DNA of 64,000 bases from contig OY762209.1 in the NCBI GenBank assembly GCA_963665295.1, forward strand, positions 5,088,001 to 5,152,000. The letters run 5' to 3'. Below are positions 1 through 64,000 of this stretch, piece by piece. Source of the stretch: Syntrophorhabdaceae bacterium (GTDB taxonomy: Bacteria > Desulfobacterota > Syntrophorhabdia > Syntrophorhabdales > Syntrophorhabdaceae). A program made the position numbers and the translations under genes. Within the stretch, counting starts at the first letter, position 1. Each line of letters opens with the position of its first letter. The notes under the pieces were generated by a model, which worked only from the letters and a program-made list of their open reading frames with translations, had not been told where the DNA came from and did not search any database.

Positions 1-1187
1 TAGAGCCTTCTGGCTCCTATGTTCTCGGTCATCTCATTGACCTTCTGGGCAATATCCGTAATCTCCCTGATGGCGCTCTCCTCGAACTCCAGGTCGATGC
101 TCTCTGTTTTCAGGAGCGCTTTGTACTGCTTGAGGAGGGCATTATCAGGCTCGGTGATGATTCTGTAAAAATCATCCCTGGTCAGGGCATCGAGTTCAAC
201 CCGGATCGGAAACCGCCCCTGCAGCTCCGGGATAAGGTCGGAAGGTTTCGACATATGAAAAGCACCCGCCGCGATAAAGAGCACGTGGTCCGTCTTCACC
301 ATGCCGTACTTCGTGGTAACCGTCGTGCCCTCGACTATGGGCAGGATATCCCTCTGGACACCTTCCCGCGAAACATCGGGTCCATGGGTGTGGTCGCGGC
401 TCGCGATCTTGTCAAGCTCGTCAAGGAATATGATGCCCGACTGCTCGACCCGTTCTATGGCGTCCTGAACCACCCTGTCCATGTCGATCAGCTTCTTCGC
501 TTCATCCTGTATGAGCAGTTCGTATGCTTCCTTTACCTTGATCTTCCTCTTCTTCGTCTTCTTGGGCATCATGTTGCCGAACATGTCCCTTATCTGCATA
601 TCCATCTCCTCGAGCCCTGAGGCGGAGAAGATCTCTATAATAGGGAGGGCCTTGTCCGGCACTTCTATTTCCACGGACTTCTCGTCGAATTTGCCCGCCC
701 TGAGCTGGTTTCTTATCTTGAGTCTCGACAGCTCCGCCGGGTCTTCTTCACGGGCCGCGCGGCTGAGCTTCTTCTGGGGCAAAAGCAGGTCAAGGACCCG
801 CTCCTCTGCCAACTCCCTGGCCTTCTGCAAAACTCTCTCGTGCTCTTCCTTTTTCACCATATTAATGGAAAGCTCGGTGAGGTCCCGTATCATGGACTCC
901 ACGTCACGCCCCACGTATCCTACTTCCGTAAACTTGGTGGCCTCGATCTTGAGAAAGGGTGCGCTCGCGAGTTTCGCAAGACGCCGGGCAATCTCCGTCT
1001 TCCCGACCCCGGTAGGCCCTATCATGATGATATTCTTCGGGGCTACCTCATCCCTCAGTTCCTTGGGTATCATCTGCCGTCTCCACCGGTTTCTCAAGGC
1101 TATGGAGACCGCCTTCTTCGCCTTGTTCTGCCCTATGATAAACCGGTCCAGCTCCTCCATGATCTCTTTAGGCGTCAGTATCTTCAT
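1..1187 (-). CDS. hslU: ATP-dependent protease ATPase subunit HslU (3' end runs off the window)
   Basis: The reverse strand from ATG at 1187 reads [37 protein letters not shown]...[50 protein letters not shown]. Its start overlaps the hslV stop. It is absent from the ORF track because no stop lies in the window. Confidence 0.97.
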
Positions 1188-1711
1188 TACAACTCCTCTA
1201 TTACGATATTATCATTGGTGTAGATGCAGATCCCGGACGCAATGTGCATCGATTCCTCCACGATCTCCCTGGCCGACAGGTTCGCGTGCTTCACGAGCGC
1301 CCTTGCCGCCGACTGGGCATAGGCGCCGCCGGACCCGATGGCGGCCACGCCGTCATCCGGCTCGATCACGTCACCTGTCCCGGAGAGCATGAGAGTATGT
1401 TCCTCATCCGCCACTATAAGCAGGGCCTCGAGCCTCCGGAGCATCCTGTCCGTTCTCCAGTCCTTTGCAAGCTCCACGGCGGCCCTGGAGATATTCCCGT
1501 TATACTGCTCCAGTTTCTTTTCGAACCTCTCGAAAAGGGTAAAGGCATCCGCGGTGGCCCCTGCGAAACCGGCGAGACATTTTTCGTGATAGAGTTTCCG
1601 TACTTTCTTTGCCGTATGTTTCATGACAATATCACCCATCGTGACCTGTCCGTCGCCTCCAATGGCAACTTTCCCCTCGTGTCTTACACATATGACTGTC
1701 GTCGCTTCCAT
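1187..1711 (-). CDS. hslV: ATP-dependent protease peptidase subunit HslV
   Basis: N-terminal ATTVICVR (catalytic Thr), [43 protein letters not shown]. Confidence 0.97.
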
Positions 1712-1713
1712 TT

Positions 1714-2601
1714 TTACCTTCTTGGGTGAGATTTGTCGTATATCTCCATCAGCTTTTCCATGGAGACATGGGTGTATTTCTGGGTGGTAGATAATTTTGA
1801 ATGCCCGAGCAGTTCCTGAATACTCCGGAGGTCCGCGCCGCTGTCGAGCATATGCGTCGCAAAAGAATGACGCACGCCGTGGAGGGCGAGGTTCTTGAAC
1901 AGGTGAGCATGCAGTTGATGCTTCTTCATAATTTTCAGAAGACCCCCGTAAGAGAGCCGGTATCCCCTCGCGTTCACGAACAGGGGACCTCTGACCGCAC
2001 TTTTCCGGGCCTCCTTCAAGGCCGTCCGGTACTCCTCAACGGCAAGTTTCGCCTTGTCTCCGAAAGGGATTATCCTTTCCTTGCCGCCCTTGCCTTTTGC
2101 CTTCACCCACATTCCATCCATGTGTACGTCTTCCACATCCATATTAAGCGTTTCCTGAGCTCGCATGCCCGTCGAATACATGAGCTCGAAAATGGCCCGG
2201 TTCCTTAAATTAAGCCATCCGTCCTTCGGCAGAAAATCAAGGAAATGGAACATCTCGTCTATGGTGTAGAACTTGGGAAGATGCTTCTCTATCCTCGGGT
2301 TCTTGATCACCAGCGCCGTGTTTTCCTCAATATATCCCTTCTTCTTCATAAATCTGAAGAAGACCTTTATGGACGAAACCTTCCTCGACAGGGAAGACTT
2401 CTTGAGTCCTTTGTAAATACTTACGATGTACGCCCTTATTGCGCGATGGTCCACTACATCGTAAGAACTCTTCTCTATAAAGGCGACAAAGTCGTCGATA
2501 TCCCCCTTGTACGCCCTCTCCGTATTAAAGGCCACGCCTTTTTCACTCTTCAGATACTTGTAAAACTCCCTGGACAACACCCTCATCGTATGTTTATCCA
2601 T
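1714..2601 (-). CDS. xerC: Tyrosine recombinase XerC
   Basis: [64 protein letters not shown]; the xerC-hslV-hslU order is a common one. Confidence 0.9.
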
Positions 2602-2910
2602 AAGAGTATTATTTTATTACATTTCAGCAAATAATCAAGTAAATTCCCGGGACAAAACCGAAGCCGTCCAGAGGACGGGGTCCCCCGTTACACAGGAAAG
2701 GCCCCTTCCTCCTCCCCATTTAAGTGTTCGCGACAATAGGCGACAACCACCATATGCAGGAAAATACTGTGCAAGACCACCCCGGCTTAACAGTCCTCTT
2801 CCCACTCCGGATGCACGGCTCGAAAGAGACGGTCACCGCTATAAGAGCAGAGAGAACAGGGGTCCGATGGTCGGACCACGGACATTGACGAAGTAAAGGA
2901 GGAAATCATC

Positions 2911-5346
2911 ATGCCCCAAAAGAATTTTCCACCAGATCCGCTAAACCAGGTCCGTAAGAAAGGCTCCATCATGCGAAAAGCGGTGACGCCGCTCATCCTG
3001 TTCATATTGTTCATTGCAGCCCTGCCCTTCCAGGGATATCCGGCACAGCCCACCTATCCGATCTCGACGCCCGTTCAGACTACACGGGAGCGCACGGTGA
3101 GCCCTGATCCGATACCCGACGCACCCCAGATTGCCATAGGGGAGGTGGACCAGTACCAGGCGTACGGATACAGTAGTTGGAGCGTCGGGGCCGGTGTCGA
3201 TTACGGGATACTTTCGCCGGAAGGACCCTATGTGGACTCCTACAACGCGGTGGAGACCCTTCTCACGTATTTCACCATGAGCGATATCCATATCACCGAC
3301 AAAGAATCCACTGCCCAGGCCCTCTATATGTCATACGGGCTCGGAACGTGGGGAAACTCCAACACCTCGGCATACTCTCCGATTATCCTGTCCACCACGC
3401 ACGTGCACGACGCGGCGGTGCAGACGATCAACGCCCTCCACAAGGAGGCGCCCTTTGATTTCGGCCTCTCCCTGGGCGACGAGACGAACAGCACCCAGTA
3501 TAATGAGGTCAGGTGGTTTATCGACGTCATGGACGGAAAAAAGATCACCCCAAGTTCGGGGGCGCACAAGGGAGCGGGCTCCATCGATTACCAGAAGCCC
3601 TACCAGTCGGCCGGGCTCGACAAGTCGATTCCCTGGTATGTGGTCATCGGCAACCATGACCAGTTCTGGTGCGGCTCCCTCTACCCCAACGACTATGTCC
3701 GGAGAGTCATGGTCGGCAATACGGTCCTCGATATGGGCAACGACGCAACAGGGGCGCTCTCGCTGGAAACTCGCGGTAACTACATGGGTGTGGTTGACGG
3801 GACGACACCGTACGGAACCGTCATAGACTATGGACCCGCTTTCAGCGCCATGCCCACGCCCATCGTGGCCGCCGACTCGAACCGCCGGAGCCTCAGCACC
3901 TCGACATCCACAACCTTGAACTGGATGAAAGAGTTTTTCAAGACCACGTCGCAACCGAAGGGCCACGGGTTCACCCAGGTAAACCTCGATAATGACTTCG
4001 CGTCCTACACCTTTGAGCCCAAATCAAGCGTGCCGGTGAAGGTCATTGTCCTCGACGACACCTGCAAGGAGAATCCTCTCAGCAGCCTGAGCCATTCATA
4101 CGCAAGAGGCTGCCTGGACCAGCAACGGTACGACTGGCTCGTCAGTGAGCTTAACCGGGGTCAGGCCGAGGGTAAGCTCATGATTGTGGCCGCCCACGTC
4201 CCGGTGGGACCTCAGCTCAATGTCCCCGACTACCCGGTGCCTCCGGGCTATCCCGCAAACTCGACGCCCGTGGCCGTCTTCCTCTCCACCTGCAACGCCC
4301 CCGGCTCAACTGTCGGCGTGCCTTGTAATAAGAGCATCGGGATCGCCAACAATAGCCCCGTTCTCCCTTACTCGGTCGTCACCGACGAGTCGCTCCTTAC
4401 AACGCTCCACAATTACTCGAACCTGATTCTGTGGCTCTCGGGGCACCGCCACCTCAATACCGTCAGCCCCAAGCCCGCGCCGAACGCGGAGACTCCCGAA
4501 TTCGGTTTCTGGGAGGTGGAGACCGCATCCCTCCGGGACCACCCCCAGACCTTCCGCACCTTTAAGATCGTCCGGAACGACAACAATACGGTCTCCATAT
4601 TCGTCACCAACGTGGACCCCTCCGTTGCCGGCACAGGCTCTCCCGCGGATAAATCCCGCGGCTATGCGATCGGCGCACAAAGGATCTCCATGGGCACCAC
4701 CTACGGGGGCCTCACCGATACCTACCCTCACGTCTATAACGCGGAGCTTATCAAACAGCTGGCCGCCCCCTATACCATCACGGTCAACGTGACCGGGCCG
4801 GGCTCCGTGCAGATGGGCCCCTATCAGGCCGCCACATGCTCCTCAAGCAGCCCTTGCTCAGCGTCCTATCTTCCGGGCACGGCGGTAAATCTCGCCGCCA
4901 CTCCCGCCTCCGGGGCCGTCTTTGCCGGGTGGTCAACCTGCGCGGGGACATCAACATGCAACGTTACCATGACCGACAATCTCACAGTAACCGCAGCCTT
5001 CACTCAGGCCCCCACCGCAATCACGACTCCGGCCTACAAGAACCTCGGGGCGGTAAAGAGGGGCAAAAAAGCGACCGCTACTTTCACGGTGAGAAATGCC
5101 ACGACCAAAGGCGTCGCCGATCTCACTCTCGGAACCGCTTCAATTACCGGAGCGGACGCGGGGCAGTTTCAACTTGTAGCGGGCAAAGACCGCTGCTCCG
5201 GCCAGACCATCAAACCGGGCAAGAGCTGCACCTTCCAGGTTTCTTTCGCACCCACTGCGACAAACACAAGGATGGGAACGGTTACCGTACCCTCCAACGA
5301 CTCCGGTTCACCGGCGACCGCACAGGTCGCGGGTACAGGAAAATAG
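2911..5346 (+). CDS. Secreted calcineurin-like metallophosphoesterase (RPA4764/TIGR03768-like) with C-terminal Ig-like/choice-of-anchor-D-like domains
   Basis: AAGGAGG RBS before ATG 2911; hydrophobic signal region; metal motifs SDIHITD, GDETN, GNHD, AAHVP, GHRH; C-terminal InlB-B-like repeat and ...PSND...GTGK. Confidence 0.85.
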   Translation: MPQKNFPPDPLNQVRKKGSIMRKAVTPLILFILFIAALPFQGYPAQPTYPISTPVQTTRERTVSPDPIPDAPQIAIGEVDQYQAYGYSSWSVGAGVDYGILSPEGPYVDSYNAVETLLTYFTMSDIHITDKESTAQALYMSYGLGTWGNSNTSAYSPIILSTTHVHDAAVQTINALHKEAPFDFGLSLGDETNSTQYNEVRWFIDVMDGKKITPSSGAHKGAGSIDYQKPYQSAGLDKSIPWYVVIGNHDQFWCGSLYPNDYVRRVMVGNTVLDMGNDATGALSLETRGNYMGVVDGTTPYGTVIDYGPAFSAMPTPIVAADSNRRSLSTSTSTTLNWMKEFFKTTSQPKGHGFTQVNLDNDFASYTFEPKSSVPVKVIVLDDTCKENPLSSLSHSYARGCLDQQRYDWLVSELNRGQAEGKLMIVAAHVPVGPQLNVPDYPVPPGYPANSTPVAVFLSTCNAPGSTVGVPCNKSIGIANNSPVLPYSVVTDESLLTTLHNYSNLILWLSGHRHLNTVSPKPAPNAETPEFGFWEVETASLRDHPQTFRTFKIVRNDNNTVSIFVTNVDPSVAGTGSPADKSRGYAIGAQRISMGTTYGGLTDTYPHVYNAELIKQLAAPYTITVNVTGPGSVQMGPYQAATCSSSSPCSASYLPGTAVNLAATPASGAVFAGWSTCAGTSTCNVTMTDNLTVTAAFTQAPTAITTPAYKNLGAVKRGKKATATFTVRNATTKGVADLTLGTASITGADAGQFQLVAGKDRCSGQTIKPGKSCTFQVSFAPTATNTRMGTVTVPSNDSGSPATAQVAGTGK

Positions 5347-5379
5347 CGCGATACCCGACACCTGAATTCAACCAAGCAT

Positions 5380-5410
5380 ACGCATCCCCGGCGCAAAGCC
5401 GGGGATGCGT
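5380..5410. terminator. GC-rich hairpin after the first metallophosphoesterase (probable terminator)
   Basis: Perfect 13-bp stem ACGCATCCCCGGC/GCCGGGGATGCGT with a 5-nt loop; no strong U-tract. Confidence 0.5.
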
Positions 5411-5452
5411 CCTATATGCTGATAAAGATGCCCGGCAATTCCACACTTTCTC

Positions 5453-5481
5453 TTGTAATCCTATCCGGGTGGGCCTATGAT
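5453..5481 (+). promoter_or_regulatory. Putative sigma70 promoter of the small Lys-rich ORF
   Basis: TTGTAA-N17-TATGAT. Confidence 0.45.
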
Positions 5482-5585
5482 ACTGTAAGATGCTTCCGTG
5501 GACTTATGCGCAGGCAGGTCTGACCGTTCGCCGCCCGCCCGCACAGGGAGGAATGCGACCGACCACAACAATGAGGAGGTGCACG

Positions 5586-5702
5586 ATGGGAGACAAGGGT
5601 GGGAAAAAAGGCAGGGACAAGGACCAGAAACAGAAGGCAGCGAAGCAGGAGCAAGCCCTGAAGGAAAAGAAGGACAAGGAAGTGAAACGGACGGCCAAAT
5701 AA
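5586..5702 (+). CDS. Small Lys-rich protein (38 aa, MGDKGGKKGRDKDQKQK...)
   Basis: Strong GAGGAGGT RBS just upstream of ATG 5586, a candidate promoter, and a purine-rich coding-like composition. Confidence 0.65.
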   Translation: MGDKGGKKGRDKDQKQKAAKQEQALKEKKDKEVKRTAK

Positions 5703-5869
5703 GGGAAACGAACGACCCCTCGGCACGGCACGGAGTATCGAAGGCGAGCATAACACCCTTAAGACCATTTCGAGCCGAGCTTCGGGGTATGGACCCGCGG
5801 GACGATGAGGGTATTTCGGGCCGGACGTCTTTCGACCCGGCCCGCCTTTATCTGTCTCCCGGCTTTTGA

Positions 5870-6361
5870 CTATTTGTTCATCATCCTTTTGTGGCTGCTC
5901 ATCTTCATGAACATCACGGACCTCATCTTCTTGAACTGTTCCTCCGTCAGAATAGACCGCATCTGTTTCATGGCCCTCAGCATTTCCAGGTGTTGGGCTG
6001 TCCGCATATCTCCAAGTTTCTTGACCGCAGCGCTCGCCTTATCCAGGTCAAAGTCCTTCACATCCATGATTTCCATCAGATCGATCCGCGCGATCTTCTG
6101 ATCGGCTTTGAACCTGGCTTGTTTCTTCATCATTTCCCTGTGCAAGGACTTCATCTTCGTGATCTGATCATCGGTAAGACCCATACCGACCGCATTCTCC
6201 ACGCATATCCCCATCATAGAGCCCATCATATCCATATCGTGCATACCCGTCATTTGTCCATGTTCCCCCCTGCGGTCGTTCATGGACATGCCCGTCATCT
6301 GTGAGAAAGCGGGCGCTACCAGCAAAACCGTCATCAACAATGCAAATACCAGCTTCTTCAT
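5870..6361 (-). CDS. Periplasmic Spy/CpxP-like (Met-rich) protein
   Basis: Signal peptide, Met/His-rich N-terminus, LTDDQ and ILTEEQ (LTxxQ) motifs; AGGAGG RBS. Confidence 0.85.
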   Translation of the reverse strand: MKKLVFALLMTVLLVAPAFSQMTGMSMNDRRGEHGQMTGMHDMDMMGSMMGICVENAVGMGLTDDQITKMKSLHREMMKKQARFKADQKIARIDLMEIMDVKDFDLDKASAAVKKLGDMRTAQHLEMLRAMKQMRSILTEEQFKKMRSVMFMKMSSHKRMMNK

Positions 6362-6722
6362 AATTTCCTCCTGTTTATGTGAGAAATGGAAACGTCATTA
6401 ATCCTTTTGATACCTTTGGTCCGACCCGCCGCGGGTCTTATCGCGCCCGACCGCCGGCTCCGCCCTGCAAGGCAGCGGTTCTTGCGTGCCTCCATTTCTG
6501 AACCGCGGGCATCTCCCTGAGAATCTGCACGCACGGGTTACCCCGCCGGCTATTCGGCCTTACCAGGAAGATAAGGATTGAGAAATCGGTTTGCAAGGAC
6601 CGGAGGCAGACGACGTACAGGAATACACGGGCGATCAAAGGGCGTTCCCGTGCTCCCCCCTTCGTTATTGTCTGCATACGAGATGGACCGTCACAAAGAT
6701 GACAGCCCTTCCAACAAGTGAT

Positions 6723-6751
6723 TTCACTTTAAACCCGGTGCAGTGTATAAT
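6723..6751 (+). promoter_or_regulatory. Putative sigma70 promoter of the second metallophosphoesterase
   Basis: TTCACT-N17-TATAAT, ~75 nt upstream of the GTG start. Confidence 0.45.
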
Positions 6752-6827
6752 TTCATATTGTGAACCCGTGGCAGGTTCTTTGCAGAAAATGGATTTCAGA
6801 CATTACAGAGACAAGGGAGGAAAGTCT

Positions 6828-9248
6828 GTGATACACAAAAATGTTACCGAAAACCGGAACAGCCTGCTTTCTCAAAAAAGCTGCATAATCCGAAACGTGA
6901 CCGCACTGTCATTCCTGGTCTTCCTGTTTATTATGACCCTGCCGTTCCACGGATACCCGGCAGGACCCACGTACCCCATCTCCACTGATGTCCAGACCAC
7001 AAGGCAGAGGACAGTACGTCCCTCCCCTATACCCGAAGCGCCGGAGATCCCGATATGGCAGGTCGAGAATTATGCCGGATACGGGTACAGTAACTGGACA
7101 TTCGGAGACCCTGTCGACTACGGCAGACTCTTGCCGGACGGCTCCGAACCTGATGTATCCAACCCGGTCGAAACGCTACTAAATTACTTTTCCATAAGCG
7201 ATACTCACATCACCGACAAGGAATCGCCGGCCCAATCGCTCTACTTCGGGGTGCAGGGAGGTTTTGGAAGCGCCAACCTGCCGATGTACTCACCCGTTAT
7301 GCTGTCCACCACCCACGTTCTTGACGCGGTGGTCCAGACCATCAACGCCCTCAACACGGGGACGCACTTCGATTTCGGCATAGGGCTTGGCGATCCGGCG
7401 AACAGCAACCTGTACAACGGGCTCAGGTGGCATATCGACATTCTCGACGGAAAGTGGATCACTCCGAGCTCGGGTGCGCACAAAGGAGCGAAGACTATCG
7501 ACTACCAGAAACCCTACCAATCGGCGGGGCTCGACAAGTCGATTTCATGGTACCAGGTCATCGGCAACCATGACCAGTATTGGTCCGGCGCCTTCTATCC
7601 CAACGATTACCTTCGAAGCACCCTCGTGGGAAACACCGTTCTCAACATGGGCCTCGTGGGAGGGAACCCTTCCCTTGAGGCGCGCGGCATCTATATGGGC
7701 GTAATTGACGGGACTACCCCCTACGGGACCGTCGAGGACGACGGCGCAGCCTCGACCATGGAGCCGCCGAAGGTAGCCGCCGACAGTCGCCGCCGCGCAC
7801 TCACGACCCCCACGTCGTCGTCCCTGAACTGGATGAAGGAGTTTTTCAACACCACTTCGAAACCGAAGGGCCACGGGTTCACCCAGGCCAATCTCGATCA
7901 GGACTTTGTCTCCTACACCTTCGAGCCCAAATCGAGCGTGCCGGTAAAGGTCATAGTCCTCGACGACACGTGCAAGGAAAACCCGTACTACGGTTCGTAT
8001 TCCCACGGCTGCCTGGATCAGACACGGTATGACTGGCTTGTCAACGAACTTGACCAGGGTCAGGCCGAGGGCAAGCTCATGATCGTCGCCGCCCATGTCC
8101 CGGTAGGACCTCAGACAAATGTCCCCGACGCCCCGATTCCGCCGAACCCGCAGGCCCCCGCCGTTCCCAACGATACGGTCATCCCCATGTTCTTCTCCAC
8201 GTGCAACACTAACCCGACTTCCATAGGGGTCACTTGTGCCGCCGGTGTCGATATATCAAACAATGACCCGGTCTTCCCTTATACCGTCGTCACCGACTGG
8301 ACGCTCCTTCAGACTCTTCATAACTACTCGAACCTCATCCTCTGGATGGCGGGGCACCGTCACATGAATACCGTCACCCCGCAACCCGCACCCGTAGACA
8401 AGGGCCCGGAGTTCGGCTTCTGGGAGGTGGAAACCCCATCGACCAGGGACTTCCCTCAGGGGTTTCGCACATTTCAGATCGTTCGTAACGACAACAATAC
8501 GGTTTCCATATTCGTCACCAACGTGGACCCCGCGGTCCAGAACGGTTCTCCCGCGGACAAGTCCCGTGGGTATGCGATCGGCGCATACAGGATAGCAACC
8601 GGCACGCCCGGTCTCACTGATACCACCTCTCATGTATATAACGCGGAGCTTATCAAGCCCCTTGCCGATCCTTATACCATTACGGTCAACGTGACCGGGC
8701 CCGGTACGGTAGACATGGGCCCCTACCAGGCTGCCACATGCTCCGTGAGCAGCCCTTGTTCGGCGGATTATCTCCCGGGCACGCAGGTGGTCCTTGCCCC
8801 CATTCCCTCCACCGGGGCTGCCTTTACCGGGTGGTCGGTCTGTCCGGGGACATCAACGTGCAACATCATCATGACCGGTGATACCACGGTGACGGCAAGA
8901 TTCATCCAGTCTCCGACCGCGACCGCCGCCCCGACCTACAAAAACTTCCCTGTTACAAAGACCGGGAAGAAGGCCGTCTCCACCTTTACGGTCAGCAATA
9001 CCCGGGCGAAAGGCATCGTTGATCTTGCAATCGGTACCATTTCGATAGGCGGGCTAAACGCAGACCAGTTCCAGGTCGTGGAAGGCAAGGACCGTTGTTC
9101 CGGACAGATTGTCAAGCCGGGCAAGAACTGCACCTTTCAGGTTTCTTTCAATCCCACTTTGACGAATACCCGGGTGGCAACGGTTACGATACCCTCGAAC
9201 GACTCCGCTTCACCTACGACCATACCGATCACCGGAGCGGGAAAATAG
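6828..9248 (+). CDS. Secreted metallophosphoesterase, paralogue of 2911..5346
   Basis: GTG start after a GGGAGG RBS aligns with the paralogue's N-terminus; SDTHITD, GDPAN, GNHD and GHRH motifs; same C-terminal module ending GAGK. Confidence 0.85.
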   Translation: MIHKNVTENRNSLLSQKSCIIRNVTALSFLVFLFIMTLPFHGYPAGPTYPISTDVQTTRQRTVRPSPIPEAPEIPIWQVENYAGYGYSNWTFGDPVDYGRLLPDGSEPDVSNPVETLLNYFSISDTHITDKESPAQSLYFGVQGGFGSANLPMYSPVMLSTTHVLDAVVQTINALNTGTHFDFGIGLGDPANSNLYNGLRWHIDILDGKWITPSSGAHKGAKTIDYQKPYQSAGLDKSISWYQVIGNHDQYWSGAFYPNDYLRSTLVGNTVLNMGLVGGNPSLEARGIYMGVIDGTTPYGTVEDDGAASTMEPPKVAADSRRRALTTPTSSSLNWMKEFFNTTSKPKGHGFTQANLDQDFVSYTFEPKSSVPVKVIVLDDTCKENPYYGSYSHGCLDQTRYDWLVNELDQGQAEGKLMIVAAHVPVGPQTNVPDAPIPPNPQAPAVPNDTVIPMFFSTCNTNPTSIGVTCAAGVDISNNDPVFPYTVVTDWTLLQTLHNYSNLILWMAGHRHMNTVTPQPAPVDKGPEFGFWEVETPSTRDFPQGFRTFQIVRNDNNTVSIFVTNVDPAVQNGSPADKSRGYAIGAYRIATGTPGLTDTTSHVYNAELIKPLADPYTITVNVTGPGTVDMGPYQAATCSVSSPCSADYLPGTQVVLAPIPSTGAAFTGWSVCPGTSTCNIIMTGDTTVTARFIQSPTATAAPTYKNFPVTKTGKKAVSTFTVSNTRAKGIVDLAIGTISIGGLNADQFQVVEGKDRCSGQIVKPGKNCTFQVSFNPTLTNTRVATVTIPSNDSASPTTIPITGAGK
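8987..9084 (+). repeat. 98-bp segment (inside the CDS) repeated at 14295..14392
   Basis: Manual alignment gives about 10 mismatches in 98 nt with no gaps. Confidence 0.85.
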
Positions 9249-9274
9249 CCGATTCCCGGTACAAACATGGTCAA

Positions 9275-9321
9275 ATCCCTGGTGGGTCCCCCGGCGCGGA
9301 AACCGGGGACTCACCAGGGAT
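9275..9321. terminator. Long hairpin between convergent genes (probable terminator)
   Basis: ATCCCTGGTGGGTCCCCCGG ... CCGGGGACTCACCAGGGAT, a near-perfect inverted repeat. Confidence 0.55.
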
Positions 9322-9400
9322 ATCGAGTGTCCACCCGCCCGGCCTTTCCTCAGGGAATTCCCGGATTCATTTGTGGGGAGTGTCGGCCATTTTCACCTGT

Positions 9401-10909
9401 TCAGGGCGCCCGGCAGAGCCATTTTCTCCTCTCTTCTTCGTATTTCTCCTCTGCAATCGCCAATCGGGAAGGGTCCACAAGCCACCGCCAGGGAGCATCC
9501 ATATGCCACTGCCGGTGGACGTATTGCCCTATGCACTTGTCGTCAACAAACACTTTCATGGCTCCCCCCGGTACTTTGCCGAATAGAACGAATCTGAGCC
9601 TCAATCTGCCTTGCCCGAAAAAACGCAACATAGACTTGATGTGAAGATATCCGTCGAGCCTTCTCAAAACAATATTCCTGGTATTTCTCAATATTCTTGA
9701 GATGCGGGCATAGGCATAGACGCACATGCCCGCTAAGCCCCCGGCAACCGGGCGATGCCTCCCTTGCCCGTGCACGGCCGTGACACGGCCTTCCACCGCA
9801 CTCATGGGGACCGGGAAGGGGTCGTTTTCAGAGTTGTTGTCGCCGCGGGTCAGGAGACCGTCGGCGTGTACGGCCATGATCCGGTGGACCACCCTGATGC
9901 CCTTTACAGGATCGTGAAAACAGGCGACGTCGCCGCGGCGGGGATTCTTACCGTTGTAGGGTTCAACATCCAGAAAATCGGGCGCTTTCAACGTGGGATA
10001 CATGCTGTTTCCAGAGAGCGTCACACCCCAAGGCATGACCGGAACCCTCACGGAACTGCCGCCGGCAGATGGGTGCGCCACAGGGTATCCGCTCAGAAGG
10101 GGCTCTTTTTTTAACGACTCTTCGACCAGCTTCCAGAATTCTCCGGTCAGACCCAGATGAAGGATGTACGCATGCAGCGCCGCCGTCAGTGCACAGACGA
10201 TCGAGAATTGCCTCAAGCGGTTTTCCCGCACCTCGGGAAGGGATAATTGCCGGTCGAAAACACCGTTTACCTGTCCTACCGAGTCGATAAGCATGGCTGC
10301 AGCCTGGGTCGGATTGATTTCTTCTAAAGTATCTTCCGGGGAGCGACGGAGAAAGTAGAGAGCAGCGAGCGGTACGGCAGCGCCGGTATCCCAGGCGCCG
10401 CCCGGGCCGTCGTCATAAAAGCGGCTCCAAGTCGGCCAGGGATGTGCCAGATACTTTCCCTCCGGATCCCGTACGATAAGGACCGTATCGTCACAGAGCG
10501 AATGCCAGGGAAAAGGGAGCCTTAAAGATGCCGTGGTTTTTCCGGTACCTCCCGGCGCCGCAAAAAGAACCCCTTTCCCTTCGTACTCTGCGAGCGCGCC
10601 ATGCACAAGTACGCCGCCGTGGGTTTGGACTTCATGGGCAATGACCAGGCTAACCTTCATAGCCCTGGATACAAGGTCGAACCTATTTTGGGGTCGGGAG
10701 AAGCGGTAGACAATCATATCATCGTCTACGGAAAAGGCTTCCTCTTGCTCTTCCCGGGCGGTCATAACGCAAAGAGAACGACTCGCGACGCCGGTCTTGA
10801 GCATCATGGCGTTCGCCAGGAGTTCCACGACGGGCTCCATTTCCTTTGTTCCCGCGTGGATTTGTCTTCGGGAGCCGTCAGTCAGAGACAGCAGGTATGA
10901 TTTCCCCAT
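9401..10909 (-). CDS. scmC: SynChlorMet cassette ScmC-like HprK-related kinase fused to an S26/S24-type serine peptidase domain
   Basis: N-half: VHGALAE...GVLFAAPGGTGKTT (Walker A), SLCDD, AHPWPTWS. C-half: SGNSMYPTL, RRGDV, VVHRI, TRGDNN. It lies directly downstream of two rSAM genes. Confidence 0.78.
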   Translation of the reverse strand: MGKSYLLSLTDGSRRQIHAGTKEMEPVVELLANAMMLKTGVASRSLCVMTAREEQEEAFSVDDDMIVYRFSRPQNRFDLVSRAMKVSLVIAHEVQTHGGVLVHGALAEYEGKGVLFAAPGGTGKTTASLRLPFPWHSLCDDTVLIVRDPEGKYLAHPWPTWSRFYDDGPGGAWDTGAAVPLAALYFLRRSPEDTLEEINPTQAAAMLIDSVGQVNGVFDRQLSLPEVRENRLRQFSIVCALTAALHAYILHLGLTGEFWKLVEESLKKEPLLSGYPVAHPSAGGSSVRVPVMPWGVTLSGNSMYPTLKAPDFLDVEPYNGKNPRRGDVACFHDPVKGIRVVHRIMAVHADGLLTRGDNNSENDPFPVPMSAVEGRVTAVHGQGRHRPVAGGLAGMCVYAYARISRILRNTRNIVLRRLDGYLHIKSMLRFFGQGRLRLRFVLFGKVPGGAMKVFVDDKCIGQYVHRQWHMDAPWRWLVDPSRLAIAEEKYEEERRKWLCRAP

Positions 10910-10950
10910 GGTCTGTCAACCCTCTCATTCAACATTGCCGGAGAGGGTCT

Positions 10951-12144
10951 TCAACGGACCGTATCCGGCATGAGGCGTGTTGTCCCTTGCGTGCTCCGGC
11001 CTTTCCTGCGGCGACTTGCCGGGAAAAGCCCTTGCCTGTCGGCCTCCCGGCATCGCGTGCCCGCCCATACCATACCTCCCCCTTTCCGGTAGTTTGCGGC
11101 AACGCAGCCGGTGCGGCACACGCGCGAGAGGATGCAATCCCCGCATATTCCCGGATACCCGAGATAATCTTCAAGCTCCCGCCGGAGACTTTGCAGTTTC
11201 GGGTGATGGAACCATATCTCCCGCACGCTGTCGCCCAGACGTCCATAGACAAGGGAGGGGACCGTCTGCCCAATGCCGCACATAGCGATCTCGCCCGTGC
11301 CCAGGATACCCAGAATACCGATGACGCCGCAATCCCCCGTGCGGCCCCCGGTTTCCATGAGCGTCCTGAAAGACCGGACGGCCGGCGGCAAATTGAGGAT
11401 GAAACCCTTGATGGACGTCTTTTCCTTCAGTTCGCCATACACATATTTCTCAAGGGCCCGCAGTTCCGTGATGCCGAGGGTTTCCCTGCGCGCCGTCATC
11501 TGCTTGCCCCGCCCGCTGTCGGTGACAGGATTGAATTTTACCGAGGCCACGCCATGCTTTGCCGCCAGGGATGCAACGCCGTCTATTTGAGAAACGTTTC
11601 CTCTATGGAGGCTCATGATGACCTGCGTGTTGTCGTATCCCGCTTCTTTGAGGCAGTCAAGTCCGCTCAAGGCGGCGGCAAAAGCGCCTCGGGCGCCTCT
11701 GAAGGCGTCGTGCGCCTCCTCGTCGGGATCGTCGAGGCTCACGGAAATGGAGCCTACTTTTGTGTTGTTCTTGAGCCAGTGCGCCAGCTCCCGCGTCATC
11801 AGGGTGCCGTTGGTCTCCATGTTCATGGTGAGGCCCATGTCGGAGAGCCCCGCCGCAATCTCCTTGAAGCGTGGATGAAGAAGGGGCTCGCCGCCCGTGA
11901 GTTTTGCCCTTGTCAATCCCAGGTTTTTGGCCTCTTTCACCGCGGCAAAAAGCGGTTCCGGGTCGATGCATTCCCGCGGGTCGGGCCTGCCGTCGATAAA
12001 ACGCGGCGTGACCCAGCAGTGGCGGCACATGAGGTTGCAGCCGGAGGTGAGATAGAGGTAAAAGGAGCGGAGCGGCGGCACACCTTGCGGCAGCTCCGGG
12101 AAAGATGACGATTCAACGGGAATTTCCGGATCGCAAAGGGACAT
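10951..12144 (-). CDS. scmF: Radical SAM/SPASM peptide maturase, ScmF-like
   Basis: FYLYLTSGCNLMCRHCW (CxxxCxxC), LTGGEPLLHP, METNGTL, SPASM Cys array CGDCILSRVCRTGC; probable start ATG 12144 after a GAGGA RBS. Confidence 0.85.
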   Translation of the reverse strand: MSLCDPEIPVESSSFPELPQGVPPLRSFYLYLTSGCNLMCRHCWVTPRFIDGRPDPRECIDPEPLFAAVKEAKNLGLTRAKLTGGEPLLHPRFKEIAAGLSDMGLTMNMETNGTLMTRELAHWLKNNTKVGSISVSLDDPDEEAHDAFRGARGAFAAALSGLDCLKEAGYDNTQVIMSLHRGNVSQIDGVASLAAKHGVASVKFNPVTDSGRGKQMTARRETLGITELRALEKYVYGELKEKTSIKGFILNLPPAVRSFRTLMETGGRTGDCGVIGILGILGTGEIAMCGIGQTVPSLVYGRLGDSVREIWFHHPKLQSLRRELEDYLGYPGICGDCILSRVCRTGCVAANYRKGGGMVWAGTRCREADRQGLFPASRRRKGRSTQGTTRLMPDTVR

Positions 12145-13258
12145 TCTTATCCTCTTTATATTTCTTGTAGCAGTTCCTTGGGTCAACGGCGTTTAACGTG
12201 CCGCATTGGGCGAAAACGACCGCCGGGCAGCCTCCTGTGCAAAATCCGGCATAGCTGCAGTCCCCGCATCCGGCGACCGTGGTGATCGGGGTTTCATAAC
12301 GTGTGCGCAGGATATTGATTTCCCGTCCTGAAAGCCACGCCTCGCGAAGCGGCGTAGAGCCGATCTTCCCCATGACCATAGTAGGCAGCATAGTGCAAGG
12401 GACGATAGCGCCGTCGTGGCGAATCGCCATCTTATTGAAAACTCCGCCACAGGCGGCAAGTTTTCCCCTGCCCGGCAGGCCGGTCTTGCCTTCGGCGAGG
12501 GCTCCTTCGATCTGAGCGACGTTTCTGGTGAAGGCCAGGGGTCCCGCTGCGGCTTTAATGCGTCCCGGGTAGCGCAGGGCAAGCTCTTCCATGGTTTTGA
12601 CGGCCACGTCCCACTCTTCGTTGGAGAGGATCACGTCCTGACCGGAGCAGCGGGCGGAGCCGAAGGGGTTGGCGCCGTCGGTGCTGAAGGATTTCAGCCC
12701 TGCGTCTTCGAGGAGCAGGACGGCGACGTTTTCCAGATCACGCACATTGTAGCGATTGACCGTGACCCGGACGGTAACAGGAAAATCATGTTTCTTGAGC
12801 AGGCGCAACCCGCGCAAAGCCCGCTCGAAGCTCGCAGGCGAACGAGTTGAGTCGTGGATCTCAGGCGTGGCTCCGTCGATGGATACCTGAATGGAATCGA
12901 GGCGCAGCCGGCGCTTGCCTTCACGGAAGGCGTCGATGACCTTGTCGTCGATGAGGGTGCCGTTGGAGAGAACGCTGTAGCGCATGCGGTTTTCGATCAC
13001 GCTGTCAACCAGTGTGAAAAAATCAGGACGAGTAAAGACCTCGCCGCCGCTTAAGGTGAGGCGCTCGACGCCTATTGCACCCGCCTCAACAAAAAACTCA
13101 CGCCACCGATCCGTAGGAAGATCGTCAAGGGCGGTCATTTCATCGGCGTAGAAGCAATAGCGGCACCGGAGGTTGCATTTACCCGTCAGACTGACCTGAA
13201 GGTTCGCGGGTGCGCCGCGTACACCGAAAGGATTGTTTTCACGTCTCCGAGGTTTCAT
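12113..13258 (-). CDS. scmE: Radical SAM/SPASM peptide maturase, ScmE-like
   Basis: LTGKCNLRCRYC, LSGGEVFTRPDF, VSIDG, SPASM Cys array ACGG...PC...CGDCSYAGFCTGGCP. Confidence 0.85.
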   Translation of the reverse strand: MKPRRRENNPFGVRGAPANLQVSLTGKCNLRCRYCFYADEMTALDDLPTDRWREFFVEAGAIGVERLTLSGGEVFTRPDFFTLVDSVIENRMRYSVLSNGTLIDDKVIDAFREGKRRLRLDSIQVSIDGATPEIHDSTRSPASFERALRGLRLLKKHDFPVTVRVTVNRYNVRDLENVAVLLLEDAGLKSFSTDGANPFGSARCSGQDVILSNEEWDVAVKTMEELALRYPGRIKAAAGPLAFTRNVAQIEGALAEGKTGLPGRGKLAACGGVFNKMAIRHDGAIVPCTMLPTMVMGKIGSTPLREAWLSGREINILRTRYETPITTVAGCGDCSYAGFCTGGCPAVVFAQCGTLNAVDPRNCYKKYKEDKNVPLRSGNSR

Positions 13259-13514
13259 CGTGGACGATTACAAAATCGGGCAGCAGGGATTCAATAAACC
13301 TCTCGACATCCTCCTGCACATGCGTGGCGCCTTCGGTGTTTGCCGCCAGATATGCCGAGATTTCCGCGGAGGTCCGGGGCCGGGCGATTCTGTCCCATAT
13401 GAGCCGTCCCGTTTCGTTGATCAGCACCACTTCGTCCGTATCGGGGTTGAAAAGCAGCGCCCCTTCGTCCTCGTCCCTTAGAGACACTACAGGATTTACT
13501 GCGTAACGCTTCAT
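13239..13514 (-). CDS. scmD: PqqD-family RiPP recognition element (ScmD-like)
   Basis: 91 aa, NPVVSLRDEDEGALLFNPDTDEVVLINETGRLIW...DVERFIESL; overlaps the rSAM start. Confidence 0.85.
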   Translation of the reverse strand: MKRYAVNPVVSLRDEDEGALLFNPDTDEVVLINETGRLIWDRIARPRTSAEISAYLAANTEGATHVQEDVERFIESLLPDFVIVHDETSET

Positions 13515-13807
13515 AGATTGACCTCATACCCGATTAATCCCGTATCCAGGAGAATATCCAGAATGGCCCGCACATCGTCCTCCAGCGTCGGTGGCGCATC
13601 AATAAAACATTTTGCCGTTTCCTCGATGATGTCCCCCACGGTGCGGACGCCGTTCACGAGCCGCCAGATCAAAAGTCCGGTTGAGTTGAGCGCAAGACCG
13701 GTCGGAACGTCCAGATTGACGATAACCGCCCAGCCGCCTGCGTCTTCCTGCAGGGCATACGCCGGATTGCCGACAGGCAGCGAATCTAAACCGATTTCCC
13801 CGATCAT
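13511..13807 (-). CDS. Second PqqD-family RiPP recognition element
   Basis: 98 aa, ALNSTGLLIWRLVNGVRTVGDII...DVRAILDILLDTGLI; ATGA overlap with the next gene. Confidence 0.85.
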   Translation of the reverse strand: MIGEIGLDSLPVGNPAYALQEDAGGWAVIVNLDVPTGLALNSTGLLIWRLVNGVRTVGDIIEETAKCFIDAPPTLEDDVRAILDILLDTGLIGYEVNL

Positions 13808-13963
13808 TCAGATTTCCATTCAATGTCGTTAAGTTCTATTTATAGCGTATAAATCACTAATTGGCAATCACAATAATATATTGGCGGAATAATTTGTTGA
13901 AGTTGCAATCGTAAATGTGGTATTCAAATGATAAATCACAGATCAAAAGGAGGTTCGGTCAAC

Positions 13964-14164
13964 ATGAAGAAAACATCCTCCCCCACATCGACACCGGTCA
14001 TGGACAGCCCGGAGACTAAAGCGGCCAAGCGGTACGTCCCACCCACTGCGCTTCGGTTCGAATACTCTGTGGCGCACGCAGCCTGCAGCTATGGATCCGA
14101 CGCCCCCACCGGGTGCAGTACCGGCGCCGTCGCCTTCGGCTGCACCAATGGGACCAACGAATAA
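13964..14164 (+). CDS. Putative RiPP precursor peptide (ScmA-like), 66 aa
   Basis: AAGGAGGT RBS; leader with KRYVPP (YxxP); core with CSYG, CSTG and CTNG; divergent from the PqqD/rSAM operon. Confidence 0.78.
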   Translation: MKKTSSPTSTPVMDSPETKAAKRYVPPTALRFEYSVAHAACSYGSDAPTGCSTGAVAFGCTNGTNE

Positions 14165-14294
14165 GCAGATAAAGAATGGGGTTTCTTAAGATACCCTGAC
14201 TGCCCCTCTCGCTGCCCGTCCTTACAGCCCGAGGGACTCTCCTACTATCAGGACTATCAACTCCGTGCGGAAGGGCTCTTTGGCTGGGACCGTG

Positions 14295-14392
14295 TACGGT
14301 CAACAATACCCGGACGAAAGGCATGGTTGATCTTGTAATCGGCACCATTTCCATAGGCGGGTTGAACGCGGACCGGTTCCAGGTCGTGGAAG
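14295..14392 (+). repeat. Degenerate non-coding copy of 8987..9084 (metallophosphoesterase C-terminal fragment)
   Basis: About 90% identity by manual alignment; intergenic. Confidence 0.85.
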
Positions 14393-14532
14393 TGTCCGCC
14401 CGTACCCTGTCTCTTCCCGGCCTTTCCTCACTGTTAAAGGCGGATTCGCCTTGAAATCAACGAGTGCAGGTGGTAGTAAATAGACAAACCCCGGTCTGAC
14501 CCCGGGCATTGCGTGCTTTTCGCGGAGAAACA

Positions 14533-14997
14533 ATGCAGAACTCCACCGATAATGAAGAGTTGTTTTCCGTCATCAACGAGATGTTCAACGAGATCCCCTT
14601 CAACAGAGTGCTGGGCCTTAGAGTCGAATCACTGGGTCATGACCGGGTCGAGGCTTCATTCGAGATGCGGGATGACCTGCTCGGACACTATTCCCGTCGC
14701 ATGCTCCATGGAGGCGTCATTTCGGCTGTTATCGACGTTACGGGTGGCCTCGCGGCATTCATGGGTGTTGAAGAAAGGATGAGCGGTGAGAGCCTGGAAG
14801 CCAAACTCAAAAAGTTCGGTAAGGTAAGCACCCTTGATCTGCGCGTCGATTTCCTGCGCCCCGGTCTCGGCAACCGGTTTGTCGTAAGGGCCCACACCTT
14901 GAAGACGGGGAGCAAGGTTGCGGTTACAAGAATCGAGTTGAGAAACGATGAGGATGATCTCATTGCCGCGGGCACGGGATCATATATAGTGGCATAA
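14533..14997 (+). CDS. PaaI/hotdog-fold thioesterase
   Basis: IPFNRVLGL, LHGGVISAVIDVTGG, STLDLRVDFLRPG. Confidence 0.88.
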   Translation: MQNSTDNEELFSVINEMFNEIPFNRVLGLRVESLGHDRVEASFEMRDDLLGHYSRRMLHGGVISAVIDVTGGLAAFMGVEERMSGESLEAKLKKFGKVSTLDLRVDFLRPGLGNRFVVRAHTLKTGSKVAVTRIELRNDEDDLIAAGTGSYIVA

Positions 14998-15009
14998 AGG
15001 AGGCACACC

Positions 15010-15459
15010 ATGTTCGTCCCACCGAAGGTTATTCTCGTTCCCACGGATTTTTCCGGTTTTTCAGACAATGCGCTGCAGTACGCTTTGGATATCGCGGTCC
15101 AGCACGGGGCAACGGTTTATGTACTCAATGTGCGCGAAAGAAAGGTATATTCGGACCACACCGTTACCATGGAGCTTATAGAAAGTATGGAAAAACGAAG
15201 GATCGAGTCTGCACAGCATGAACTTCTCGAAGAACTGAACAAGTTTCCCCTGAGCAAGAACGTGCCTGTTTTGCCCATAGTGCGGATCGGTCTCGACTAT
15301 GAGGAAATACTCAACCTGGAGGACGAACTCGGGGTGAACCTGATCGTGATCGGGTCACACGGAAGGACAGGGGCAATGGCCCTTCTTATGGGAAGCGTGG
15401 CGGAAAAAGTGGCAAGAAACGCAAAGTGCCCCGTATTGGTGGTGAGGACAGCGGGCTGA
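15010..15459 (+). CDS. Universal stress protein (UspA family)
   Basis: ILVPTDFS, LIVIGSHGRTG, LMGSVAEKVARNAKCPVLVV. Confidence 0.93.
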   Translation: MFVPPKVILVPTDFSGFSDNALQYALDIAVQHGATVYVLNVRERKVYSDHTVTMELIESMEKRRIESAQHELLEELNKFPLSKNVPVLPIVRIGLDYEEILNLEDELGVNLIVIGSHGRTGAMALLMGSVAEKVARNAKCPVLVVRTAG

Positions 15460-15560
15460 CGCTTTCCGGCTCCCGGGTTGGAAATGCAATGACACAGGCA
15501 ATCGAATCCGTTGTCGGAATCACCGGTATCGGTTGCCGCAAAGATTGAGAGGGACAAGGA

Positions 15561-17360
15561 ATGAAGAACATTTTGCGGATTCTCGGAGTATTGCTCATTG
15601 GCGCGGTCTGTCTTTTTGCAACGGATTGCCTTGCCCAAGGTAAACCTCCATTGAAGGTTGCCCTCATATTCGACATAGGCGGGAGAGGGGACGGCGGGTT
15701 CAATGATTCCGCATACCATGGTCTTCAAAAAGCGGCCCGCGACTTCAACATAAAGACGGACCTTGTCGAACCCCGGAGAAGTCTGGACAGGGAACAGGCC
15801 TTAAACGCCCTTGCGGTTTCCGATGCGGACATGGTTATTGGAGTGGGGTTCGCCTTTACTGAAAACATGAATGCCCTTGCCGCCCGGTATCCCCAAAAGA
15901 AGTTCGTATGTGTCGATTACGGCGTCAAGCACGACCACAAAGGGGCCGTCATACCCCCTGCGGCAAACCTGGCAGGCCTGCTTTTCAAGGAAGAGGAAGG
16001 CTCTTACCTGGTAGGAGTCATGGCAGCCTTAAGGAGCGGGACAGGCAAGATCGGATTTATGGGCGGCATGGATTGCCCCATCATTCGTAAATTCGAAGCC
16101 GGCTACATGGCGGGCGCCAAGGCGGCGAGGCCCGATATCATCGTGCTGTCACGGTTTGCGGGGATTACGGGAAAGTCGTTCAACGACCCTGAAAAAGGAG
16201 AAGCCATGGCAACCGCCATGTACCGGGATGGGGCGGACGTTATCTTTCACGCCGCCGGACCTACTGGGGAGGGTCTCTTCAAGGCCGCAAAGAAGTTCAA
16301 CAGGTTCGCCATAGGCGTTGACAGCGACCAGTACATGCAGGCGCCCGGTCTAGTCCTCACGAGCATGACCAAGAATGTGGACGTGGCGGTTTTTGAAAGC
16401 ATCAAGTCCCTGGCGGACGGAAACTTCTCCGGGGGCCTCAAGGTTTTCGGCCTGAAAGAGAACGGCGTGGGATTTGTCTATGACGATCACAACAAGGGCC
16501 TCATCCCCCCGGACGCGTACAAAAAGGTCCTCGAGGCGCGGGAAAGGATTATAAAAGGAGAAACCGTCGTCCCCACCTCTACCCAAAACAAGCGGTTATT
16601 TGCAAGATCGGACCTGCGCGAACTCCTTTCCCGGTTGCAGAGCGAGACCCTTGCCGTACTGGCCGGACTGGAGGGGGATCTCACACGAAGCGCCCGGGCC
16701 CTCTCGGGAAAGACGCTCAAGGGCAACCACGCCCGGAAGGTGCTCAAGAAACTCTACGCCTCGAACCCTTATATCATCGATTGTGAAACAGTGAGCAACA
16801 AAGGGATCATGCTCGTGGTGGAGCCGTCCCGGTTCAGTTCATCCGAAGGAGCCGATATAAGCAAGCAGGCACACATGGTGACCCTTTTCCGGACAAAGAA
16901 ACCCGTGTTAAGCGGGGCCTTCCGTTCCGTTGAGGGCCCGGAGGCGGTGGCGTTCCATTATCCTGTCTTCTCTTCCCCGGGCAAGACATTTTCAGGGTCC
17001 GTGTCAACCCTTTTCGCTCCCGAATACCTTTTGTCCCGCATAATAGGCCCCGTCGCATCTCTCCAGCCCGTGGATATATCGCTCATGCAGACGGACGGCA
17101 GGATGATCTACGACATAGACACAAAACAGATAGGCTTGAATGCCTTCACCGACCCCCTGTATCAGCCGTTCCCCGAGGTCCTTGCCCTCGTCAAGAAGGT
17201 AGCCGCGGAAAAGGAAGGCACCGCCACCTACCGTTTCTACCGTCAGGGATCACAGACACCCGTAGTAAAAGAAGCCCACTGGAAGACCATAGCCTTCCAC
17301 GGTGCCGAGTGGAGGCTCATAGTAGCCTGTTCAAAGGATGACATGGAACCGGACAAATAG
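15561..17360 (+). CDS. BMP/PnrA-family substrate-binding protein fused to a C-terminal Cache-like domain
   Basis: GGRGDGGFNDSAY, FKEEEGSYLVG, DVIFHAAG, IGVDSDQ, LTSMTKNVD; the C-terminal ~240 aa has Cache-like GADISKQAH, KPVLS and LMQTDGRMIYD. Confidence 0.8.
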   Translation: MKNILRILGVLLIGAVCLFATDCLAQGKPPLKVALIFDIGGRGDGGFNDSAYHGLQKAARDFNIKTDLVEPRRSLDREQALNALAVSDADMVIGVGFAFTENMNALAARYPQKKFVCVDYGVKHDHKGAVIPPAANLAGLLFKEEEGSYLVGVMAALRSGTGKIGFMGGMDCPIIRKFEAGYMAGAKAARPDIIVLSRFAGITGKSFNDPEKGEAMATAMYRDGADVIFHAAGPTGEGLFKAAKKFNRFAIGVDSDQYMQAPGLVLTSMTKNVDVAVFESIKSLADGNFSGGLKVFGLKENGVGFVYDDHNKGLIPPDAYKKVLEARERIIKGETVVPTSTQNKRLFARSDLRELLSRLQSETLAVLAGLEGDLTRSARALSGKTLKGNHARKVLKKLYASNPYIIDCETVSNKGIMLVVEPSRFSSSEGADISKQAHMVTLFRTKKPVLSGAFRSVEGPEAVAFHYPVFSSPGKTFSGSVSTLFAPEYLLSRIIGPVASLQPVDISLMQTDGRMIYDIDTKQIGLNAFTDPLYQPFPEVLALVKKVAAEKEGTATYRFYRQGSQTPVVKEAHWKTIAFHGAEWRLIVACSKDDMEPDK

Positions 17361-17439
17361 GATAGGGGCCGGGGGGAGACAGGCGTCTCAAGGGCTTGTG
17401 GATGTCCCCGGCGCTACCCCCGTCAGGGGCCGACGGAGG

Positions 17440-17560
17440 GTTCTCCCCGGTTGCGTCTCCCGTTATTTTGCGTATTATCTGAGGAACAAGCCCTTCGCTG
17501 AAACCGGCCACAAAGGACCGGAACATCAGCTTGGCGAACTCGCAACCGGATTGGGGGGGC
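17440..17560 (-). pseudogene. Fragment resembling the C-terminus of a membrane protein
   Basis: FAKLMFRSFVAGFSEGLVPQII resembles the recurrent xSFxAGFSERxVPxxI motif; no plausible start. Boundaries approximate. Confidence 0.35.
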
Positions 17561-17572
17561 CGAGCGCCGTAA

Positions 17573-17805
17573 TCACTTTTCAACCGTTTGCGAAATCAGT
17601 ACCTTCTCAAGATCCTTTATGGGTAGGGTGAACACGTTCCTGCCGAAGGGATACGCCTCTTCCCCTGGATAGAAGGCAAGGCCCGCCCTGCAACCAAGGC
17701 CCTCGAAGGCGTTCCGGAGCCCCTTCGTTATCGACGGACTCAAGGAATACTTCACCTCGACCGCGACAGAGTGCGAACAAGGCCGGAGTCCCGGACAAGG
17801 AGGTA
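17573..17805 (-). pseudogene. Relic of a DUF4143-containing AAA ATPase
   Basis: LLVRDSGLVRTL followed, in another frame and after an apparent deletion, by AVEVKYSLSPSITKG...YPGEEAYP...VFTLP. Confidence 0.55.
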
Positions 17806-17865
17806 GTGATGTAGTTTAAGATGTCCCTGATGGCTCTCCTGATCGTAAACAGATTCAGTCATCGA

Positions 17866-19914
17866 TCATTCGAGGGTGCCCTTCCCCGTCCCGGGTTTCA
17901 GGAAGACCGCAGTAACCGCACGGGCTTTATCCATGGTAACTATACAAGGCTCCGTGCCCGGACAATTCAGGGAAGCAGGTTTCCATCCCGTGAAAAGGGA
18001 ATCATTGTTTGCGGTTGCCGTGAGGGTTACCGCGTCATGGAAGGGATAGTATGCGGAGCAGGTGGAGCCGCAGGTGATACCGGAAGGCACGCTTGTCACG
18101 ACGCCATTGCCCTTTCCCATCTTGCGCTTTGAAACGGTCAGCTTCTGAGTTCCCGCAAACGTGGCGACCACTGTTTTTGCCTTATCCATGGTGACCGAAC
18201 AGGCTCCGGTCCCCGAACAGGCTCCGGTCCATCCCGTGAAGGTGGAGTTCGCTTCCGGGGAAGCAGAAAGGACCACCGCGTCATGGAAGGGATAGTATGC
18301 GGAGCAGGTGGAGCCGCAGGTGATACCGGAAGGCACGCTTGTCACGACGCCATTACCACCCTTTCCCGTCTTGCGCTTTGAAACGGTCAGCTTCTGAGGT
18401 CCCGCAAACGTGGCGACCACTGTCTTTGCCTTATCCATGGTGACCGAACAGGCTCCGGTCCCCGAACAGGCTCCGGTCCATCCCGTGAAGGTGGAGTTCG
18501 CTTCCGGGGAAGCAGAAAGGACCACAAGAGTGTTCGGATAGTAGCGAGTTCTGCAATGGGTGCCGCAATCGATCATGCCGTCCGTGCTCGTAATGGCTCC
18601 ATTCCCTGAATTCATCCTTCTCCTGATTGCTGCAAGCTCAACCTTCTTCGTCTCTGCCGGCTCAAACACAGCGGTCACATTCATATCGCTGCTCATGACT
18701 ACGGTGCATGTGGGTGATGCCCCGATACACGCTCCTGTCCAGTAAGCAAAGACAGACCCGGAAGCGGCTGCTGCAGTGAGCGTTACAGTGGTGTCGGGGA
18801 TAAAACGGGCGGCACAGGTTACGCCACAATCAATTTCGGCAGAAGAAGAACCAATGCTGCCGGAGCCGTTGCCGCATCTCGTGACAGCGAGGATGGGGAT
18901 GGCCGGCGACAGGAAGGCATAGGGCCCGCCGGATGTAGTATAGAAATACCCCACCACATCTCCTGCGTTATTTATGGCGGTGGCATAGGCCGTTGTTCCT
19001 CCCGGCGGAGTTCCGAGGTCCATCATGGCCCCATTGCTGTAAAGAAAAGCGCGGATATCGCTATCGTCATTATAAGAAATTCCCACCACCTGCCCTGCGT
19101 CGTTGATGCCATAGGCATAACTATTGGTTCCTCCCGGCAGGGTTCCGAGGTCCGTCATGGTCCCATCACTGTAAAGAAAAGCACGGACCAGATGATCCGC
19201 AGTATTGGCATAACCCACCACCTGTCCTGCGTTATTGATACCAAAGGCGTGACTATAGGTTCCTCCCGGCAGGGTTCCGAGGTCCGTCATGGTCCCATCA
19301 CTGTAAAGAAAAGCATGGTTGCTGCCGGAGGCAGCCCCTACTACCTGTCCGGCGTCGTTGATGCCATAGGCATCAACAGAGTACCCGAGTTTGATCAGCC
19401 GACGACTATTAACATTAAAAAGAAAAGACCAGGAGGTAACAATGCTCATTGGTCCTATTTCGTTGTAATACCCCACCGCGTCTCCGGCATTATTGACGCC
19501 ACGGGCAATGGTGTATGATAGCCTTTTTGGCGGATATCCGAAATGGATCACCGTTCCATTGGTGTAATAAAAGTTGCCCAAAGAGGACAACCCTACCACA
19601 TCCCCCGCGTCGTTAATACCGGTTCCGTGGCTATACTCCTCTCCTATCAGGACTCCGATATCCGTCATGGTCCCATCGCTAAAAAGAAAGGCGTGATACT
19701 GACCGGATGAAGTAACGGCTGTTCCCACTACCTGTCCGGCGTTGTTGATGTCCTTGGCCTGGCTCCAGGCTCCTCCCAAGGTTCCGAGGTTGATCATGTT
19801 TTCGGCTGCAAATGATCCGGGGGGATAGGACAAGAAAACCAGAAGGGTGTACAAAAATAGAGTTCCCGGAATACCCACCACAGATTTCGTTCGTCGCTGA
19901 GAACTTTTCTCCAT
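17866..19914 (-). CDS. Secreted HAF-repeat protein with InlB B-repeat-like domains
   Basis: Repeats of INDAGQVVG...HAFLYSDGTMTDLGTL; C-terminal repeats of STFTGWTGACSGTGACSVTMD; start after a G-rich RBS. Confidence 0.85.
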   Translation of the reverse strand: MEKSSQRRTKSVVGIPGTLFLYTLLVFLSYPPGSFAAENMINLGTLGGAWSQAKDINNAGQVVGTAVTSSGQYHAFLFSDGTMTDIGVLIGEEYSHGTGINDAGDVVGLSSLGNFYYTNGTVIHFGYPPKRLSYTIARGVNNAGDAVGYYNEIGPMSIVTSWSFLFNVNSRRLIKLGYSVDAYGINDAGQVVGAASGSNHAFLYSDGTMTDLGTLPGGTYSHAFGINNAGQVVGYANTADHLVRAFLYSDGTMTDLGTLPGGTNSYAYGINDAGQVVGISYNDDSDIRAFLYSNGAMMDLGTPPGGTTAYATAINNAGDVVGYFYTTSGGPYAFLSPAIPILAVTRCGNGSGSIGSSSAEIDCGVTCAARFIPDTTVTLTAAAASGSVFAYWTGACIGASPTCTVVMSSDMNVTAVFEPAETKKVELAAIRRRMNSGNGAITSTDGMIDCGTHCRTRYYPNTLVVLSASPEANSTFTGWTGACSGTGACSVTMDKAKTVVATFAGPQKLTVSKRKTGKGGNGVVTSVPSGITCGSTCSAYYPFHDAVVLSASPEANSTFTGWTGACSGTGACSVTMDKAKTVVATFAGTQKLTVSKRKMGKGNGVVTSVPSGITCGSTCSAYYPFHDAVTLTATANNDSLFTGWKPASLNCPGTEPCIVTMDKARAVTAVFLKPGTGKGTLE
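18029..18525. repeat. Near-perfect intragenic tandem duplication (~246-249 bp unit)
   Basis: Units start at 18029 and 18275 and differ by a few substitutions plus one 3-nt indel. Confidence 0.9.
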
Positions 19915-20103
19915 GACGATCCCCCCTTCCGCCCACACACCGGTGAACCGGTTATGGGCCCCTTCATTCAACCTGTGCTACTCTATGCAGGTATTGTCAA
20001 TACCATAAATCCGCCTCTGCCGACCAAAAATCAAAACTGCATAATTCAAAGATGACTGAAGAATTAAAAGGAGCAGTAAAGGGACCGGCCCTTTTACGCC
20101 CGT

Positions 20104-23100
20104 TTATTCTTCGTCGCCCCCACCTTCTTCCCTTGCAGCGGCCCCGTCGTTACCCGCAAGACCCACAGTGACTACGGGGGCATCGGGATCATTGGAAGGT
20201 ATGCTGAGGGTCGCCGTTGCAGGAGAGGTTGAGACAGGAGCGAACATCACCGATACGTGACACGTCTGGTTGGCGGAGAGGCTTTTCCCGAAGCACGTGT
20301 TTCTCGTAATATGGAATGAAATATCATCGCTCAGGGAGGCCGTACCCACGGTCAAAGCTTCCTTCCCTTCATTCTTGATCGTGAAGGAGGCAGTCTTGTG
20401 TGCCGGAGGCTTTACCATTCCGTAGTTCTTGTTTAAGGGACTCACGACAATGTCGGCTTCATCCTTGAACATCGCAGTCGCATTGATTGCGCCGTTCATA
20501 GTCACCCTGCAGGTATGTACCCCCGAACAATCCCCCGACCATCCCTTGAAGATCGAACCTTTGGCTGCTCTCGCGGTAAGGGTGACCTTTGTGGCCTCCC
20601 GGAAGTCGTATGCGCAGGTGTCCCCGCAATCGATCCCCTGAGGGGAGCTGGTTATGACGCCTGTGCCGGAACCTGCCTGGGAAACGGCCAAGGTGTAGAT
20701 CGGAGCGAAAGTCACCACTACCGTATGTTCTTTGGTCACATTGGTAATCACATAGGGGTTCGCGATAGCCACCGACCTTCCGTTGTCGGTAATTTTCGTT
20801 ATCCGGCAACCCGCGTCGGGAGTCATTGCAATAGATGCGCTATCCCCCTGTCTCACCTCCAGAGTGGCAGGGCTCACCGATCCGTGGCCGCTCAGGACCC
20901 AGGCACCGACTGTGTACGCTTTTGCCTCAAAATTGGCGGTCACGGAGGTATACTCGGTCATAGTAAGGGAGCATGTGGTCTTTGTCCCCGAACAGCCTCC
21001 CGACCATCCCGTAAACGTCGCATCCCTGGCAGGTTTTGCGGTAAGAGTGACCTTCTTGCCGTCGGTAAACCCGTAGGTACAGGTATCCCCGCAATTGATC
21101 CCTCGGGGATTGCTCGTAACCGTACCCGTGCCGGAGCCGGTCTTCACGACCTCAAGGGTTGCGATGGTGGAAAAAGTGACGGTCACATTGTGATCAGCGG
21201 TAACGTTGGACAGCAGGTAAGGGTTGGCAACGGCCACCGGCTGTCCGTTATCGATGATGCCGGCGATATTATAGCCGCTGTCGGGGGTGATGGTGATAGA
21301 GGCCGAGGCCCCATAGTTTACCTTCTGCGTCGCAGGGCTTACAGATCCATGGCTGCCGGAGACAACGGCGTTTACCGTGAAGGCATTGAGGGTGAATGTG
21401 GCCGTCACGGATTTGTTGGCCGTCATGGTAACGGTGCACACAGCGCCCGAGGATGAATCGCATCCGCTCCAGCTTGTGAAGGCGGAGCCTGTGCCGGGTA
21501 TGGCGGTGATGTTTACCACGGAACCCGTACTATAGGCTCCCGTACAGGTGGAACCGTTGCAGGTAAGGCCCGTTGCACTGAACGTGCCCGTACCGCTGCC
21601 TGTCTTCGAGACGGTGAGTACGTTCAAATCGGTTTGGAAGGTTACCACCACGGTGTGATCGGAAGTGACGTTGCTTATTACGTAAGGATTAGGGATCGCG
21701 GCTTTTCCGGATGCCCTCATTTTCGCAGCCGCCACACGGCCCTTCACGGTGGAGCGTTGATTGGCGGAACCCGTGACCGGCTGACCGTTATCGGTAATGG
21801 CGGCGACATAATAGTTCGTCTCGGGGGTCATGGTAATGGAAGCCGAGGCCCCATGGGAGACCTTCTGGGTTTCAGGAGAGACTGTCCCGTGCCCCTCCGG
21901 CGCGGAGGCGCCGACAGTATGAATGGCTGCCGCGAAGGTCGCGGTAACGGTGATGTCTCCGGTCATGGTTACCGTGCAGGTTCCTGTCCCCGAGCATCCC
22001 CCTCCCGACCATCCGGTGAAGGCGGAACCCGTATCAGGGACGGCTTGAAGCGTGACCTCAGTGTCTTTGACGAATGGCGCAGAGCAGGCATGGCCGAAAG
22101 GACCGCATGAGATGCCGGCGGGCGAAGAGCCGACCGCGCCTACACCGGCGCCCGCCCTTTCTACCGTGAGGATAGGGTTACCCAACGAATCCGACTGTGC
22201 GATACCAAAACTACCTACCCCCACAAAGGTATCGTTGCCGTAGATTATGCCTTTTAAAGGGGCAGACAAGCCGGCGGAATGATCAGTCCACGTAATGCCA
22301 TCGGGAGATCCAAGGAGAACCGGGGTAGTCGAATCACAACTCCCCACTGCCGCAAAGGTCCCGCCGCCATAGGCGATACCGTTCAGTCCACATTTTGTTC
22401 CCGATGATTGTTCAGCCCACGTGACGCCGTTCGAAGAGGTAAGGACAACTCCACCCGCCCCCACCGCCACGAAGGTGTTGTTGCCGTAGGCGACCCCATT
22501 AAGGCCGGTACCGCTTCCCACACTCCCTACGGACCACTCGACGCCATCGGGCGACGTAGCAAATACCCCCGTATACGTACCCGAATTGACTCTCTGCCCC
22601 ACTGCCACGAAGGTGTTGTTGCCGTAACTTATGGCCTTCAGAGAATCCGTTGTTCCCGATGATTGTTCAGTCCACGTAACGCCGTTCGGAGAGGTAAGGA
22701 CAGCTCCACCCGCCCCTACCGCCACGAAGGTGTCATAGCCGTAACAGATACCCCATAGATCATGCGTCGTCCCTGATGATTGCTTAGTCCATGTATTTCC
22801 GTCCGGAGAAAGGCAAACGTTGGCGGAGCCGCCTGCGACCGGGCTTCCCACGGCTGCGAAGGTATTATTGCCGTAAGCCACGCTCCTGAGCGAGGAAGTT
22901 ACACCAAAAACCGGCGGTCCCGCGTTAAACACCTCCGCCCATGTGGTGCCCCCGGAAGAGCTGAAAATGGTCCAAACCGGCCAACTTCCCGCGCCTCCCA
23001 CAGCTGCAAAGGTACCGTTGTCATAGGCAACGCCCGCAAATTGATAATACATGGAAACACTTACATATCTTGTGTGCCAGTTGTCAAGGGGGTTATACGC

Positions 23101-23427
23101 CGTACTGGAGGAGGTAACCGCCCGGCCTTCAGCGCCGGGACAGGCAACTTTGTTACCCGCACTGCCATAGCACCCTGTCTGTCCCGTTCGCGCCGGAGCA
23201 CCGACAGTTTCCGCGTAACCGGGCAAGACCCCACAGAACAGAATAATCAACGCGAGAACAAATGATCGTTTCGTGATACCCCCCTTCTTTTCAACGAAAC
23301 GTGGTGAACGCTTCCGAACACTGATGGAATGCAGCCATTGCGTGATGTCCACCAGGCCGGCCGACGGCATCCATGAGATGTCGCATGAACCGGTTGAACC
23401 TGGATCGCACAAATGATGGACAGGCAT
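20104..23427 (-). CDS. Large secreted protein: BNR/beta-propeller-like repeats, InlB B-repeat-like domains and a choice-of-anchor-D-like C-terminus (true start probably near 23274)
   Basis: Repeats of YGNNTFVAVG...LTSPNGVTW; repeats of FTGWSGGCSGT; C-terminal SIPSNDPD; signal peptide KRSFVLALIILFCGVLPGYA. Confidence 0.82.
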   Translation of the reverse strand: MPVHHLCDPGSTGSCDISWMPSAGLVDITQWLHSISVRKRSPRFVEKKGGITKRSFVLALIILFCGVLPGYAETVGAPARTGQTGCYGSAGNKVACPGAEGRAVTSSSTAYNPLDNWHTRYVSVSMYYQFAGVAYDNGTFAAVGGAGSWPVWTIFSSSGGTTWAEVFNAGPPVFGVTSSLRSVAYGNNTFAAVGSPVAGGSANVCLSPDGNTWTKQSSGTTHDLWGICYGYDTFVAVGAGGAVLTSPNGVTWTEQSSGTTDSLKAISYGNNTFVAVGQRVNSGTYTGVFATSPDGVEWSVGSVGSGTGLNGVAYGNNTFVAVGAGGVVLTSSNGVTWAEQSSGTKCGLNGIAYGGGTFAAVGSCDSTTPVLLGSPDGITWTDHSAGLSAPLKGIIYGNDTFVGVGSFGIAQSDSLGNPILTVERAGAGVGAVGSSPAGISCGPFGHACSAPFVKDTEVTLQAVPDTGSAFTGWSGGGCSGTGTCTVTMTGDITVTATFAAAIHTVGASAPEGHGTVSPETQKVSHGASASITMTPETNYYVAAITDNGQPVTGSANQRSTVKGRVAAAKMRASGKAAIPNPYVISNVTSDHTVVVTFQTDLNVLTVSKTGSGTGTFSATGLTCNGSTCTGAYSTGSVVNITAIPGTGSAFTSWSGCDSSSGAVCTVTMTANKSVTATFTLNAFTVNAVVSGSHGSVSPATQKVNYGASASITITPDSGYNIAGIIDNGQPVAVANPYLLSNVTADHNVTVTFSTIATLEVVKTGSGTGTVTSNPRGINCGDTCTYGFTDGKKVTLTAKPARDATFTGWSGGCSGTKTTCSLTMTEYTSVTANFEAKAYTVGAWVLSGHGSVSPATLEVRQGDSASIAMTPDAGCRITKITDNGRSVAIANPYVITNVTKEHTVVVTFAPIYTLAVSQAGSGTGVITSSPQGIDCGDTCAYDFREATKVTLTARAAKGSIFKGWSGDCSGVHTCRVTMNGAINATAMFKDEADIVVSPLNKNYGMVKPPAHKTASFTIKNEGKEALTVGTASLSDDISFHITRNTCFGKSLSANQTCHVSVMFAPVSTSPATATLSIPSNDPDAPVVTVGLAGNDGAAAREEGGGDEE

Positions 23428-23513
23428 CCTTGCAACACCCCGTCCGGCACAAATGCCGTGTATACTTGAATATTACTCCACTGAGAAAATAAGTCAAGAA
23501 ATATCGTGGAAAA

Positions 23514-23546
23514 GGCACTATAGTCCTAGTTTCGGACTATAGTGCC
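23514..23546. repeat. Perfect 13-bp inverted repeat
   Basis: GGCACTATAGTCC-tagtttc-GGACTATAGTGCC. Confidence 0.8.
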
Positions 23547-24028
23547 GCTCCCGACGCTCGAATCCGTGATGGTGGCAAGGTTTCCCCACAGTCACGGTAT
23601 CGCTGTGACACATTGAAGGCCGTCGGCCTCGGCCAAGAGGGTTCGGCCGCTCCGGAGGCGATTCGGTGGGGCGTAAATGAGGAAACAACGCATACGAAGT
23701 CAAACACTTTCTTCCTATGCGTCATCCACAGCCGCAGAGGTGGTAATGAACTACTGCTTTGCGGATACAACAACCAAAAATTATGCGACTTCTCGATCGA
23801 ATACCGCCTGAAAGCACGGGCCCCCGTCCCGGGTCTGTGGGAGACGTGTTGACTGGCGTGACAAAGTTTCCGATTCTGCCTCGTTAAGGGTTCTACAAGT
23901 CGATCCTTCTTAATTATGCCGTCCAGATGTCTATTGTCGCTCTATTTCACGCCCCATTTCCAAGCGGAAGAGTTCTGCAAACACTGTCAGACACCAGAAA
24001 GAGGTCATTTTGTCAATTCTGGTGCGCT

Positions 24029-24260
24029 TGCCCTGATTTCAATCTGCGCTTTACTTTTCCGGCGTCAATCGTTTGATAAATTCAATAGCGCCGGGTGGTG
24101 TAGGCGGGTGCATGGGGTGGAAGCTCAAGATGTGTCCGGCTGTGAGGCCTTGTAGGCCGTCGGCGTACTTGCCGTACGCCAGAGGACCAAGGCGTCGCAG
24201 AGGGGCGCATATTGAGTTTTCACCCCATGCACCCGCCTATCCACAAATAACTTAACCAAC
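24029..24260 (+). repeat. Structured ~230-bp repeat element, copy 1 (hairpin 24101..24239)
   Basis: Direct repeat of 27722..27952; terminal arms TAGGCGGGTGCATGGGGTG/CACCCCATGCACCCGCCTA. Confidence 0.9.
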
Positions 24261-24270
24261 TTGCTCAATC

Positions 24271-24290
24271 AAACAAACAAACAAACAAAC
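24271..24290 (+). repeat. (AAAC)5 simple sequence repeat
   Basis: aaacaaacaaacaaacaaac, intergenic, upstream of the hybrid kinase. Confidence 0.85.
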
Positions 24291-24477
24291 ATCAGTACCC
24301 ACTAAACTCCGACGGCCTCCGGCGCCATGACCCGAAACCGCCACTTACCCCAAGGGGCATTCTGGAAGACCGCAAAGAGGTGTCCTGGTTGAACAGGCTG
24401 CCCGACGATTCCTTGGATTATGGTCTATCTTTCCGCGCCAAGCGGTGCTATACTCCGAAATAATAAGGCGGAATTAA

Positions 24478-27400
24478 ATGGTTAACCGACGTTCCAAGAC
24501 AAAACGCGAACCTCTTCGCCCGCGCCGGCAAAATGTTCCGAACCAAGGCCGGAGCTTTCTACCCGGCGACGGGGAGATGAGAGCGCTGATTAACTCGAAG
24601 GACTGGTCGGCCACGCCGATAGGGCCGAGACAAGACTGGCCCGAAAGCTTGCATGCCGTCACCAATCTGGTCCTGGCCTGTAGTTTCCCTATGGCCATAC
24701 TCTGGGGAGCCGACCTCATTCTCATCTATAATGACGCCTACCGGATTATCGCCGCGGATAAGCATCCGGATGCATTGGGGCGGTCCACCAAAGATGTGTG
24801 GCCGGAAGTCTGGGAATTCAACAAACCGGTCTTCGAAAGGGTAATGATGCAAGGGGAAACCGTTCATTTCGAGGATCAGCTTTTCAGCATCTTCCGGAAC
24901 AGCCGCATGGAAGATGCCTATTTCACCCTTTCCTACAGCCCCATACGTTCCGAAGACGGCCACGTCGCGGCCACACTGGTGGTACTCGTTGAAACCACCC
25001 AACGGATACGTGCCGAAAATGAGCTTAAGACCTCCCACAGAGATCTGGAGAAGCGGATCAAAGAGCGGACCGCCGAATTGCAGGCCGAGATCACCGAACG
25101 CAGGCGGATGGAGAGGGAAACCCGGAAACTTTTAGCCGCTGTTCAAGAGGAAAAGGACAGGTTATCGGCTTTGGTAAGCAGCATCGAAGACGAGGTCTGG
25201 TTTGCGGACATGGACCATAACTTCACTCTCGCGAACCCGTCGGCCCTTCGGGAATTCGGCTTCGGAGTCGTCGATGGTATTGATGTAACGAAACTGGCAG
25301 CCGATCTGCAGGTTTGTCGCCCTGACGGCAGCCCCCGTCCCGCTGAAGAGAACCCTGCGTTGCGTGCCCTCAAGGGAGAGGTAGTCAGTAATCACGAAGA
25401 GATCGTCTGGAGTCCGGCAAGAGGCGAGTTACGCTACCGCGAAGCCAGCTCGGCGCCGGTGAGAGATGCAGGGGGCAGTATCGTCGGCTCGGTGTCGGTC
25501 GTTCGTGACATCACCGACCGAAAGCGGATGGAGGAAGCGCTTCGCGACAGTGAGCGCCTTTACCATGCCATAGGCGAGTCCATAGACTACGGCGTCTGGG
25601 TTTGTGCACCCGATGGCCGTAACATCTACGCAAGTGAGTCCTTTCTTAAAATGGTGGGCATGACTCAGGAACAGTGCTCCAACTTCGGCTGGGGCGACGT
25701 GCTCCATCCCGATGATGCAGAGCGGACCTTAGAGGCATGGAGGGAATGCGTAAGAACGGGAGGCACCTGGGACATCGAGCATCGTTTCCGTGGCGTGGAC
25801 GGCAGATGGCACCCGGTCCTGGCTCGGGGGCTCCCGGTGAAAAATGAGCATGGCGATATCATTTATTGGGCAGGCATAAATCTCGACATCAGCCGCATCA
25901 AGGATGCCGAACAAAAGCTGATGGTGAGTGAAGCCACCATGGAGGCTTTCTTTGACGCTTCACCCGGTATTCTCAATATTGAGGATGAAGCGTTCACGTA
26001 CATAAAGACGGACCGCGTGACCCCGACATACTTCGGACTCGATCGCCGGAGTATAATCGGAAAGTCGGTAAAGGACCTGGCGCCTGAATTCTTCGAGGAA
26101 AATGGCGCGATGATGACTCGCGTGATCGAATCAGGCCGGGCCGAGGTGAATGTCGAGGTGAAAAGCCCGGTATCGAGCAGGCCGGGAGAGATAGCTTATT
26201 GGCAGGCGTCCTATTTCCCGGTTCCTTTTCCCAACGGAAAACGGGGTATAGGGATAGTCGGTGTCGAAATAACTGAGATCAAAAAGGCCAGGGAGGCCCT
26301 CAAGCGCGCCCACGACGAACTGGAAGTCCGGGTAAAGGATCGCACTCTTCAATTGAGTCAAGCCTACGAAACCCTCCAACATGAAGTGAAGGAACGCAAG
26401 AAAACCGAAGACCAACTCCGTCAGTCCCAAAAGATGGAAGCCATTGGCACCCTCGCGGGAGGCATCGCACATGACTTCAACAACATCCTCGCGGCAATCC
26501 TCGGCTTCACGGAAATGGCCATCGATGATGTTCAGGACCGGCCGCTGGTGGAACAAAATCTTCATAATGTCCTCAAGTCTGCAATGAGGGCGAGAGACCT
26601 GGTGAAGCAGATCCTTGCTTTCAGCAGGAAAACCAATTACGAGAAAAAGCCTTTAGCTCTCACCCCGCTCATCGAAGAGACCATCCAACTCCTGAGAGCC
26701 TCCATCCCGACAACAGTGAAGATCAGGTCTTCTTGCACCGCCGGCACCGATACAATTCTCGCGTCCCCCGTGGAAGTGCAACAGGTTCTCATGAACCTCG
26801 CGACCAATGCCTCTCTCGCCATGCAGGAGGGCGGCGGGACCCTGGATATCAGTCTTAGCGATATAGATTTCACATCGGGCTTGTCGGTATCGGGCGTGGA
26901 TGTAGCGGCGGGAGAGTACCTGCAGCTGATGGTCAAGGACACCGGCGTCGGTATGAGTCCCGAGGTGATGAAGCGTGTCTTTGAGCCCTTCTTTACCACG
27001 CGGGAGGTGGGGAAAGGCACCGGCATGGGCCTTGCGGTAGTATATGGGATCGTGAAGGATTTGCAGGGCACGGTCTCCGTTGAAAGTAGACCCGGCATGG
27101 GATCCACTTTCCGGGTGATTCTCCCCAAGACAAAGGACGGGCTTAAAGAAGAGCGGCGACAGGCTGCTCAAACCCTTGGCGGCAACGAGACGGTCCTCTT
27201 TATCGATGACGAACCCATGCTCGTGGAATGGGGCCGGACCGTCCTTGAACGGCTTGGCTACAGAGTGATTGCCGTAACCGATAGCGCTGAGGCATTAAGA
27301 ACCTTCTCTTGCGATCCCTCCCCATTCGATCTTGTCGTTACCGATCACACCATGTCGGGATTGACGGGACTCCAACTCGCCGAAGAGCTGCTCATGATAC

Positions 27401-27567
27401 GACCCGATATCCCGATTATCCTCTGTACCGGCCATAGCGAGACGGTCTCCCCTGACATAGCAAAAGAGGTCGGCATAGAAGAATACCTCATGAAGCCTCT
27501 TTCCAAGCAGCAACTGGCTACCGCGGTTCGCCGTGTACTGGATACATGCATGGAGAAGAAATGGTAG
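24478..27567 (+). CDS. Cytoplasmic multi-PAS hybrid sensor histidine kinase/response regulator
   Basis: DWSATPIGPRQDWP N-terminus, several PAS/PAC domains, QKMEAIGTLAGGIAHDFNNIL, QVLMNLATNA, FEPFFTT...GTGMGL, C-terminal REC (FIDDE, TDHTM, MKP). Confidence 0.93.
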   Translation: MVNRRSKTKREPLRPRRQNVPNQGRSFLPGDGEMRALINSKDWSATPIGPRQDWPESLHAVTNLVLACSFPMAILWGADLILIYNDAYRIIAADKHPDALGRSTKDVWPEVWEFNKPVFERVMMQGETVHFEDQLFSIFRNSRMEDAYFTLSYSPIRSEDGHVAATLVVLVETTQRIRAENELKTSHRDLEKRIKERTAELQAEITERRRMERETRKLLAAVQEEKDRLSALVSSIEDEVWFADMDHNFTLANPSALREFGFGVVDGIDVTKLAADLQVCRPDGSPRPAEENPALRALKGEVVSNHEEIVWSPARGELRYREASSAPVRDAGGSIVGSVSVVRDITDRKRMEEALRDSERLYHAIGESIDYGVWVCAPDGRNIYASESFLKMVGMTQEQCSNFGWGDVLHPDDAERTLEAWRECVRTGGTWDIEHRFRGVDGRWHPVLARGLPVKNEHGDIIYWAGINLDISRIKDAEQKLMVSEATMEAFFDASPGILNIEDEAFTYIKTDRVTPTYFGLDRRSIIGKSVKDLAPEFFEENGAMMTRVIESGRAEVNVEVKSPVSSRPGEIAYWQASYFPVPFPNGKRGIGIVGVEITEIKKAREALKRAHDELEVRVKDRTLQLSQAYETLQHEVKERKKTEDQLRQSQKMEAIGTLAGGIAHDFNNILAAILGFTEMAIDDVQDRPLVEQNLHNVLKSAMRARDLVKQILAFSRKTNYEKKPLALTPLIEETIQLLRASIPTTVKIRSSCTAGTDTILASPVEVQQVLMNLATNASLAMQEGGGTLDISLSDIDFTSGLSVSGVDVAAGEYLQLMVKDTGVGMSPEVMKRVFEPFFTTREVGKGTGMGLAVVYGIVKDLQGTVSVESRPGMGSTFRVILPKTKDGLKEERRQAAQTLGGNETVLFIDDEPMLVEWGRTVLERLGYRVIAVTDSAEALRTFSCDPSPFDLVVTDHTMSGLTGLQLAEELLMIRPDIPIILCTGHSETVSPDIAKEVGIEEYLMKPLSKQQLATAVRRVLDTCMEKKW

Positions 27568-27721
27568 GCAGACCGATTCCGTTCGTTACCGTACCCACCA
27601 TGATCAACTGAAGCCTTTCTACGCGTATTCCACAGTCGCAGAGGCGGTAACCGCCCGGCCTTCGGCGATGGGATGCCGCCGGGATATCCGCAAAGGTCTC
27701 CCCTGTCATTGCGGCCACACA

Positions 27722-27952
27722 TGCCCTGATTCAAACTGCTCTTTATTTTCCGGCGTCAATTCTTTAATAAATTCAACAGCGCCGGGTGGTGTAGGCAGGT
27801 GCATGGGGCGGAAGCTTCAGACATGTCCGGCTGTGACGCCTTGTAGGCCGTCGGCGTACTTGCCGTACGCCAGAGGACCAAGGCTTCGCAGAGGGGCGTG
27901 TATGGAGTTTTCGCCCCATGCACCCGCCTATCCACAAAATAACTTACCCAAC
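27722..27952 (+). repeat. Structured ~230-bp repeat element, copy 2 (hairpin 27792..27930)
   Basis: Direct repeat of 24029..24260 with compensatory stem changes. Confidence 0.9.
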
Positions 27953-28094
27953 CGGTCAAACCAGCACACATCATGAAACCATCGATGGGATTCCGACATA
28001 GTCCGATCCCTCCTTCGCGTTGATTTGCCTTCAATTGATTTCATGATTTCATTGCCCCCGTCGATGCCTGCGCCTTGGCCGGGGGCGGCGCGTC

Positions 28095-29792
28095 TCACCC
28101 GTCCAGGGGCACAAACTCTTTTATATTGAGGTGGATAAACCTTTCCCCCATATCCTCCTTGACCATAGGGGACGCCACGATACTCATCTTCGCAGCCTCA
28201 AGAAGGGGCGCCTGTCCGTAAAAGGTGCCGTACCACGTGCGGTTCTCTTCGTCGGTGATCTTAGCAAACCTGTTCGTCAACCTCACATGGGACGGGGTAA
28301 AAAGCAGGTTCGGCCTCGGGTTGCCCATGCCGAAGGGCGAGGCCCGGTCTATGAATTCCACCAGGGCGGGGTTCAGTTCCTCAAAGGCGGCCCGGGTGTC
28401 CACCCTGGTCTTCCGCTCCCGGTCCCTGATCGCTCCCTGCACGGCATCATCGAAAGCGTCCCTGAAGGGGACGAGGTTCTCCGCGCTGAGGGAGATCCCG
28501 CACGCAAACTTGTGGCCCCCGAACTTCAGCACGAGATGGGCCACGGATTCGATGGTCTCGTGGAGGTCTATGCCGTCCCCTCCCCTGCCGGAGCCTTTCC
28601 ATACCCCATCCACCTCGGTGATGACGATGGAGGGTTTCTTGTACATCTCCGTCAGCTTCTGGGCGACAATGCCGATAACGCCCACGTGCCAGCCCTCCTT
28701 GAAGAGAACGATGGAATTCCTGCCGGTCATCGCCTCCGCACTGATCGCCTCCACGGCCTCCTTCACTGTTTCCTGTTCGATCCTCTGCCTCCGCCTGTTT
28801 ACATCGTTCAGCTCCGTGAGCATGCTCCTCGACGCGGACTCGTCCTCGGAGATAAGGAAGTTGAGGGCCGTGGTGGGGCTCGACACCCTTCCCGAGGCGT
28901 TGATGCGGGGGATGATGATAAACCCGAGGGTAAATTCATCAATGGCGTTCCTGGGGACTATGCCGCTCCTGAAGAACGACTTCAGCCATGTCCGGGGTCG
29001 TTTCCTCATGACCTCCATGCCGAATTTCACGATCACCCGGTTATCTCCTGTGAGGGGCACCATGTCGGCCACGGTCCCCAGGGTCACGAGGTCAAGTTCC
29101 CTCTTGAGGTTGATGGTCGTTTTCAAAAGGCCCTTTCCCGCCATTATCCTCCTCAGTCCCAGGAGGAAGAAGAAGGTAACCCCACATGCCGCGAGTTCCC
29201 TCGTGGGAAACCGGGCGTCCCTTCGCTTCGGGTTTATGACCGCAAGGGCAGGGGGCAGTTCTTCTCCGGGTTCGTGGTGGTCGATCACGATGGTTTCCAT
29301 GCCGAGCTCGTCAGCGGCCCTGATCTCAGCCACGTTGGTCGACCCGCAGTCAAGGCATATGAGGAGCTTCACCCCCATTTCCTTCATCTTTCGGACCGCG
29401 CCCACGTTGAGGCCATACCCTTCCCGCCTTTCAGGCAGGTACGTAACGGGCTCTGCCCCGAGGTGCCGGAGAAAATTGATCATGAGCGCAACGGAGGTGA
29501 TCCCGTCGGCGTCGTAGTCACCATAAAGGCCGATCTTCTCTTTTGCGGTCACCGCCTTTATGACCCTTGACACGGCAATCTCCGCATCAGGGAGAAGAAA
29601 GGGGTCCGAAAGGTCTTCGATCCTGGGATGGAGAAAGGTTTCCGCAAGGACGGGGTCCGTAAAACCTCTGGAAACAAGGATTCTCGCGCACAGATGGCTC
29701 AAATCAAGGTCCCTCTGGAGCGCTCCTATTATGGCATCAGTTTCATCCATTATAGATGTGCCGGCCTCTTCTTTCTTTGAATGGGCGCCCAC
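28095..29792 (-). CDS. recJ: Single-stranded-DNA-specific exonuclease RecJ (start may be ATG 29750)
   Basis: YGDYDADGITS, EGYGL, IDHH, DLVTLGTVAD, PRINASGR, FGGH. Confidence 0.95.
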   Translation of the reverse strand: MGAHSKKEEAGTSIMDETDAIIGALQRDLDLSHLCARILVSRGFTDPVLAETFLHPRIEDLSDPFLLPDAEIAVSRVIKAVTAKEKIGLYGDYDADGITSVALMINFLRHLGAEPVTYLPERREGYGLNVGAVRKMKEMGVKLLICLDCGSTNVAEIRAADELGMETIVIDHHEPGEELPPALAVINPKRRDARFPTRELAACGVTFFFLLGLRRIMAGKGLLKTTINLKRELDLVTLGTVADMVPLTGDNRVIVKFGMEVMRKRPRTWLKSFFRSGIVPRNAIDEFTLGFIIIPRINASGRVSSPTTALNFLISEDESASRSMLTELNDVNRRRQRIEQETVKEAVEAISAEAMTGRNSIVLFKEGWHVGVIGIVAQKLTEMYKKPSIVITEVDGVWKGSGRGGDGIDLHETIESVAHLVLKFGGHKFACGISLSAENLVPFRDAFDDAVQGAIRDRERKTRVDTRAAFEELNPALVEFIDRASPFGMGNPRPNLLFTPSHVRLTNRFAKITDEENRTWYGTFYGQAPLLEAAKMSIVASPMVKEDMGERFIHLNIKEFVPLDG

Positions 29793-29807
29793 CGGTCGGC
29801 GGACCAG

Positions 29808-30725
29808 CTACCGGGCGTTCTCTTCATGATGGGTGCATCCGATAATCCCATCCAGGTCCGGGTAGTTCTCCCGGGTGAGATAGCTGTCTATTCCTTCTAT
29901 GATCTTGGGTATTGTGTAGGGGTCCACGAAGGTGGCAGTCCCGACCTGGACCGCTTTTGCCCCTGCCATGAGGAAACAAAGGGCGTCCGCGCAATCCATT
30001 ATCCCTCCTGAACCTATGATGGGCAAAGGGACCGCCTTCGAGACTTCGAATACCGCTTTCAGGGCAATGGGGCGAAGCACGGGGCCCGAAAGCCCTCCCC
30101 GGAGCGGCACGCTTCTTCGCGCAGTGTCGACTACCGCCGCAGGAAAGGTATTGAGGAGGGTAAACCCGTCAACGCCTGCTTCGTATGCCGCTTGGGCGAT
30201 CTCCACTATATTCTTGACCTCGGGGGTGAGTTTGGCGATCACGGGGATCGGGGTAACCGACTTCACCCGCTTTATGATCCCTCCCACCATATCGGGGTCT
30301 TTCCCGAAGCTGATGCCTCCCCGCTTCACGTTGGGACATGAGAGGTTCATCTCGAGAGCCACGATCAGGGCGTCGGGTTTTATGCTCTCCGCACACGCCA
30401 CATATTCGTCCTCCTCGAACCCGAAAAAGTTGACGATTATAGGAGTCTGCCGTTCCCGGAACAAGGGGAAATAGTCGCGGAAGAATCGTTCGACACCCAC
30501 ATTCTGAAGGCCGATGCTGTTTATAATCCCGTAACGCTCTTCCCACACTCTGGGAAGGGGGTTTCCGTGATGGGGTTTCAAGGAGAGCCCTTTGGTCACA
30601 TAAGCGCCGAGGGTCTGAACCGGCCAGAGAGGTTCGATCTCTCTCCCGTACCCCAGCGTGCCCGAGGCATTCATGACCGGGTTCTTAAGGATCTTTCCGA
30701 AAAGTTCTAGAGACGTATCTGCCAT
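29808..30725 (-). CDS. pyrD: Dihydroorotate dehydrogenase (class 1B) catalytic subunit
   Basis: KNPVMNASGT, NSIGLQN, NLSCPNVK, KLTP, GGLSG, IIGSGGI, AVQVGTA. Confidence 0.95.
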   Translation of the reverse strand: MADTSLELFGKILKNPVMNASGTLGYGREIEPLWPVQTLGAYVTKGLSLKPHHGNPLPRVWEERYGIINSIGLQNVGVERFFRDYFPLFRERQTPIIVNFFGFEEDEYVACAESIKPDALIVALEMNLSCPNVKRGGISFGKDPDMVGGIIKRVKSVTPIPVIAKLTPEVKNIVEIAQAAYEAGVDGFTLLNTFPAAVVDTARRSVPLRGGLSGPVLRPIALKAVFEVSKAVPLPIIGSGGIMDCADALCFLMAGAKAVQVGTATFVDPYTIPKIIEGIDSYLTRENYPDLDGIIGCTHHEENAR

Positions 30726-31465
30726 AAATCGAATACCGGCCCTTCCTTACATACCCTTTTATAGGGTTCCGTTTCATCGTTCGTTTCGATCACGCAGCCG
30801 AAGCACAAGCCCAGGCCACATGCCATCCGTTCCTCCACAAGGGCCTGACACGGCTGCCTTTCCTTATCGAGGAGGCCCTTGAGGCTTTTGAGCATGTTCA
30901 CGGGACCGCAGGCAAAAATCTCGATATTTTCGCCCTTCATCTCCGCAAGGCTTCTGCCGAGAAGGGAGACCACGTCGCCTTTGAAACCCTCCGACCCATC
31001 CATGGTGGCCACCGCGGGATTGAGGTGTCGGAGGTCTTCGATGATGGCTGTTTCCTCCTTGCGCGAGCAACCGAAAAGAAGGGTTGTCTTTCCCTTCAAG
31101 GTCCCGATAAGGGTGCGGACCCCCGCAATACCGATGCCGCCTGCCACCACGAGATAGCGGTCTCTCTTTCCTACATGGAAACCCTTACCCAGGGGGCCGA
31201 GGACGAAGACGGTTTCATTCTTCACCGCCTTGCTCAGACGTTCCGTCCCTTTACCCACAACCCTGTACATGAGGGTAAGGACCTGCCTCGCATAGCGATA
31301 GATACCGAAAGGCCGCCTCAGAAACACCTCGCTGCCCGGTATGCGGAGCATCACGAACTGGCCCGGGCTGCCTGGGTCCATGGGCTTTGAAAGCCTTATA
31401 GTGAGCATGTGATAGCCCGGAATGAGCATCCTGTTCGAGGTAATTCTTCCTTCTATATCATCCAC
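30707..31465 (-). CDS. pyrK: Dihydroorotate dehydrogenase electron transfer subunit
   Basis: PGQFVML, LRRPF, GPLGKGF, AGGIG, ACGP, EERMACGLGLCFGC, VCKEGPVF. Confidence 0.93.
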   Translation of the reverse strand: MDDIEGRITSNRMLIPGYHMLTIRLSKPMDPGSPGQFVMLRIPGSEVFLRRPFGIYRYARQVLTLMYRVVGKGTERLSKAVKNETVFVLGPLGKGFHVGKRDRYLVVAGGIGIAGVRTLIGTLKGKTTLLFGCSRKEETAIIEDLRHLNPAVATMDGSEGFKGDVVSLLGRSLAEMKGENIEIFACGPVNMLKSLKGLLDKERQPCQALVEERMACGLGLCFGCVIETNDETEPYKRVCKEGPVFDLWQIRL

Positions 31466-31467
31466 AA

Positions 31468-32499
31468 TTACTCATCCCTTACGGCAAGGAGCATGACAAG
31501 GGCATCCTCGTTCGTATCCGTATAATACTTCTTGCGCTTGCCTATCGCCTTGAAACCGAATTTGTCATAGAGGCGGAGCGCCTCCTTGTTGCCTTCTCTC
31601 ACTTCAAGGTAGAACTGGGTGATCCCCTTTTCCTTCAGCCCCTCTATCACGCCGGCCATCAATGCCGACGCGTACCCCATGTTCCTCTTTCCGGGATGAA
31701 CCGCGATATTGAGAATATGGGCCTCGTCCTCTACCGTGTAGAAGCAAAGGTAACCTGTGACTTCCGTCTCCGTGGTGATGACGAAATTTTCGGCAATGGG
31801 AGAGAAAAGGGCCTCTTCAAAAAGCCTCTTCGTCCAGGGAGAGGTAAAGGACCCCTTCTCTATGACGAGAACCTGGGGGAGGTCATTTTCCGTCATGGTC
31901 CTGATCTCGACGTCGCGGCCTTTATCGAATCTTGTGGCGGCCAAAAGGTCCTCCTCCGTATTGACATTGGTGAATACCGCCCGTCCCCTTTGCAGGAAGA
32001 CGGGGTGCTCTCCCAGTTCCTTCACGACGAGATAGGGGAACACGTCGGTAATCTTGAATTTTCCCTTCGTGATGGCGGTGATAAACTCTGAAAGGCACGA
32101 CCTGTTGTATATGGCATGAAGGGCCTCGTATCCGTAGCGGGTACGGGGAATTATCACATCCTCTCCGCGCGCCCGGGCCATCATGTATCTCAAGGCCTTC
32201 TCGCTCAGGTTGGGCATATCGCAGGCGACGACAAACACGTATCGCGAGGACACATGCATCAGGGCCGACGCGATGCCCACCATGGACCCCCGCATGGGCA
32301 TGACATCGGGCAGTACGGGCGCATCTATCCCCGCAAACTCGCGGTGATAGCTCGACACGATGATGATGTCTTCGAACACGCCCCGGACCGTCTCGTATAC
32401 GCGGTTGATCATCGGGCGGTCCCCCAGCATGAGGGTGGCCTTGTCTCTCCCCATCCTCCTGTTCCGGCCTCCGGCGATTATGGCGCAGGAAATATCCAT
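31468..32499 (-). CDS. MobA-like molybdenum cofactor guanylyltransferase fused in frame to a RimI-like N-acetyltransferase (start 32499-32529)
   Basis: N-half AIIAGGRNRRMGRDKA, VACDMP, FTNVNTEEDL; C-half SFTSPW, EAHILNIAVHP, LEVREGN, RKKYYTDTNEDALVM; no stop in between. Confidence 0.88.
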   Translation of the reverse strand: MDISCAIIAGGRNRRMGRDKATLMLGDRPMINRVYETVRGVFEDIIIVSSYHREFAGIDAPVLPDVMPMRGSMVGIASALMHVSSRYVFVVACDMPNLSEKALRYMMARARGEDVIIPRTRYGYEALHAIYNRSCLSEFITAITKGKFKITDVFPYLVVKELGEHPVFLQRGRAVFTNVNTEEDLLAATRFDKGRDVEIRTMTENDLPQVLVIEKGSFTSPWTKRLFEEALFSPIAENFVITTETEVTGYLCFYTVEDEAHILNIAVHPGKRNMGYASALMAGVIEGLKEKGITQFYLEVREGNKEALRLYDKFGFKAIGKRKKYYTDTNEDALVMLLAVRDE

Positions 32500-32693
32500 T
32501 CCTTCAGTTTTTACCATCTTTTGCCCCATGAGTAAAGAAACATCTCGAAATATCCTGCTCTTCCGAGACATCGCCCAAAACCGGCAGATGCCGGTTCGTC
32601 CCGCCTTCCACGAAATACTATTGACCTTGTGCGGACATAGTGCCAGAATAATAGAGGGGACATGGTCAAGACACAAATTGAAGAAGGCCGGGT

Positions 32694-33020
32694 ATGAAAA
32701 ACGCATTTCTTGTGAGCCTGTCGGCGATGATATTCATGTGCGCCTTCTCGGGGCTTTGCTTCGCCACCACCCATGACACCTTCCAGTGCCCCAACGGCGC
32801 CATCATTTCGGTAAACGACAAGCTGGTCACCGTGGCCATGAGATGCGATCCTCCCACCATATCAACGGTGAGAATGGTTACCGGAGGGTACTGGGATTAT
32901 CCGAGGATGGTAGAGGTGGAAGAGTGGGTCTATAACCGGGGACCCGGTTCTTTCGTATATTACCTTACCTTTGAAAACGGGGTGCTGAGGAGGATTGAGA
33001 GCGGCGCTTACGGCAACTGA
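32694..33020 (+). CDS. DUF2845-like secreted protein
   Basis: Signal peptide, TFQC...RCDPP, VEEWVYNRGP...LTFENGVLRRIE; candidate promoter TTGACC-N17-CAGAAT upstream. Confidence 0.8.
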   Translation: MKNAFLVSLSAMIFMCAFSGLCFATTHDTFQCPNGAIISVNDKLVTVAMRCDPPTISTVRMVTGGYWDYPRMVEVEEWVYNRGPGSFVYYLTFENGVLRRIESGAYGN

Positions 33021-33042
33021 CAACGCCCGTCTCCGGGTGTTT

Positions 33043-34152
33043 TCACAGGTCAAGCTTTCTTTCTTTCAATATCTGCCGGTGTAATGCCTTGAAGTCCCTG
33101 GGGGGAAGGGCATCCGACTTTCTTACCAGCTTCACCGCCGATGCGGGACAGGGCACGGCGCACACCCCGCAGCCGATGCACCACTCGCGGTCCACAACAG
33201 GGAAGTCATCCTCCATGGTGATCACATTCACCGGGCATATTTCGACACACAAGCCGCAGCCCGTGCATCTTTCCCTGTCCGTATCCCTGAGAAAATAGGT
33301 GGCCATGAGCACGTCCCTCGGAATCCTCTTCCTTCGGATCGTCCCCACGGACCAGCAGCAGCAACCGCAGCAGTTGCAGGTATGTTTGATCCCTTCCCGC
33401 GCGTTATCCACAAGGTGGACCAGACCCGCTTCCTCGGCCTTTCCGATCACGTCGAGGGTCTCACGTTTCGTAATCTCCCTCCCGATCCCCTTCTCGATCA
33501 GGTACTCCGCCAGTTCGTCATACTTGATGCAACTTTCAAGGACATGACTGCATTTCCTTTTCCCGAGCAATTCCGCCGTGACACGGCAGGGACAGTGGAC
33601 AAGGGCGACCGTGTGGACCTTCTCCACAAGCTGTTCCATCATCTCGAAAGGAAAAACCGCGTGTTCATCGGGGTCGATGGAGAGCGCGGCGGGCACATAA
33701 CGGAGCGACTTGGTGGGAGTCTTTCCGTAAGCCTCGCGGATCTGATCGAGCTTCGAATATCCGGCTATCAGCTCCGCCATCTTCCGTGAATCGGGACTCG
33801 TCAGTCCTCCCCAGAAAAAGGTCTGGGGGAAGCCATATCCGAACTGGTGAAGGGCGTACCCTGTTTCCCCGTTTTCCATCCTTCTCGAAAAAAGGAGCCC
33901 CCGGTGGGAAAGGTTGGACAGGATCTGCTCCAATTCCGGCCGGGGAAGGTCGACGCGGGAGGCAATCTCTTCCGCAGGACAGAGTTCGAAAGGGATCACC
34001 TTTGTGGGAATCGCCAGGGCGACCTCCGCTTCGAGGGAAGTGAAGTTCTCGCGGAGGATGTCCAGGAGTTCCTCCTTCTCCGGATAACCCATGCCTAACG
34101 AGGACAGGTGCTTCGCCAGTTTCCCGTAAACATCTCCCGCCTTCCGATCCAT
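33043..34152 (-). CDS. 4Fe-4S dicluster domain protein
   Basis: HCPCR, CNCCGCCC, CTGCGLCVEICP, CIGCGVCAVPCP; GGAGG RBS before MDRKAGD. Confidence 0.85.
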   Translation of the reverse strand: MDRKAGDVYGKLAKHLSSLGMGYPEKEELLDILRENFTSLEAEVALAIPTKVIPFELCPAEEIASRVDLPRPELEQILSNLSHRGLLFSRRMENGETGYALHQFGYGFPQTFFWGGLTSPDSRKMAELIAGYSKLDQIREAYGKTPTKSLRYVPAALSIDPDEHAVFPFEMMEQLVEKVHTVALVHCPCRVTAELLGKRKCSHVLESCIKYDELAEYLIEKGIGREITKRETLDVIGKAEEAGLVHLVDNAREGIKHTCNCCGCCCWSVGTIRRKRIPRDVLMATYFLRDTDRERCTGCGLCVEICPVNVITMEDDFPVVDREWCIGCGVCAVPCPASAVKLVRKSDALPPRDFKALHRQILKERKLDL

Positions 34153-34343
34153 CGCGCCTGTCCTCCCGGATATCGATTTACCCACCCATTCTATCATACA
34201 CAAGGCAGGAAAATCATCCGGTCCCTCCCGGACGGACGGTTACGGGTTAAAGGAACCCTGCCCCGTGCCGATAAATATAGTGAAAATGAGCCCCGTAAGA
34301 GGTAGGATAAGGATAGAACGACGCTTCGGGAGGATGGGGAACA

Positions 34344-36374
34344 ATGAGTAAGAGGACCGCGCTTTTTTTGATCATAATCGTTTGTCTCTTCGCCACGGCC
34401 GCACCGGCGGAGACCGTTTCTCTTCCAAGGACGGGCATTGCCGCCTGCTACGACGCGTTCGGCGAAGAGATCCCGTGCGCCGCCACGGGACAGGACGGGG
34501 CGATCCAGGCGGGCCTTGCGTGGCCCGCAACCCGGTTTACCGTCACGGGCGACTGCATTCTCGACAACCTTACAGGTCTCACGTGGGCGAAGAACCTCTC
34601 CACGGAAAGAAGGGCCTGGGAAGATACCTTCGGCTACATCGACTCCTTAAACAGCGCCCAACTCTGCAACCGGATCGACTGGCGTCTCCCCAACATAAAC
34701 GAACTTGAAAGTCTGAGCAACGCGGGCGAGGTAAACTCGGTCGCGTGGCTCACCGGCCTGGGGTTCACGAATGTGGGATATAACTGGTACTGGTCTTCCA
34801 CTTCCGTTAAGTCATCCCTTGAGTGTCCGGCCTGCGTCTTCATTACCGATCTCAGCGCGCCCGGAGGGTATCAGGTCTCATGGGCGCCCACGTACCCTTC
34901 GTCGTCGTACCGGGAGTATGTGTGGCCCGTGGCCGGAGAAAGCACCGGCCCCGCCCGGGTCTGGCGAACCGGGCAAACCGCCGTGGTCCATACCGGAGAT
35001 GACGGGAACCTGCGCGAGGGAACGGCCTGGCCTTCTCCGAGGTTCACTGTCGACGGCGATACGGCCACCGACAATCTTGCAGGCCTCATGTGGACGGTGA
35101 ACGCCAATGTCCCCGGACCGGATGTCTGTTTACCCGGGGTCAAGAAGATGTGGCAGGAGGCCCTCGATTACGTAAAGTGCCTCAACGCCCAGGTCTACCT
35201 GGGTTACTCGGACTGGCGCCTGCCCAATACGAAGGAATTCATGAGCATCATCGACCGCTCCCAATACAGCCCTCCCCTGCCTGAGGGCCATCCTTTCCAG
35301 CAGGTCCAGACATCATCGGATTACTGGACATCCACCTCCCGCCCCGGCGGAGGGTCTTCCTCGGCATACGCCTGGTTCGTCAACATGGGGCCGGGAATCC
35401 TGGACTACAAGGACAAGCGTATCAGTTATTATACCTTTGCATGGCCTGTCCGGGGCGGTATAATCGAATCCACCCCGAGGGTCCTCACCGTCACCCTGGG
35501 GGGCAACAAAAAGGGGACGGTCACTGCCGAGGGGCTTGCCTGCCCCAAGGGCAAGGCCTTCTGCACAGGGACCTACAACTCCGGCGCCACGGTAACCCTG
35601 ACGCCCACGGCGAATACGGGCGCCGTGTTTGATGGATGGAAGGACTGCGACGACGTGTCCGGCAATGTCTGCCATGTGACTATGAATAGCGCGCGGACCG
35701 TGACGGCGACTTTCGACGCTCCCCCGGCCATCTCCGCGTCACCCATGTCCATCAACTTCGGGTCGGTCAAAATGGGCGCATTCTCCTCCAAAACGGTCAC
35801 AGTCAAGAACACGGGCGGGGCCCACCTTGTGGTGAACTCCATGAATATCAGCGGTACCACGGAGTTCTCCGCCGTGCCCACCGGCTGTGGAGAGCCCCTC
35901 GCAAAGGGGAAGTCCTGCACCGTCGCCCTTACCCTGACCCCCGCGCCCGGCTCCTACGGCCCGAAAACCGGCCAGTTCGTCATCACATCCACGGATCCGA
36001 AAAAGGCGAGTATTTCCGTAAAACTCACGGGTAGCGGCGCAGCCCCCAAGATATCCGTTTCCCCCGCGTCTCTCAACTTCGGAACGATCCTGGTCCAGAC
36101 CACGTCCGACCCCAGGAAGATAACCATAAAGAATACGGGGCCATCGGACCTCTCGTCCATCGGTATCTCCCTGGCCGAAGGTCCCTTCGCCGTCTCCGGG
36201 AACGACTGCGCAGGGAAGACCCTCGTCACCAACGGGTCGTGCGCCGTCTACGTCACCTTCGCCGCATCGAGTTTGAACAAGGTGGTCATGCCTCTTACGG
36301 TCACATCCAACGACCCCGACCCGGCAAGAAAGAGCATAAAAGTGAACTTGAGCGGAAAGGGGAAAGCCAAGTAG
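34344..36374 (+). CDS. Secreted protein with two DUF1566 (Lcl-like) domains and a choice-of-anchor-D-like C-terminus
   Basis: DNLTGLTW/DNLAGLMW, DWRLPNINELESL/DWRLPNTKEFMSI, YWSST/YWTST, VWPV/AWPVRGG; C-terminal SNDPD...GKGKAK. Confidence 0.88.
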   Translation: MSKRTALFLIIIVCLFATAAPAETVSLPRTGIAACYDAFGEEIPCAATGQDGAIQAGLAWPATRFTVTGDCILDNLTGLTWAKNLSTERRAWEDTFGYIDSLNSAQLCNRIDWRLPNINELESLSNAGEVNSVAWLTGLGFTNVGYNWYWSSTSVKSSLECPACVFITDLSAPGGYQVSWAPTYPSSSYREYVWPVAGESTGPARVWRTGQTAVVHTGDDGNLREGTAWPSPRFTVDGDTATDNLAGLMWTVNANVPGPDVCLPGVKKMWQEALDYVKCLNAQVYLGYSDWRLPNTKEFMSIIDRSQYSPPLPEGHPFQQVQTSSDYWTSTSRPGGGSSSAYAWFVNMGPGILDYKDKRISYYTFAWPVRGGIIESTPRVLTVTLGGNKKGTVTAEGLACPKGKAFCTGTYNSGATVTLTPTANTGAVFDGWKDCDDVSGNVCHVTMNSARTVTATFDAPPAISASPMSINFGSVKMGAFSSKTVTVKNTGGAHLVVNSMNISGTTEFSAVPTGCGEPLAKGKSCTVALTLTPAPGSYGPKTGQFVITSTDPKKASISVKLTGSGAAPKISVSPASLNFGTILVQTTSDPRKITIKNTGPSDLSSIGISLAEGPFAVSGNDCAGKTLVTNGSCAVYVTFAASSLNKVVMPLTVTSNDPDPARKSIKVNLSGKGKAK

Positions 36375-36480
36375 ATTCCTCTGAAAACCATCACCCTATT
36401 TATGATACACCTCGCGTCAAAAGTGTGATATATTTAGTAAATTTTTAACAGCACTGCGACTTAATCATTCAACGGGGTGT

Positions 36481-37782
36481 ATGAAAGGAATCCTCACCAT
36501 AGCTGGTTATGACCCCTCGTCAGGGGCGGGCATAACGAGAGACCTCGATGTCTTTTTTTCTCTCGGACTCCATGGCCTGTCTGTTCCCACCGCCATTGTG
36601 GTGCAGGGTCCCCAGGGTGTAAAAGCGGTATATCCCACGCCCATGGACCAGTTTTCTTCCATGCTCGACCTCCTGTCCGGGGGGACGGGAATCGACGGGG
36701 TGAAAATAGGCGTTGTCTGGGATGAACCGTATTGCACCGGGATCGCCTCCTTCCTCAAGGAAAGAGAGGGTATACCCGTGATCGTCGATCCCGTCGCCCA
36801 GGCAAAAAACGACACGCCCCTTGTCACGGAAAAGGGCCTCCGGCGGCTTACGGACACGGTTTTCCCCCTCGCGTCGGTGGTGACCCCCAACCTTGACGAG
36901 GCTTCGATACTCACGGGAAAGGTCATCAACGACATGGAAGGCATGAAAGAGGCAGCCCGCGCGATCCGGCGGATGGGTCCCGGGGCGGTGATAGTGAAGG
37001 GCGGCCACCTCGAAGGGGAGCCTATCGACCTTCTCTTCGACGGCACGGAGTTTACCTTTTCCCGGAAACGGCGCGTGGCAAGACAGGTCCACGGCACGGG
37101 GTGCATGTTCTCCTCCGCGCTCTGCTCGTTCCTTGTCCACGGCTACCCGGTGAAAGAGGCTTTTCTCGCTGCCGGGGAATTCATGAGGGAGATGCTGAAC
37201 GAGAGCTACAGGATAGACAGGGATGGATATTTTTACGCTTCGCCGGGGCTCACAAACAGCGTGCGGGCAGACCGTTACCACGTGCTCGCCTTGCTCGGAC
37301 AAGCCGGTGAGCGACTGACCGCACTCAATATGGCGGAATTCATCCCCGAGGCCCAACTCAATATGGGATACGCCATCCAGGGCGCAAGGGGGATCGAAGA
37401 CGTGGCCGCATTCCCCGGCCGGATAGGCCGTTTCGGAGACCGGGTGGTCTTTAAGGGGGATCCCCGTTTCGGCGCGTCGTCCCGCACGGCACGAATGATC
37501 CTCGCGTTTATGAAACATTACCCCTTCGTGAGGTCCTGCGCAAACGTGCGGTTAAGCGACGCCTCATTGAAAAAGGCCTATGAATCGGGTATGACTGTGC
37601 TCCCCATCGGCAGATCGGAGTATACGGGGCCCGATTCCCTTGTAGGGACGGCTCTGCAAGGAACACACAAACCCCCGGACATCATCCATGACGGGGGAGA
37701 TAAAGTGAGAGAACCTGTTACCGGGCTTTTTGCAGAAAATCCACGGGAACTTATTAAAAAGATGGAGACTATAAGAATATGA
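36481..37782 (+). CDS. thiD: HMP/HMP-P kinase ThiD with a C-terminal ThiN-like domain
   Basis: LTIAGYDPSSGAGITRDL, TPNLDEA, VKGGH, HGTGCMFSSA; C-terminal FIPE...EDVAAFPGRI...FGASS. Confidence 0.88.
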   Translation: MKGILTIAGYDPSSGAGITRDLDVFFSLGLHGLSVPTAIVVQGPQGVKAVYPTPMDQFSSMLDLLSGGTGIDGVKIGVVWDEPYCTGIASFLKEREGIPVIVDPVAQAKNDTPLVTEKGLRRLTDTVFPLASVVTPNLDEASILTGKVINDMEGMKEAARAIRRMGPGAVIVKGGHLEGEPIDLLFDGTEFTFSRKRRVARQVHGTGCMFSSALCSFLVHGYPVKEAFLAAGEFMREMLNESYRIDRDGYFYASPGLTNSVRADRYHVLALLGQAGERLTALNMAEFIPEAQLNMGYAIQGARGIEDVAAFPGRIGRFGDRVVFKGDPRFGASSRTARMILAFMKHYPFVRSCANVRLSDASLKKAYESGMTVLPIGRSEYTGPDSLVGTALQGTHKPPDIIHDGGDKVREPVTGLFAENPRELIKKMETIRI

Positions 37783-39062
37783 AGAATCAATTGGTATTGG
37801 CGAGAGAAGGAAAGATCACGGAAGAGATGGAGCGCGTAGCCCGCGACGAGGGTATCGACAAAGAGGCGCTCAGGCTGTCCATCGCAGAAGGAAAAGCGAC
37901 GATACTTGCAAACAACAGGCACCGGGATTTCATCCCCAAGGGCGTGGGCAAGGGAATGAGCGTAAAGGTGAATGCAAATATCGGGACCTCTTCCGAAAGG
38001 GTCGATATCGACGCGGAACTCAAGAAGCTCGACATGGCGGTAAAGGCAGGGGCGGATGCGGTAATGGACCTCTCCACCGGCGGTGACCTCGACGAGATCA
38101 GAAAGATAATTATCGCCCGCGCGGGGATCCCCCTCGGCACGGTGCCCATATACCAGGCTGCCGTGGAGGCGGTGAAGAATAGAAAAGGGATTACCAACCT
38201 GGAGCCCGATGAACTCTTCGACGTGATCGAGAAGCACGGGCAGGACGGCGTCGATTTTGTTACCGTTCACTGCGGCATCACGCAAAGGGCCCTCGAGCGC
38301 ATCAAGAAGCAGGGCCGCGTCACCGATATCGTAAGCAGGGGCGGCGCGTTCCTCACGGAGTGGATGATCGTCAACGGGAAGGAAAACCCCCTTTATGAAC
38401 AGTATGACCGGCTCCTCGCCATTGCAAAAAAATATGACATGACCATCAGCCTCGGGGACGGGCTCAGACCGGGGTCTATCGCGGACGCCACGGACAGGGG
38501 CCAGATCGAGGAATTGATCACCCTCGGGGAATTAAGTCAGGAAGCGATCAGGAATGACGTGCAGGTAATGATCGAAGGGCCGGGACATGTGCCTCTCAAC
38601 CTCATAGAAACGAACATCCTCCTTCAGAAGGCCCTCTGCAACGAGGCTCCTTTTTACGTTCTCGGTCCCATCGTCACCGACATCGCACCGGGCTACGACC
38701 ATATCACGTCGGCCATCGGAGGCGCACTCGCGGGATTTTACGGCGCGGATTTCCTTTGTTACGTGACACCCGCCGAGCACCTGGGCCTGCCATACCCCCA
38801 GGACGTGTGGGACGGGGTCATGGTGTGCAAGATCGCGGCCCATGCCGCCGATGTAGCGCGGGGTAACAAGTTGGCCCTTGCCCGCGACAGGGACATGTCC
38901 GTATTCCGCAAGGCCCTCGACTGGGAAGGTCAGACGTCATGCGCCATCGACCCGGACAAGATACGGACCTTCAGGAAGGAGCGGAACCTCGAAAGCAATG
39001 TGTGCAGCATGTGCGGTGAATTCTGCGCCATGAAGATAGTGAAGGATTATTTCAAGAAATAG
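37779..39062 (+). CDS. thiC: Phosphomethylpyrimidine synthase ThiC
   Basis: KVNANIGTS, MDLSTGG, VSRGG, SLGDGLRPG, EGPGHVP, PGYDHITSAIG, CYVTPAEHL, CSMCGEFCA. Confidence 0.97.
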   Translation: MKNQLVLAREGKITEEMERVARDEGIDKEALRLSIAEGKATILANNRHRDFIPKGVGKGMSVKVNANIGTSSERVDIDAELKKLDMAVKAGADAVMDLSTGGDLDEIRKIIIARAGIPLGTVPIYQAAVEAVKNRKGITNLEPDELFDVIEKHGQDGVDFVTVHCGITQRALERIKKQGRVTDIVSRGGAFLTEWMIVNGKENPLYEQYDRLLAIAKKYDMTISLGDGLRPGSIADATDRGQIEELITLGELSQEAIRNDVQVMIEGPGHVPLNLIETNILLQKALCNEAPFYVLGPIVTDIAPGYDHITSAIGGALAGFYGADFLCYVTPAEHLGLPYPQDVWDGVMVCKIAAHAADVARGNKLALARDRDMSVFRKALDWEGQTSCAIDPDKIRTFRKERNLESNVCSMCGEFCAMKIVKDYFKK

Positions 39063-39068
39063 ACCCAT

Positions 39069-40289
39069 ATGGGATACGCACCCTCACAATGGCAGATCCA
39101 CATATACACCGTGGCGGAGCTCTCCTCCCGGATACGGCAGTCCATCAACAGCCAGTTCCGGGACGTGTTCGTGGAAGGAGAGATCTCCAACGCCAAGCTC
39201 TACCCTTCCGGCCACCTCTACTTCACCCTGAAGGACGATTCGGCCACAATAAAGGCCGTAGTTTTCAACTTCGCCGGCAAATATCCGGAGGGGACCCTCA
39301 AGGACGGCACGGCGGTCATATGCAAGGGCCGGGTGGATGTGTACGAAAAACGGGGAGAATACAGACTCCTTGTCGATATAGTGGAGATAAAGGGCATCGG
39401 CCTCATGCAGTTGAAGTTCCAGATGCTCAAGGAAAGATTGCAACACGAGGGCATTTTCGCCCCTGAACGGAAAAAGCCCCTTCCCTTCCTGCCGGAGAGG
39501 ATAGGAATAGTCACTTCTCCCGCGGGGGCCGCGGTAAGGGATATGCTCAAGGTCATTTACGGCAAGTTCGCCAACATGAGCGTTCTCATATACCCGGTGA
39601 AGGTCCAGGGCGACGCCGCAGGCGGTGAGATAGTGGAAGGGATCGAATACTTCAACAGGACCGGGGAAGTGGACGTAATTATCCTGGGCAGGGGAGGAGG
39701 CTCCATCGAGGACCTCGCCCCATTCAATGAGGAGGTGGTGGCGCGGGCCATCTTTTCCTCTGAGATACCCATAGTCTCCGCAGTCGGTCACGAGATCGAT
39801 TTCACCATTGCGGACTTCTCCGCCGATGTAAGGGCGCCTACCCCTACGGCGGCCGCGGACCTCGTGGTAAAGGATAAAAGAGAGCTGGTCAGCCTCCTCG
39901 ACGACACGAACACGAGACTGAAGCACGGTATGAGAAAGCTCCTCGAACGGTCAAGGCTCGGCCTCCTCAAAAGCGTCGTGAACCTCGAAGCCAGGAAAGA
40001 TTTCATAGTGAACTACAGGATGTATGTGGATGAGATCACCAACAACCTGGTCCACAGTTTTTCTTCCTATTTTAAAGAGAGGAAGGCCGAAACAGAATCC
40101 CTCGCCCAGCGGCTGCGGGATTTAAACCCCGACAACATCCTCAAGCGGGGATACAGCATTACGGTGAAGAAGTCAACGAACGAAGTGGTGACGGACCCCA
40201 ACCGGGTCGCCCTCGACGAGTTGCTCCTCATAAAACTCCATGAAGGCGAACTGGAGGTTTCTGTACGAAAAAAACAGTCCGCCCCGTAA
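39069..40289 (+). CDS. xseA: Exodeoxyribonuclease VII large subunit
   Basis: VEGEISN, SGHLYFTLKD, GIVTSPAGAA, RGGGSIEDL, SAVGHEIDFTIADF, RAPTPTAAA, ILKRGYSI. Confidence 0.96.
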   Translation: MGYAPSQWQIHIYTVAELSSRIRQSINSQFRDVFVEGEISNAKLYPSGHLYFTLKDDSATIKAVVFNFAGKYPEGTLKDGTAVICKGRVDVYEKRGEYRLLVDIVEIKGIGLMQLKFQMLKERLQHEGIFAPERKKPLPFLPERIGIVTSPAGAAVRDMLKVIYGKFANMSVLIYPVKVQGDAAGGEIVEGIEYFNRTGEVDVIILGRGGGSIEDLAPFNEEVVARAIFSSEIPIVSAVGHEIDFTIADFSADVRAPTPTAAADLVVKDKRELVSLLDDTNTRLKHGMRKLLERSRLGLLKSVVNLEARKDFIVNYRMYVDEITNNLVHSFSSYFKERKAETESLAQRLRDLNPDNILKRGYSITVKKSTNEVVTDPNRVALDELLLIKLHEGELEVSVRKKQSAP

Positions 40290-40318
40290 CCTGATCCCTT
40301 TCGCCTTCTTTTTAAAAC

Positions 40319-40660
40319 CTATATCCCCATATTCGACAACATAACCGAGATGCGGTTGACGATGTCCACAAGTTTGGGGTGGGAGCTTTCAATGCCTTCC
40401 ACGGAGGACGCGAGCCCTCTTACTGAGAGCTTCAGAAGCTCAGGGTTCTGTTCGCTCCGGGTCGCTTCATGGGCCGATACTTTCGCGAATCCTGCGATAC
40501 TCTCCGCACGCTCGGCATGGGTTTTCGAAAGCTCGGCAACCTCGCCCTTAAGGGTTTCGAGAAGCTGCACCAGCTCTTCCATACCCTCGTCCTTCTCGTT
40601 GCCCCGCTTCTTCGACTCCTCGATTCTCGTCTCGATCTTGCGGATAGTCTCTTCTATCAT
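40319..40660 (-). CDS. DUF4404-like helical protein
   Basis: GGAGG RBS before MIEETIRKIE; C-terminal ESSHPKLVDIVNRISVMLSNMGI. Confidence 0.78.
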   Translation of the reverse strand: MIEETIRKIETRIEESKKRGNEKDEGMEELVQLLETLKGEVAELSKTHAERAESIAGFAKVSAHEATRSEQNPELLKLSVRGLASSVEGIESSHPKLVDIVNRISVMLSNMGI

Positions 40661-40762
40661 GCCTCCCCCCGTTCTTTTGTCCCCTTTTGGGGGATGGATG
40701 GTATTCCTTCCTATATTATCAGGAGAGTTCCACCGAAAAGTCAACACCTGTGGGGCCGTGTC

Positions 40763-41134
40763 ATGACAATTTTTAAACACAACGCACTATGGATGATGAT
40801 GGTACTATCGATGGTCTCTTTTTCCTTCCAGATGCTCTTCCCGGCGACGGTTACCGCCGCAGGCGCGGACCAGGGGAAGGTCCTGTACGAAAACAAGTGT
40901 TCCTACTGCCACGGGTCAAACGGCAAGGGTGACGGGGCTTCTTCCAAAAAGCTGGGGGTCAGTCCCAGTGATCTCATCTCTTGGGAACTCTGGAAGGACA
41001 AAGCGCCCGGGAAGATCCGGTCCGCCATAGAGGATGGTTACGGGGCCATGCCGGGCGTGGATGTGGCGCCCGGAGAAACGTCGGCGATTATCGAGTACAT
41101 GTCAAAAACTTTCCGGCCTCAGGCGAAGAAGTAG
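40763..41134 (+). CDS. Periplasmic monoheme class I cytochrome c
   Basis: Signal peptide, GKVLYENKCSYCHGSNGKGDG (CxxCH), axial Met in GYGAMP. Confidence 0.88.
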   Translation: MTIFKHNALWMMMVLSMVSFSFQMLFPATVTAAGADQGKVLYENKCSYCHGSNGKGDGASSKKLGVSPSDLISWELWKDKAPGKIRSAIEDGYGAMPGVDVAPGETSAIIEYMSKTFRPQAKK

Positions 41135-41179
41135 GTATCCGAAAGAAGAACATCCCGCCTGGGCAGAAAGGAGGGGCAT

Positions 41180-41560
41180 GCATCACGAGGCCGCGAAAGC
41201 AACGTGGACCCGATCCGCGTTGAGGGTGTCAGCCGTCTTTATCCTTATGTCTTCTCAACAGCGTGATCTTCTTTATAATTACGATGGCTTCGGCAGGGAC
41301 GCATCGGACAATAATGTCTTTTACCTCCTTGCATGGGTCGCGTTTTGAAAGGAATGTTCCGGAAACGGCCCGTCAACACGGGGAGGGTCACCTATGGATT
41401 ATCTGAGCAGATTCTATGAACTCTTTCAATATTTCGGATATTTCCACCCCATCCGACGGAACCCGGGGGAAGATGCCCTCCTTTACAGAGAAAAGGCTGC
41501 CTGATGCCGACGTGAAGATGCTCTATGATTATATAGTCAATGCGTTCCCCGGAAGGAGGA
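41180..41560 (+). pseudogene. Possible degenerate second cytochrome c gene
   Basis: Across frames: a hydrophobic signal-like stretch, KECSGNGP (eroded CxxCH?), IRRNPG, then KMPSFTEKRLPDADVKMLYDYIVNAF, typical of a c-type cytochrome C-terminus. Boundaries approximate. Confidence 0.45.
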
Positions 41561-41643
41561 TAACGCCGGAGTATTACCCGCCGGCAGCGCCCCTACGGCC
41601 GCCGAAAGGTTCACTACCCTTTGGACAATGGCGTTGCGTCGTC

Positions 41644-42636
41644 TTAAAAAGTCCCCGCAAGAGCAATCCCGAAAATGGGTGCTGTGGCGTAACTCGTGCT
41701 GTCGATCCGGTCTCCCGACCGGTCCTCTATCCTGAGGCCGCCGCCAAAGGCGAGACCGCCGAAGAGATAGGCCCGGAGCTTGTTCTCGAACTTCCGTTCC
41801 AGGCAAAGGTATACGGGCACGGAACTGACCTGACCGATGCCGTTCGGCGTCTGGTTGCTGTCGGCCAGACGAAAACGGTATGAATGAAACCCTCCCCCAA
41901 GGCCGACCAGCCAGTTTTTGTCCAGGTCGTAATTCAACTCAAGGCCCGCGGGCCCTGTCGGCCCCGTTCTGTAAGGGTTCATGAGGTGAAGGTGTTTCGT
42001 GATATTCCAGGATATGATCAGGGCCGGGTACACAGTGGTCTGTTCCAACCGGTAGAAGGCTCCGCTGCCAAAACCGATCATGAGGTCCTTATGGGGCGCA
42101 TAAGCAGCCCCCACGACACCCCCATAGAGAATAGATTTTCCCGCCTCAGCCCCTTCCTCGCCTGCATACTGCACCATGGGACTAAAAAAGAGGTTCCACT
42201 TCGGGCTCGCCCTGTATGCCATCCGCCCTGTGAGACCCACCCTGTGCACCTTGTTCCAGGGGTCGGGTGCGCCCAGGCCCGGCTGGCGGGAAAATGAACC
42301 CAGGCCGGAAAAATAGTAATCGTCAAACTCATAGGAAAGTCCGAACCCCACTTCGACTTTATCACTCACCGGCGCCTTCACGTTGATCCCGGTCAAATAG
42401 CGCGTGGTAGTAAGATCGCCCCCGCCGCTTATGTGGGTCTTCGGCTGAAAATGTATCCCCCCATCCACAGTGACCTTGACCCCTCCGAGGGCGGCCGGGT
42501 CTGTCGCGCCCGTCTCGGCAGACAGGCAGGGGGAATGGAGAATAAAGACAACCGAAATAATTATCATGGCCAAAAGTAACGGCAGAAGAGGGAAACACCT
42601 TTTCCTCCGGTAAGTGCACACAGACATGTCTCTCAT
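41644..42636 (-). CDS. Putative outer-membrane beta-barrel protein (DUF6268-like)
   Basis: AGGAGG RBS before ATG 42636; signal peptide; alternating aromatic/Gly beta-strands; terminal Phe (IALAGTF). Confidence 0.7.
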   Translation of the reverse strand: MRDMSVCTYRRKRCFPLLPLLLAMIIISVVFILHSPCLSAETGATDPAALGGVKVTVDGGIHFQPKTHISGGGDLTTTRYLTGINVKAPVSDKVEVGFGLSYEFDDYYFSGLGSFSRQPGLGAPDPWNKVHRVGLTGRMAYRASPKWNLFFSPMVQYAGEEGAEAGKSILYGGVVGAAYAPHKDLMIGFGSGAFYRLEQTTVYPALIISWNITKHLHLMNPYRTGPTGPAGLELNYDLDKNWLVGLGGGFHSYRFRLADSNQTPNGIGQVSSVPVYLCLERKFENKLRAYLFGGLAFGGGLRIEDRSGDRIDSTSYATAPIFGIALAGTF

Positions 42637-43043
42637 TTCTTTCCTCCTGTCCCGCCTGGGGATCAAAGCGTGTGCCCATTCTATCACGCTCGCATTGGCA
42701 GGTCCACAAAAAGAACACTGAGGGACTTCGCTTTCCCGTCTGTCTTGAAAGGCTTCAACTGGAAGCAAGGACAAAGCGCGGAGAAACGTAGGGTGGGAGT
42801 GAGGCGGGCGGGGAGGGGTCTTCCCGCCCGCCCAGGATAATCGGGATGTGGTTGAATGTGCTGCAAATGGAATAAGAGACAACATGTCTTTTCAATTATC
42901 GAGCTGAAAGGCGCCCTCTCTCAACCCACATGTGCGGGGAACGCCACCCACCCACTCCCCGTCAGCAGCATTGCCCGGCCCGCTGAAAGTACCGGGCAGG
43001 GGCTTATACCCCGATCCGGCGTTTATCGCTGCCGGTCTTAAAA

Positions 43044-43072
43044 TTGACACACTGCGGGGGGAGGGGTATAAT
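43044..43072 (+). promoter_or_regulatory. Consensus sigma70 promoter of the nad operon
   Basis: Perfect TTGACA-N17-TATAAT. Confidence 0.8.
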
Positions 43073-43078
43073 AAACGC

Positions 43079-43906
43079 TTGAAAACGGAAACTCTCATAA
43101 AGGCGGCCCTCGACGAAGACATGGGACGGGGAGATGTCACTACCGATTCCATCGTCCCTTCGGACCAGGTCTCGCAGGCGTCGATAATCGCGAAGGCCGA
43201 CTGCGTCATCGCCGGTCACGATATTGTCCGCCTCGTATTCCACACCCTCGACGGGGACATTGTCTATGACGCGCTCATCGGAGACGGCGTGCTCGCAAGA
43301 AAGGGTGAGACTGTGTCCAGGATCTCAGGCAGGACCCGGACAATCCTCACAGGCGAGCGGGTCGCGCTCAACTTCTTTCAGAGGCTCTCAGGCATCGCCA
43401 CCGCAACGCGAAGGTTCGTGGACGCGGCAAAGGGCACGAAGGCCCGCATCCTCGATACGCGAAAGACCACGCCCGGACTCAGGACGCTGGAAAAATACGC
43501 CGTCCTCATGGGGGGCGGATACAACCACAGATTTGACCTCTCGGAGATGGCCCTTATAAAGGAAAACCATATCGCCGCCGCGGGTTCCATCCGGGACGCG
43601 GTAAGGCTCATAAGAGAAAGAAGCCGGGTAGCCATAGAAGTCGAAGTGAAAAACATGGCGGAACTGAAGGAAGCAGTGGAACAGAAGGTGGAAAGGATCA
43701 TGCTCGACAACTGGAGCACCGAAGACACCTGGAAGGCGGTCGCCTTTGTCAAAGGCGCGGTCCCCCTTGAAGCGTCCGGCAACATGACCGTCGAGCGGCT
43801 AGCGGAGGTAGCCCCCACAGGGGTCGATTTCATCTCTGTCGGCTCCCTCACCCACTCCTTCGAATCGGCCGATCTCAGCCTGCTCATAGCGGAAAAGGAC
43901 AAATAA
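43079..43906 (+). CDS. nadC: Nicotinate-nucleotide pyrophosphorylase (carboxylating)
   Basis: AALDEDMGRGDVTT, ERVALNF, DTRKTTPGLR, NHRFDL, IKENHI, EVEV, MLDN, EASG; probable TTG start at 43079. Confidence 0.95.
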   Translation: MKTETLIKAALDEDMGRGDVTTDSIVPSDQVSQASIIAKADCVIAGHDIVRLVFHTLDGDIVYDALIGDGVLARKGETVSRISGRTRTILTGERVALNFFQRLSGIATATRRFVDAAKGTKARILDTRKTTPGLRTLEKYAVLMGGGYNHRFDLSEMALIKENHIAAAGSIRDAVRLIRERSRVAIEVEVKNMAELKEAVEQKVERIMLDNWSTEDTWKAVAFVKGAVPLEASGNMTVERLAEVAPTGVDFISVGSLTHSFESADLSLLIAEKDK

Positions 43907-44968
43907 ATGAACACCGACAGCAGCATTCCCGAAAAAGACGACGTACTCCTCAAACTCTCGAAGGCAAAAGAGGCGCTTGGGAAGGATCTTCTCATCCTCG
44001 CCCACTTCTATCAGCATAATGATATCGTGCGGTTCGCCGATTTCGTCGGCGATTCCCTTCAACTCGCCGAGAAGGCGGCCCTTAACAAGGATGCCCGTTA
44101 TATCGTCTTCTGCTCCGTGTCGTTCATGGCAGAGACGGCAAGGATTCTCTGCGCCCCCGAACAGGAGGTACTCCATCCCGAGCCCGAGTCACGTTGTCCC
44201 CTCGCCGACATGGCCGCTCTGGATCAGGTCGAGTCCGCGTGGGGCCAGTTGGAGAAGCTGAACAAGACGATCGTACCTGTAGTCTACGTGAATTCCAATG
44301 CGGACCTCAAGGCGTTCTGCGCCCGAAACGACGGCATGGTCTGCACGTCGTCGAACGTGAAGAAGGTCTTCAACCATATCCTGTCCCAGGGCAAGTCCGT
44401 TTTCTTCTTCCCCGACGAGAATATGGGACGCAACACCGCCCGCGACATGGGCCTTGATGAGGGGGACGTGTTTCTCTGGAACCCCGGGGAAGGCATGGGA
44501 CCGGCCGCCGGCGGCAAGGCCGGACAGGCGCGCGTCTTCCTGTGGGAAGGCTTCTGCATCGTTCACAGGGTGATGGGACCCCGCGATATCGAAAGGCTTC
44601 GCCGCGAACACACAGGGATTAAGGTGGTGGTCCATCCCGAGTGCACGCCGGGTACTTACAACCTCGCCGACTATGCGGGTTCCACGAGCTTCATCAGGAA
44701 CATAGTGGGGGGATCGGAGCCCGGTTCGAAATGGGCCATAGGAACGGAGTGGAACTTTGTGGACCGCATAAGGGCCGCAAACCCCGACAAGCTGGTGGTA
44801 CCCTTGAAAGAGGAAAGATGCAAGGAGATGGCGAAGACAACGCCCCGAAAGCTCCTTCACATTCTCCAGGGTTTGACGGAGGGAAAACTCCTGAACAGGG
44901 TTGTGGTGGACCCCGACGTCGCCCGTGAGGCAAGGATTGCCTTGAAACGGATGCTCGAGCTGGCGTGA
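43907..44968 (+). CDS. nadA: Quinolinate synthase
   Basis: LAHFYQ, GDSLQLA, FCSVSFMAETA, CPLADM, YVNS, CTSSN, PDENMG, CIVH, HPEC. Confidence 0.95.
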   Translation: MNTDSSIPEKDDVLLKLSKAKEALGKDLLILAHFYQHNDIVRFADFVGDSLQLAEKAALNKDARYIVFCSVSFMAETARILCAPEQEVLHPEPESRCPLADMAALDQVESAWGQLEKLNKTIVPVVYVNSNADLKAFCARNDGMVCTSSNVKKVFNHILSQGKSVFFFPDENMGRNTARDMGLDEGDVFLWNPGEGMGPAAGGKAGQARVFLWEGFCIVHRVMGPRDIERLRREHTGIKVVVHPECTPGTYNLADYAGSTSFIRNIVGGSEPGSKWAIGTEWNFVDRIRAANPDKLVVPLKEERCKEMAKTTPRKLLHILQGLTEGKLLNRVVVDPDVAREARIALKRMLELA

Positions 44969-44969
44969 A

Positions 44970-46541
44970 ATGGATCGGGACACAAAACATTACTGCGATA
45001 TTCTGATCATCGGTTCGGGCATTGCGGGTCTCACCGCAGCCATTTCCGCATCGGAAGCCGGCCTTGACGTAATCGTGATAAACAAGGAAGCCGACCTCAA
45101 GGAATCGAATACCTTTTACGCCCAGGGCGGGATAGTGGCCCGCGGCCAGGACGATTCGCCTGAACTCCTTACAAATGACATCATGGCTGCGGGGGACGGC
45201 ATCTCCAACCCCGAAGCGGTCGATATCGTGGCCTCCCAAGGCCCCGTAATGGTCAACGACTTTCTCGTGGGAAAACTCACCGTGCCCTTTACCCGGGGGG
45301 AGAACGGCGCTTTCCAGTACGCCCGGGAAGGAAACCACTGCAGGAGAAGAATCCTCCACAGCATGGACACCACGGGAAGGGCTATCGAGGAGGCCCTTGA
45401 AAGACGGGCGAGAGAAGACCGCCGCATCCGTATCTTCCCCGCCTATACTGCCATCGACCTTCTCACTATTCCCCATCACTCGACGAATCCTCTTGCCCTT
45501 TACGTTGAGCCTCAGTGCATCGGGGCTTACGCGCTCAACAACCGGACCGAAGAAGTGGAAAGGGTCTTCTCGTCGTACACCGTCCTTGCAACCGGAGGGC
45601 TGGGGAGGTTGTTCCTTCACACTACAAACCCGCCGTGCGCCACAGGAGATGGGCTTGCCATGGCATCCAGGGCAGGGGCGCGACTCATCAACATGGAGTA
45701 CGTCCAGTTCCATCCCACCACCCTCTTCCACCCGGACGCCGACGGCTTCCTCATCTCCGAAGCAGTGAGGGGGGAAGGGGCGCGACTCATGACCAGGGAC
45801 GGCGAATTCTTCATGGACAAGTACTCCCCCCTTGGCGACCTGGCGCCCAGGGACGAGGTCTGCAGGGCCATGTACGAAGAGATGCTGAAACGAGGCGACT
45901 CATACGTCTATCTCGATGTGGCTTCCTTTGCGAAGATCGACATCACCAAGCGCTTCCCCACCATATACGGGACGTGCCTGGGCCTCGGCATCGATATGCT
46001 GAGAGAACCCATTCCCGTGGTCCCCGCGGCCCATTACAGTTGCGGCGGCGTCCACGTGGACCTATGGGGAAGGACGTCCCTCAAGAGCCTCTACGCCATA
46101 GGGGAGGTTTCCGCCACGGGACTGCACGGGGCGAACAGGCTCGCCTCCACATCTCTCCTCGAGGGCCTTGTATGGGGACTCAGGTCCGTACAGCACATAG
46201 CCGGCCATTTCAACAGTGAAAAAGTCTACAAGGAGTCGGATATCCCCGCCTGGATTTACCCTGATCGGGAGGAAGAGGCGGACCGGGCCCTCGTAAACCA
46301 GGACTGGCTCAGCGTCAAATCAACCATGTGGAACTATGTGGGCATCATAAGAACGGTGAAACGGCTGGAAAGGGCCAATGCGGACCTTCAATACCTGACG
46401 AGCAGGATCAATGATTTTTACCGGAAGACACATTTAAGCCCCATGATACTGGGCTTAAGGAACGGCATCCGCGCCGCATGTCTTGTGGCGAGAGCGGCCT
46501 TTATCAATAGAAAAAGCCGGGGAACCCATTACGTCACATAG
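44970..46541 (+). CDS. nadB: L-aspartate oxidase
   Basis: IIGSGIAGL, YAQGGI, QFHPT, LISEAVRGEG, LAPRD, PAAHYSCGG, GLHGANRLASTSLLE. Confidence 0.95.
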   Translation: MDRDTKHYCDILIIGSGIAGLTAAISASEAGLDVIVINKEADLKESNTFYAQGGIVARGQDDSPELLTNDIMAAGDGISNPEAVDIVASQGPVMVNDFLVGKLTVPFTRGENGAFQYAREGNHCRRRILHSMDTTGRAIEEALERRAREDRRIRIFPAYTAIDLLTIPHHSTNPLALYVEPQCIGAYALNNRTEEVERVFSSYTVLATGGLGRLFLHTTNPPCATGDGLAMASRAGARLINMEYVQFHPTTLFHPDADGFLISEAVRGEGARLMTRDGEFFMDKYSPLGDLAPRDEVCRAMYEEMLKRGDSYVYLDVASFAKIDITKRFPTIYGTCLGLGIDMLREPIPVVPAAHYSCGGVHVDLWGRTSLKSLYAIGEVSATGLHGANRLASTSLLEGLVWGLRSVQHIAGHFNSEKVYKESDIPAWIYPDREEEADRALVNQDWLSVKSTMWNYVGIIRTVKRLERANADLQYLTSRINDFYRKTHLSPMILGLRNGIRAACLVARAAFINRKSRGTHYVT

Positions 46542-46601
46542 GCGGCGCAACACGCGCCTTTGCCCTGTTTCAACGTCCTTCTCTACCCCGTGCGACGAAT
46601 G

Positions 46602-47234
46602 TCAGCCGGAACCGTGGTTGAACTCATCCTTCTTCTGGAACCGCTCTATGGTGTCCAGAATCTGCTGCCCGGTAAAGGGTTTATCGAGGAAACCGACTAC
46701 CCCCGCGTCCTTTGCCATTCCCCTCTTTTCCTCGCATCCATAAGCCGAGATGATGACCACCAGCGTCTGCGGGGCTACCGCCCTGATTGCGGGAAGTATG
46801 TCCATCCCATCGCCGTCGGGCAGCTTCAAGTCCAGAAACAACAGGTCCGGCTGTTCTTTGAGCCGGGCAAGGCCTTCGCTTATGGTGTTGGCAGCGAATA
46901 CGCCATATCCCTTGCTCTGCAATATATTCGAAAGAAGCCAGCACAGATCCCCTTCGTCGTCTATTATGAGGATATTCCTTATTTCCTTCTTGAAAAAGAG
47001 GAACGGGTCCGCCTCCACGTGTTCCTTCTTGAGAAATTCCTCTTCCTGTTGCTGAAAATAAGGCGCCAGTTCTTCGAGTTCCTCGGGTCGGCGCCACCCT
47101 GAAAGGCCGCTCCTCCAGACGAGGGCCTCGTCACGCTTTATGATGCCTTTCAATATCCAACTTTTCAACCTGGAGTGGTAGATAAACCGGTACGTGTCGG
47201 CCCCTCTTCTTATATCGTACTTCAATTCGTACAT
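46602..47234 (-). CDS. Response regulator with an N-terminal GYF_2-like domain
   Basis: N-terminal WILKGII...LVWRSGLSGWRRPEELEEL; C-terminal REC domain ILIIDDE, LDLKLPDGDG, ISAY, DKPF. Confidence 0.8.
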   Translation of the reverse strand: MYELKYDIRRGADTYRFIYHSRLKSWILKGIIKRDEALVWRSGLSGWRRPEELEELAPYFQQQEEEFLKKEHVEADPFLFFKKEIRNILIIDDEGDLCWLLSNILQSKGYGVFAANTISEGLARLKEQPDLLFLDLKLPDGDGMDILPAIRAVAPQTLVVIISAYGCEEKRGMAKDAGVVGFLDKPFTGQQILDTIERFQKKDEFNHGSG

Positions 47235-47248
47235 GCGCTCCCCCGGTT

Positions 47249-47974
47249 CTATCTGATAGGCAGGGATATGGCAAAGACCGTGCCTACCTGCCGCTTGCTC
47301 TCCACGGTTATCGTTCCGTCATGACTCGCGATAATCCCGTAGGTGGTCGAAAGGCCGAGGCCTATCCCGGACGGTTTGGTGCTGAAAAAGGGGTCGAATA
47401 TACGGATAATGTCCTCCTCGGGTATCCCTTCTCCGGTATCTTGAATCCTTACGACGACGAAATCCCCTTCAACCGCCGTGGTTATCGCCATTTCTCCGCC
47501 ATCCCGCATGGAGTCTACGGCGTTGATCATGACATTTGAAAATGCCCGGTTGATCTGTTCCTTATCGACGTTTATGGGCGGTATCCCGGGGTCGAAGCTC
47601 CTGTTCACCTTTATCGGACGCGATCCGATTTTGGTCTTAATAAAATCGAGAATACCTTCGAGGACCTCATGGATGTCATGGGGCTGAATGGTCAGCTTCG
47701 GCGGCCTGGCACAATTCAACAATTCGGTGATCAGGAAGTTGATCCTGTCCGTATTCCTCATAATCACTTCGATGTGCTTAGCCCAGGGGCTATCCTCGGT
47801 AAAGGCATCCTTGAGGAGTTGCACCGACAGAGAAAGGTTCCCCAGGGGGTTTCTTATCTCGTGGGCTATACTCGCCGCTATTCTGCCCGTAAAAGCGAGC
47901 CGTTCAGATTGAATAGTCTCTTCCTTGCGTTTCTCGGGTCCATCGTCGGAGTGCTTGTTTTGCGATACGTCCAT
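47249..47974 (-). CDS. Histidine kinase lacking a sensor domain (HisKA + HATPase)
   Basis: AGGAGGT RBS; IAHEIRNPL, NVMINAVD, DTGEGI, IFDPFFSTK, GIGLGL. Confidence 0.9.
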   Translation of the reverse strand: MDVSQNKHSDDGPEKRKEETIQSERLAFTGRIAASIAHEIRNPLGNLSLSVQLLKDAFTEDSPWAKHIEVIMRNTDRINFLITELLNCARPPKLTIQPHDIHEVLEGILDFIKTKIGSRPIKVNRSFDPGIPPINVDKEQINRAFSNVMINAVDSMRDGGEMAITTAVEGDFVVVRIQDTGEGIPEEDIIRIFDPFFSTKPSGIGLGLSTTYGIIASHDGTITVESKRQVGTVFAISLPIR

Positions 47975-48325
47975 GGTCTCACCTCCTTTCCTGCTCAATC
48001 TCGTTCCAGGCGAAGGGCGCGCAAAAGAGAGGGGAAGACGGGATGTACATCAAATGTCTACGGGTTGTGGTTCCCCCGACTCCTGGGCGGACGTGTGACC
48101 ATCCCCGGTCACCATGGCTCCGGAATCAGGCGGGCCGTTCTTTCCGGTTCCGGCAGCGCGTATACGCCGGAAACCGCCGGTCCCCCGCATGATCTCCCCG
48201 CTTCTTTCATCCGCCGGCTAAAAATCCCCTTCGATAAGATGAATATAGTAACGATTCGACAAAAGTCAAACCCCCTCCCTCGGGAAGGGTATACCCTATG
48301 CCGACAGGAAGCCGTCCCGCACCGG

Positions 48326-49573
48326 TTACTCCGGCTCCGGGACAGTCCTTTGCAGGATTATGAGCCACAGCACCTCCCCCATCGTAAGCAAAGCGATGAT
48401 CGCCGAAAAGATACGGAGCGCCGGATAAAGGCCGAGTAGGCCGGACCCCAGGCCAAGGGCCACCGTGGGAATTGTGAAGAAGAGATAGACCACCACGAAG
48501 TAGAGAGAGTTAACACTACCGCGCTCCTCCGGTCGGACGAGCCGGTTGAGTTCCGAGACGGAGCCGAGAAACGCCATCCCCGTGAAGGCGCCGCAGACTA
48601 CGGAACCCATGAGCATGAGGCCCATGGACGAGTTCGTCCACGCGGCGATGAGCGCCCCCAGTCCCACAACACCTCCTGTCAGGCCGAACACTTGCAGGCG
48701 GTAGGGCGACAACCCGTTCATGGCCAACTGGCCCGCCACATTGGACCCCAGCATTAAAGCAACCAGGGCACCTCCTGCGGCAAGGCTCCGGGTGTGGAGT
48801 AGACCGGAAACGTAGGTGGGCGCCAGAGCGACGAAGAACCCCCCTATCGCCCATGAAAGACCTCCCGAGATACCGGCCGAGACGAACCTTGCCCCTATCC
48901 CCTTGGGCACCCCGGGATGATGGATCTCAATCACCGTCAGGGGGCCCTGACTCCCTGCCTCCGGGATACGTACGACGAGGGCAAGGGCAAGGGCAAGAAA
49001 CCCCATTTCCACAACATAGCAGAGAGGGGTCGGCCCTGCCTCGTACCCGCCCAAAAGACCGCCTATGAGGGGACCGGCGGCTGCTCCGCCGATAGAACTT
49101 ACCGTAGTCATCATCCCCGCCCGACGCCTGTCATGACGCGGCTGCATCTCCACCAGGGCGGCGCTCAGGTTTCCCTGGGACGCTCCGACCGCGATCCCGA
49201 CCAGAGTGCGCCCCACGAGCAGCCAGACCACGCTCCAGGCAAGGGCAAGGCACACAATTCCCACGGCCTCGACGCATATGGCGACGAGGAGCACCCTGCG
49301 CCGACACACAATATCCCCCACGGGGCCGAAAATGAGGAGCGCGGGGACCACGCCGAGGACGTAGACTCCGAAAACAACAGTGAGCATGAAGTCGGAGAAA
49401 CCGAAGGCCTCCCGATAGGTTTGATAGAGCGGCGTGGGCATGGTTGCCCCCGCGAGAATCACGAAGGAGGCGATGGATACGGCCATATAGGAGCGGGGCA
49501 ACGCGGCCGCGTCCCTGAGTTCGCAAAGGTACATGCCCTGGGAAACGCTGAGTCTCTCCTCTTCCTCGCCCAA
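48326..49573 (-). CDS. MFS transporter
   Basis: About 12 hydrophobic segments; PTPLY motif; motif-A-like GPVGDIVCRRRVL. Confidence 0.88.
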   Translation of the reverse strand: MGEEEERLSVSQGMYLCELRDAAALPRSYMAVSIASFVILAGATMPTPLYQTYREAFGFSDFMLTVVFGVYVLGVVPALLIFGPVGDIVCRRRVLLVAICVEAVGIVCLALAWSVVWLLVGRTLVGIAVGASQGNLSAALVEMQPRHDRRRAGMMTTVSSIGGAAAGPLIGGLLGGYEAGPTPLCYVVEMGFLALALALVVRIPEAGSQGPLTVIEIHHPGVPKGIGARFVSAGISGGLSWAIGGFFVALAPTYVSGLLHTRSLAAGGALVALMLGSNVAGQLAMNGLSPYRLQVFGLTGGVVGLGALIAAWTNSSMGLMLMGSVVCGAFTGMAFLGSVSELNRLVRPEERGSVNSLYFVVVYLFFTIPTVALGLGSGLLGLYPALRIFSAIIALLTMGEVLWLIILQRTVPEPE

Positions 49574-49724
49574 TGTAACCCTATCCTCCCCTTATTTTCG
49601 CACCCGTCGCAGCGGGTACGGCAGCCTTGTCTCCCGACCCGCGACAGCCCTAGAAACCTATATAGTCACCATGTCGGAGGCCGTCAATCGGCGCGCAGCG
49701 CCTCCATGTGCGGGGAGTCCGGTG

Positions 49725-50891
49725 TCAGCCGGCGCGGAGGGAATCGACGATGTTCATGTGGGCGGCCCTTACCGCGGGGAGTACGCCGCCCACGAACCCC
49801 ATGATAAGGGCGAAGGCGAGGGCCTTGACGATGATCCCCGGCGTAAGGGAAAAGGAGAAGGCAAGTTCGGAAAAAGTCTGGAAATTCAATGTGGAAATAG
49901 TGATGAACTGAAGAAAAGAAGCGAAGAAAAGGCCCACGAGGCCGCCGGAAAGGCCGAGAAGAAGGGACTCCATGAGGAACGCGCCGAGGATGCTCATTCT
50001 CTGGAACCCGAGGGCCCTCAGGGTCCCGATCTCTCCCACCCGCGTCGCCACGGCGGTGTACATGGTAATCATGGCGCCGATAATGGCGCCGAGGGAAAAG
50101 ATCACCGTAAGGGAAACGCCCAGGATGCGGAGGAATTTCGCCATCACTTCGGATTGTTCAAGGTAATAGGCCGTCTCCCTCTTGGCTTCCAGGGTAAGCC
50201 GGGGGTCTCCTTCTATGCGCTTTTTTACCGTGGCGAACCGGGAGGAATCCCGGAGTTTGAAGATGACCGATGAATAGACGGGCCGCCGGAAGGCCTGCAT
50301 CAACTGGTCCACGTCACCCCATATCTCCGAGTTGAAACCCGTATTGCCCGCGTCGAATACACCCACTATAGTCCAGTCCCGCATGCCGAACCGCAAGGTC
50401 TCGCCTATGTTGCCTCCCTTGAAGCGTTTCGCGATACTGAGCCCTGCCATGATCTCGGCGCTGCCCCTCCTCGGCATACGCCCCTCTATGAGTTTCACCT
50501 GAGGACGGAGGAGAAGCGACTTATCCGAGATGCCCCGTATCACCACGTTCGATTGTTTGTTACTCTCGCGCTTGGGAAGGCCTATAAGGACCACCATCTC
50601 CTTGGCAGCGAGGGGCGACCCGTCACCTCCTGCGGCGATCTCGGGGTCCGTTTCCACCACGGAGGCCTGATTGCGCTCGATGCCGCTCTGGACCTCGGAG
50701 ACCGAAGCCTTCCTGATTATCACCACGTTATCGTAGGAGCCGGTTTCCACGAGTGTCCTTTGCAGACCCGCGGCAAGCATCAGAATGGAAGCAAAGACAA
50801 ATACCACGAGGGCCATGCCCGAGGCGGTGAGCACCGTAGTGAGTCGGCGGGTCCAGAGGTTTCTCAGACTGTAGGAGAAGGGGATGGCCAT
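49725..50891 (-). CDS. ABC transporter permease (MacB/FtsX family)
   Basis: SLRNLWTRRLTTVLT, EIGTLRALGF, C-terminal TM helices, PAVRAA. Confidence 0.9.
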   Translation of the reverse strand: MAIPFSYSLRNLWTRRLTTVLTASGMALVVFVFASILMLAAGLQRTLVETGSYDNVVIIRKASVSEVQSGIERNQASVVETDPEIAAGGDGSPLAAKEMVVLIGLPKRESNKQSNVVIRGISDKSLLLRPQVKLIEGRMPRRGSAEIMAGLSIAKRFKGGNIGETLRFGMRDWTIVGVFDAGNTGFNSEIWGDVDQLMQAFRRPVYSSVIFKLRDSSRFATVKKRIEGDPRLTLEAKRETAYYLEQSEVMAKFLRILGVSLTVIFSLGAIIGAMITMYTAVATRVGEIGTLRALGFQRMSILGAFLMESLLLGLSGGLVGLFFASFLQFITISTLNFQTFSELAFSFSLTPGIIVKALAFALIMGFVGGVLPAVRAAHMNIVDSLRAG

Positions 50892-52049
50892 CTAACCGAT
50901 CCTCCTTAAGCCATCCGCGATACGGACCCGTATGGCTCTTACCGTGGGGACAACCGCCGCGAGAACCCCCACGATAAGGGAAGTCACCAGGTCCATGACG
51001 ACCGTGTCGGCGCTCACGTTGAATGTGGGGAAGTATTGGCCCATGGCCTGCCCGAAGGCGTCCGCCACGGGGAATGTGAGCAGGACCCCCGACAGGCAGC
51101 CCATGAGGGTAATGAAGATGGATTCACCGAAGATGAGCGCCGCAAGGTGGGACGCACCGAACCCCAGGGTCTTGAACACCGCGTATTCCCCCATCCGTTC
51201 CCGGGCGGTCATGGCCATGGTATTCGCCACCACGGCAAGGATTATGATGATGACCACGAAGGAAACAAGCCTGATTGCAGTGATTATCGCGTCGGACATG
51301 GAAACAAAGCTCAACTGGAATGCCTTTTCCGTCTCCGTGAGGGTTTCGGCAAGGGAATTTTTGAAGGCCCCGTCAATCCTTGCCGCCACTTCGGCGGCCT
51401 GGGCGGGGTTCGTGACGCCGATCATGTAAAAACCGACCTGGTCCGCCCTGCGCGACGCCTTCTTTCTCACGTCCTCGTTGAGGTAATCCCAGTGGAAAAA
51501 GAAGGTGCTTTCGTCCGTGCCCTTGTCTCGCCCCTTGTAGATGCCCCGGAGCACAAATTCCCAGTTGCCCGGGTAAATGGTCCCTTTGAGCACGACCGTG
51601 TCCCCGATCCGCCAGTTATACCGGGCGGCGAGCTTCCGGCCCGCCACAAAAGACTTCCGGTCCCTGAGGAAAGCAGCCTGCTGGTCGGGCGGTATGATGT
51701 ATTCCGGATAGAGTTCCAGGTAGGTCTTCGGGTCCACCGCAAAATTAGCGAAAAAGTTCTTTTCGTCGATATATATACCGCCAAACCAGTTTCCCCATGA
51801 TACAGTCTTCACTCCGTCGATCTGGCGGATCTTCTCTTTGTAGGAAAGGGGGAGAGAAAAGATCATGGACACGGCGTTCCTGCTCACGAGCCTGTTGACG
51901 GCGGATGCCTCGACCCCCGCGTACCATGCATGGATTACGGTCCTCAGAAGGCCGAAGGCGAGTATGGCTATGGTGATGCTCAGGATCGTGAGCCCGGTGC
52001 GGAGCTTGTGGCGGAAGGCGTTCTTAAAAACTATCTTGAGAATCCGCAT
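50892..52049 (-). CDS. ABC transporter permease (MacB/FtsX family)
   Basis: [27 protein letters not shown]. Confidence 0.9.
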
Positions 52050-52728
52050 TGCTTAACACGCCCTTGTCGAGGTGCCGGACCCTGTGGGCTTTCCTGGCCG
52101 CTCTGGGGTCATGGGTGACCATGACCACGGTCTTGCCGGACTCCACGTTGAGACGGTCCATGAGATCCATGATCTCTTCCGCGGAAAGCCTGTCCAGGTC
52201 CCCTGTCGGCTCATCGGCAACGAGTATGGTGGGATCGGTGACGATTGCCCTCGCGATAGCTACCCGCTGCTGCTGACCGCCCGACAACTGGCCCGGATAA
52301 TGTTCCATCCGGTCGGCAAGGCTGACCACCCGGAGCGCCATTTCCACGTGCTCGCGCCTCTCCTTCTTCTTGAGCCACGTCAGGAGGAGGGGCAGCTCGA
52401 CATTTTCATAGGCGGTGAGCACGGGAATGAGATTGTAGAACTGGAAAATAAATCCCACGTGGGTAGCGCGCCATCGGGCAAGCTCCACTTCCGAAAGGGC
52501 TGTAATATCCACCCCGCCTATCCGGATGGCGCCCCTGTCCACTTTGTCGATGCCCGCGATAAGGTTGAGGAGGGTGCTCTTCCCCGAACCCGAAGGACCC
52601 ATGAGGGCGAGGAACTCCCCTTCCCCGATATCAAAAGTAATGTCGTTGAGGACCGGCACTATCTGGCTCCCCCGCACATACGATTTGTACACGTGTTCTA
52701 TTTCGACGATCGGGCCGTTATCGCTCAT
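52024..52728 (-). CDS. ABC transporter ATP-binding protein (LolD/MacB-like)
   Basis: [34 protein letters not shown]. Confidence 0.95.
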
Positions 52729-52861
52729 AGGCCACCATATTGTCGGTTCACGCTCCCCGGCCTGCCTTCCGGCCCATTCGGGCCCCGCGACGATATTCCA
52801 TTAATGGCGACTTTCCCCGGGCCCGTGGACCGCAACCCCTCCCGCCTGTGACCGGTCCGGC

Positions 52862-54085
52862 TCACTGTTCCGGGAACCTTACCCTTGTTCCATTGACAAG
52901 CTTGGGTGTCGGGCCGACCACCACCTTCTCCCCTGCCTTTACTCCACTCGTGATCTCGACCAAGTCGCCCAGTTGACCGGCTGTGGCAACGGGTGTTTCG
53001 GCGACCTTGTTCCCCTTGATCACAAAAACGTACTCCCTGCCCTGGCGGTTGAGGAGCGCCTTTTTGCCGACAGCGATGCGGGGTGACTCGTCCCCCGCCG
53101 TTACCTCTCTTGAGAGGAAGGCTACTTTGGCGCTCATCTCGGGCAATACGCGGTTGTCTTTATCGATGAAGCGAACCTTTACCATGACCGTTGCCTTGCT
53201 TCTGTCTGCGGTGGGTACGATCATATGGACCACGCCGCGAAAGCGCGATTCCGGGATGGCGTCAAGCTGTATCTCACAAGGCTGTCCGACCTTCACCTTG
53301 CTGAGGTTCGACTCCGAAACGTCGGCCTCCACCATAAGGGAGCTCATATCGGCAATAGTCACCGCCGATGCCTTGGCATTCGCCGCCGCGCCCAGGGGCG
53401 TCACAATATCACCCACGTCCGCGTTCTTTGTGAGGACCACCGCATCAAAGGGGGCCCGGATGTACGTGTATTCCAGGGATGCTTCCGCCGAGTTCAAAGC
53501 CGCCATCCCCGCCCTCACCGCTGCCTCCGCCCCTGATAGCCCCGCCACCGCTTTCTTGTAGCGGGCCTCCTGGGCGTCATAGGCCGCTTTTGTGGTAAAT
53601 TCCTGGGCAAGCAACGTCTTTTCCCGTTCGTATGAACGTTTCGCGTCATAAAGTTCCGCTTTCGCCTGTTCGAGGCTCGAACGGGCCACTTCCAGGTTGG
53701 CGGCCGCCTGCCTTTTTGTGGCGGCAATGTCGTCATTTTCGAGTTGCGCGATCACCTGCCCCTTCTTGATCCGGCTCCCCTCTTCGACGGTGAGGGATAC
53801 GAGCCTTCCCGTAATTTTCGACGCCACCGCGGCCTTTCGCTGGGCAACCACGTACCCACTCGCATTGAGGAGAGTGAATGTCTGAGATGGATACACAAGG
53901 GCCACCGTGGCCACCTCCACCTGGGGGGCGGGAGAAAAGACTCCCTGCCAATAGAGGAGGAGAGCGGCGAGGAGAAGGGCGGCCGCCCCTGCCCGGTAGA
54001 GGATCTTCTTTCCCTTGCGACGCGAAGGCGCGCCGGGGGAGGAAGGTTTCTCGATTCTCAGTCTCGAAAGGTCGTCTTCTGCCAT
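52862..54085 (-). CDS. Efflux periplasmic adaptor (MacA/HlyD-like)
   Basis: N-terminal TM helix, ASGYVVA, VEEGSRIKKGQ, coiled coil, IRAPFD. Confidence 0.92.
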   Translation of the reverse strand: MAEDDLSRLRIEKPSSPGAPSRRKGKKILYRAGAAALLLAALLLYWQGVFSPAPQVEVATVALVYPSQTFTLLNASGYVVAQRKAAVASKITGRLVSLTVEEGSRIKKGQVIAQLENDDIAATKRQAAANLEVARSSLEQAKAELYDAKRSYEREKTLLAQEFTTKAAYDAQEARYKKAVAGLSGAEAAVRAGMAALNSAEASLEYTYIRAPFDAVVLTKNADVGDIVTPLGAAANAKASAVTIADMSSLMVEADVSESNLSKVKVGQPCEIQLDAIPESRFRGVVHMIVPTADRSKATVMVKVRFIDKDNRVLPEMSAKVAFLSREVTAGDESPRIAVGKKALLNRQGREYVFVIKGNKVAETPVATAGQLGDLVEITSGVKAGEKVVVGPTPKLVNGTRVRFPEQ

Positions 54086-54376
54086 GAACTGTCGCGTCTC
54101 CGGAAAGGTGGAATCAGACTCATAGCTTACGGACCCGGTCCGGTTCTGTCAATAGATTTATGGAAGGGAGATCATGAGCACGGGCTTGGTGACATCGCCC
54201 CTTTTGGAATCCGCCATAGCCTCGCTGATCCTCCGGAAATCATACCACTTAATGCACCGGCGAAAGGAAACGATCCTGCCTCGTGAAGACGCCGTGGATA
54301 TGGATGCCCCGGGCCGGGACATGCCCGGAACAGCGACTTGCAGGGAATGGGGACAGCCCGGTTGGGTGAAGGCTGC

Positions 54377-55096
54377 CTATCCGGCCGTAAGACCCACGAA
54401 TTCCCTGATTGCTGCTAACGATGCCTCGGGCCGGGCTTGCAGGATGAAATGAGGCCCCTTGATTCTTCTTACCCTCAAATCGGAAATGCCTTCGGTAAAA
54501 TCAAAGAGAGCCGACGCGGGAACGGTCCTGTCGGAGGCGGCCTGAATATAGCAGCAGGGAATATCCAGCTTCGGAAGCCACCCACGGACGTCTACCCCGT
54601 CTATCACCTTAAGCCTGTGGGCAAGCACCTCCGGCGGCACCAGAACTTTGACCTTTTGCCACATGGTAAGGAACAGCCGTGCGGCGTCTTCACCTCCCTC
54701 GACCACGTGCTTCAGCAAAAACCCCGGAAAGGGAAACCTCATCAACAATTCAAGGGGAAGAGAGTTAAGGATTTTCAGCAACACCGGCCTTGGCGACCTG
54801 GCAAAGGTCGCGCAAAGTATGAGGCACTTCGCCTTGAGCCGCCCGGAGCCGATGAGGGCGATTGCAACGGGCCCTGAAAAGGATTCCGCCAGGACTATTG
54901 CGTTCTCCCGGTCGGTCTCGATCCGGTCTCCGGCGTATTGAACCGTTTCCTCGAAACCGAGAAGCCTGTCCGTCGGGTAACGAACTATCTTTACCCTCAC
55001 GTCCCGGGGCAGCGCTTTTCCAAGGGGGTCGAAGGAGATCCCTGTGCCATCGATTCCGGGCAGGAAAATAATGGTGTGACCGCTCAGTGGGTCCAT
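54377..55096 (-). CDS. Alpha/beta hydrolase fold protein
   Basis: FLPGIDGTG, nucleophile elbow AESFSG, DRTV, GPHFILQ. Confidence 0.82.
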   Translation of the reverse strand: MDPLSGHTIIFLPGIDGTGISFDPLGKALPRDVRVKIVRYPTDRLLGFEETVQYAGDRIETDRENAIVLAESFSGPVAIALIGSGRLKAKCLILCATFARSPRPVLLKILNSLPLELLMRFPFPGFLLKHVVEGGEDAARLFLTMWQKVKVLVPPEVLAHRLKVIDGVDVRGWLPKLDIPCCYIQAASDRTVPASALFDFTEGISDLRVRRIKGPHFILQARPEASLAAIREFVGLTAG

Positions 55097-55162
55097 CTCC
55101 GTCTTTTGCCTCACCCCGTGCAGGTCGGCCGGAACCCGCTTTCCGGGCAATCGGTCGATCCG

Positions 55163-55555
55163 TCAGTTGGACGGATTCGCCGGCAGAAGTCCCATCTTTA
55201 CCTTGCACTCAAAGGAAAGCCACGATTCCCTGTCTTTGAGGCATTGAAGTATCTGGTCCCTTCCGCCGCCGGAATTCTTGCAGAGCAGGATGATGTCATC
55301 ATGACAGGCAAGTCCCGCTTGCGTTGTCGCCCCCACGATGCTCGATTTGCACCAGTCTGAAAGCTCATTCTCATACCTCTCCAGGCACTGCCTGATCGCT
55401 CCGCTACCTGCAGGGATGTCGGAACAGAACTGTGTAATCTCGTCCGCACAGGCGCCGGGGGCCTGGGCCGACGCGCCCGTCCAGGCAAGGATACCAAGGG
55501 AGAGCAGGGCCGCCACTGCCAATCCCGTCTGAATCCCTATCCTCATGGATCTCAT
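55163..55555 (-). CDS. Secreted cysteine-rich repeat (GLG1-like) protein
   Basis: Signal peptide; two repeats of C.xDI..FC...G.I.QCL......LS..CK. Confidence 0.78.
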   Translation of the reverse strand: MRSMRIGIQTGLAVAALLSLGILAWTGASAQAPGACADEITQFCSDIPAGSGAIRQCLERYENELSDWCKSSIVGATTQAGLACHDDIILLCKNSGGGRDQILQCLKDRESWLSFECKVKMGLLPANPSN

Positions 55556-55839
55556 GATACCTGCCCTCCTTCTTCCTGTCTTTTCACACCTCCCAAAAAG
55601 AGGTTACAGTCCTCACTTGAAAGTGTAATCCCTTGTTTCCATCTTGTAAATCACTATTCGGGGCAACCGGACACCCTCTTGCAGGACGTCACTTTCCGCA
55701 AAGCGGTTATTCACTTCGCGCCCGCTATTCACTACCCCCGGGTCCGGACTGTTCTTGACTTTTGAGGCTCTTTTTGAGAGTATAGAAGGTGGTGAGATGC
55801 CATCCTGTGCCTTGGGCGCAGAAACCTTGGAGGTGAATA

Positions 55840-56247
55840 ATGGGGAGAAAAATATGGTGGCCCCTCCTCTCGGCGGCAGTGCTCGTGTTATTCGGGGCAG
55901 GCGCTTACGCCCAGGACCAGCTTGCGGAACTCCTCACTTCGACACCGTGGTGCTCCTTCAAGTACAATAAGGTCACAGGTTACAGCAGCACCACCCGTTA
56001 CCAGTTCTTCAGGGACGGGAGGTACCTGACAGGGGCCAGGGCCGAAGGGTACTCCAGCGGAGGGGGCGGAAGCCTGACAAGTCAACGCGACCGCACGTCC
56101 GGCGGCACCTGGCAACTCCAGGGCAACGCGCTCTACGTGACGGCGGATGGCGTGGTCCAGGCCCCCGCGAACCTTTCCGTAAAGAACAACAACAACGGCT
56201 CGCCGGTCATCATGGCGGACGGAGTGGAATTCGTCCCCTGTAAATAA
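55840..56247 (+). CDS. Hypothetical secreted protein
   Basis: GGAGGT RBS, signal peptide ending AYA, two Cys. Confidence 0.75.
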   Translation: MGRKIWWPLLSAAVLVLFGAGAYAQDQLAELLTSTPWCSFKYNKVTGYSSTTRYQFFRDGRYLTGARAEGYSSGGGGSLTSQRDRTSGGTWQLQGNALYVTADGVVQAPANLSVKNNNNGSPVIMADGVEFVPCK

Positions 56248-56279
56248 CCCGGCCTGAGGTCGGCCAAAAAGGAACTGCA

Positions 56280-57089
56280 ATGGAAACACATCGTTACGTC
56301 CATGGTTATTCGGAGCGGGAGCATGAGCGGCTTCACGATCAGGCTGCGACCCTTACCGAACTTCTTCACGGCGACACCTTCTACCCCGATGGAGCGATGG
56401 TGCTTGAGGCGGGCTGCGGTGTAGGAGCACAGACCGTGATCCTCGCGGAAAAGAGCCCGGGCGCTCATTTCCTGTCCATAGATATTTCCCATGAATCCCT
56501 CGGCAAGGCAAAGGCTTTGACCCGGGAGAGAGGGTTCACGAATGTCGGGTTTCAAAGGGCCGACATCTACGACCTCTCTTTCGAGGAAGGGAGCTTTGAC
56601 CATGTCTTCGTCTGCTTTGTCCTGGAACATCTTTCGAAACCCGTCGTTGCGCTCCGGAACCTGAAGAAGGTATTGAAACCCGGCGGAACGATTACCGTCA
56701 TCGAGGGAGACCACGGCTCCACGTACTTCTACCCGGAAAGTGACGAGGCCCGCCGGACCGTGGAGTGCCTTATCCGTATCCAGGCGGACATTGGAGGGGA
56801 TTCTCTCATCGGACGACGAATATACCCTCTCCTCGAAGAGTCGGGATTCGACCGCATCACCGTGTCGCCGAGAATGGTCTACGTGGATGCGAGCAGGCCG
56901 CACCTCGTCGAAGGCTTTACGAAGAACACATTCATTGCCATGGTCGAGGGTGTGAGACAGAAGGCGCTCAGTCTCGGCATGATGGACGAACTCTCATGGG
57001 ACAAGGGCATAAAGGACCTGAAAAGAACGACCCGGAGCGACGGAACCTTCTGTTACACCTTTTTCAAAGGCATGGCCGTGAAAGGCTGA
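56280..57089 (+). CDS. Class I SAM-dependent methyltransferase
   Basis: VLEAGCGVG, SFDHVF, FVLEHL, VLKPGG. Confidence 0.92.
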   Translation: METHRYVHGYSEREHERLHDQAATLTELLHGDTFYPDGAMVLEAGCGVGAQTVILAEKSPGAHFLSIDISHESLGKAKALTRERGFTNVGFQRADIYDLSFEEGSFDHVFVCFVLEHLSKPVVALRNLKKVLKPGGTITVIEGDHGSTYFYPESDEARRTVECLIRIQADIGGDSLIGRRIYPLLEESGFDRITVSPRMVYVDASRPHLVEGFTKNTFIAMVEGVRQKALSLGMMDELSWDKGIKDLKRTTRSDGTFCYTFFKGMAVKG

Positions 57090-57094
57090 TACTC

Positions 57095-58693
57095 CTATTT
57101 GTAGATGCCGCATCCCATGGTGAACCCGCCCGCACGCACGCAATAGGTGGATTTCTGAAGTACCTCGCCTGTTGCGGGGTTAATCCATTTGTAGTCAACC
57201 CAGCCGCTGCCCTTGGTCTTTCCCGTATTTATGACCTCGCGGATAAAGAATTTTCCGTCCACGTCCTTTAAGTCCGACATGTTCTTTCCCACAAGGTCTC
57301 TGTTCTGCCCATGGGCCTTTGTAATACCGGAATCGTCGTTGACGAAGATATAAAGACTCCCTTTTGTGAACATGCCTTTCGGATTGTTGAACTCTCTGAG
57401 CGCCCTTTCACTGCCGTGAGTCTTCAAATATTCAGCCGCCTTCTTCACAAGCTCCATCGCTTCCTCCGGACTGCCCGAAGATTGAAGACCCTTCCTGTTC
57501 TGCAGTTTGAATTCCGCCATGAGCCTGTTGAGGTTTATGGAGAGGTCCGCCACCTGAGAAGACGCGTTGCCGTTATCCTGTATGTTTTTGGAGGCATAGC
57601 CCATGATTTCGGATATCCTCTGTATGTTGCCCGTTATTTCATTCGTTGTCGTGGTTTGCTGTTCCGATGCGACCGCGATCTGGTTGATCTGGGCAGCAAG
57701 GGTGTTTACCTGGCGAAGGATTTCCTTCAGGGTATTGCCCGATTTCTCCGTTTCCTCCGCGCCTGCCTGGACTTCTCTCACTCCGTCTTCCATGGAAGAG
57801 ACTGCGGTCCTCGTTTCCGACTGCATGGCCTGGATGGTAACGCCGATGTTCTTCGTCGCCCCCGCTGTGCGCTCCGCGAGTTTCCTCACCTCATCCGCCA
57901 CGACCGCGAACCCCCTGCCGTGCTCGCCGGCGCGGGCCGCCTCTATGGCCGCGTTCAAGGCCAGCAGGTTCGTTTGGTCCGCTATTTCATTGATTATCAG
58001 GGCTATCTCGCCCACCTGATCCGACCTCTCTCCAAGGCTCTTTATCTTTTCCGCCGACTCCTTCACGCGCTCGCCGATCCTGCCCATGGCGGCCATGATC
58101 CCCTGAATGACACTCTCCCCTTCAACGGCGGACCTGCTTGCCAGTTCCGAACTCTTGGCTGCCACCGCGCAGTTCCGGGCTATCTCCACAGAGGTGGAGG
58201 CCATTTCCTCGCTCGCGGAAGCCACCGAGGTTACCTCGGATACGATCGCTCCCGCCCCCCGGGTCATCTCCCCCGCAGTCGCGTCAAGGGTATTCGACGC
58301 AAAGGATATCTTGCTGCTGCTCTCGACCACCTGACCCAGGGTATTCGTCAGAGTATCCAGAAACCCGTTAAAGCAGACGCCCAGTTCCCCGAGCCTCCCT
58401 CCGGAGACGGCCTTCATCCGCCTCGCAAGGTTTCCCCCGGATACGTCCTTCACCGCTTCCACCGCTTCGTCGAGGGATGAGGCCACGTTCCTTATCATAT
58501 ACAGGGCCACCCCAAGGGATACCGCGACCATGGCGAGCACCATAACGACGGTAACGGCAATGCCCGCCCACGACGCGTCTTTTGCAAGCCCGAAGAGGGA
58601 AACCAGGGCAAAGACAACCAGAAACCCTGCCGAGACAAAGGACGGTATCAACAGTTTTGCAGTGATTGAAAGACCTGTGGTGTTACGTTCCAT
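57095..58693 (-). CDS. Methyl-accepting chemotaxis protein with a C-terminal single-Cache-like domain
   Basis: Two adjacent TM helices, [45 protein letters not shown]-terminal LYIFV...AHG...LVGKN...DVDGKFFI...GWVDYKW.NP. Confidence 0.9.
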
Positions 58694-58860
58694 AATTCCA
58701 CTCCCCCGTGCTGATTACACTTCTGTCGGTATTGGACTGTTATGGTTATCGGCGAACAGGTCGATCCCTTAAATCGGTCAGGCTATCGAGCATGACCCGC
58801 GAGGGAATTTGTGTTTCGGAATTGAAGGGCGACGCGCCACGGGGCGTGGGGCGGAAATGA

Positions 58861-59517
58861 TTATTTGCCTCTGCGGAAGCGCCTTATCTCGTCCCTGTGT
58901 TTCTCCGCGCACTCCGGACAGAGGCCATGACTGAAGACCGCGTCGGTACGCTCGCTGATATAGGCTTCCAACTGGTTCCAGTAGCCCTCATCATCCCGGA
59001 TCTTCTTGCACCATGCGCAGATAGGTATAAACCCTTTCAGCGTTTTGATCTCCGCAAGAGCGGCCTGAAGCTCCAGAATCAGTTTCTCCTGCTGCTTCTC
59101 CTTCTCCCGGAGGGCATCTTCGGCCCGTTTGATCCGCTCCATGGCTTGAACCCTTGCAACAAGTTCCTTGTTGGAGATCGGTTTTACTATATAGCCGTCC
59201 GCCCCCGTACTCAACCCTTTTGCCTGGTATTCGGAGGAGACCTGTATCCCGGAAACCAGGATTATGAAGGTGCCCTGGAGGTTCGGATCAGCCTTTATCA
59301 CTTTGCAGATTTTACCGCCGGGCATATCGGGAAGCATCACATCGAGAAGGATCAGGCCCGGATGGTGGGCCCGCGCCTTTTCAAGACATTCTTTCCCCGT
59401 CGTGGCCTGAAGCACCTCGTATCCCGCTCTTTTCAGCACCAAGGTCGTAACGAGGAGCACATCCGGGTCGTCATCGGTCACGAGTATTTTGATTCCGCCC
59501 GTTATCTCTTTGTCCAT
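58861..59517 (-). CDS. Response regulator with a C-terminal Cys/His-rich domain
   Basis: ILVTDDD, LLDVMLPD, YIVKP; C-terminal IPICAWCKKIRD...FSHGLCPEC. Confidence 0.88.
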   Translation of the reverse strand: MDKEITGGIKILVTDDDPDVLLVTTLVLKRAGYEVLQATTGKECLEKARAHHPGLILLDVMLPDMPGGKICKVIKADPNLQGTFIILVSGIQVSSEYQAKGLSTGADGYIVKPISNKELVARVQAMERIKRAEDALREKEKQQEKLILELQAALAEIKTLKGFIPICAWCKKIRDDEGYWNQLEAYISERTDAVFSHGLCPECAEKHRDEIRRFRRGK

Positions 59518-59806
59518 GCCTCTCCCGACAGGCCTCGAAGGACCTGCACCGGGACTTTCCGTCCGGGGAGCACCAACCGTCAAAAGACAGTGGGTGCCCG
59601 GATGTCCGTCCCGAAGTCATCACGATATGTAATATTAACTATAGTCGGGAAACCGCGCGGCGTCAACCGTCAAGACCGGATAATGGGGAAGAACTTTGTG
59701 CCCCGGCCGTCAACCGGTCCCGGAAGCACCTTCAAAATGAGCCTATGGAAACGGCCCGACCCGTCTCAGGTATCCTGCGGCCTGTCGGGCTTCCCTTCGG
59801 GGAGTG

Positions 59807-60049
59807 CTAATTCAAAATGTGGTAATGCGCCTCGATCCGTTGTTTACATACGGGACACATGGGTTCGATCAGGGTAAACTTCTTCCCGAATACATCTACT
59901 TCCCGGAAAAAGACCCCGGGCGCCTCGGAGAGTTCCTTTGCGGTGAATATCTTGCCGCACTCACACTTCGGGTTCTCCTGCCGCACCATCGATCCCTTGA
60001 ATACATCGTCCACATACGTATCGACCAGGTGTTTCTCTTCTCTTGTCAT
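59807..60049 (-). CDS. Small putative zinc-ribbon protein (80 aa)
   Basis: CECG and CPVC pairs; consensus-like promoter immediately upstream. Confidence 0.72.
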   Translation of the reverse strand: MTREEKHLVDTYVDDVFKGSMVRQENPKCECGKIFTAKELSEAPGVFFREVDVFGKKFTLIEPMCPVCKQRIEAHYHILN

Positions 60050-60055
60050 GTATTA

Positions 60056-60084
60056 ATTATAATACAGTTTCGGCAATCCTGCAA
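60056..60084 (-). promoter_or_regulatory. Putative sigma70 promoter directly ahead of the ATG (leaderless geometry)
   Basis: Minus strand TTGCAG-N17-TATAAT-N6-ATG. Confidence 0.6.
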
Positions 60085-60181
60085 CCCCGTCCGGACGGAA
60101 GCGCGCCGACCCGGGGTCTGCAAAAAAGGCAGGGCGTTTCCGTCCTGCCTTCCGGTATTTCATGGCGGGATGCACCCTGTC

Positions 60182-62572
60182 CTACTTCCCTTTCCCTTTC
60201 ACCGTCACAGTGGCCACCGGCTGTTTCTTCAGGTCCGGATCGTTGGAGGTAATGTCAAGGTAATCGATAACCTGAATCGTGTCGCTTGGGGTAAAGGTTA
60301 CCGGGACGTCGCAGTAGGCGTTCTTCACCAGCGTTCCGCATGCGCTCCAGTCCCCCAATTGAAGGGTCGGGCTCGAATTCCTCATTACTATGTTGCTGAT
60401 GAGGAGGTCCGAGGTCCCCGTGTTCTTTATGCGCACTGTCTTTGTGGGAGGCGTTATTGCCACTATCTTCACGGTGCCGAAATTGAGAGTGGAGGGCGCA
60501 GATATCTTGGGCGGCGCAAACTTGGCGGTAAGCTTCACCGTTTTCGGGGATTTCGGATCGTCCGACTCAATCACGATGAGCCCGGTCCTGGCGCCCCACG
60601 AGTCGGCGCTTGCAGGGGCAGGGATCACCGTTATCGTGCAGGTCTCATTCTTCGCAAGGGTCGTGACGCAACTGGTGTCCGTGATCTCAAATTCCGCGGA
60701 GACAGGGTCCAGGGTCCCGGAACCTATGGTCCCGCCGCTTACGGCTCCGGAGCTTATGATCGCAGAGCTTATGGTCAGGTGCGAGTTACCCGTGTTCTTT
60801 ACCGTCACTATCTTCGAAGCGGGATTCGATATGTTCACGTTTCCGAAGTTGACCGACGAAGGAGAGGCAAAAACCTTGGGCGGAGTATTGAACGTGGCAG
60901 TCACGGTCGTCGCCGAATTCACGGTCATGTGGCACACATTGCCGTCAGGGGAGGTGCAGTTGGTCCATCCGTCGAAGAAGGAGCCGGAATTCGCCGTGGC
61001 CGTTATGTCCACGGAGGTTCCCGCCGTATAGGTGCCTGTGCAGGTCTTCGTCTTCGTGGAGCACACGAGGCCGGTCGCGGAAACGACGCCTTTCTTGTTC
61101 CCTGCGAGCACGACGGTGAGTTGTACATTATTCCCGAGGGCGTTGAAGGCCTCATACACGTTAATCCTTTTCTTGGTGACCGAAGGGCATTTGCCTGCAT
61201 CGGTAACGCTCGTCCCTGTTGACGTAAAGGCGTCGAGGATATCGGTCACCGAGGTGGTGGGGTGGTTCTGCTTCATCAGAGCCCATGCGCCTGCCACGTG
61301 GGGCGTCGCCATGGACGTACCATTCCATTCCGCATAAGTATCTCCGGGGACCGACGATACGATGCTGACCCCAGGTGCGAAAAGGCTCAGGAATGAGGCG
61401 CTGTTGCTGAAGCTCGCCACATTGTCGCCACTGTCGGTGGCTCCTACGCTCACTGCGGTGGAGATACAGGCGGGATAGCTGATGTAGCCACAAAGATGGT
61501 CGTTTCCACTCGCTATGGCCGAGGCGATTCCGGCAGCCCTGAGGAGGTCGATGATCGGTTTTCTGGAGTCCGTGTCACAATTCGTGGCTGACGATCCTCC
61601 CCCAAGGCTCATGTTAAGGGAAGCAATTGTGTAGGTGCCTCTCAGGTCGTAGACCCTCTCCAGACCTTTCATCTGGTCCGAACTGAATGTCTTGGCGCAG
61701 GGCGATGTGGCCCCGGACCCGCACTCACCGACGGGAAAAACTGAAAATACCTGGATGGCGATGATACTCGCCTCAGGAGCCACGCCGGGTCCCGGACTCC
61801 CGCCGCCTACTCCGGCGCGGCCCGCGACAGTGCCTGACACGTGGGTTCCGTGGTCACACTCGCCTTCCGGGCATACACCCGACGTGTAGGGCATGGCCGA
61901 ACCTGCGGCTGTGGATTCGGTCACTCCCCCGGGGCATATTGAGGTGGAACTGTAAGTCGGGTCATTGCTGGAATAACACGCCTCCGAAACCACTGCACCG
62001 CTCAAGTAAGGATGGGTCTTGTCTACTCCCGTATCGAGAACCGCCACGGCAATACCGCTGCCGGTGACGCCGATATTCTGCAGGTCGGAGGCGCCGATCA
62101 GAGATACATCCCAGGGGATGGCTTCGATCGCCTTATCAGGGACGTCCTCCTGGATGTTCAGAACATTCGATGAGGCGATGAGTTTATTGAGGGACGCACT
62201 GTCCAATGTCATGGCGAGATAAGGTACGTACTTGAATTTATAGTGAGAAGCAGGCTTCAGACCGGCGCTTTGAAGCTCCGAGACGACTTTGTCCTGGGCA
62301 GACACAATCGCCGTGCGCTGCGCCTCGAATGCGGTCTTCGAGAGGACCGCTTCCGGAGAGAACGGCGCGTTGGCGCCGACAATCACCTTTACTCCGCCGG
62401 GTCTCTGAGCCTTTGTTGCAAGAGAGCTGTACCCACCCGGACTGGTTACCTTTGCCGGCCCGCCAACCTGTACTCCGGCTGCCTGCGCGGGGCCGATGAC
62501 CATCATCGCCACTGCGACGAACGCCCATGACAGCAACACGGCATGCACGGACTTGAAGACTCGACTGACCAT
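60182..62572 (-). CDS. Secreted S8 (subtilisin-like) serine peptidase with a choice-of-anchor-D-like C-terminus
   Basis: Triad motifs VAVLDTG, HGTHVSG, GTSMATPHVAG; signal peptide and propeptide; ends SNDPD...KGKGK. Confidence 0.92.
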   Translation of the reverse strand: MVSRVFKSVHAVLLSWAFVAVAMMVIGPAQAAGVQVGGPAKVTSPGGYSSLATKAQRPGGVKVIVGANAPFSPEAVLSKTAFEAQRTAIVSAQDKVVSELQSAGLKPASHYKFKYVPYLAMTLDSASLNKLIASSNVLNIQEDVPDKAIEAIPWDVSLIGASDLQNIGVTGSGIAVAVLDTGVDKTHPYLSGAVVSEACYSSNDPTYSSTSICPGGVTESTAAGSAMPYTSGVCPEGECDHGTHVSGTVAGRAGVGGGSPGPGVAPEASIIAIQVFSVFPVGECGSGATSPCAKTFSSDQMKGLERVYDLRGTYTIASLNMSLGGGSSATNCDTDSRKPIIDLLRAAGIASAIASGNDHLCGYISYPACISTAVSVGATDSGDNVASFSNSASFLSLFAPGVSIVSSVPGDTYAEWNGTSMATPHVAGAWALMKQNHPTTSVTDILDAFTSTGTSVTDAGKCPSVTKKRINVYEAFNALGNNVQLTVVLAGNKKGVVSATGLVCSTKTKTCTGTYTAGTSVDITATANSGSFFDGWTNCTSPDGNVCHMTVNSATTVTATFNTPPKVFASPSSVNFGNVNISNPASKIVTVKNTGNSHLTISSAIISSGAVSGGTIGSGTLDPVSAEFEITDTSCVTTLAKNETCTITVIPAPASADSWGARTGLIVIESDDPKSPKTVKLTAKFAPPKISAPSTLNFGTVKIVAITPPTKTVRIKNTGTSDLLISNIVMRNSSPTLQLGDWSACGTLVKNAYCDVPVTFTPSDTIQVIDYLDITSNDPDLKKQPVATVTVKGKGK

Positions 62573-62842
62573 AATTCCTCCTTACCCTATCCTTATTCTG
62601 TAACCATTTTCCCGGTTCGCGAGCTTCAAAGGGCGCCTCCGCCAAAGAGATATCCCACCGATCCTCTCTGTCTACAGTATTAAACTACAACATTCCCCCC
62701 TGCTTTTGTCAAGATCACGTCCGGAGTCTATTGCAAGAGTAAGGCAATCCCCGCAGCAGGTATGTGACCGCCGTCACGGTTGATTTAAAATAGTAGGAAA
62801 AACCTTACATCACGGCACCCCTTTATGATAGAGACGGGACCC

Positions 62843-62887
62843 TTGACTTCCTTTCTCGATTGTTATAGTTTATTTATAATGAAACTA
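62843..62887 (+). promoter_or_regulatory. Putative promoter with an overlapping imperfect palindrome (candidate ArsR operator)
   Basis: TTGACT at 62843; TGtTATAGT/TAGTTT -10 region; palindrome TAGTTTATTTATAATGAAACTA at 62866-62887. Confidence 0.5.
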
Positions 62888-62912
62888 CTTAACTACTAAA
62901 CAGGAGTCTATC

Positions 62913-63269
62913 ATGCCACGTGTGGATGAAAAGATCTTTGAACTTCAGGCCGGTATTTGCGGGACCCTGGCCAATCCGAAACGGCTTAAGATACTACATC
63001 TCCTTAAGGACGGCGAGATGGCCGTCTCGGACATGGTGCGGGCCATGGGGATAAGCAAGGCAAACCTGTCCCAGCATCTGGCCCTCCTGAAGCAGGCGGG
63101 GATTCTTTCGGCGAGAAGGGAGGGGCTTGCCATATATTACAGACTTGCCTTGCCGAGGATCACGGAAGCGTGCGGCATAATGAGGGAAGTGCTCCTCGAT
63201 GCGCTGCGCGAAAGAGAGGGGTTGGCGAAAGCCATTCTCGGGAATGAGGTGTCGGATGAGAAAGACTGA
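62913..63269 (+). CDS. ArsR/SmtB family transcriptional regulator
   Basis: LANPKRLKILHLL, SKANLSQHLALLKQAGIL..RREG..IYYRL. Confidence 0.93.
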   Translation: MPRVDEKIFELQAGICGTLANPKRLKILHLLKDGEMAVSDMVRAMGISKANLSQHLALLKQAGILSARREGLAIYYRLALPRITEACGIMREVLLDALREREGLAKAILGNEVSDEKD

Positions 63270-63951
63270 AGAATACGGAACAGGCGGGGCCGGAAAAGGA
63301 AGACTTTCAAGGGCCGGGAAGATAAGAAGGGCGAAGCAGGTGATTATGGGGGCCCTATTCCTCGCACTCCTCGCAGGGGGCTGGTTCTTTCCCTTTGTGG
63401 GCTATTTTATCCCCCTTTGCATGATTGCGGGCACAGGGATTGCCCTCTTCAGGGGGCGGAAGTGGTGTAACTGGTTCTGTCCGAGAGGCTCCTTTGCGGA
63501 TTCCTGGATGGCGAAGGTGAGCCCCGGGAGCCGGGTGCCGGACATATTCAAGGGCACGGGACTCAGGGTGGGCGTAATGGCCTTTCTCATGATTATGCTC
63601 ACATACCGGATAGGGGGACTCTGGCCGGATCTCGAGGCCGTGGGGCGGTTCTTCGTGACCCTCCTCACCATCACTACCATGGCCGGAGTGGTCCTCTCTA
63701 TGGTCTTCCATCAGCGAACGTGGTGCTATATATGTCCCATCGGGTCTCTTTCCCGGTGGGCAGGCAATGACAGGCATCCCCTTTCCCTGAAGGCGGACCG
63801 GTGCGTCGCGTGCAAGGTCTGCGGAAACCCCTGCCCCATGCAGCTCGCGCCTTACGAACTGAAAGCGGGGGCCATGCCCGGCCGGGCTGATTGCCTCAAG
63901 TGCGGCCTCTGCATAGCGGTCTGTCCCAAGGACGCGCTCCGCTTCAGCTAA
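63256..63951 (+). CDS. Membrane-bound 4Fe-4S binding protein (NapH/YccM-like)
   Basis: WCNWFCP, WCYICPIG, CVACKVCGNPCP, CLKCGLCIAVCP, plus TM helices. Confidence 0.88.
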   Translation: MRKTEEYGTGGAGKGRLSRAGKIRRAKQVIMGALFLALLAGGWFFPFVGYFIPLCMIAGTGIALFRGRKWCNWFCPRGSFADSWMAKVSPGSRVPDIFKGTGLRVGVMAFLMIMLTYRIGGLWPDLEAVGRFFVTLLTITTMAGVVLSMVFHQRTWCYICPIGSLSRWAGNDRHPLSLKADRCVACKVCGNPCPMQLAPYELKAGAMPGRADCLKCGLCIAVCPKDALRFS

Positions 63952-64000
63952 GGAACGGCGCTTTTCTTATTCGATAAAGGGCTCGCCGAAGCCGTTCAGG

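Follow-up and report, generated by a model that had tools for sequence, protein, structure and literature searches.

A SynChlorMet-like cassette with two radical SAM/SPASM enzymes and a divergently encoded Cys-x-x-Gly precursor in a Syntrophorhabdaceae bacterium

The window (the whole 64,000-nucleotide stretch of DNA analysed here) carries a six-gene cassette that, as judged from sequence, is a variant of the catalogued, uncharacterised SynChlorMet system (TIGR04248-04252), and in which two radical SAM/SPASM enzymes likely modify a 66-residue precursor encoded divergently from them. The gene set is the same as that of SynChlorMet, with two radical SAM/SPASM genes, PqqD genes, ScmC and the gene of a Cys-rich peptide clustered together, and Scm models are the best matches of both radical SAM enzymes, both RREs and the kinase. 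With a precursor of the same family present, this bears out the initial annotation of a peptide-maturation cassette of SynChlorMet type; its description as complete holds for the clustered gene set and for ScmC, which exceeds its cut-off, but not for ScmA, ScmD, ScmE and ScmF, which miss theirs. The gene cluster itself is unsurprising, since curated models have existed for years; the open biochemistry lies in two uncharacterised radical SAM/SPASM families, a putative kinase for an internal residue and a soluble leader protease of the signal-peptidase type. As had been supposed, no paper on a SynChlorMet product was found in the literature searched, which leaves subscription journals mostly uncovered, so that a recent characterisation may have been missed; the accessible part of the supplement text of PMC10288494 contains no Scm terms, and its dataset of ~15,000 enzymes or its figures could cover the family under another label.

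Layout of the cassette and its proteins

All six open reading frames are intact, with no internal stop and with the coordinates first reported, and the tight minus-strand operon described initially, facing away from a small Cys-containing ORF with a strong ribosome-binding site, is confirmed. The minus-strand order is RRE1 (98 aa, 13511..13807), RRE2 (91 aa, 13239..13514), an ScmE-like (381 aa, 12113..13258) and an ScmF-like (397 aa, 10951..12144) radical SAM/SPASM enzyme, and an ScmC-S26 kinase-peptidase fusion (502 aa, 9401..10909); the junctions are, in order, overlaps of 4, 20 and 32 nt and then a gap of 41 nt before the fusion. The precursor gene (66 aa, 13964..14164) lies divergently on the plus strand, and its start at 13964 is favoured over an upstream ATG at 13928 because the Shine-Dalgarno sequence AAGGAGGT (13947..13954, plus strand) sits 9 nt before it. 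The putative promoters of both units are likely located in the AT-rich divergent intergenic region (13808..13963, 32% GC), where a 7-3-7 palindrome occupies 13838-13854; a promoter scan gave a single weak site, while 2.5 would arise by chance, and the yield of promoter and terminator scanning was no higher than chance. The flanking genes encode two TIGR03768 metallophosphoesterases, and a hotdog thioesterase with a Usp protein; Pfam and NCBIfam profiles detect no exporter among them, in agreement with the first description of the locus. The cassette is compact, at about 4.8 kb with a single precursor of three units, which makes this copy directly testable by co-expression. Two public contigs cover the whole stretch with zero differences, and may be the window's own source; a search of sequencing runs lists no RNA dataset that contains it.

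Both radical SAM proteins lie above the Pfam Radical_SAM cut-off. The ScmE-like enzyme scores 365.4 bits with TIGR04250 and the ScmF-like enzyme 299 bits with TIGR04251, each against a cut-off of 400 and ahead of the next model by 243 and 180 bits, respectively; canonical members reach 580-596 bits (ScmE) and 565-611 bits (ScmF). In the subgroup to which the window's enzymes belong, none of the 11 ScmE and ScmF proteins tested reaches 400 bits, and the window's ScmE-like enzyme is only 39-44% identical to members above the cut-off; the two enzymes belong to a widespread sister subgroup of canonical ScmE/ScmF. The cysteines of the ScmE-like enzyme (C28-C32-C35 and SPASM positions 270, 288, 331, 334, 340, 344 and 363) are kept in 73-75 of 75 aligned rows, those of the ScmF-like enzyme (C36-C40-C43 and SPASM positions 272, 289, 334, 337, 343, 347 and 365) in 66-67 of 67, and the two proteins are 24-26% identical to each other. 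A selenocysteine in the ScmE of two relatives was considered and rejected, the in-frame TGA being the gene end. A set of seven SPASM cysteines also occurs outside thioether enzymes. In ScmE the seven pair one-to-one with those of CteB in a weak match (E 0.07), compatible with a non-Cys fourth ligand, and the SPASM part of ScmF finds no match in the PDB. In CteB the auxiliary cluster has an open site that is bound by a Cys of the peptide, according to the accessible text of PMC8172795. Among solved structures even the closest, SkfB (E 1e-12) and PqqE (E 2e-10), are distant, and the StsB model, which is among the top five NCBIfam matches of ScmE, scores only 97 and 76 bits against a cut-off of 625.

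That the two enzymes act on a non-peptide substrate of the heme d1 or siroheme type, as with AhbC/D and NirJ, the small ORF being a bystander, is highly improbable. AhbD is indeed the second or third best NCBIfam match of both enzymes, at 116-119 bits, but this is far below its cut-off of 500 and one third of the Scm scores, and the AhbC, AhbD and NirJ models (TIGR04545/04546/04051, cut-offs 500-650) give at most 119 bits in comparison with 365 and 299 for ScmE and ScmF, which supports the role in peptide maturation first proposed; moreover, precursor and RREs travel with them in 25 of the 26 fully flanked loci described below.

Both small proteins exceed the Pfam PqqD cut-off (PF05402, 23.4 bits) with 50.8 bits for RRE1 and 42.9 for RRE2, and thus match RRE models as anticipated; neither reaches the ScmD cut-off of 100 (TIGR04248, 47 and 34 bits), which is still the best NCBIfam match of both. 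In a quick tree, which carries long-branch warnings, RRE1 falls in a clade of 30 rows (support 97) and RRE2 in a separate clade of 29 (support 100), and the two would seem to be old paralogs, conserved separately. The suggestion of one RRE per radical SAM enzyme is possible, in view of these paralogs and of RRE-ScmE fusions in 6 of 80 loci (the best 80, which were examined, of 302 relatives detected), but the pairing is not obligatory, as three fully flanked loci (L039, L052, L068) have two radical SAM enzymes and a single RRE. L096 has an RRE that continues into a precursor-like tail. Predicted binding of RRE2 to the leader (0.54, best control 0.02, with runs agreeing in at least 95% of contacts and partner pLDDT at least 58) passes a mark that 116 of 157 solved pairs, but also 2 of 215 mismatched ones, attain, although at 0.60 or below that mark covers only 18 of the solved pairs plus both mismatches; the prediction lends weak support to binding, and may reflect likeness, because solved RRE-leader complexes exist.

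The fusion protein exceeds the cut-offs of both ScmC (TIGR04249, 148.7 vs. 125 bits) and Pfam Peptidase_S26 (23.4 vs. 22.9 bits). An N-terminal HPr-kinase-like P-loop domain (H103, G123-K124, D140-D141) is followed by a disordered linker (residues 271-293), a soluble SEC11-type peptidase domain (S302, H342, D357, D363) and a C-terminal helical/beta domain, with motifs that vary little or not at all among 18 rows and the S26 catalytic positions at least 90% conserved. S302, H342-R343, G356-D357 and D363 align with SEC11A/C, where we take the corresponding residues to be the catalytic Ser-His-Asp, and the profile matches are to SEC11C (E 2e-13) and HPrK (E 0.01). The S26 domain thus appears to have an intact SEC11-type triad, in line with the earlier suggestion that the locus may provide for leader cleavage. 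A structure model of the fusion (pLDDT 81.9) has PEP carboxykinases as its top Foldseek matches and as the only ones among the matches listed (TM about 0.3), which confirms the fold class, not the substrate. Such fusions occur in 18 of the best 80 of the 302 relatives.

The precursor and its Cys-x(2-3)-Gly units

Scored with a profile of 62 precursors from other loci, the window's 66-aa ORF obtains 27.4 bits, a value reached by none of 2000 shuffled versions (maximum 12.8), and it ranks first among the 101,102 six-frame segments of its own genome (E 2.9e-5). The divergent ORF had been put forward as the precursor and, by this likeness, is a real ScmA-type precursor of the family. It has no match to the ScmA model itself (TIGR04252), which over the whole genome gives 4 weak matches, none above cut-off and none in the window; the model matches 4 of 30 aligned precursors (best E 1.7e-7), so that the window peptide is tied to it only by way of its relatives. 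The leader carries Y24-x-x-P27-x4-F32, YxxP being the lasso-type leader motif, and one of the 30 precursors matches lasso_leader_L3 (E 0.07). The window's leader is atypical, with 8.6 bits on a leader-only profile for which 11 was used for relatives, a Phe where 51 of 60 relatives have Leu, and 17 residues from the Tyr to the first Cys (18-24 in all 60). The core has three units, C41-G44, C51-G54 and C60-G63, and Y24, P27, C41, G44, C51, C60 and G63 are invariant in the 30-row alignment. A possible leader cut site lies after A37-H38-A39; the small-x-small rule behind this candidate is mildly enriched, holding before the first Cys in 43 of 62 cases and before later Cys in 109 of 228. The C-terminal residue is Glu, and a C-terminal Ser is found in only 3 of 81 relatives' precursors. 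Several different precursors may occur at one locus, with five in L020.

An earlier figure of 81% of Gly at +3 came from precursors picked with two CxxG motifs required and was hence biased; searching with a leader-only profile widens the unit from CxxG to C-x(2-3)-G. Among 81 precursors, Gly stands at +3 or +4 of 355 of 369 core cysteines (222 at +3, 97 at +4, 36 at both), the two spacings being mixed within a single precursor in 43. In a held-out set of 15 precursors found with the leader-only profile, Gly is at +3/+4 of 48 of 57 Cys (shuffle mean 20, maximum 32), and at +3 of only 15, inside the shuffle range (maximum 21). The Gly belongs to the preceding Cys, because the last Cys has one downstream in 77 of 81 precursors and a Gly 6-8 residues before the first Cys is found in only 23; plain disulfide pairing is disfavoured by the odd Cys number of 51 of the 81 cores. 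The number of core cysteines varies from 2 to 10, conservation does not extend to the residues adjoining Cys (at +1, 13% for the most frequent), and the 81 cores have no invariant residue pair other than Cys and Gly. Since the spacing varies and the held-out +3 count is within the shuffle range, the Gly may form a turn instead of accepting the bond.

Proposed maturation and the window copy among its relatives

The reading that we favour, tentatively and as falling a little short of probable, is that the product has unnested alpha-thioether rings from Cys to Gly, like those of streptosactin, together with phosphorylation and removal of the leader by the soluble SEC11-type peptidase. The RREs would present the peptide, bound by its YxxP leader, one radical SAM enzyme would take the alpha-hydrogen from the Gly, and the sulfur of the Cys, held at an open site of a three-cysteine auxiliary cluster, would close the ring, each of the three Cys being joined to the alpha-carbon of the Gly three residues downstream in a row of small unnested rings (-2 Da each, -6 Da in total). 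The second radical SAM enzyme would serve other units, or modify each unit a second time within its G-[S/T/N/D]-x-[A/P] part; ScmC would phosphorylate an internal Ser/Thr, and the fused S26 domain would cut the leader just before the first Cys. Full-size relatives have an ABC exporter and a nucleotidyltransferase in addition, so that the product of the family is probably secreted and further decorated; the window copy, with neither at its locus, would borrow them, do without, or be incomplete. In favour of this reading are the constant co-occurrence of the genes, the C-x(2-3)-G repeat with its Gly tied to the preceding Cys, the odd Cys number of most cores, the seven SPASM cysteines kept in both enzymes, the weakly supported contact of RRE2 with the leader, and the precedents of streptosactin, StsB, BlaB and bicyclostreptin. 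Against thioether rings stand the lack of a close characterised relative of the enzymes (SkfB, PqqE and StsB are all distant), the unfixed +3/+4 spacing, a second radical SAM enzyme left unexplained by a single reaction, the mild enrichment of the cut rule and the atypical leader, and the rarity (3 of 81) of the C-terminal Ser that lasso HPr-kinase homologs use, according to the accessible part of PMC8498205.

The same substrate and logic could also serve other chemistry, which we regard as possible but doubtful: the radical SAM enzymes would oxidise Cys (to a thio-oxazole, like SbtM, or to formylglycine, like anSME) or link it to a residue other than Gly, with Gly as a turn and a metal-binding or rigidified peptide as product. 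The variable spacing and the need of two such different enzymes for two jobs speak for this, and the Cys chemistries described for SbtM (PMC11002830) and anSME (PMC8172795), as far as the parts of these papers available go, provide precedent; on the other side, the SbtM model gives the two enzymes only 63 and 59 bits against a cut-off of 350, it is the downstream Gly that is conserved and not the residues next to Cys, and metal-uptake genes do not recur among the relatives' neighbour clusters.

Cassettes of this type span Deltaproteobacteria, Chloroflexota, Methanothrix, WOR-3 and other anaerobes, and ScmE was not found in a plasmid collection at E 1e-40. The 26 fully flanked ScmE loci all have ScmF and an ScmC-like kinase, and 25 have the S26 domain and 25 the precursor; 17 carry an ABC exporter no more than 8 kb away, and 18 a nucleotidyltransferase. 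A genome of the same family has RRE-RRE-E-F-A-C/S26-ABC-NTase in one row (L095), so that the window copy looks trimmed and rearranged. It is improbable, then, that the peptide is trimmed to a small intracellular cofactor-like molecule, as for PQQ or mycofactocin, which the initial annotation had drawn from the missing exporter: stand-alone PqqD proteins, a locus without exporter and the 9 of 26 fully flanked relatives with none nearby would suit this, but the exporters of the other 17, including that of L095, cores of 2-10 Cys that are unlike a cofactor precursor and share no residue pair besides Cys and Gly, and several different precursors per locus do not, and no cofactor-dependent enzyme recurs among the relatives' neighbours.

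We consider it unlikely that the window copy is a moved and trimmed remnant, its exporter and nucleotidyltransferase lost and its precursor displaced, making little or no mature product, although several features point that way. The enzymes of L095, which keeps the full row, are 49-71% identical to those of the window and its precursor only 28% alike; relatives' precursors are on the same strand in 73 of 77 cases, convergent downstream in 4 and divergently upstream in none. The cassette lies between the copies of a 98-nt repeat (14295..14392, plus strand, 90% identical to 8987-9084, the 3' part of the upstream phosphoesterase gene), likely the scar of an insertion or rearrangement, and was found in none of 3 same-genus genomes and in 2 of 24 from the family; in this genome the best matches for the ABC protein and the nucleotidyltransferase, which sit in other clusters, are only 39-40% and 29-45% identical. 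However, there is no frameshift or stop, all catalytic motifs are kept, the precursor's ribosome-binding site is strong, and loci without exporter are not rare (9 of the 26 fully flanked ones); in the sequence available, 7 of the 18 fusion loci have neither ABC nor nucleotidyltransferase, and for 4 of the 7 that sequence extends at least about 5 kb downstream. The best own-genome ABC protein is a doubtful exporter in trans: its 612 bits are below the 722-889 of the 28 profile members, and its gene belongs to another cluster, of the RRE/asparagine-synthetase/kinase/sulfotransferase kind.

Of the 26 fully flanked loci, 13 have polysaccharide-synthesis genes no more than 8 kb away, and the genome's only NTP_transf_5 match forms the end of a Wzz/Wza/YjbH locus. 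These observations prompt a speculative and rather unlikely extension, in which Scm-like products would be chains of small Cys-Gly thioether rings with a second radical SAM modification, an internal Ser/Thr phosphate and leader cleavage by a cytoplasmic SEC11-type peptidase, which full cassettes would glycosylate through the phosphate and export into the cell-surface polysaccharide coat of anaerobic bacteria and methanogens. If true, Scm-like cassettes would form an undescribed RiPP class, of which the window's six-gene, three-ring copy would be a minimal kit.

Comparison with known systems

Regions with ScmE/F above cut-off (L096, L098) carry precursors of the same profile; relative to canonical SynChlorMet, the window's cassette has two paralogous RREs, an ScmC fused to S26, a divergent precursor, and no ABC or nucleotidyltransferase gene at the locus. 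The lasso clusters of paeninodin and pseudomycoidin share the YxxP-type leader, stand-alone RRE and HPrK-like kinase and, with the Scm-like relatives, NTP_transf_5 and ABC genes (accessible part of PMC8498205), whereas this locus has no lasso cyclase, no B2 protease but an S26 peptidase instead, and no C-terminal Ser. Bicyclostreptin (HghABCD), likened here by description only, likewise depends on two radical SAM enzymes and one separate RRE, which act one after the other on a single short motif, a Gly alpha-carbon included (as described in the part of PMC11002830 available), but has Ser-His and N-to-Gly links and no Cys repeat.

StsB and BlaB form Cys-Gly sactionines, and StsA/StsB and BlaA/BlaB thus resemble the proposed system in that a SPASM enzyme, its RRE being a separate protein, makes Cys-to-Gly alpha-thioethers (PMC10288494, in its accessible part); they differ in their nested hairpin topology, and the StsB model gives ScmE 97 of 625 bits. 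Streptosactin (GggA/GggB) has one radical SAM enzyme, two rings and quorum-sensing control, with no kinase or S26 named in the accessible parts of PMC8172795 and PMC9389541. By description only, it is likened to the rings proposed here through its unnested four-residue rings, which join Cys to a Ser or Gly three residues on by alpha-thioethers, at Cys25-Ser28 and Cys31-Gly34.

The cassette and its relatives

The cassette at 9401..14164 of the window is real and intact. The initial annotation recognised it correctly in outline and had its gene content right: five minus-strand genes encode two RRE proteins (RRE1, 98 aa; RRE2, 91 aa), an ScmE-like (381 aa) and an ScmF-like (397 aa) radical SAM (rSAM) enzyme and a ScmC-S26 kinase-peptidase fusion (502 aa), with one plus-strand gene (13964..14164) for a 66-aa peptide. 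The first four operon genes (RRE1, RRE2, ScmE, ScmF) overlap by 4, 20 and 32 nt, and a spacer of 156 nt (32% GC) separates the operon from the 66-aa ORF, which has a strong Shine-Dalgarno sequence. Within this divergent spacer lies a perfect 7-3-7 palindrome (window 13838-13854), a candidate regulator site.

All five operon proteins have their best NCBIfam matches in the SynChlorMet (Scm) models, the meaning of which is read off the model names. Only the ScmC model is passed in the window (148.7 bits vs. a cut-off of 125); the ScmE-like and ScmF-like enzymes (365 and 299 vs. 400) and the RREs on the ScmD model (47 and 34 vs. 100) fall below theirs, and the same scan gave no match of the peptide to the ScmA model. 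Pfam confirmed PqqD, Radical_SAM and Peptidase_S26, with SPASM found on ScmE only. A heme-synthesis identity for the rSAMs, the grouping with non-peptide families that the initial annotation had set against its own reading, is not supported, their best score on heme-synthesis models being only 119 bits.

A scan with ScmE, taking one genome per species, gave 302 confirmed relatives, and the best 80 of these, examined together with flanks of up to 8 kb per side, span Deltaproteobacteria, Chloroflexota, Methanothrix, WOR-3, KSB1, Lentisphaerota and others. Among these 80, the 26 loci with complete flanks all have ScmF and the ScmC-like kinase, and 25 each have S26 and a precursor; over all 80, many with incomplete flanks, the counts are 68, 59, 56 and 60, respectively. 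One Methanothrix locus (L020:10276-13222) carries five precursors in tandem and a second ScmF copy. All 11 ScmE and ScmF proteins scored from the window's subgroup lie below the curated cut-offs, while all six from more distant genomes of the same order pass (565-611 bits); between their ScmE and that of the window the identity is 39-44%. This places the window in a large sister subgroup of the catalogued cassette, of which its locus is a divergent, trimmed variant. Among 40 relatives of the window's genome the cassette is patchy (genus 0/3, family 2/24, rest of the order 6/16). A full-text literature search found no product of such a cassette in print, the papers returned concerning other systems, and the SynChlorMet name is absent from PMC3531188. 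As a gene cluster the window's cassette is not surprising; its interest is as a compact test system.

The precursor and the RREs

This is very probably a peptide-maturation cassette acting on the 66-aa ORF. On a profile of 62 small Cys-rich ORFs from 54 loci, whose first selection favoured CxxG and from which the window's peptide was left out, that peptide scores 27.4 bits (shuffle maximum 12.8; 0 of 2000 above), and it is its genome's top match to the relatives' precursor profile. TIGR04252 is matched by 4 of 30 aligned precursors, and through these the family is linked to ScmA. The leader pattern is Y-x-x-P-x4-L, the lasso leader motif being YxxPxL; the first Cys follows the leader Tyr by 18-24 residues, and in 40 of the 62 position -2 from this Cys is a Gly. 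A leader-only profile search yielded 15 held-out precursors free of the CxxG selection, in which Gly stands at +3 or +4 of 48 of the 57 Cys (shuffle maximum 32) and at +3 of only 15 (shuffle maximum 21). Over 81 precursors the repeat unit is C-x(2-3)-G-[S/T/N/D]-x-[A/P], with a period of 9-14 residues; the core contains 2-10 Cys (an odd number in 51), and the downstream Gly is retained at the last Cys in 77. In the window's peptide the C-x-x-G unit occurs three times, behind an unusual leader that scores 8.6 bits on the leader profile, has Phe in place of Leu and is one residue short; the peptide's divergent position recurs in none of 77 relatives' precursors. At the canonical Scm locus L096 (11654-12148, minus strand) a PqqD domain shares one open frame with a tail that resembles a precursor, having a YQPP leader and two Cys-Gly units, so that RRE and precursor appear to be fused there.

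RRE1 and RRE2 are 24% identical, profile to profile, and at least two RRE domains occur in 66 of the best 80 of 302 loci. The suggestion of one RRE per rSAM stands in part: the two fall in separate supported clades of a quick tree, each single-copy in most fusion-type loci, and an RRE is fused to the ScmE N-terminus in six loci (L066, L069, L072, L073, L077 and L080), but L039, L052 and L068, with full flanks and two rSAMs, have one RRE. The six loci also carry a tandem double RRE ahead of ScmF. One of the two RREs could equally serve the peptidase, by analogy with lasso B1, which serves B2 (PMC8498205). Weak support for leader binding by RRE2 comes from a predicted structure of this protein bound to residues 14-48 of the leader (0.54 vs. 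0.02 for the best control). Within the cassettes at L078 (11999-12835) and L065 (11823-12671), a P-loop-like N-terminal part, sulfotransferase-like by eye, is fused to a C-terminal RRE, putatively for extra tailoring.

The missing exporter and the genomic surroundings

The initial annotation took the want of an adjacent exporter to mean a possibly intracellular, cofactor-like product. This is not borne out by the relatives: with profiles made from the same loci in which they were counted, an ABC exporter is found in 17 and an NTP_transf_5 nucleotidyltransferase (NTase) in 18 of the 26 fully flanked loci (30 and 31 of all best 80 of 302, many with incomplete flanks). L095, from a genome of the same family, encodes enzymes that share 49-71% identity with those of the window, and its gene order is RRE-RRE-E-F-precursor-ScmC/S26-ABC-NTase, as is that of L015. 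In the window, by comparison, 41 nt separate ScmF from ScmC, the precursor lies on the far side of the operon, and the gene that adjoins the operon's end codes for a phosphoesterase and has its 3' part repeated beyond the cassette. This direct repeat of 98 nt (window 8987-9084 and 14295-14392, 90% identity, 5308 nt apart) flanks the cassette and has no further copy at 90% identity elsewhere in the window's genome. The missing exporter therefore appears to be a local loss or rearrangement rather than a family trait; an exporter is also absent nearby in 9 of the 26 fully flanked loci among the best 80 of 302.

The closest ABC match in the genome (39-40% identity) belongs to another RRE cluster. 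The second RRE cluster of this genome (L107, G000:C1:385012-393255) comprises PqqD, asparagine-synthetase-like, HPrK-like, sulfotransferase, radical SAM and ABC exporter genes, and is adjoined by six small paralogous ORFs (G000:C1 380818-384232). A third (L109, G000:C1:660112-666436) encodes an S26-like protein, an RRE and three rSAMs, of which one carries a fused kinase-like domain; its two Cys-rich precursors have Ser as the last residue, and one of them scores weakly on the ScmA-type profile. The sole NTP_transf_5 match (L108, G000:C1:2870074-2871306) is the last gene of a sugar-transferase/Wzz/Wza/YjbH exopolysaccharide locus. Genes for polysaccharide synthesis (clusters of sugar transferase, DegT, Wzz, epimerase and nucleotidyl transferase) are found no more than 8 kb from the cassette in 19 of the best 80 of 302 loci and 13 of the 26 fully flanked, a link that is a lead only, most such loci being from related Chloroflexota.

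Near the cassette stands a tandem pair of genes for secreted TIGR03768 metallophosphoesterases (window 2911-5346 and 6591-9248, plus strand), paralogues of 68% identity that contain B-repeat and choice-of-anchor D domains; a third copy lies elsewhere in the genome, and between the tandem genes is a Met/His-rich Spy/CpxP-like periplasmic protein (5870-6361, minus strand). At 15561-17360 (plus strand) one gene joins a BMP-family substrate-binding domain to a sensor domain of the HK/GC/chemotaxis type.

The enzymes and a proposed scheme

In nearly all relatives, ScmE and ScmF alike retain the triad of the SAM cluster and seven cysteines in SPASM, and the seven of ScmE align weakly with those of CteB. 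The kinase-peptidase fusion occurs in 18 of the best 80 of 302 loci, the two being elsewhere separate, usually neighbouring genes. Its kinase half keeps the His, Walker A and Asp-Asp motifs, gives a weak profile match to HPr kinase (E 0.01) and is predicted to fold like the PEP-carboxykinase/HPrK class, whose two members are linked by fold. The peptidase half, placed behind the kinase domain and without an N-terminal membrane anchor, matches human SEC11A/C by profile (E 2e-13) and retains the SEC11 catalytic triad of Ser, His and Asp.

The scheme that we consider likeliest, with its Cys-Gly rings, is tentative as a whole, at somewhat short of an even chance, and we infer every step. An RRE would bind the leader; one rSAM would form a Gly alpha-radical and then close a Cys-Gly thioether in each unit, and the second would modify further or serve other units. 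ScmC may phosphorylate internal Ser/Thr; Ser directly follows the unit's Gly in 30-35% of units vs. an 11.5% background, although Asn is also common there. The S26 domain would cut off the leader near A37-H38-A39. Streptosactin has Cys25-Ser28 and Cys31-Gly34 links (PMC8172795) and StsB/BlaB Cys-Gly links (PMC10288494), precedents for the proposed rings, and bicyclostreptin, with two rSAMs in series (PMC11002830), is a precedent for such serial action.

Follow-up and report, generated by a model that had tools for sequence, protein, structure and literature searches.

The window analysed here is a 64,000-nucleotide stretch of a Syntrophorhabdaceae bacterium genome (contig OY762209.1), in which a gene for a 66-residue ScmA-like precursor peptide occupies positions 13964-14164 of the plus strand (ATG at 13964, TAA at 14164). 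A Shine-Dalgarno sequence, AGGAGG, lies on the same strand at 13948-13953, 10 nt upstream of the ATG. Translation gave cysteines at residues 41, 51 and 60, each followed directly by Ser or Thr and each with a Gly at +3, just as an earlier note on this DNA had read them. The same note expected so short a frame to be missed by gene callers; however, the exact 66-residue form is already a called protein in a public collection (NCBI, Logan and ENA), where it makes up a cluster of one. A longer 78-residue form starting at 13928 was rejected, as no Shine-Dalgarno sequence was seen for it and it is absent from that collection. The open reading frame recurs without variants in DNA contigs of four runs, two of which may be the source of this DNA; no RNA run containing it was listed. 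When the peptide was shuffled 200,000 times, three CxxG units appeared with a frequency of 0.00019 and three [AG]C[ST]xG units not once, figures that alone overstate the case because the motifs were chosen post hoc. Promoter and terminator scans stayed at chance level, and folding downstream of the gene was unremarkable (z = -0.02). The 66-residue open reading frame is a real gene.

Diverging from it on the minus strand is a five-gene cassette encoding two RREs, ScmE, ScmF and a ScmC-S26 fusion, and the best NCBIfam matches of all five neighbours are SCM models (the TIGR04248-TIGR04252 set). The SynChlorMet definition asks for adjacent ScmC, ScmD, ScmE and ScmF genes, and all four types lie side by side here. 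Both RREs are PqqD/ScmD-like: D1 (13511-13807) scored 50.8 bits with Pfam PqqD and D2 (13239-13514) scored 42.9 bits, and with the ScmD model TIGR04248 they reached 47 (D1) and 34 bits, below the curated cut-off of 100. The ScmE-like (12113-13258; TIGR04250, 365 bits) and ScmF-like (10951-12144; TIGR04251, 299 bits) radical SAM/SPASM enzymes likewise remained below their cut-offs of 400. ScmF was taken to start at ATG 12144; its open frame extends to a TTG at 12186, and its residues are numbered on the slice 10954-12123. The fifth gene (9401-10909) fuses the HprK-like kinase ScmC, with His103, GxGKT and the pair Asp140-Asp141, to an archaeal/ER-type S26 signal peptidase of the Ser-His-Asp kind, and is the only one to pass a curated cut-off (TIGR04249, 148.7 bits over 125); it also matched TIGR02228 with 48.8 bits.

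ScmE was found in nine of the 61 related genomes searched, in none of the three of the same genus and in two of the 36 of the same family. Two same-family relatives share the order D1-D2-ScmE-ScmF-precursor-ScmC/S26-ABC-nucleotidyltransferase. Compared with these nearest relatives, the window precursor has moved upstream onto the other strand, and the ABC exporter and nucleotidyltransferase are absent from the cassette; three sister loci (L014, L018 and L022) also carry the precursor on the opposite strand. The genome's nearest ABC exporter match (40% identity) lies elsewhere, in a lasso-like cluster, and its only NTP_transf_5 gene (G000:C1:2870074-2871306, L086), about 34% identical to the SCM-linked ones, sits beside a polysaccharide-export-like locus. 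A 98-nt direct repeat at 14295-14392 (plus strand), 90% identical to 8987-9084, is a remnant of a flanking metallophosphoesterase gene; the two copies bracket the cassette and precursor, which fits a rearrangement or insertion. The remnant derives from the 3' region of that gene and lies on the far side of the cassette from the tandem TIGR03768-like metallophosphoesterase paralogues at 2911-5346 and 6591-9248, which are 74-83% identical in repeated DNA blocks.

Two further clusters were noted in this genome. A second RiPP-like cluster (G000:C1:660112-666436; L089, L136) holds three radical SAM genes, a PqqD gene, an S24/S26-like gene bearing a GxSMYP motif, and a short precursor rich in Cys whose leader differs (YxKPELIVLVRGRPEE type); similar peptides occur in L024, L032 and L038. 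The lasso-like cluster (G000:C1:380800-393255, L135) comprises PqqD, an asparagine-synthase-like cyclase, an HprK-like kinase, a sulfotransferase, a radical SAM enzyme, a transglutaminase-like protease and an ABC exporter, and adjoins a tandem run of about six genes with tail-collar domains; a precursor was not found in it.

Short open reading frames were then collected beside ScmE and ScmF homologues, a check that the earlier note had proposed. A scan with ScmE gave 302 relatives, and the best 80 of these 302 loci were kept. A motif filter beside ScmE gave 73 candidates, of which 7 were dropped by eye; a profile built from the remaining 66 recovered 9 more, giving 75 precursors in 59 loci with conserved YxxP leaders and C-x2/3-G repeats. 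The motif counts below rest on 73 precursors, two of the 75 having escaped parsing and a stop-interrupted copy in L011 having been left out; one row (L025_9931) is anchored on a leader Cys, and L103 is the same contig as L020. A second peptide set of 150 proteins was reduced to 142 by removing 7 long and 1 unparsed. Among the best 80 of the 302 relatives, 59 ScmE loci thus carry a family precursor; of the 21 that lack one, 17 stop at ScmF or no more than 300 bases past it, and the other four offer 3.7-4.9 kb in which none was found. Several loci hold more than one set of parts: L025 has two ScmF genes and five precursors, L104 (G046:C20:222000-241999) has two RRE-ScmE-ScmF sets in tandem, and the omitted frame of L011 (4306-4596) is a third precursor copy with one in-frame stop after its first Cys.

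The HMM of the 66 precursors from ScmE loci, which excludes the window peptide, put that peptide (E = 3.1e-6, 29.9 bits) ahead of all others when the 101,102 stop-to-stop frames of the genome were searched; the runner-up frame reached only E = 0.1. Across the 61 related genomes, precursor and ScmE occur together in seven, ScmE alone in two and the precursor alone in one; another profile detects a precursor in one of the two genomes with ScmE alone. In a search of 1.84 billion representatives, the family profile gave matches to 2,354 clusters with E values of 0.001 or lower, a count that includes some unrelated repeat proteins; the taxa comprise Chloroflexota, Thermodesulfobacteriota, methanogenic archaea and candidate phyla. 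The window peptide was not matched at E up to 10 by TIGR04252, the curated model for ScmA, which requires 35 bits, and a six-frame search of the genome with this model gave no match at the precursor position. The same model was matched weakly (E up to 1) by 6 of 24 homologues, the best at 31.4 bits, and by 4 of 10 further proteins, the best at 30.5 bits, all below its cut-off. The window peptide has no Pfam or NCBIfam match, a word-based homologue search returned only the peptide itself, pairwise BLAST to a sister precursor aligned the leader and nothing else, and its ESM Atlas matches were all below 0.9 and serve as leads only. By these sequence comparisons the window gene encodes a divergent precursor of the ScmA-like kind, which the profile places within the wider family and whose score leaves it out of the TIGR04252 equivalog. 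It is very likely the cognate precursor of the adjacent SCM cassette. The broad precursor family is thus much wider than the curated model, which misses the window peptide.

The family profile and motif statistics bore out the earlier reading of the peptide as a RiPP precursor whose leader carries a YxxP motif of the RRE type and whose Cys unit is repeated three times. The predicted core comprises 27 residues (14081-14161, plus strand) with three C-x2-G units (C41/G44, C51/G54 and C60/G63). Family cores contain 3-7 Cys, mostly 9-12 residues apart, and the window spacings are 10 and 9. A Gly stands at +3 or +4 of 323 of the 330 family Cys (229 at +3, 94 at +4), compared with a shuffled mean of 126 and a maximum of 149 in 500 shuffles, and this register is kept in the first repeats of all 73 precursors and in the last repeats of 70. 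The two distances are often mixed within one peptide, so the Gly, alternating between +3 and +4, may be a turn residue rather than an acceptor. About 68% of repeats have Ala or Pro three residues past the Gly; the window core has Ala there in its first two repeats. Cys and Gly are the only near-invariant core residues, and the number of Cys is odd in 46 of 73 cores. Members of unusual build were also seen: P0037 and P0087 are very long, carrying 21 and 20 perfect repeats of C-x2/3-G, and P0060 is a precursor fused to a C-terminal T9SS/FlgD-like domain.

In the leader, the RRE-binding motif is Y24-x-x-P27-x-A-L-R-F32 (14033-14059, plus strand), with binding predicted from homology to LppB. The family leader reads YxxP-x-[A/I/V]-x-[R/D]-L, with Leu at Y+8 in 63 of 73 precursors and 127 of 142 in the second set; the Phe of the window peptide at this position is the single case among 73. 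The leader ends V-A-H-A, in which Ala37-His38-Ala39 (14072-14080, plus strand) forms a putative (-3,-1) signal-peptidase-type site that would make Ala40 the first core residue and place Tyr24 at -16; A-H-G-x-C leaders occur in relatives. A small-x-small site before the first Cys is present in 57 of 73 precursors (shuffled mean 33, maximum 45, 2000 shuffles) and in 125 of 142 in the second set, and it ends two or three residues ahead of that Cys. Cleavage at Ala39, or within one residue of it, is accordingly a likely outcome by family comparison.

For D1, the best PDB match was 9x8z (E = 3.5e-6), and the D2 profile had the same best match. According to the accessible part of PMC13381572, 9x8z is LppB bound to a YxxP leader. 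The Tyr-binding Asp70 and Pro-fixing Asn33 of LppB align with the conserved D69 and N33 of D2 and with an Asp and an Asn of D1, and LppB Phe74 is matched by the conserved F73 of D2. On this homology, D1 and D2 very probably bind the YxxP leader of the precursor. RREs of the D1 type form their own clade (27 rows, support 98/91) in a tree in which some position labels are wrong, and they accompany fused ScmC-S26 in 17 of 24 loci, a count confounded by kinship. In one related genus of the same order (five genomes), 15 of 29 precursor-bearing frames also encode an RRE ahead of the leader and in frame with it, with one stretch counted twice via overlapping loci, and one fused RRE passes the ScmD cut-off (108.7 over 100). 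Such natural RRE-precursor fusions support the partnership of RRE and leader. The fusions are L113:1411-2229 (minus strand) and those of L114/L127, L116, L118, L121, L122, L124, L126, L129, L130, L132, L133 and L134 (genomes G043, G046, G047, G057 and G095), in which the combination of ScmD-type RRE, YxxP leader and C-x2/3-G core is dispersed over several places per genome. A literature search for RRE-precursor fusions of the ScmD type found none.

Both radical SAM enzymes retain the CxxxCxxC motif and the SPASM (3+7) Cys expected of sactipeptide and ranthipeptide enzymes and stand alongside two RREs; these Cys are conserved in 72-75 of 75 ScmE homologues and in 67-69 of 69 ScmF homologues. 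The best solved match of both is the sactisynthase SkfB. As described in the accessible part of Precord et al. 2023 (PMC10288494), StsB and BlaB, which are related to MftC, make thioethers from Cys to the alpha-carbon of Gly (sactionines), and six catalytic-site positions are defined for such enzymes, reading Y-T-I-S-K-L in StsB and Y-T-F-S-Q-L in SkfB. Mapped by motif, the six positions of ScmE read F-[S/T]-L-S-[H/N/T]-[M/L], close to StsB and SkfB and also near PqqE (S-S-I-S-H-A). After the ScmE model itself, the best NCBIfam models of this enzyme were WgkB, AhbD and NirJ, none of them thioether synthases. ScmF, mapped in the same way, reads W-T-E-S-G-I, which matched no thioether synthase compared and differs from PqqE as well, and its polar site (E103, K74, Q167, K196 and N198) is conserved in at least 90%. 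ScmE also has a basic insertion at residues 111-120, F-x-x-G-K-R-R-x-R-L, conserved in at least 90% of 75 homologues, which may serve to hold a phosphorylated substrate or an acidic face of an RRE.

Given the near-invariance of Cys and Gly and the odd Cys counts, tandem Cys-to-Gly rings made by ScmE are the most economical model. Two known layouts were rejected for this core: the CX3D ranthipeptide, as an acidic acceptor at +4 occurs at only 19 of 330 Cys, and the StsA-type hairpin (CxCxC-x4-GxGxG), as the window Cys are spaced by 10 and 9. Cys thioethers are the most likely chemistry on this evidence, and the window product probably carries some Cys thioether. That the linkage runs specifically from each Cys to the Gly of its own repeat is a narrower prediction, to which we give slightly less than an even chance.

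For the kinase-peptidase fusion, the ScmC profile had an HPr kinase as its best PDB match (E = 3.4e-5); the kinase His, Walker A motif and acidic pair are conserved, as are the Ser, His and Asp of the S26 domain. Of the 59 precursor loci, 56 have a ScmC-like kinase, 53 an S26 peptidase, 30 an ABC exporter and 27 a nucleotidyltransferase, and every locus with S26 also has the kinase. The accessible part of Popov et al. 2026 (PMC13381572) describes a related arrangement in the LPP pathway, where the RRE recognises a YxxP leader, whose Tyr is at -16 from the SpI-type cut, and helps the SpI-type Ser-His-Asp peptidase to remove it, and an HprK-like kinase adds phosphate to a single Ser close to the beginning of the core. 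Radical SAM enzymes do not appear in the main text of that paper, and the LPP product is linear.

Which hydroxyl residue ScmC would use was approached through residue counts. The earlier note had proposed [A/G]-C-[S/T]-x-G as the repeat unit and the Ser/Thr beside each Cys as the phosphorylation site. The first part is true of the window peptide but does not extend to the family (12 of 330 Cys contexts, and 33 of 713 in the second set). The second part did not stand as a conserved feature, and C-[S/T] was rejected as a family motif: it occurs at 85 of 330 Cys (26%, against a background of 22.5%, p = 0.17) and at 188 of 713 in the second set (26% against 23.7%), both at background level, and it is missing altogether from 25 of 73 precursors. 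A Ser directly after the Gly was more frequent in first repeats (31 of 73) than in later ones (56 of 250), and likewise in the second set (96 of 141 against 106 of 556), a set picked by a profile that favours Ser and containing kin that are not independent. In the window core this residue is Ser45, directly after the first Gly, which is a better kinase candidate than the Cys-adjacent Ser/Thr. First-repeat Ser occurs in 27 of 66 precursors at kinase loci; since the kinase is near-universal, the phosphorylation site is not fixed across the family. By analogy with LPP, a core starting at Ala40 puts Ser42 at core residue 3, like the LPP site, so Ser42 may also serve. Phosphorylation of some core Ser or Thr, with Ser45 as first choice, is fairly probable.

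From the open reading frame, its family membership, the cassette genes and their intact catalytic motifs we infer each enzymatic step of the following pathway. D1 and D2 would bind the YxxP leader of the precursor; ScmE would link the sulfur of every Cys to the alpha-carbon of the Gly at +3, so that three sactionine rings arise in tandem; a Ser of the core, most likely Ser45, would receive a phosphate from the ScmC kinase; ScmF would add a second, different radical modification; and cleavage after Ala39 by the S26 domain would release the 27-residue core. The chances that the pathway holds as a whole, from RRE binding through the three Cys-Gly rings, the Ser phosphorylation and the ScmF reaction to the Ala39 cut, we consider about even.

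The strongest alternative keeps the peptide as cognate precursor and links its Cys elsewhere, either by a thioether to another residue, for example to the beta-carbon of the Asn, Ser or Asp after the Gly (ranthipeptide-like) or across repeats, or with ScmE and ScmF each acting on a different member of the C..G pair, which would give a new ring or backbone type. The residue after the Gly is Ser, Asn, Asp or Thr in most repeats, with Asn dominant in the later ones, and the distance from Gly to the next Cys peaks sharply at 7 (113 of 253); the presence of two different radical SAM enzymes and the distinct polar site of ScmF also speak for such a linkage. However, near-invariance is limited to Cys and Gly, the acidic +4 acceptor of CX3D ranthipeptides is missing, and the last Cys keeps its downstream Gly in 70 of 73 precursors where no further Cys follows. 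We regard this alternative as possible though rather doubtful. Less probable still is a small repeat scaffold in which the Cys are free, metal-bound or in disulfides and the enzymes modify other positions of a linear, LPP-like product, by epimerisation, phosphorylation and further decoration of phospho-Ser. The members with 20 and 21 perfect repeats suggest a structural repeat, and the RRE, kinase and peptidase parallel LPP; against this, pairing by disulfides alone is hard to reconcile with the odd Cys number of 46 of 73 cores, precursor and ScmE go together in seven genomes rather than singly (two and one), and the best solved relative of both radical SAM enzymes is a sactisynthase. We consider it improbable. 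A third alternative, a decaying remnant gene within a cassette that was rearranged and has lost parts, with no product made in this organism, would suit the displacement of the precursor from its place between ScmF and ScmC in the nearest relatives, the missing exporter and nucleotidyltransferase, the bracketing 98-nt repeat, the failure to find it in three of three same-genus genomes searched and the Phe in place of the conserved Leu, but is very unlikely with all five enzyme and RRE genes open, their catalytic motifs all intact, a strong Shine-Dalgarno sequence, YxxP, small-x-small junction, three C-x2-G units and Gly+3 Ala kept, and three sister loci sharing the opposite-strand precursor.

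Returning to the preferred reading of tandem Cys-to-Gly rings and phosphorylation, the class itself is a database definition: NCBIfam names the SCM cassette, including the precursor model ScmA. No paper on the SCM cassette or its chemistry was found in the literature searched, which took in few subscription journals and part of the supplements. The accessible parts of PMC6423787 and PMC12710340 held no SCM content and one supplement of PMC10288494 no Scm term; the dataset of the latter and the supplements of PMC13381572 could cover SCM enzymes. The cassette class is thus catalogued already, and the window peptide adds a divergent member that TIGR04252 misses. Tentatively, SCM may represent an undescribed RiPP class in which two radical SAM/SPASM enzymes are grafted onto the kinase, RRE and signal peptidase core of LPP, to make from 3 to more than 20 tandem Cys-to-Gly rings and a phospho-Ser, with ScmF performing a new reaction. 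If this is true, the window locus, with a minimal three-repeat substrate and a compact cassette of five enzyme and RRE genes, would be roughly the smallest complete system for demonstrating SCM chemistry. The LPP work gives testable roles to three SCM parts and leaves the action of ScmE and ScmF on C-x2/3-G as the question.

Set against known systems, the window has the same gene set as the SCM definition of NCBIfam and differs from it in its two RREs, the ScmC-S26 fusion, the divergently placed precursor and the absence of exporter and nucleotidyltransferase from the cassette. As far as the accessible part of PMC10288494 describes them, StsA/StsB and BlaA/BlaB resemble SCM in the stand-alone RRE, the MftC-related radical SAM/SPASM enzyme and a core with only Cys and Gly invariant; however, StsA forms a nested hairpin with a single enzyme, whereas the window combines tandem C-x2/3-G units about 10 residues apart with two radical SAM enzymes, a kinase and a signal peptidase. 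By this analogy the precursor is probably like a Cys-Gly sactipeptide in its cross-linking, and the features compared leave it short of a full sactipeptide assignment. Paeninodin-type lasso peptides share the [Y/W]xxP leader, discrete RRE and HprK-like kinase according to the accessible part of PMC13381572. They differ in the macrolactam cyclase, the B2 protease and the penultimate leader Thr, the last being a lasso rule given in the accessible part of PMC10368454; none of the three occurs in the window cassette or leader, and a lasso reading was rejected on this ground. The LPP system (LppA/B/K/S/D/N) has in common with the window the YxxP leader, discrete RRE, HprK-like kinase and archaeal-type Ser-His-Asp peptidase. 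Its NTP transferase and MsbA-like exporter are absent from the window cassette and often present in homologous SCM loci, and of its leader consensus YxxPxVLxHQxIxFETxxS the window peptide shares YxxP alone. Hence the precursor would be LPP-like in leader binding, phosphorylation and trimming while falling outside LPP by its membership tests, and the Cys-Gly repeats and the two SPASM enzymes are specific to SCM.
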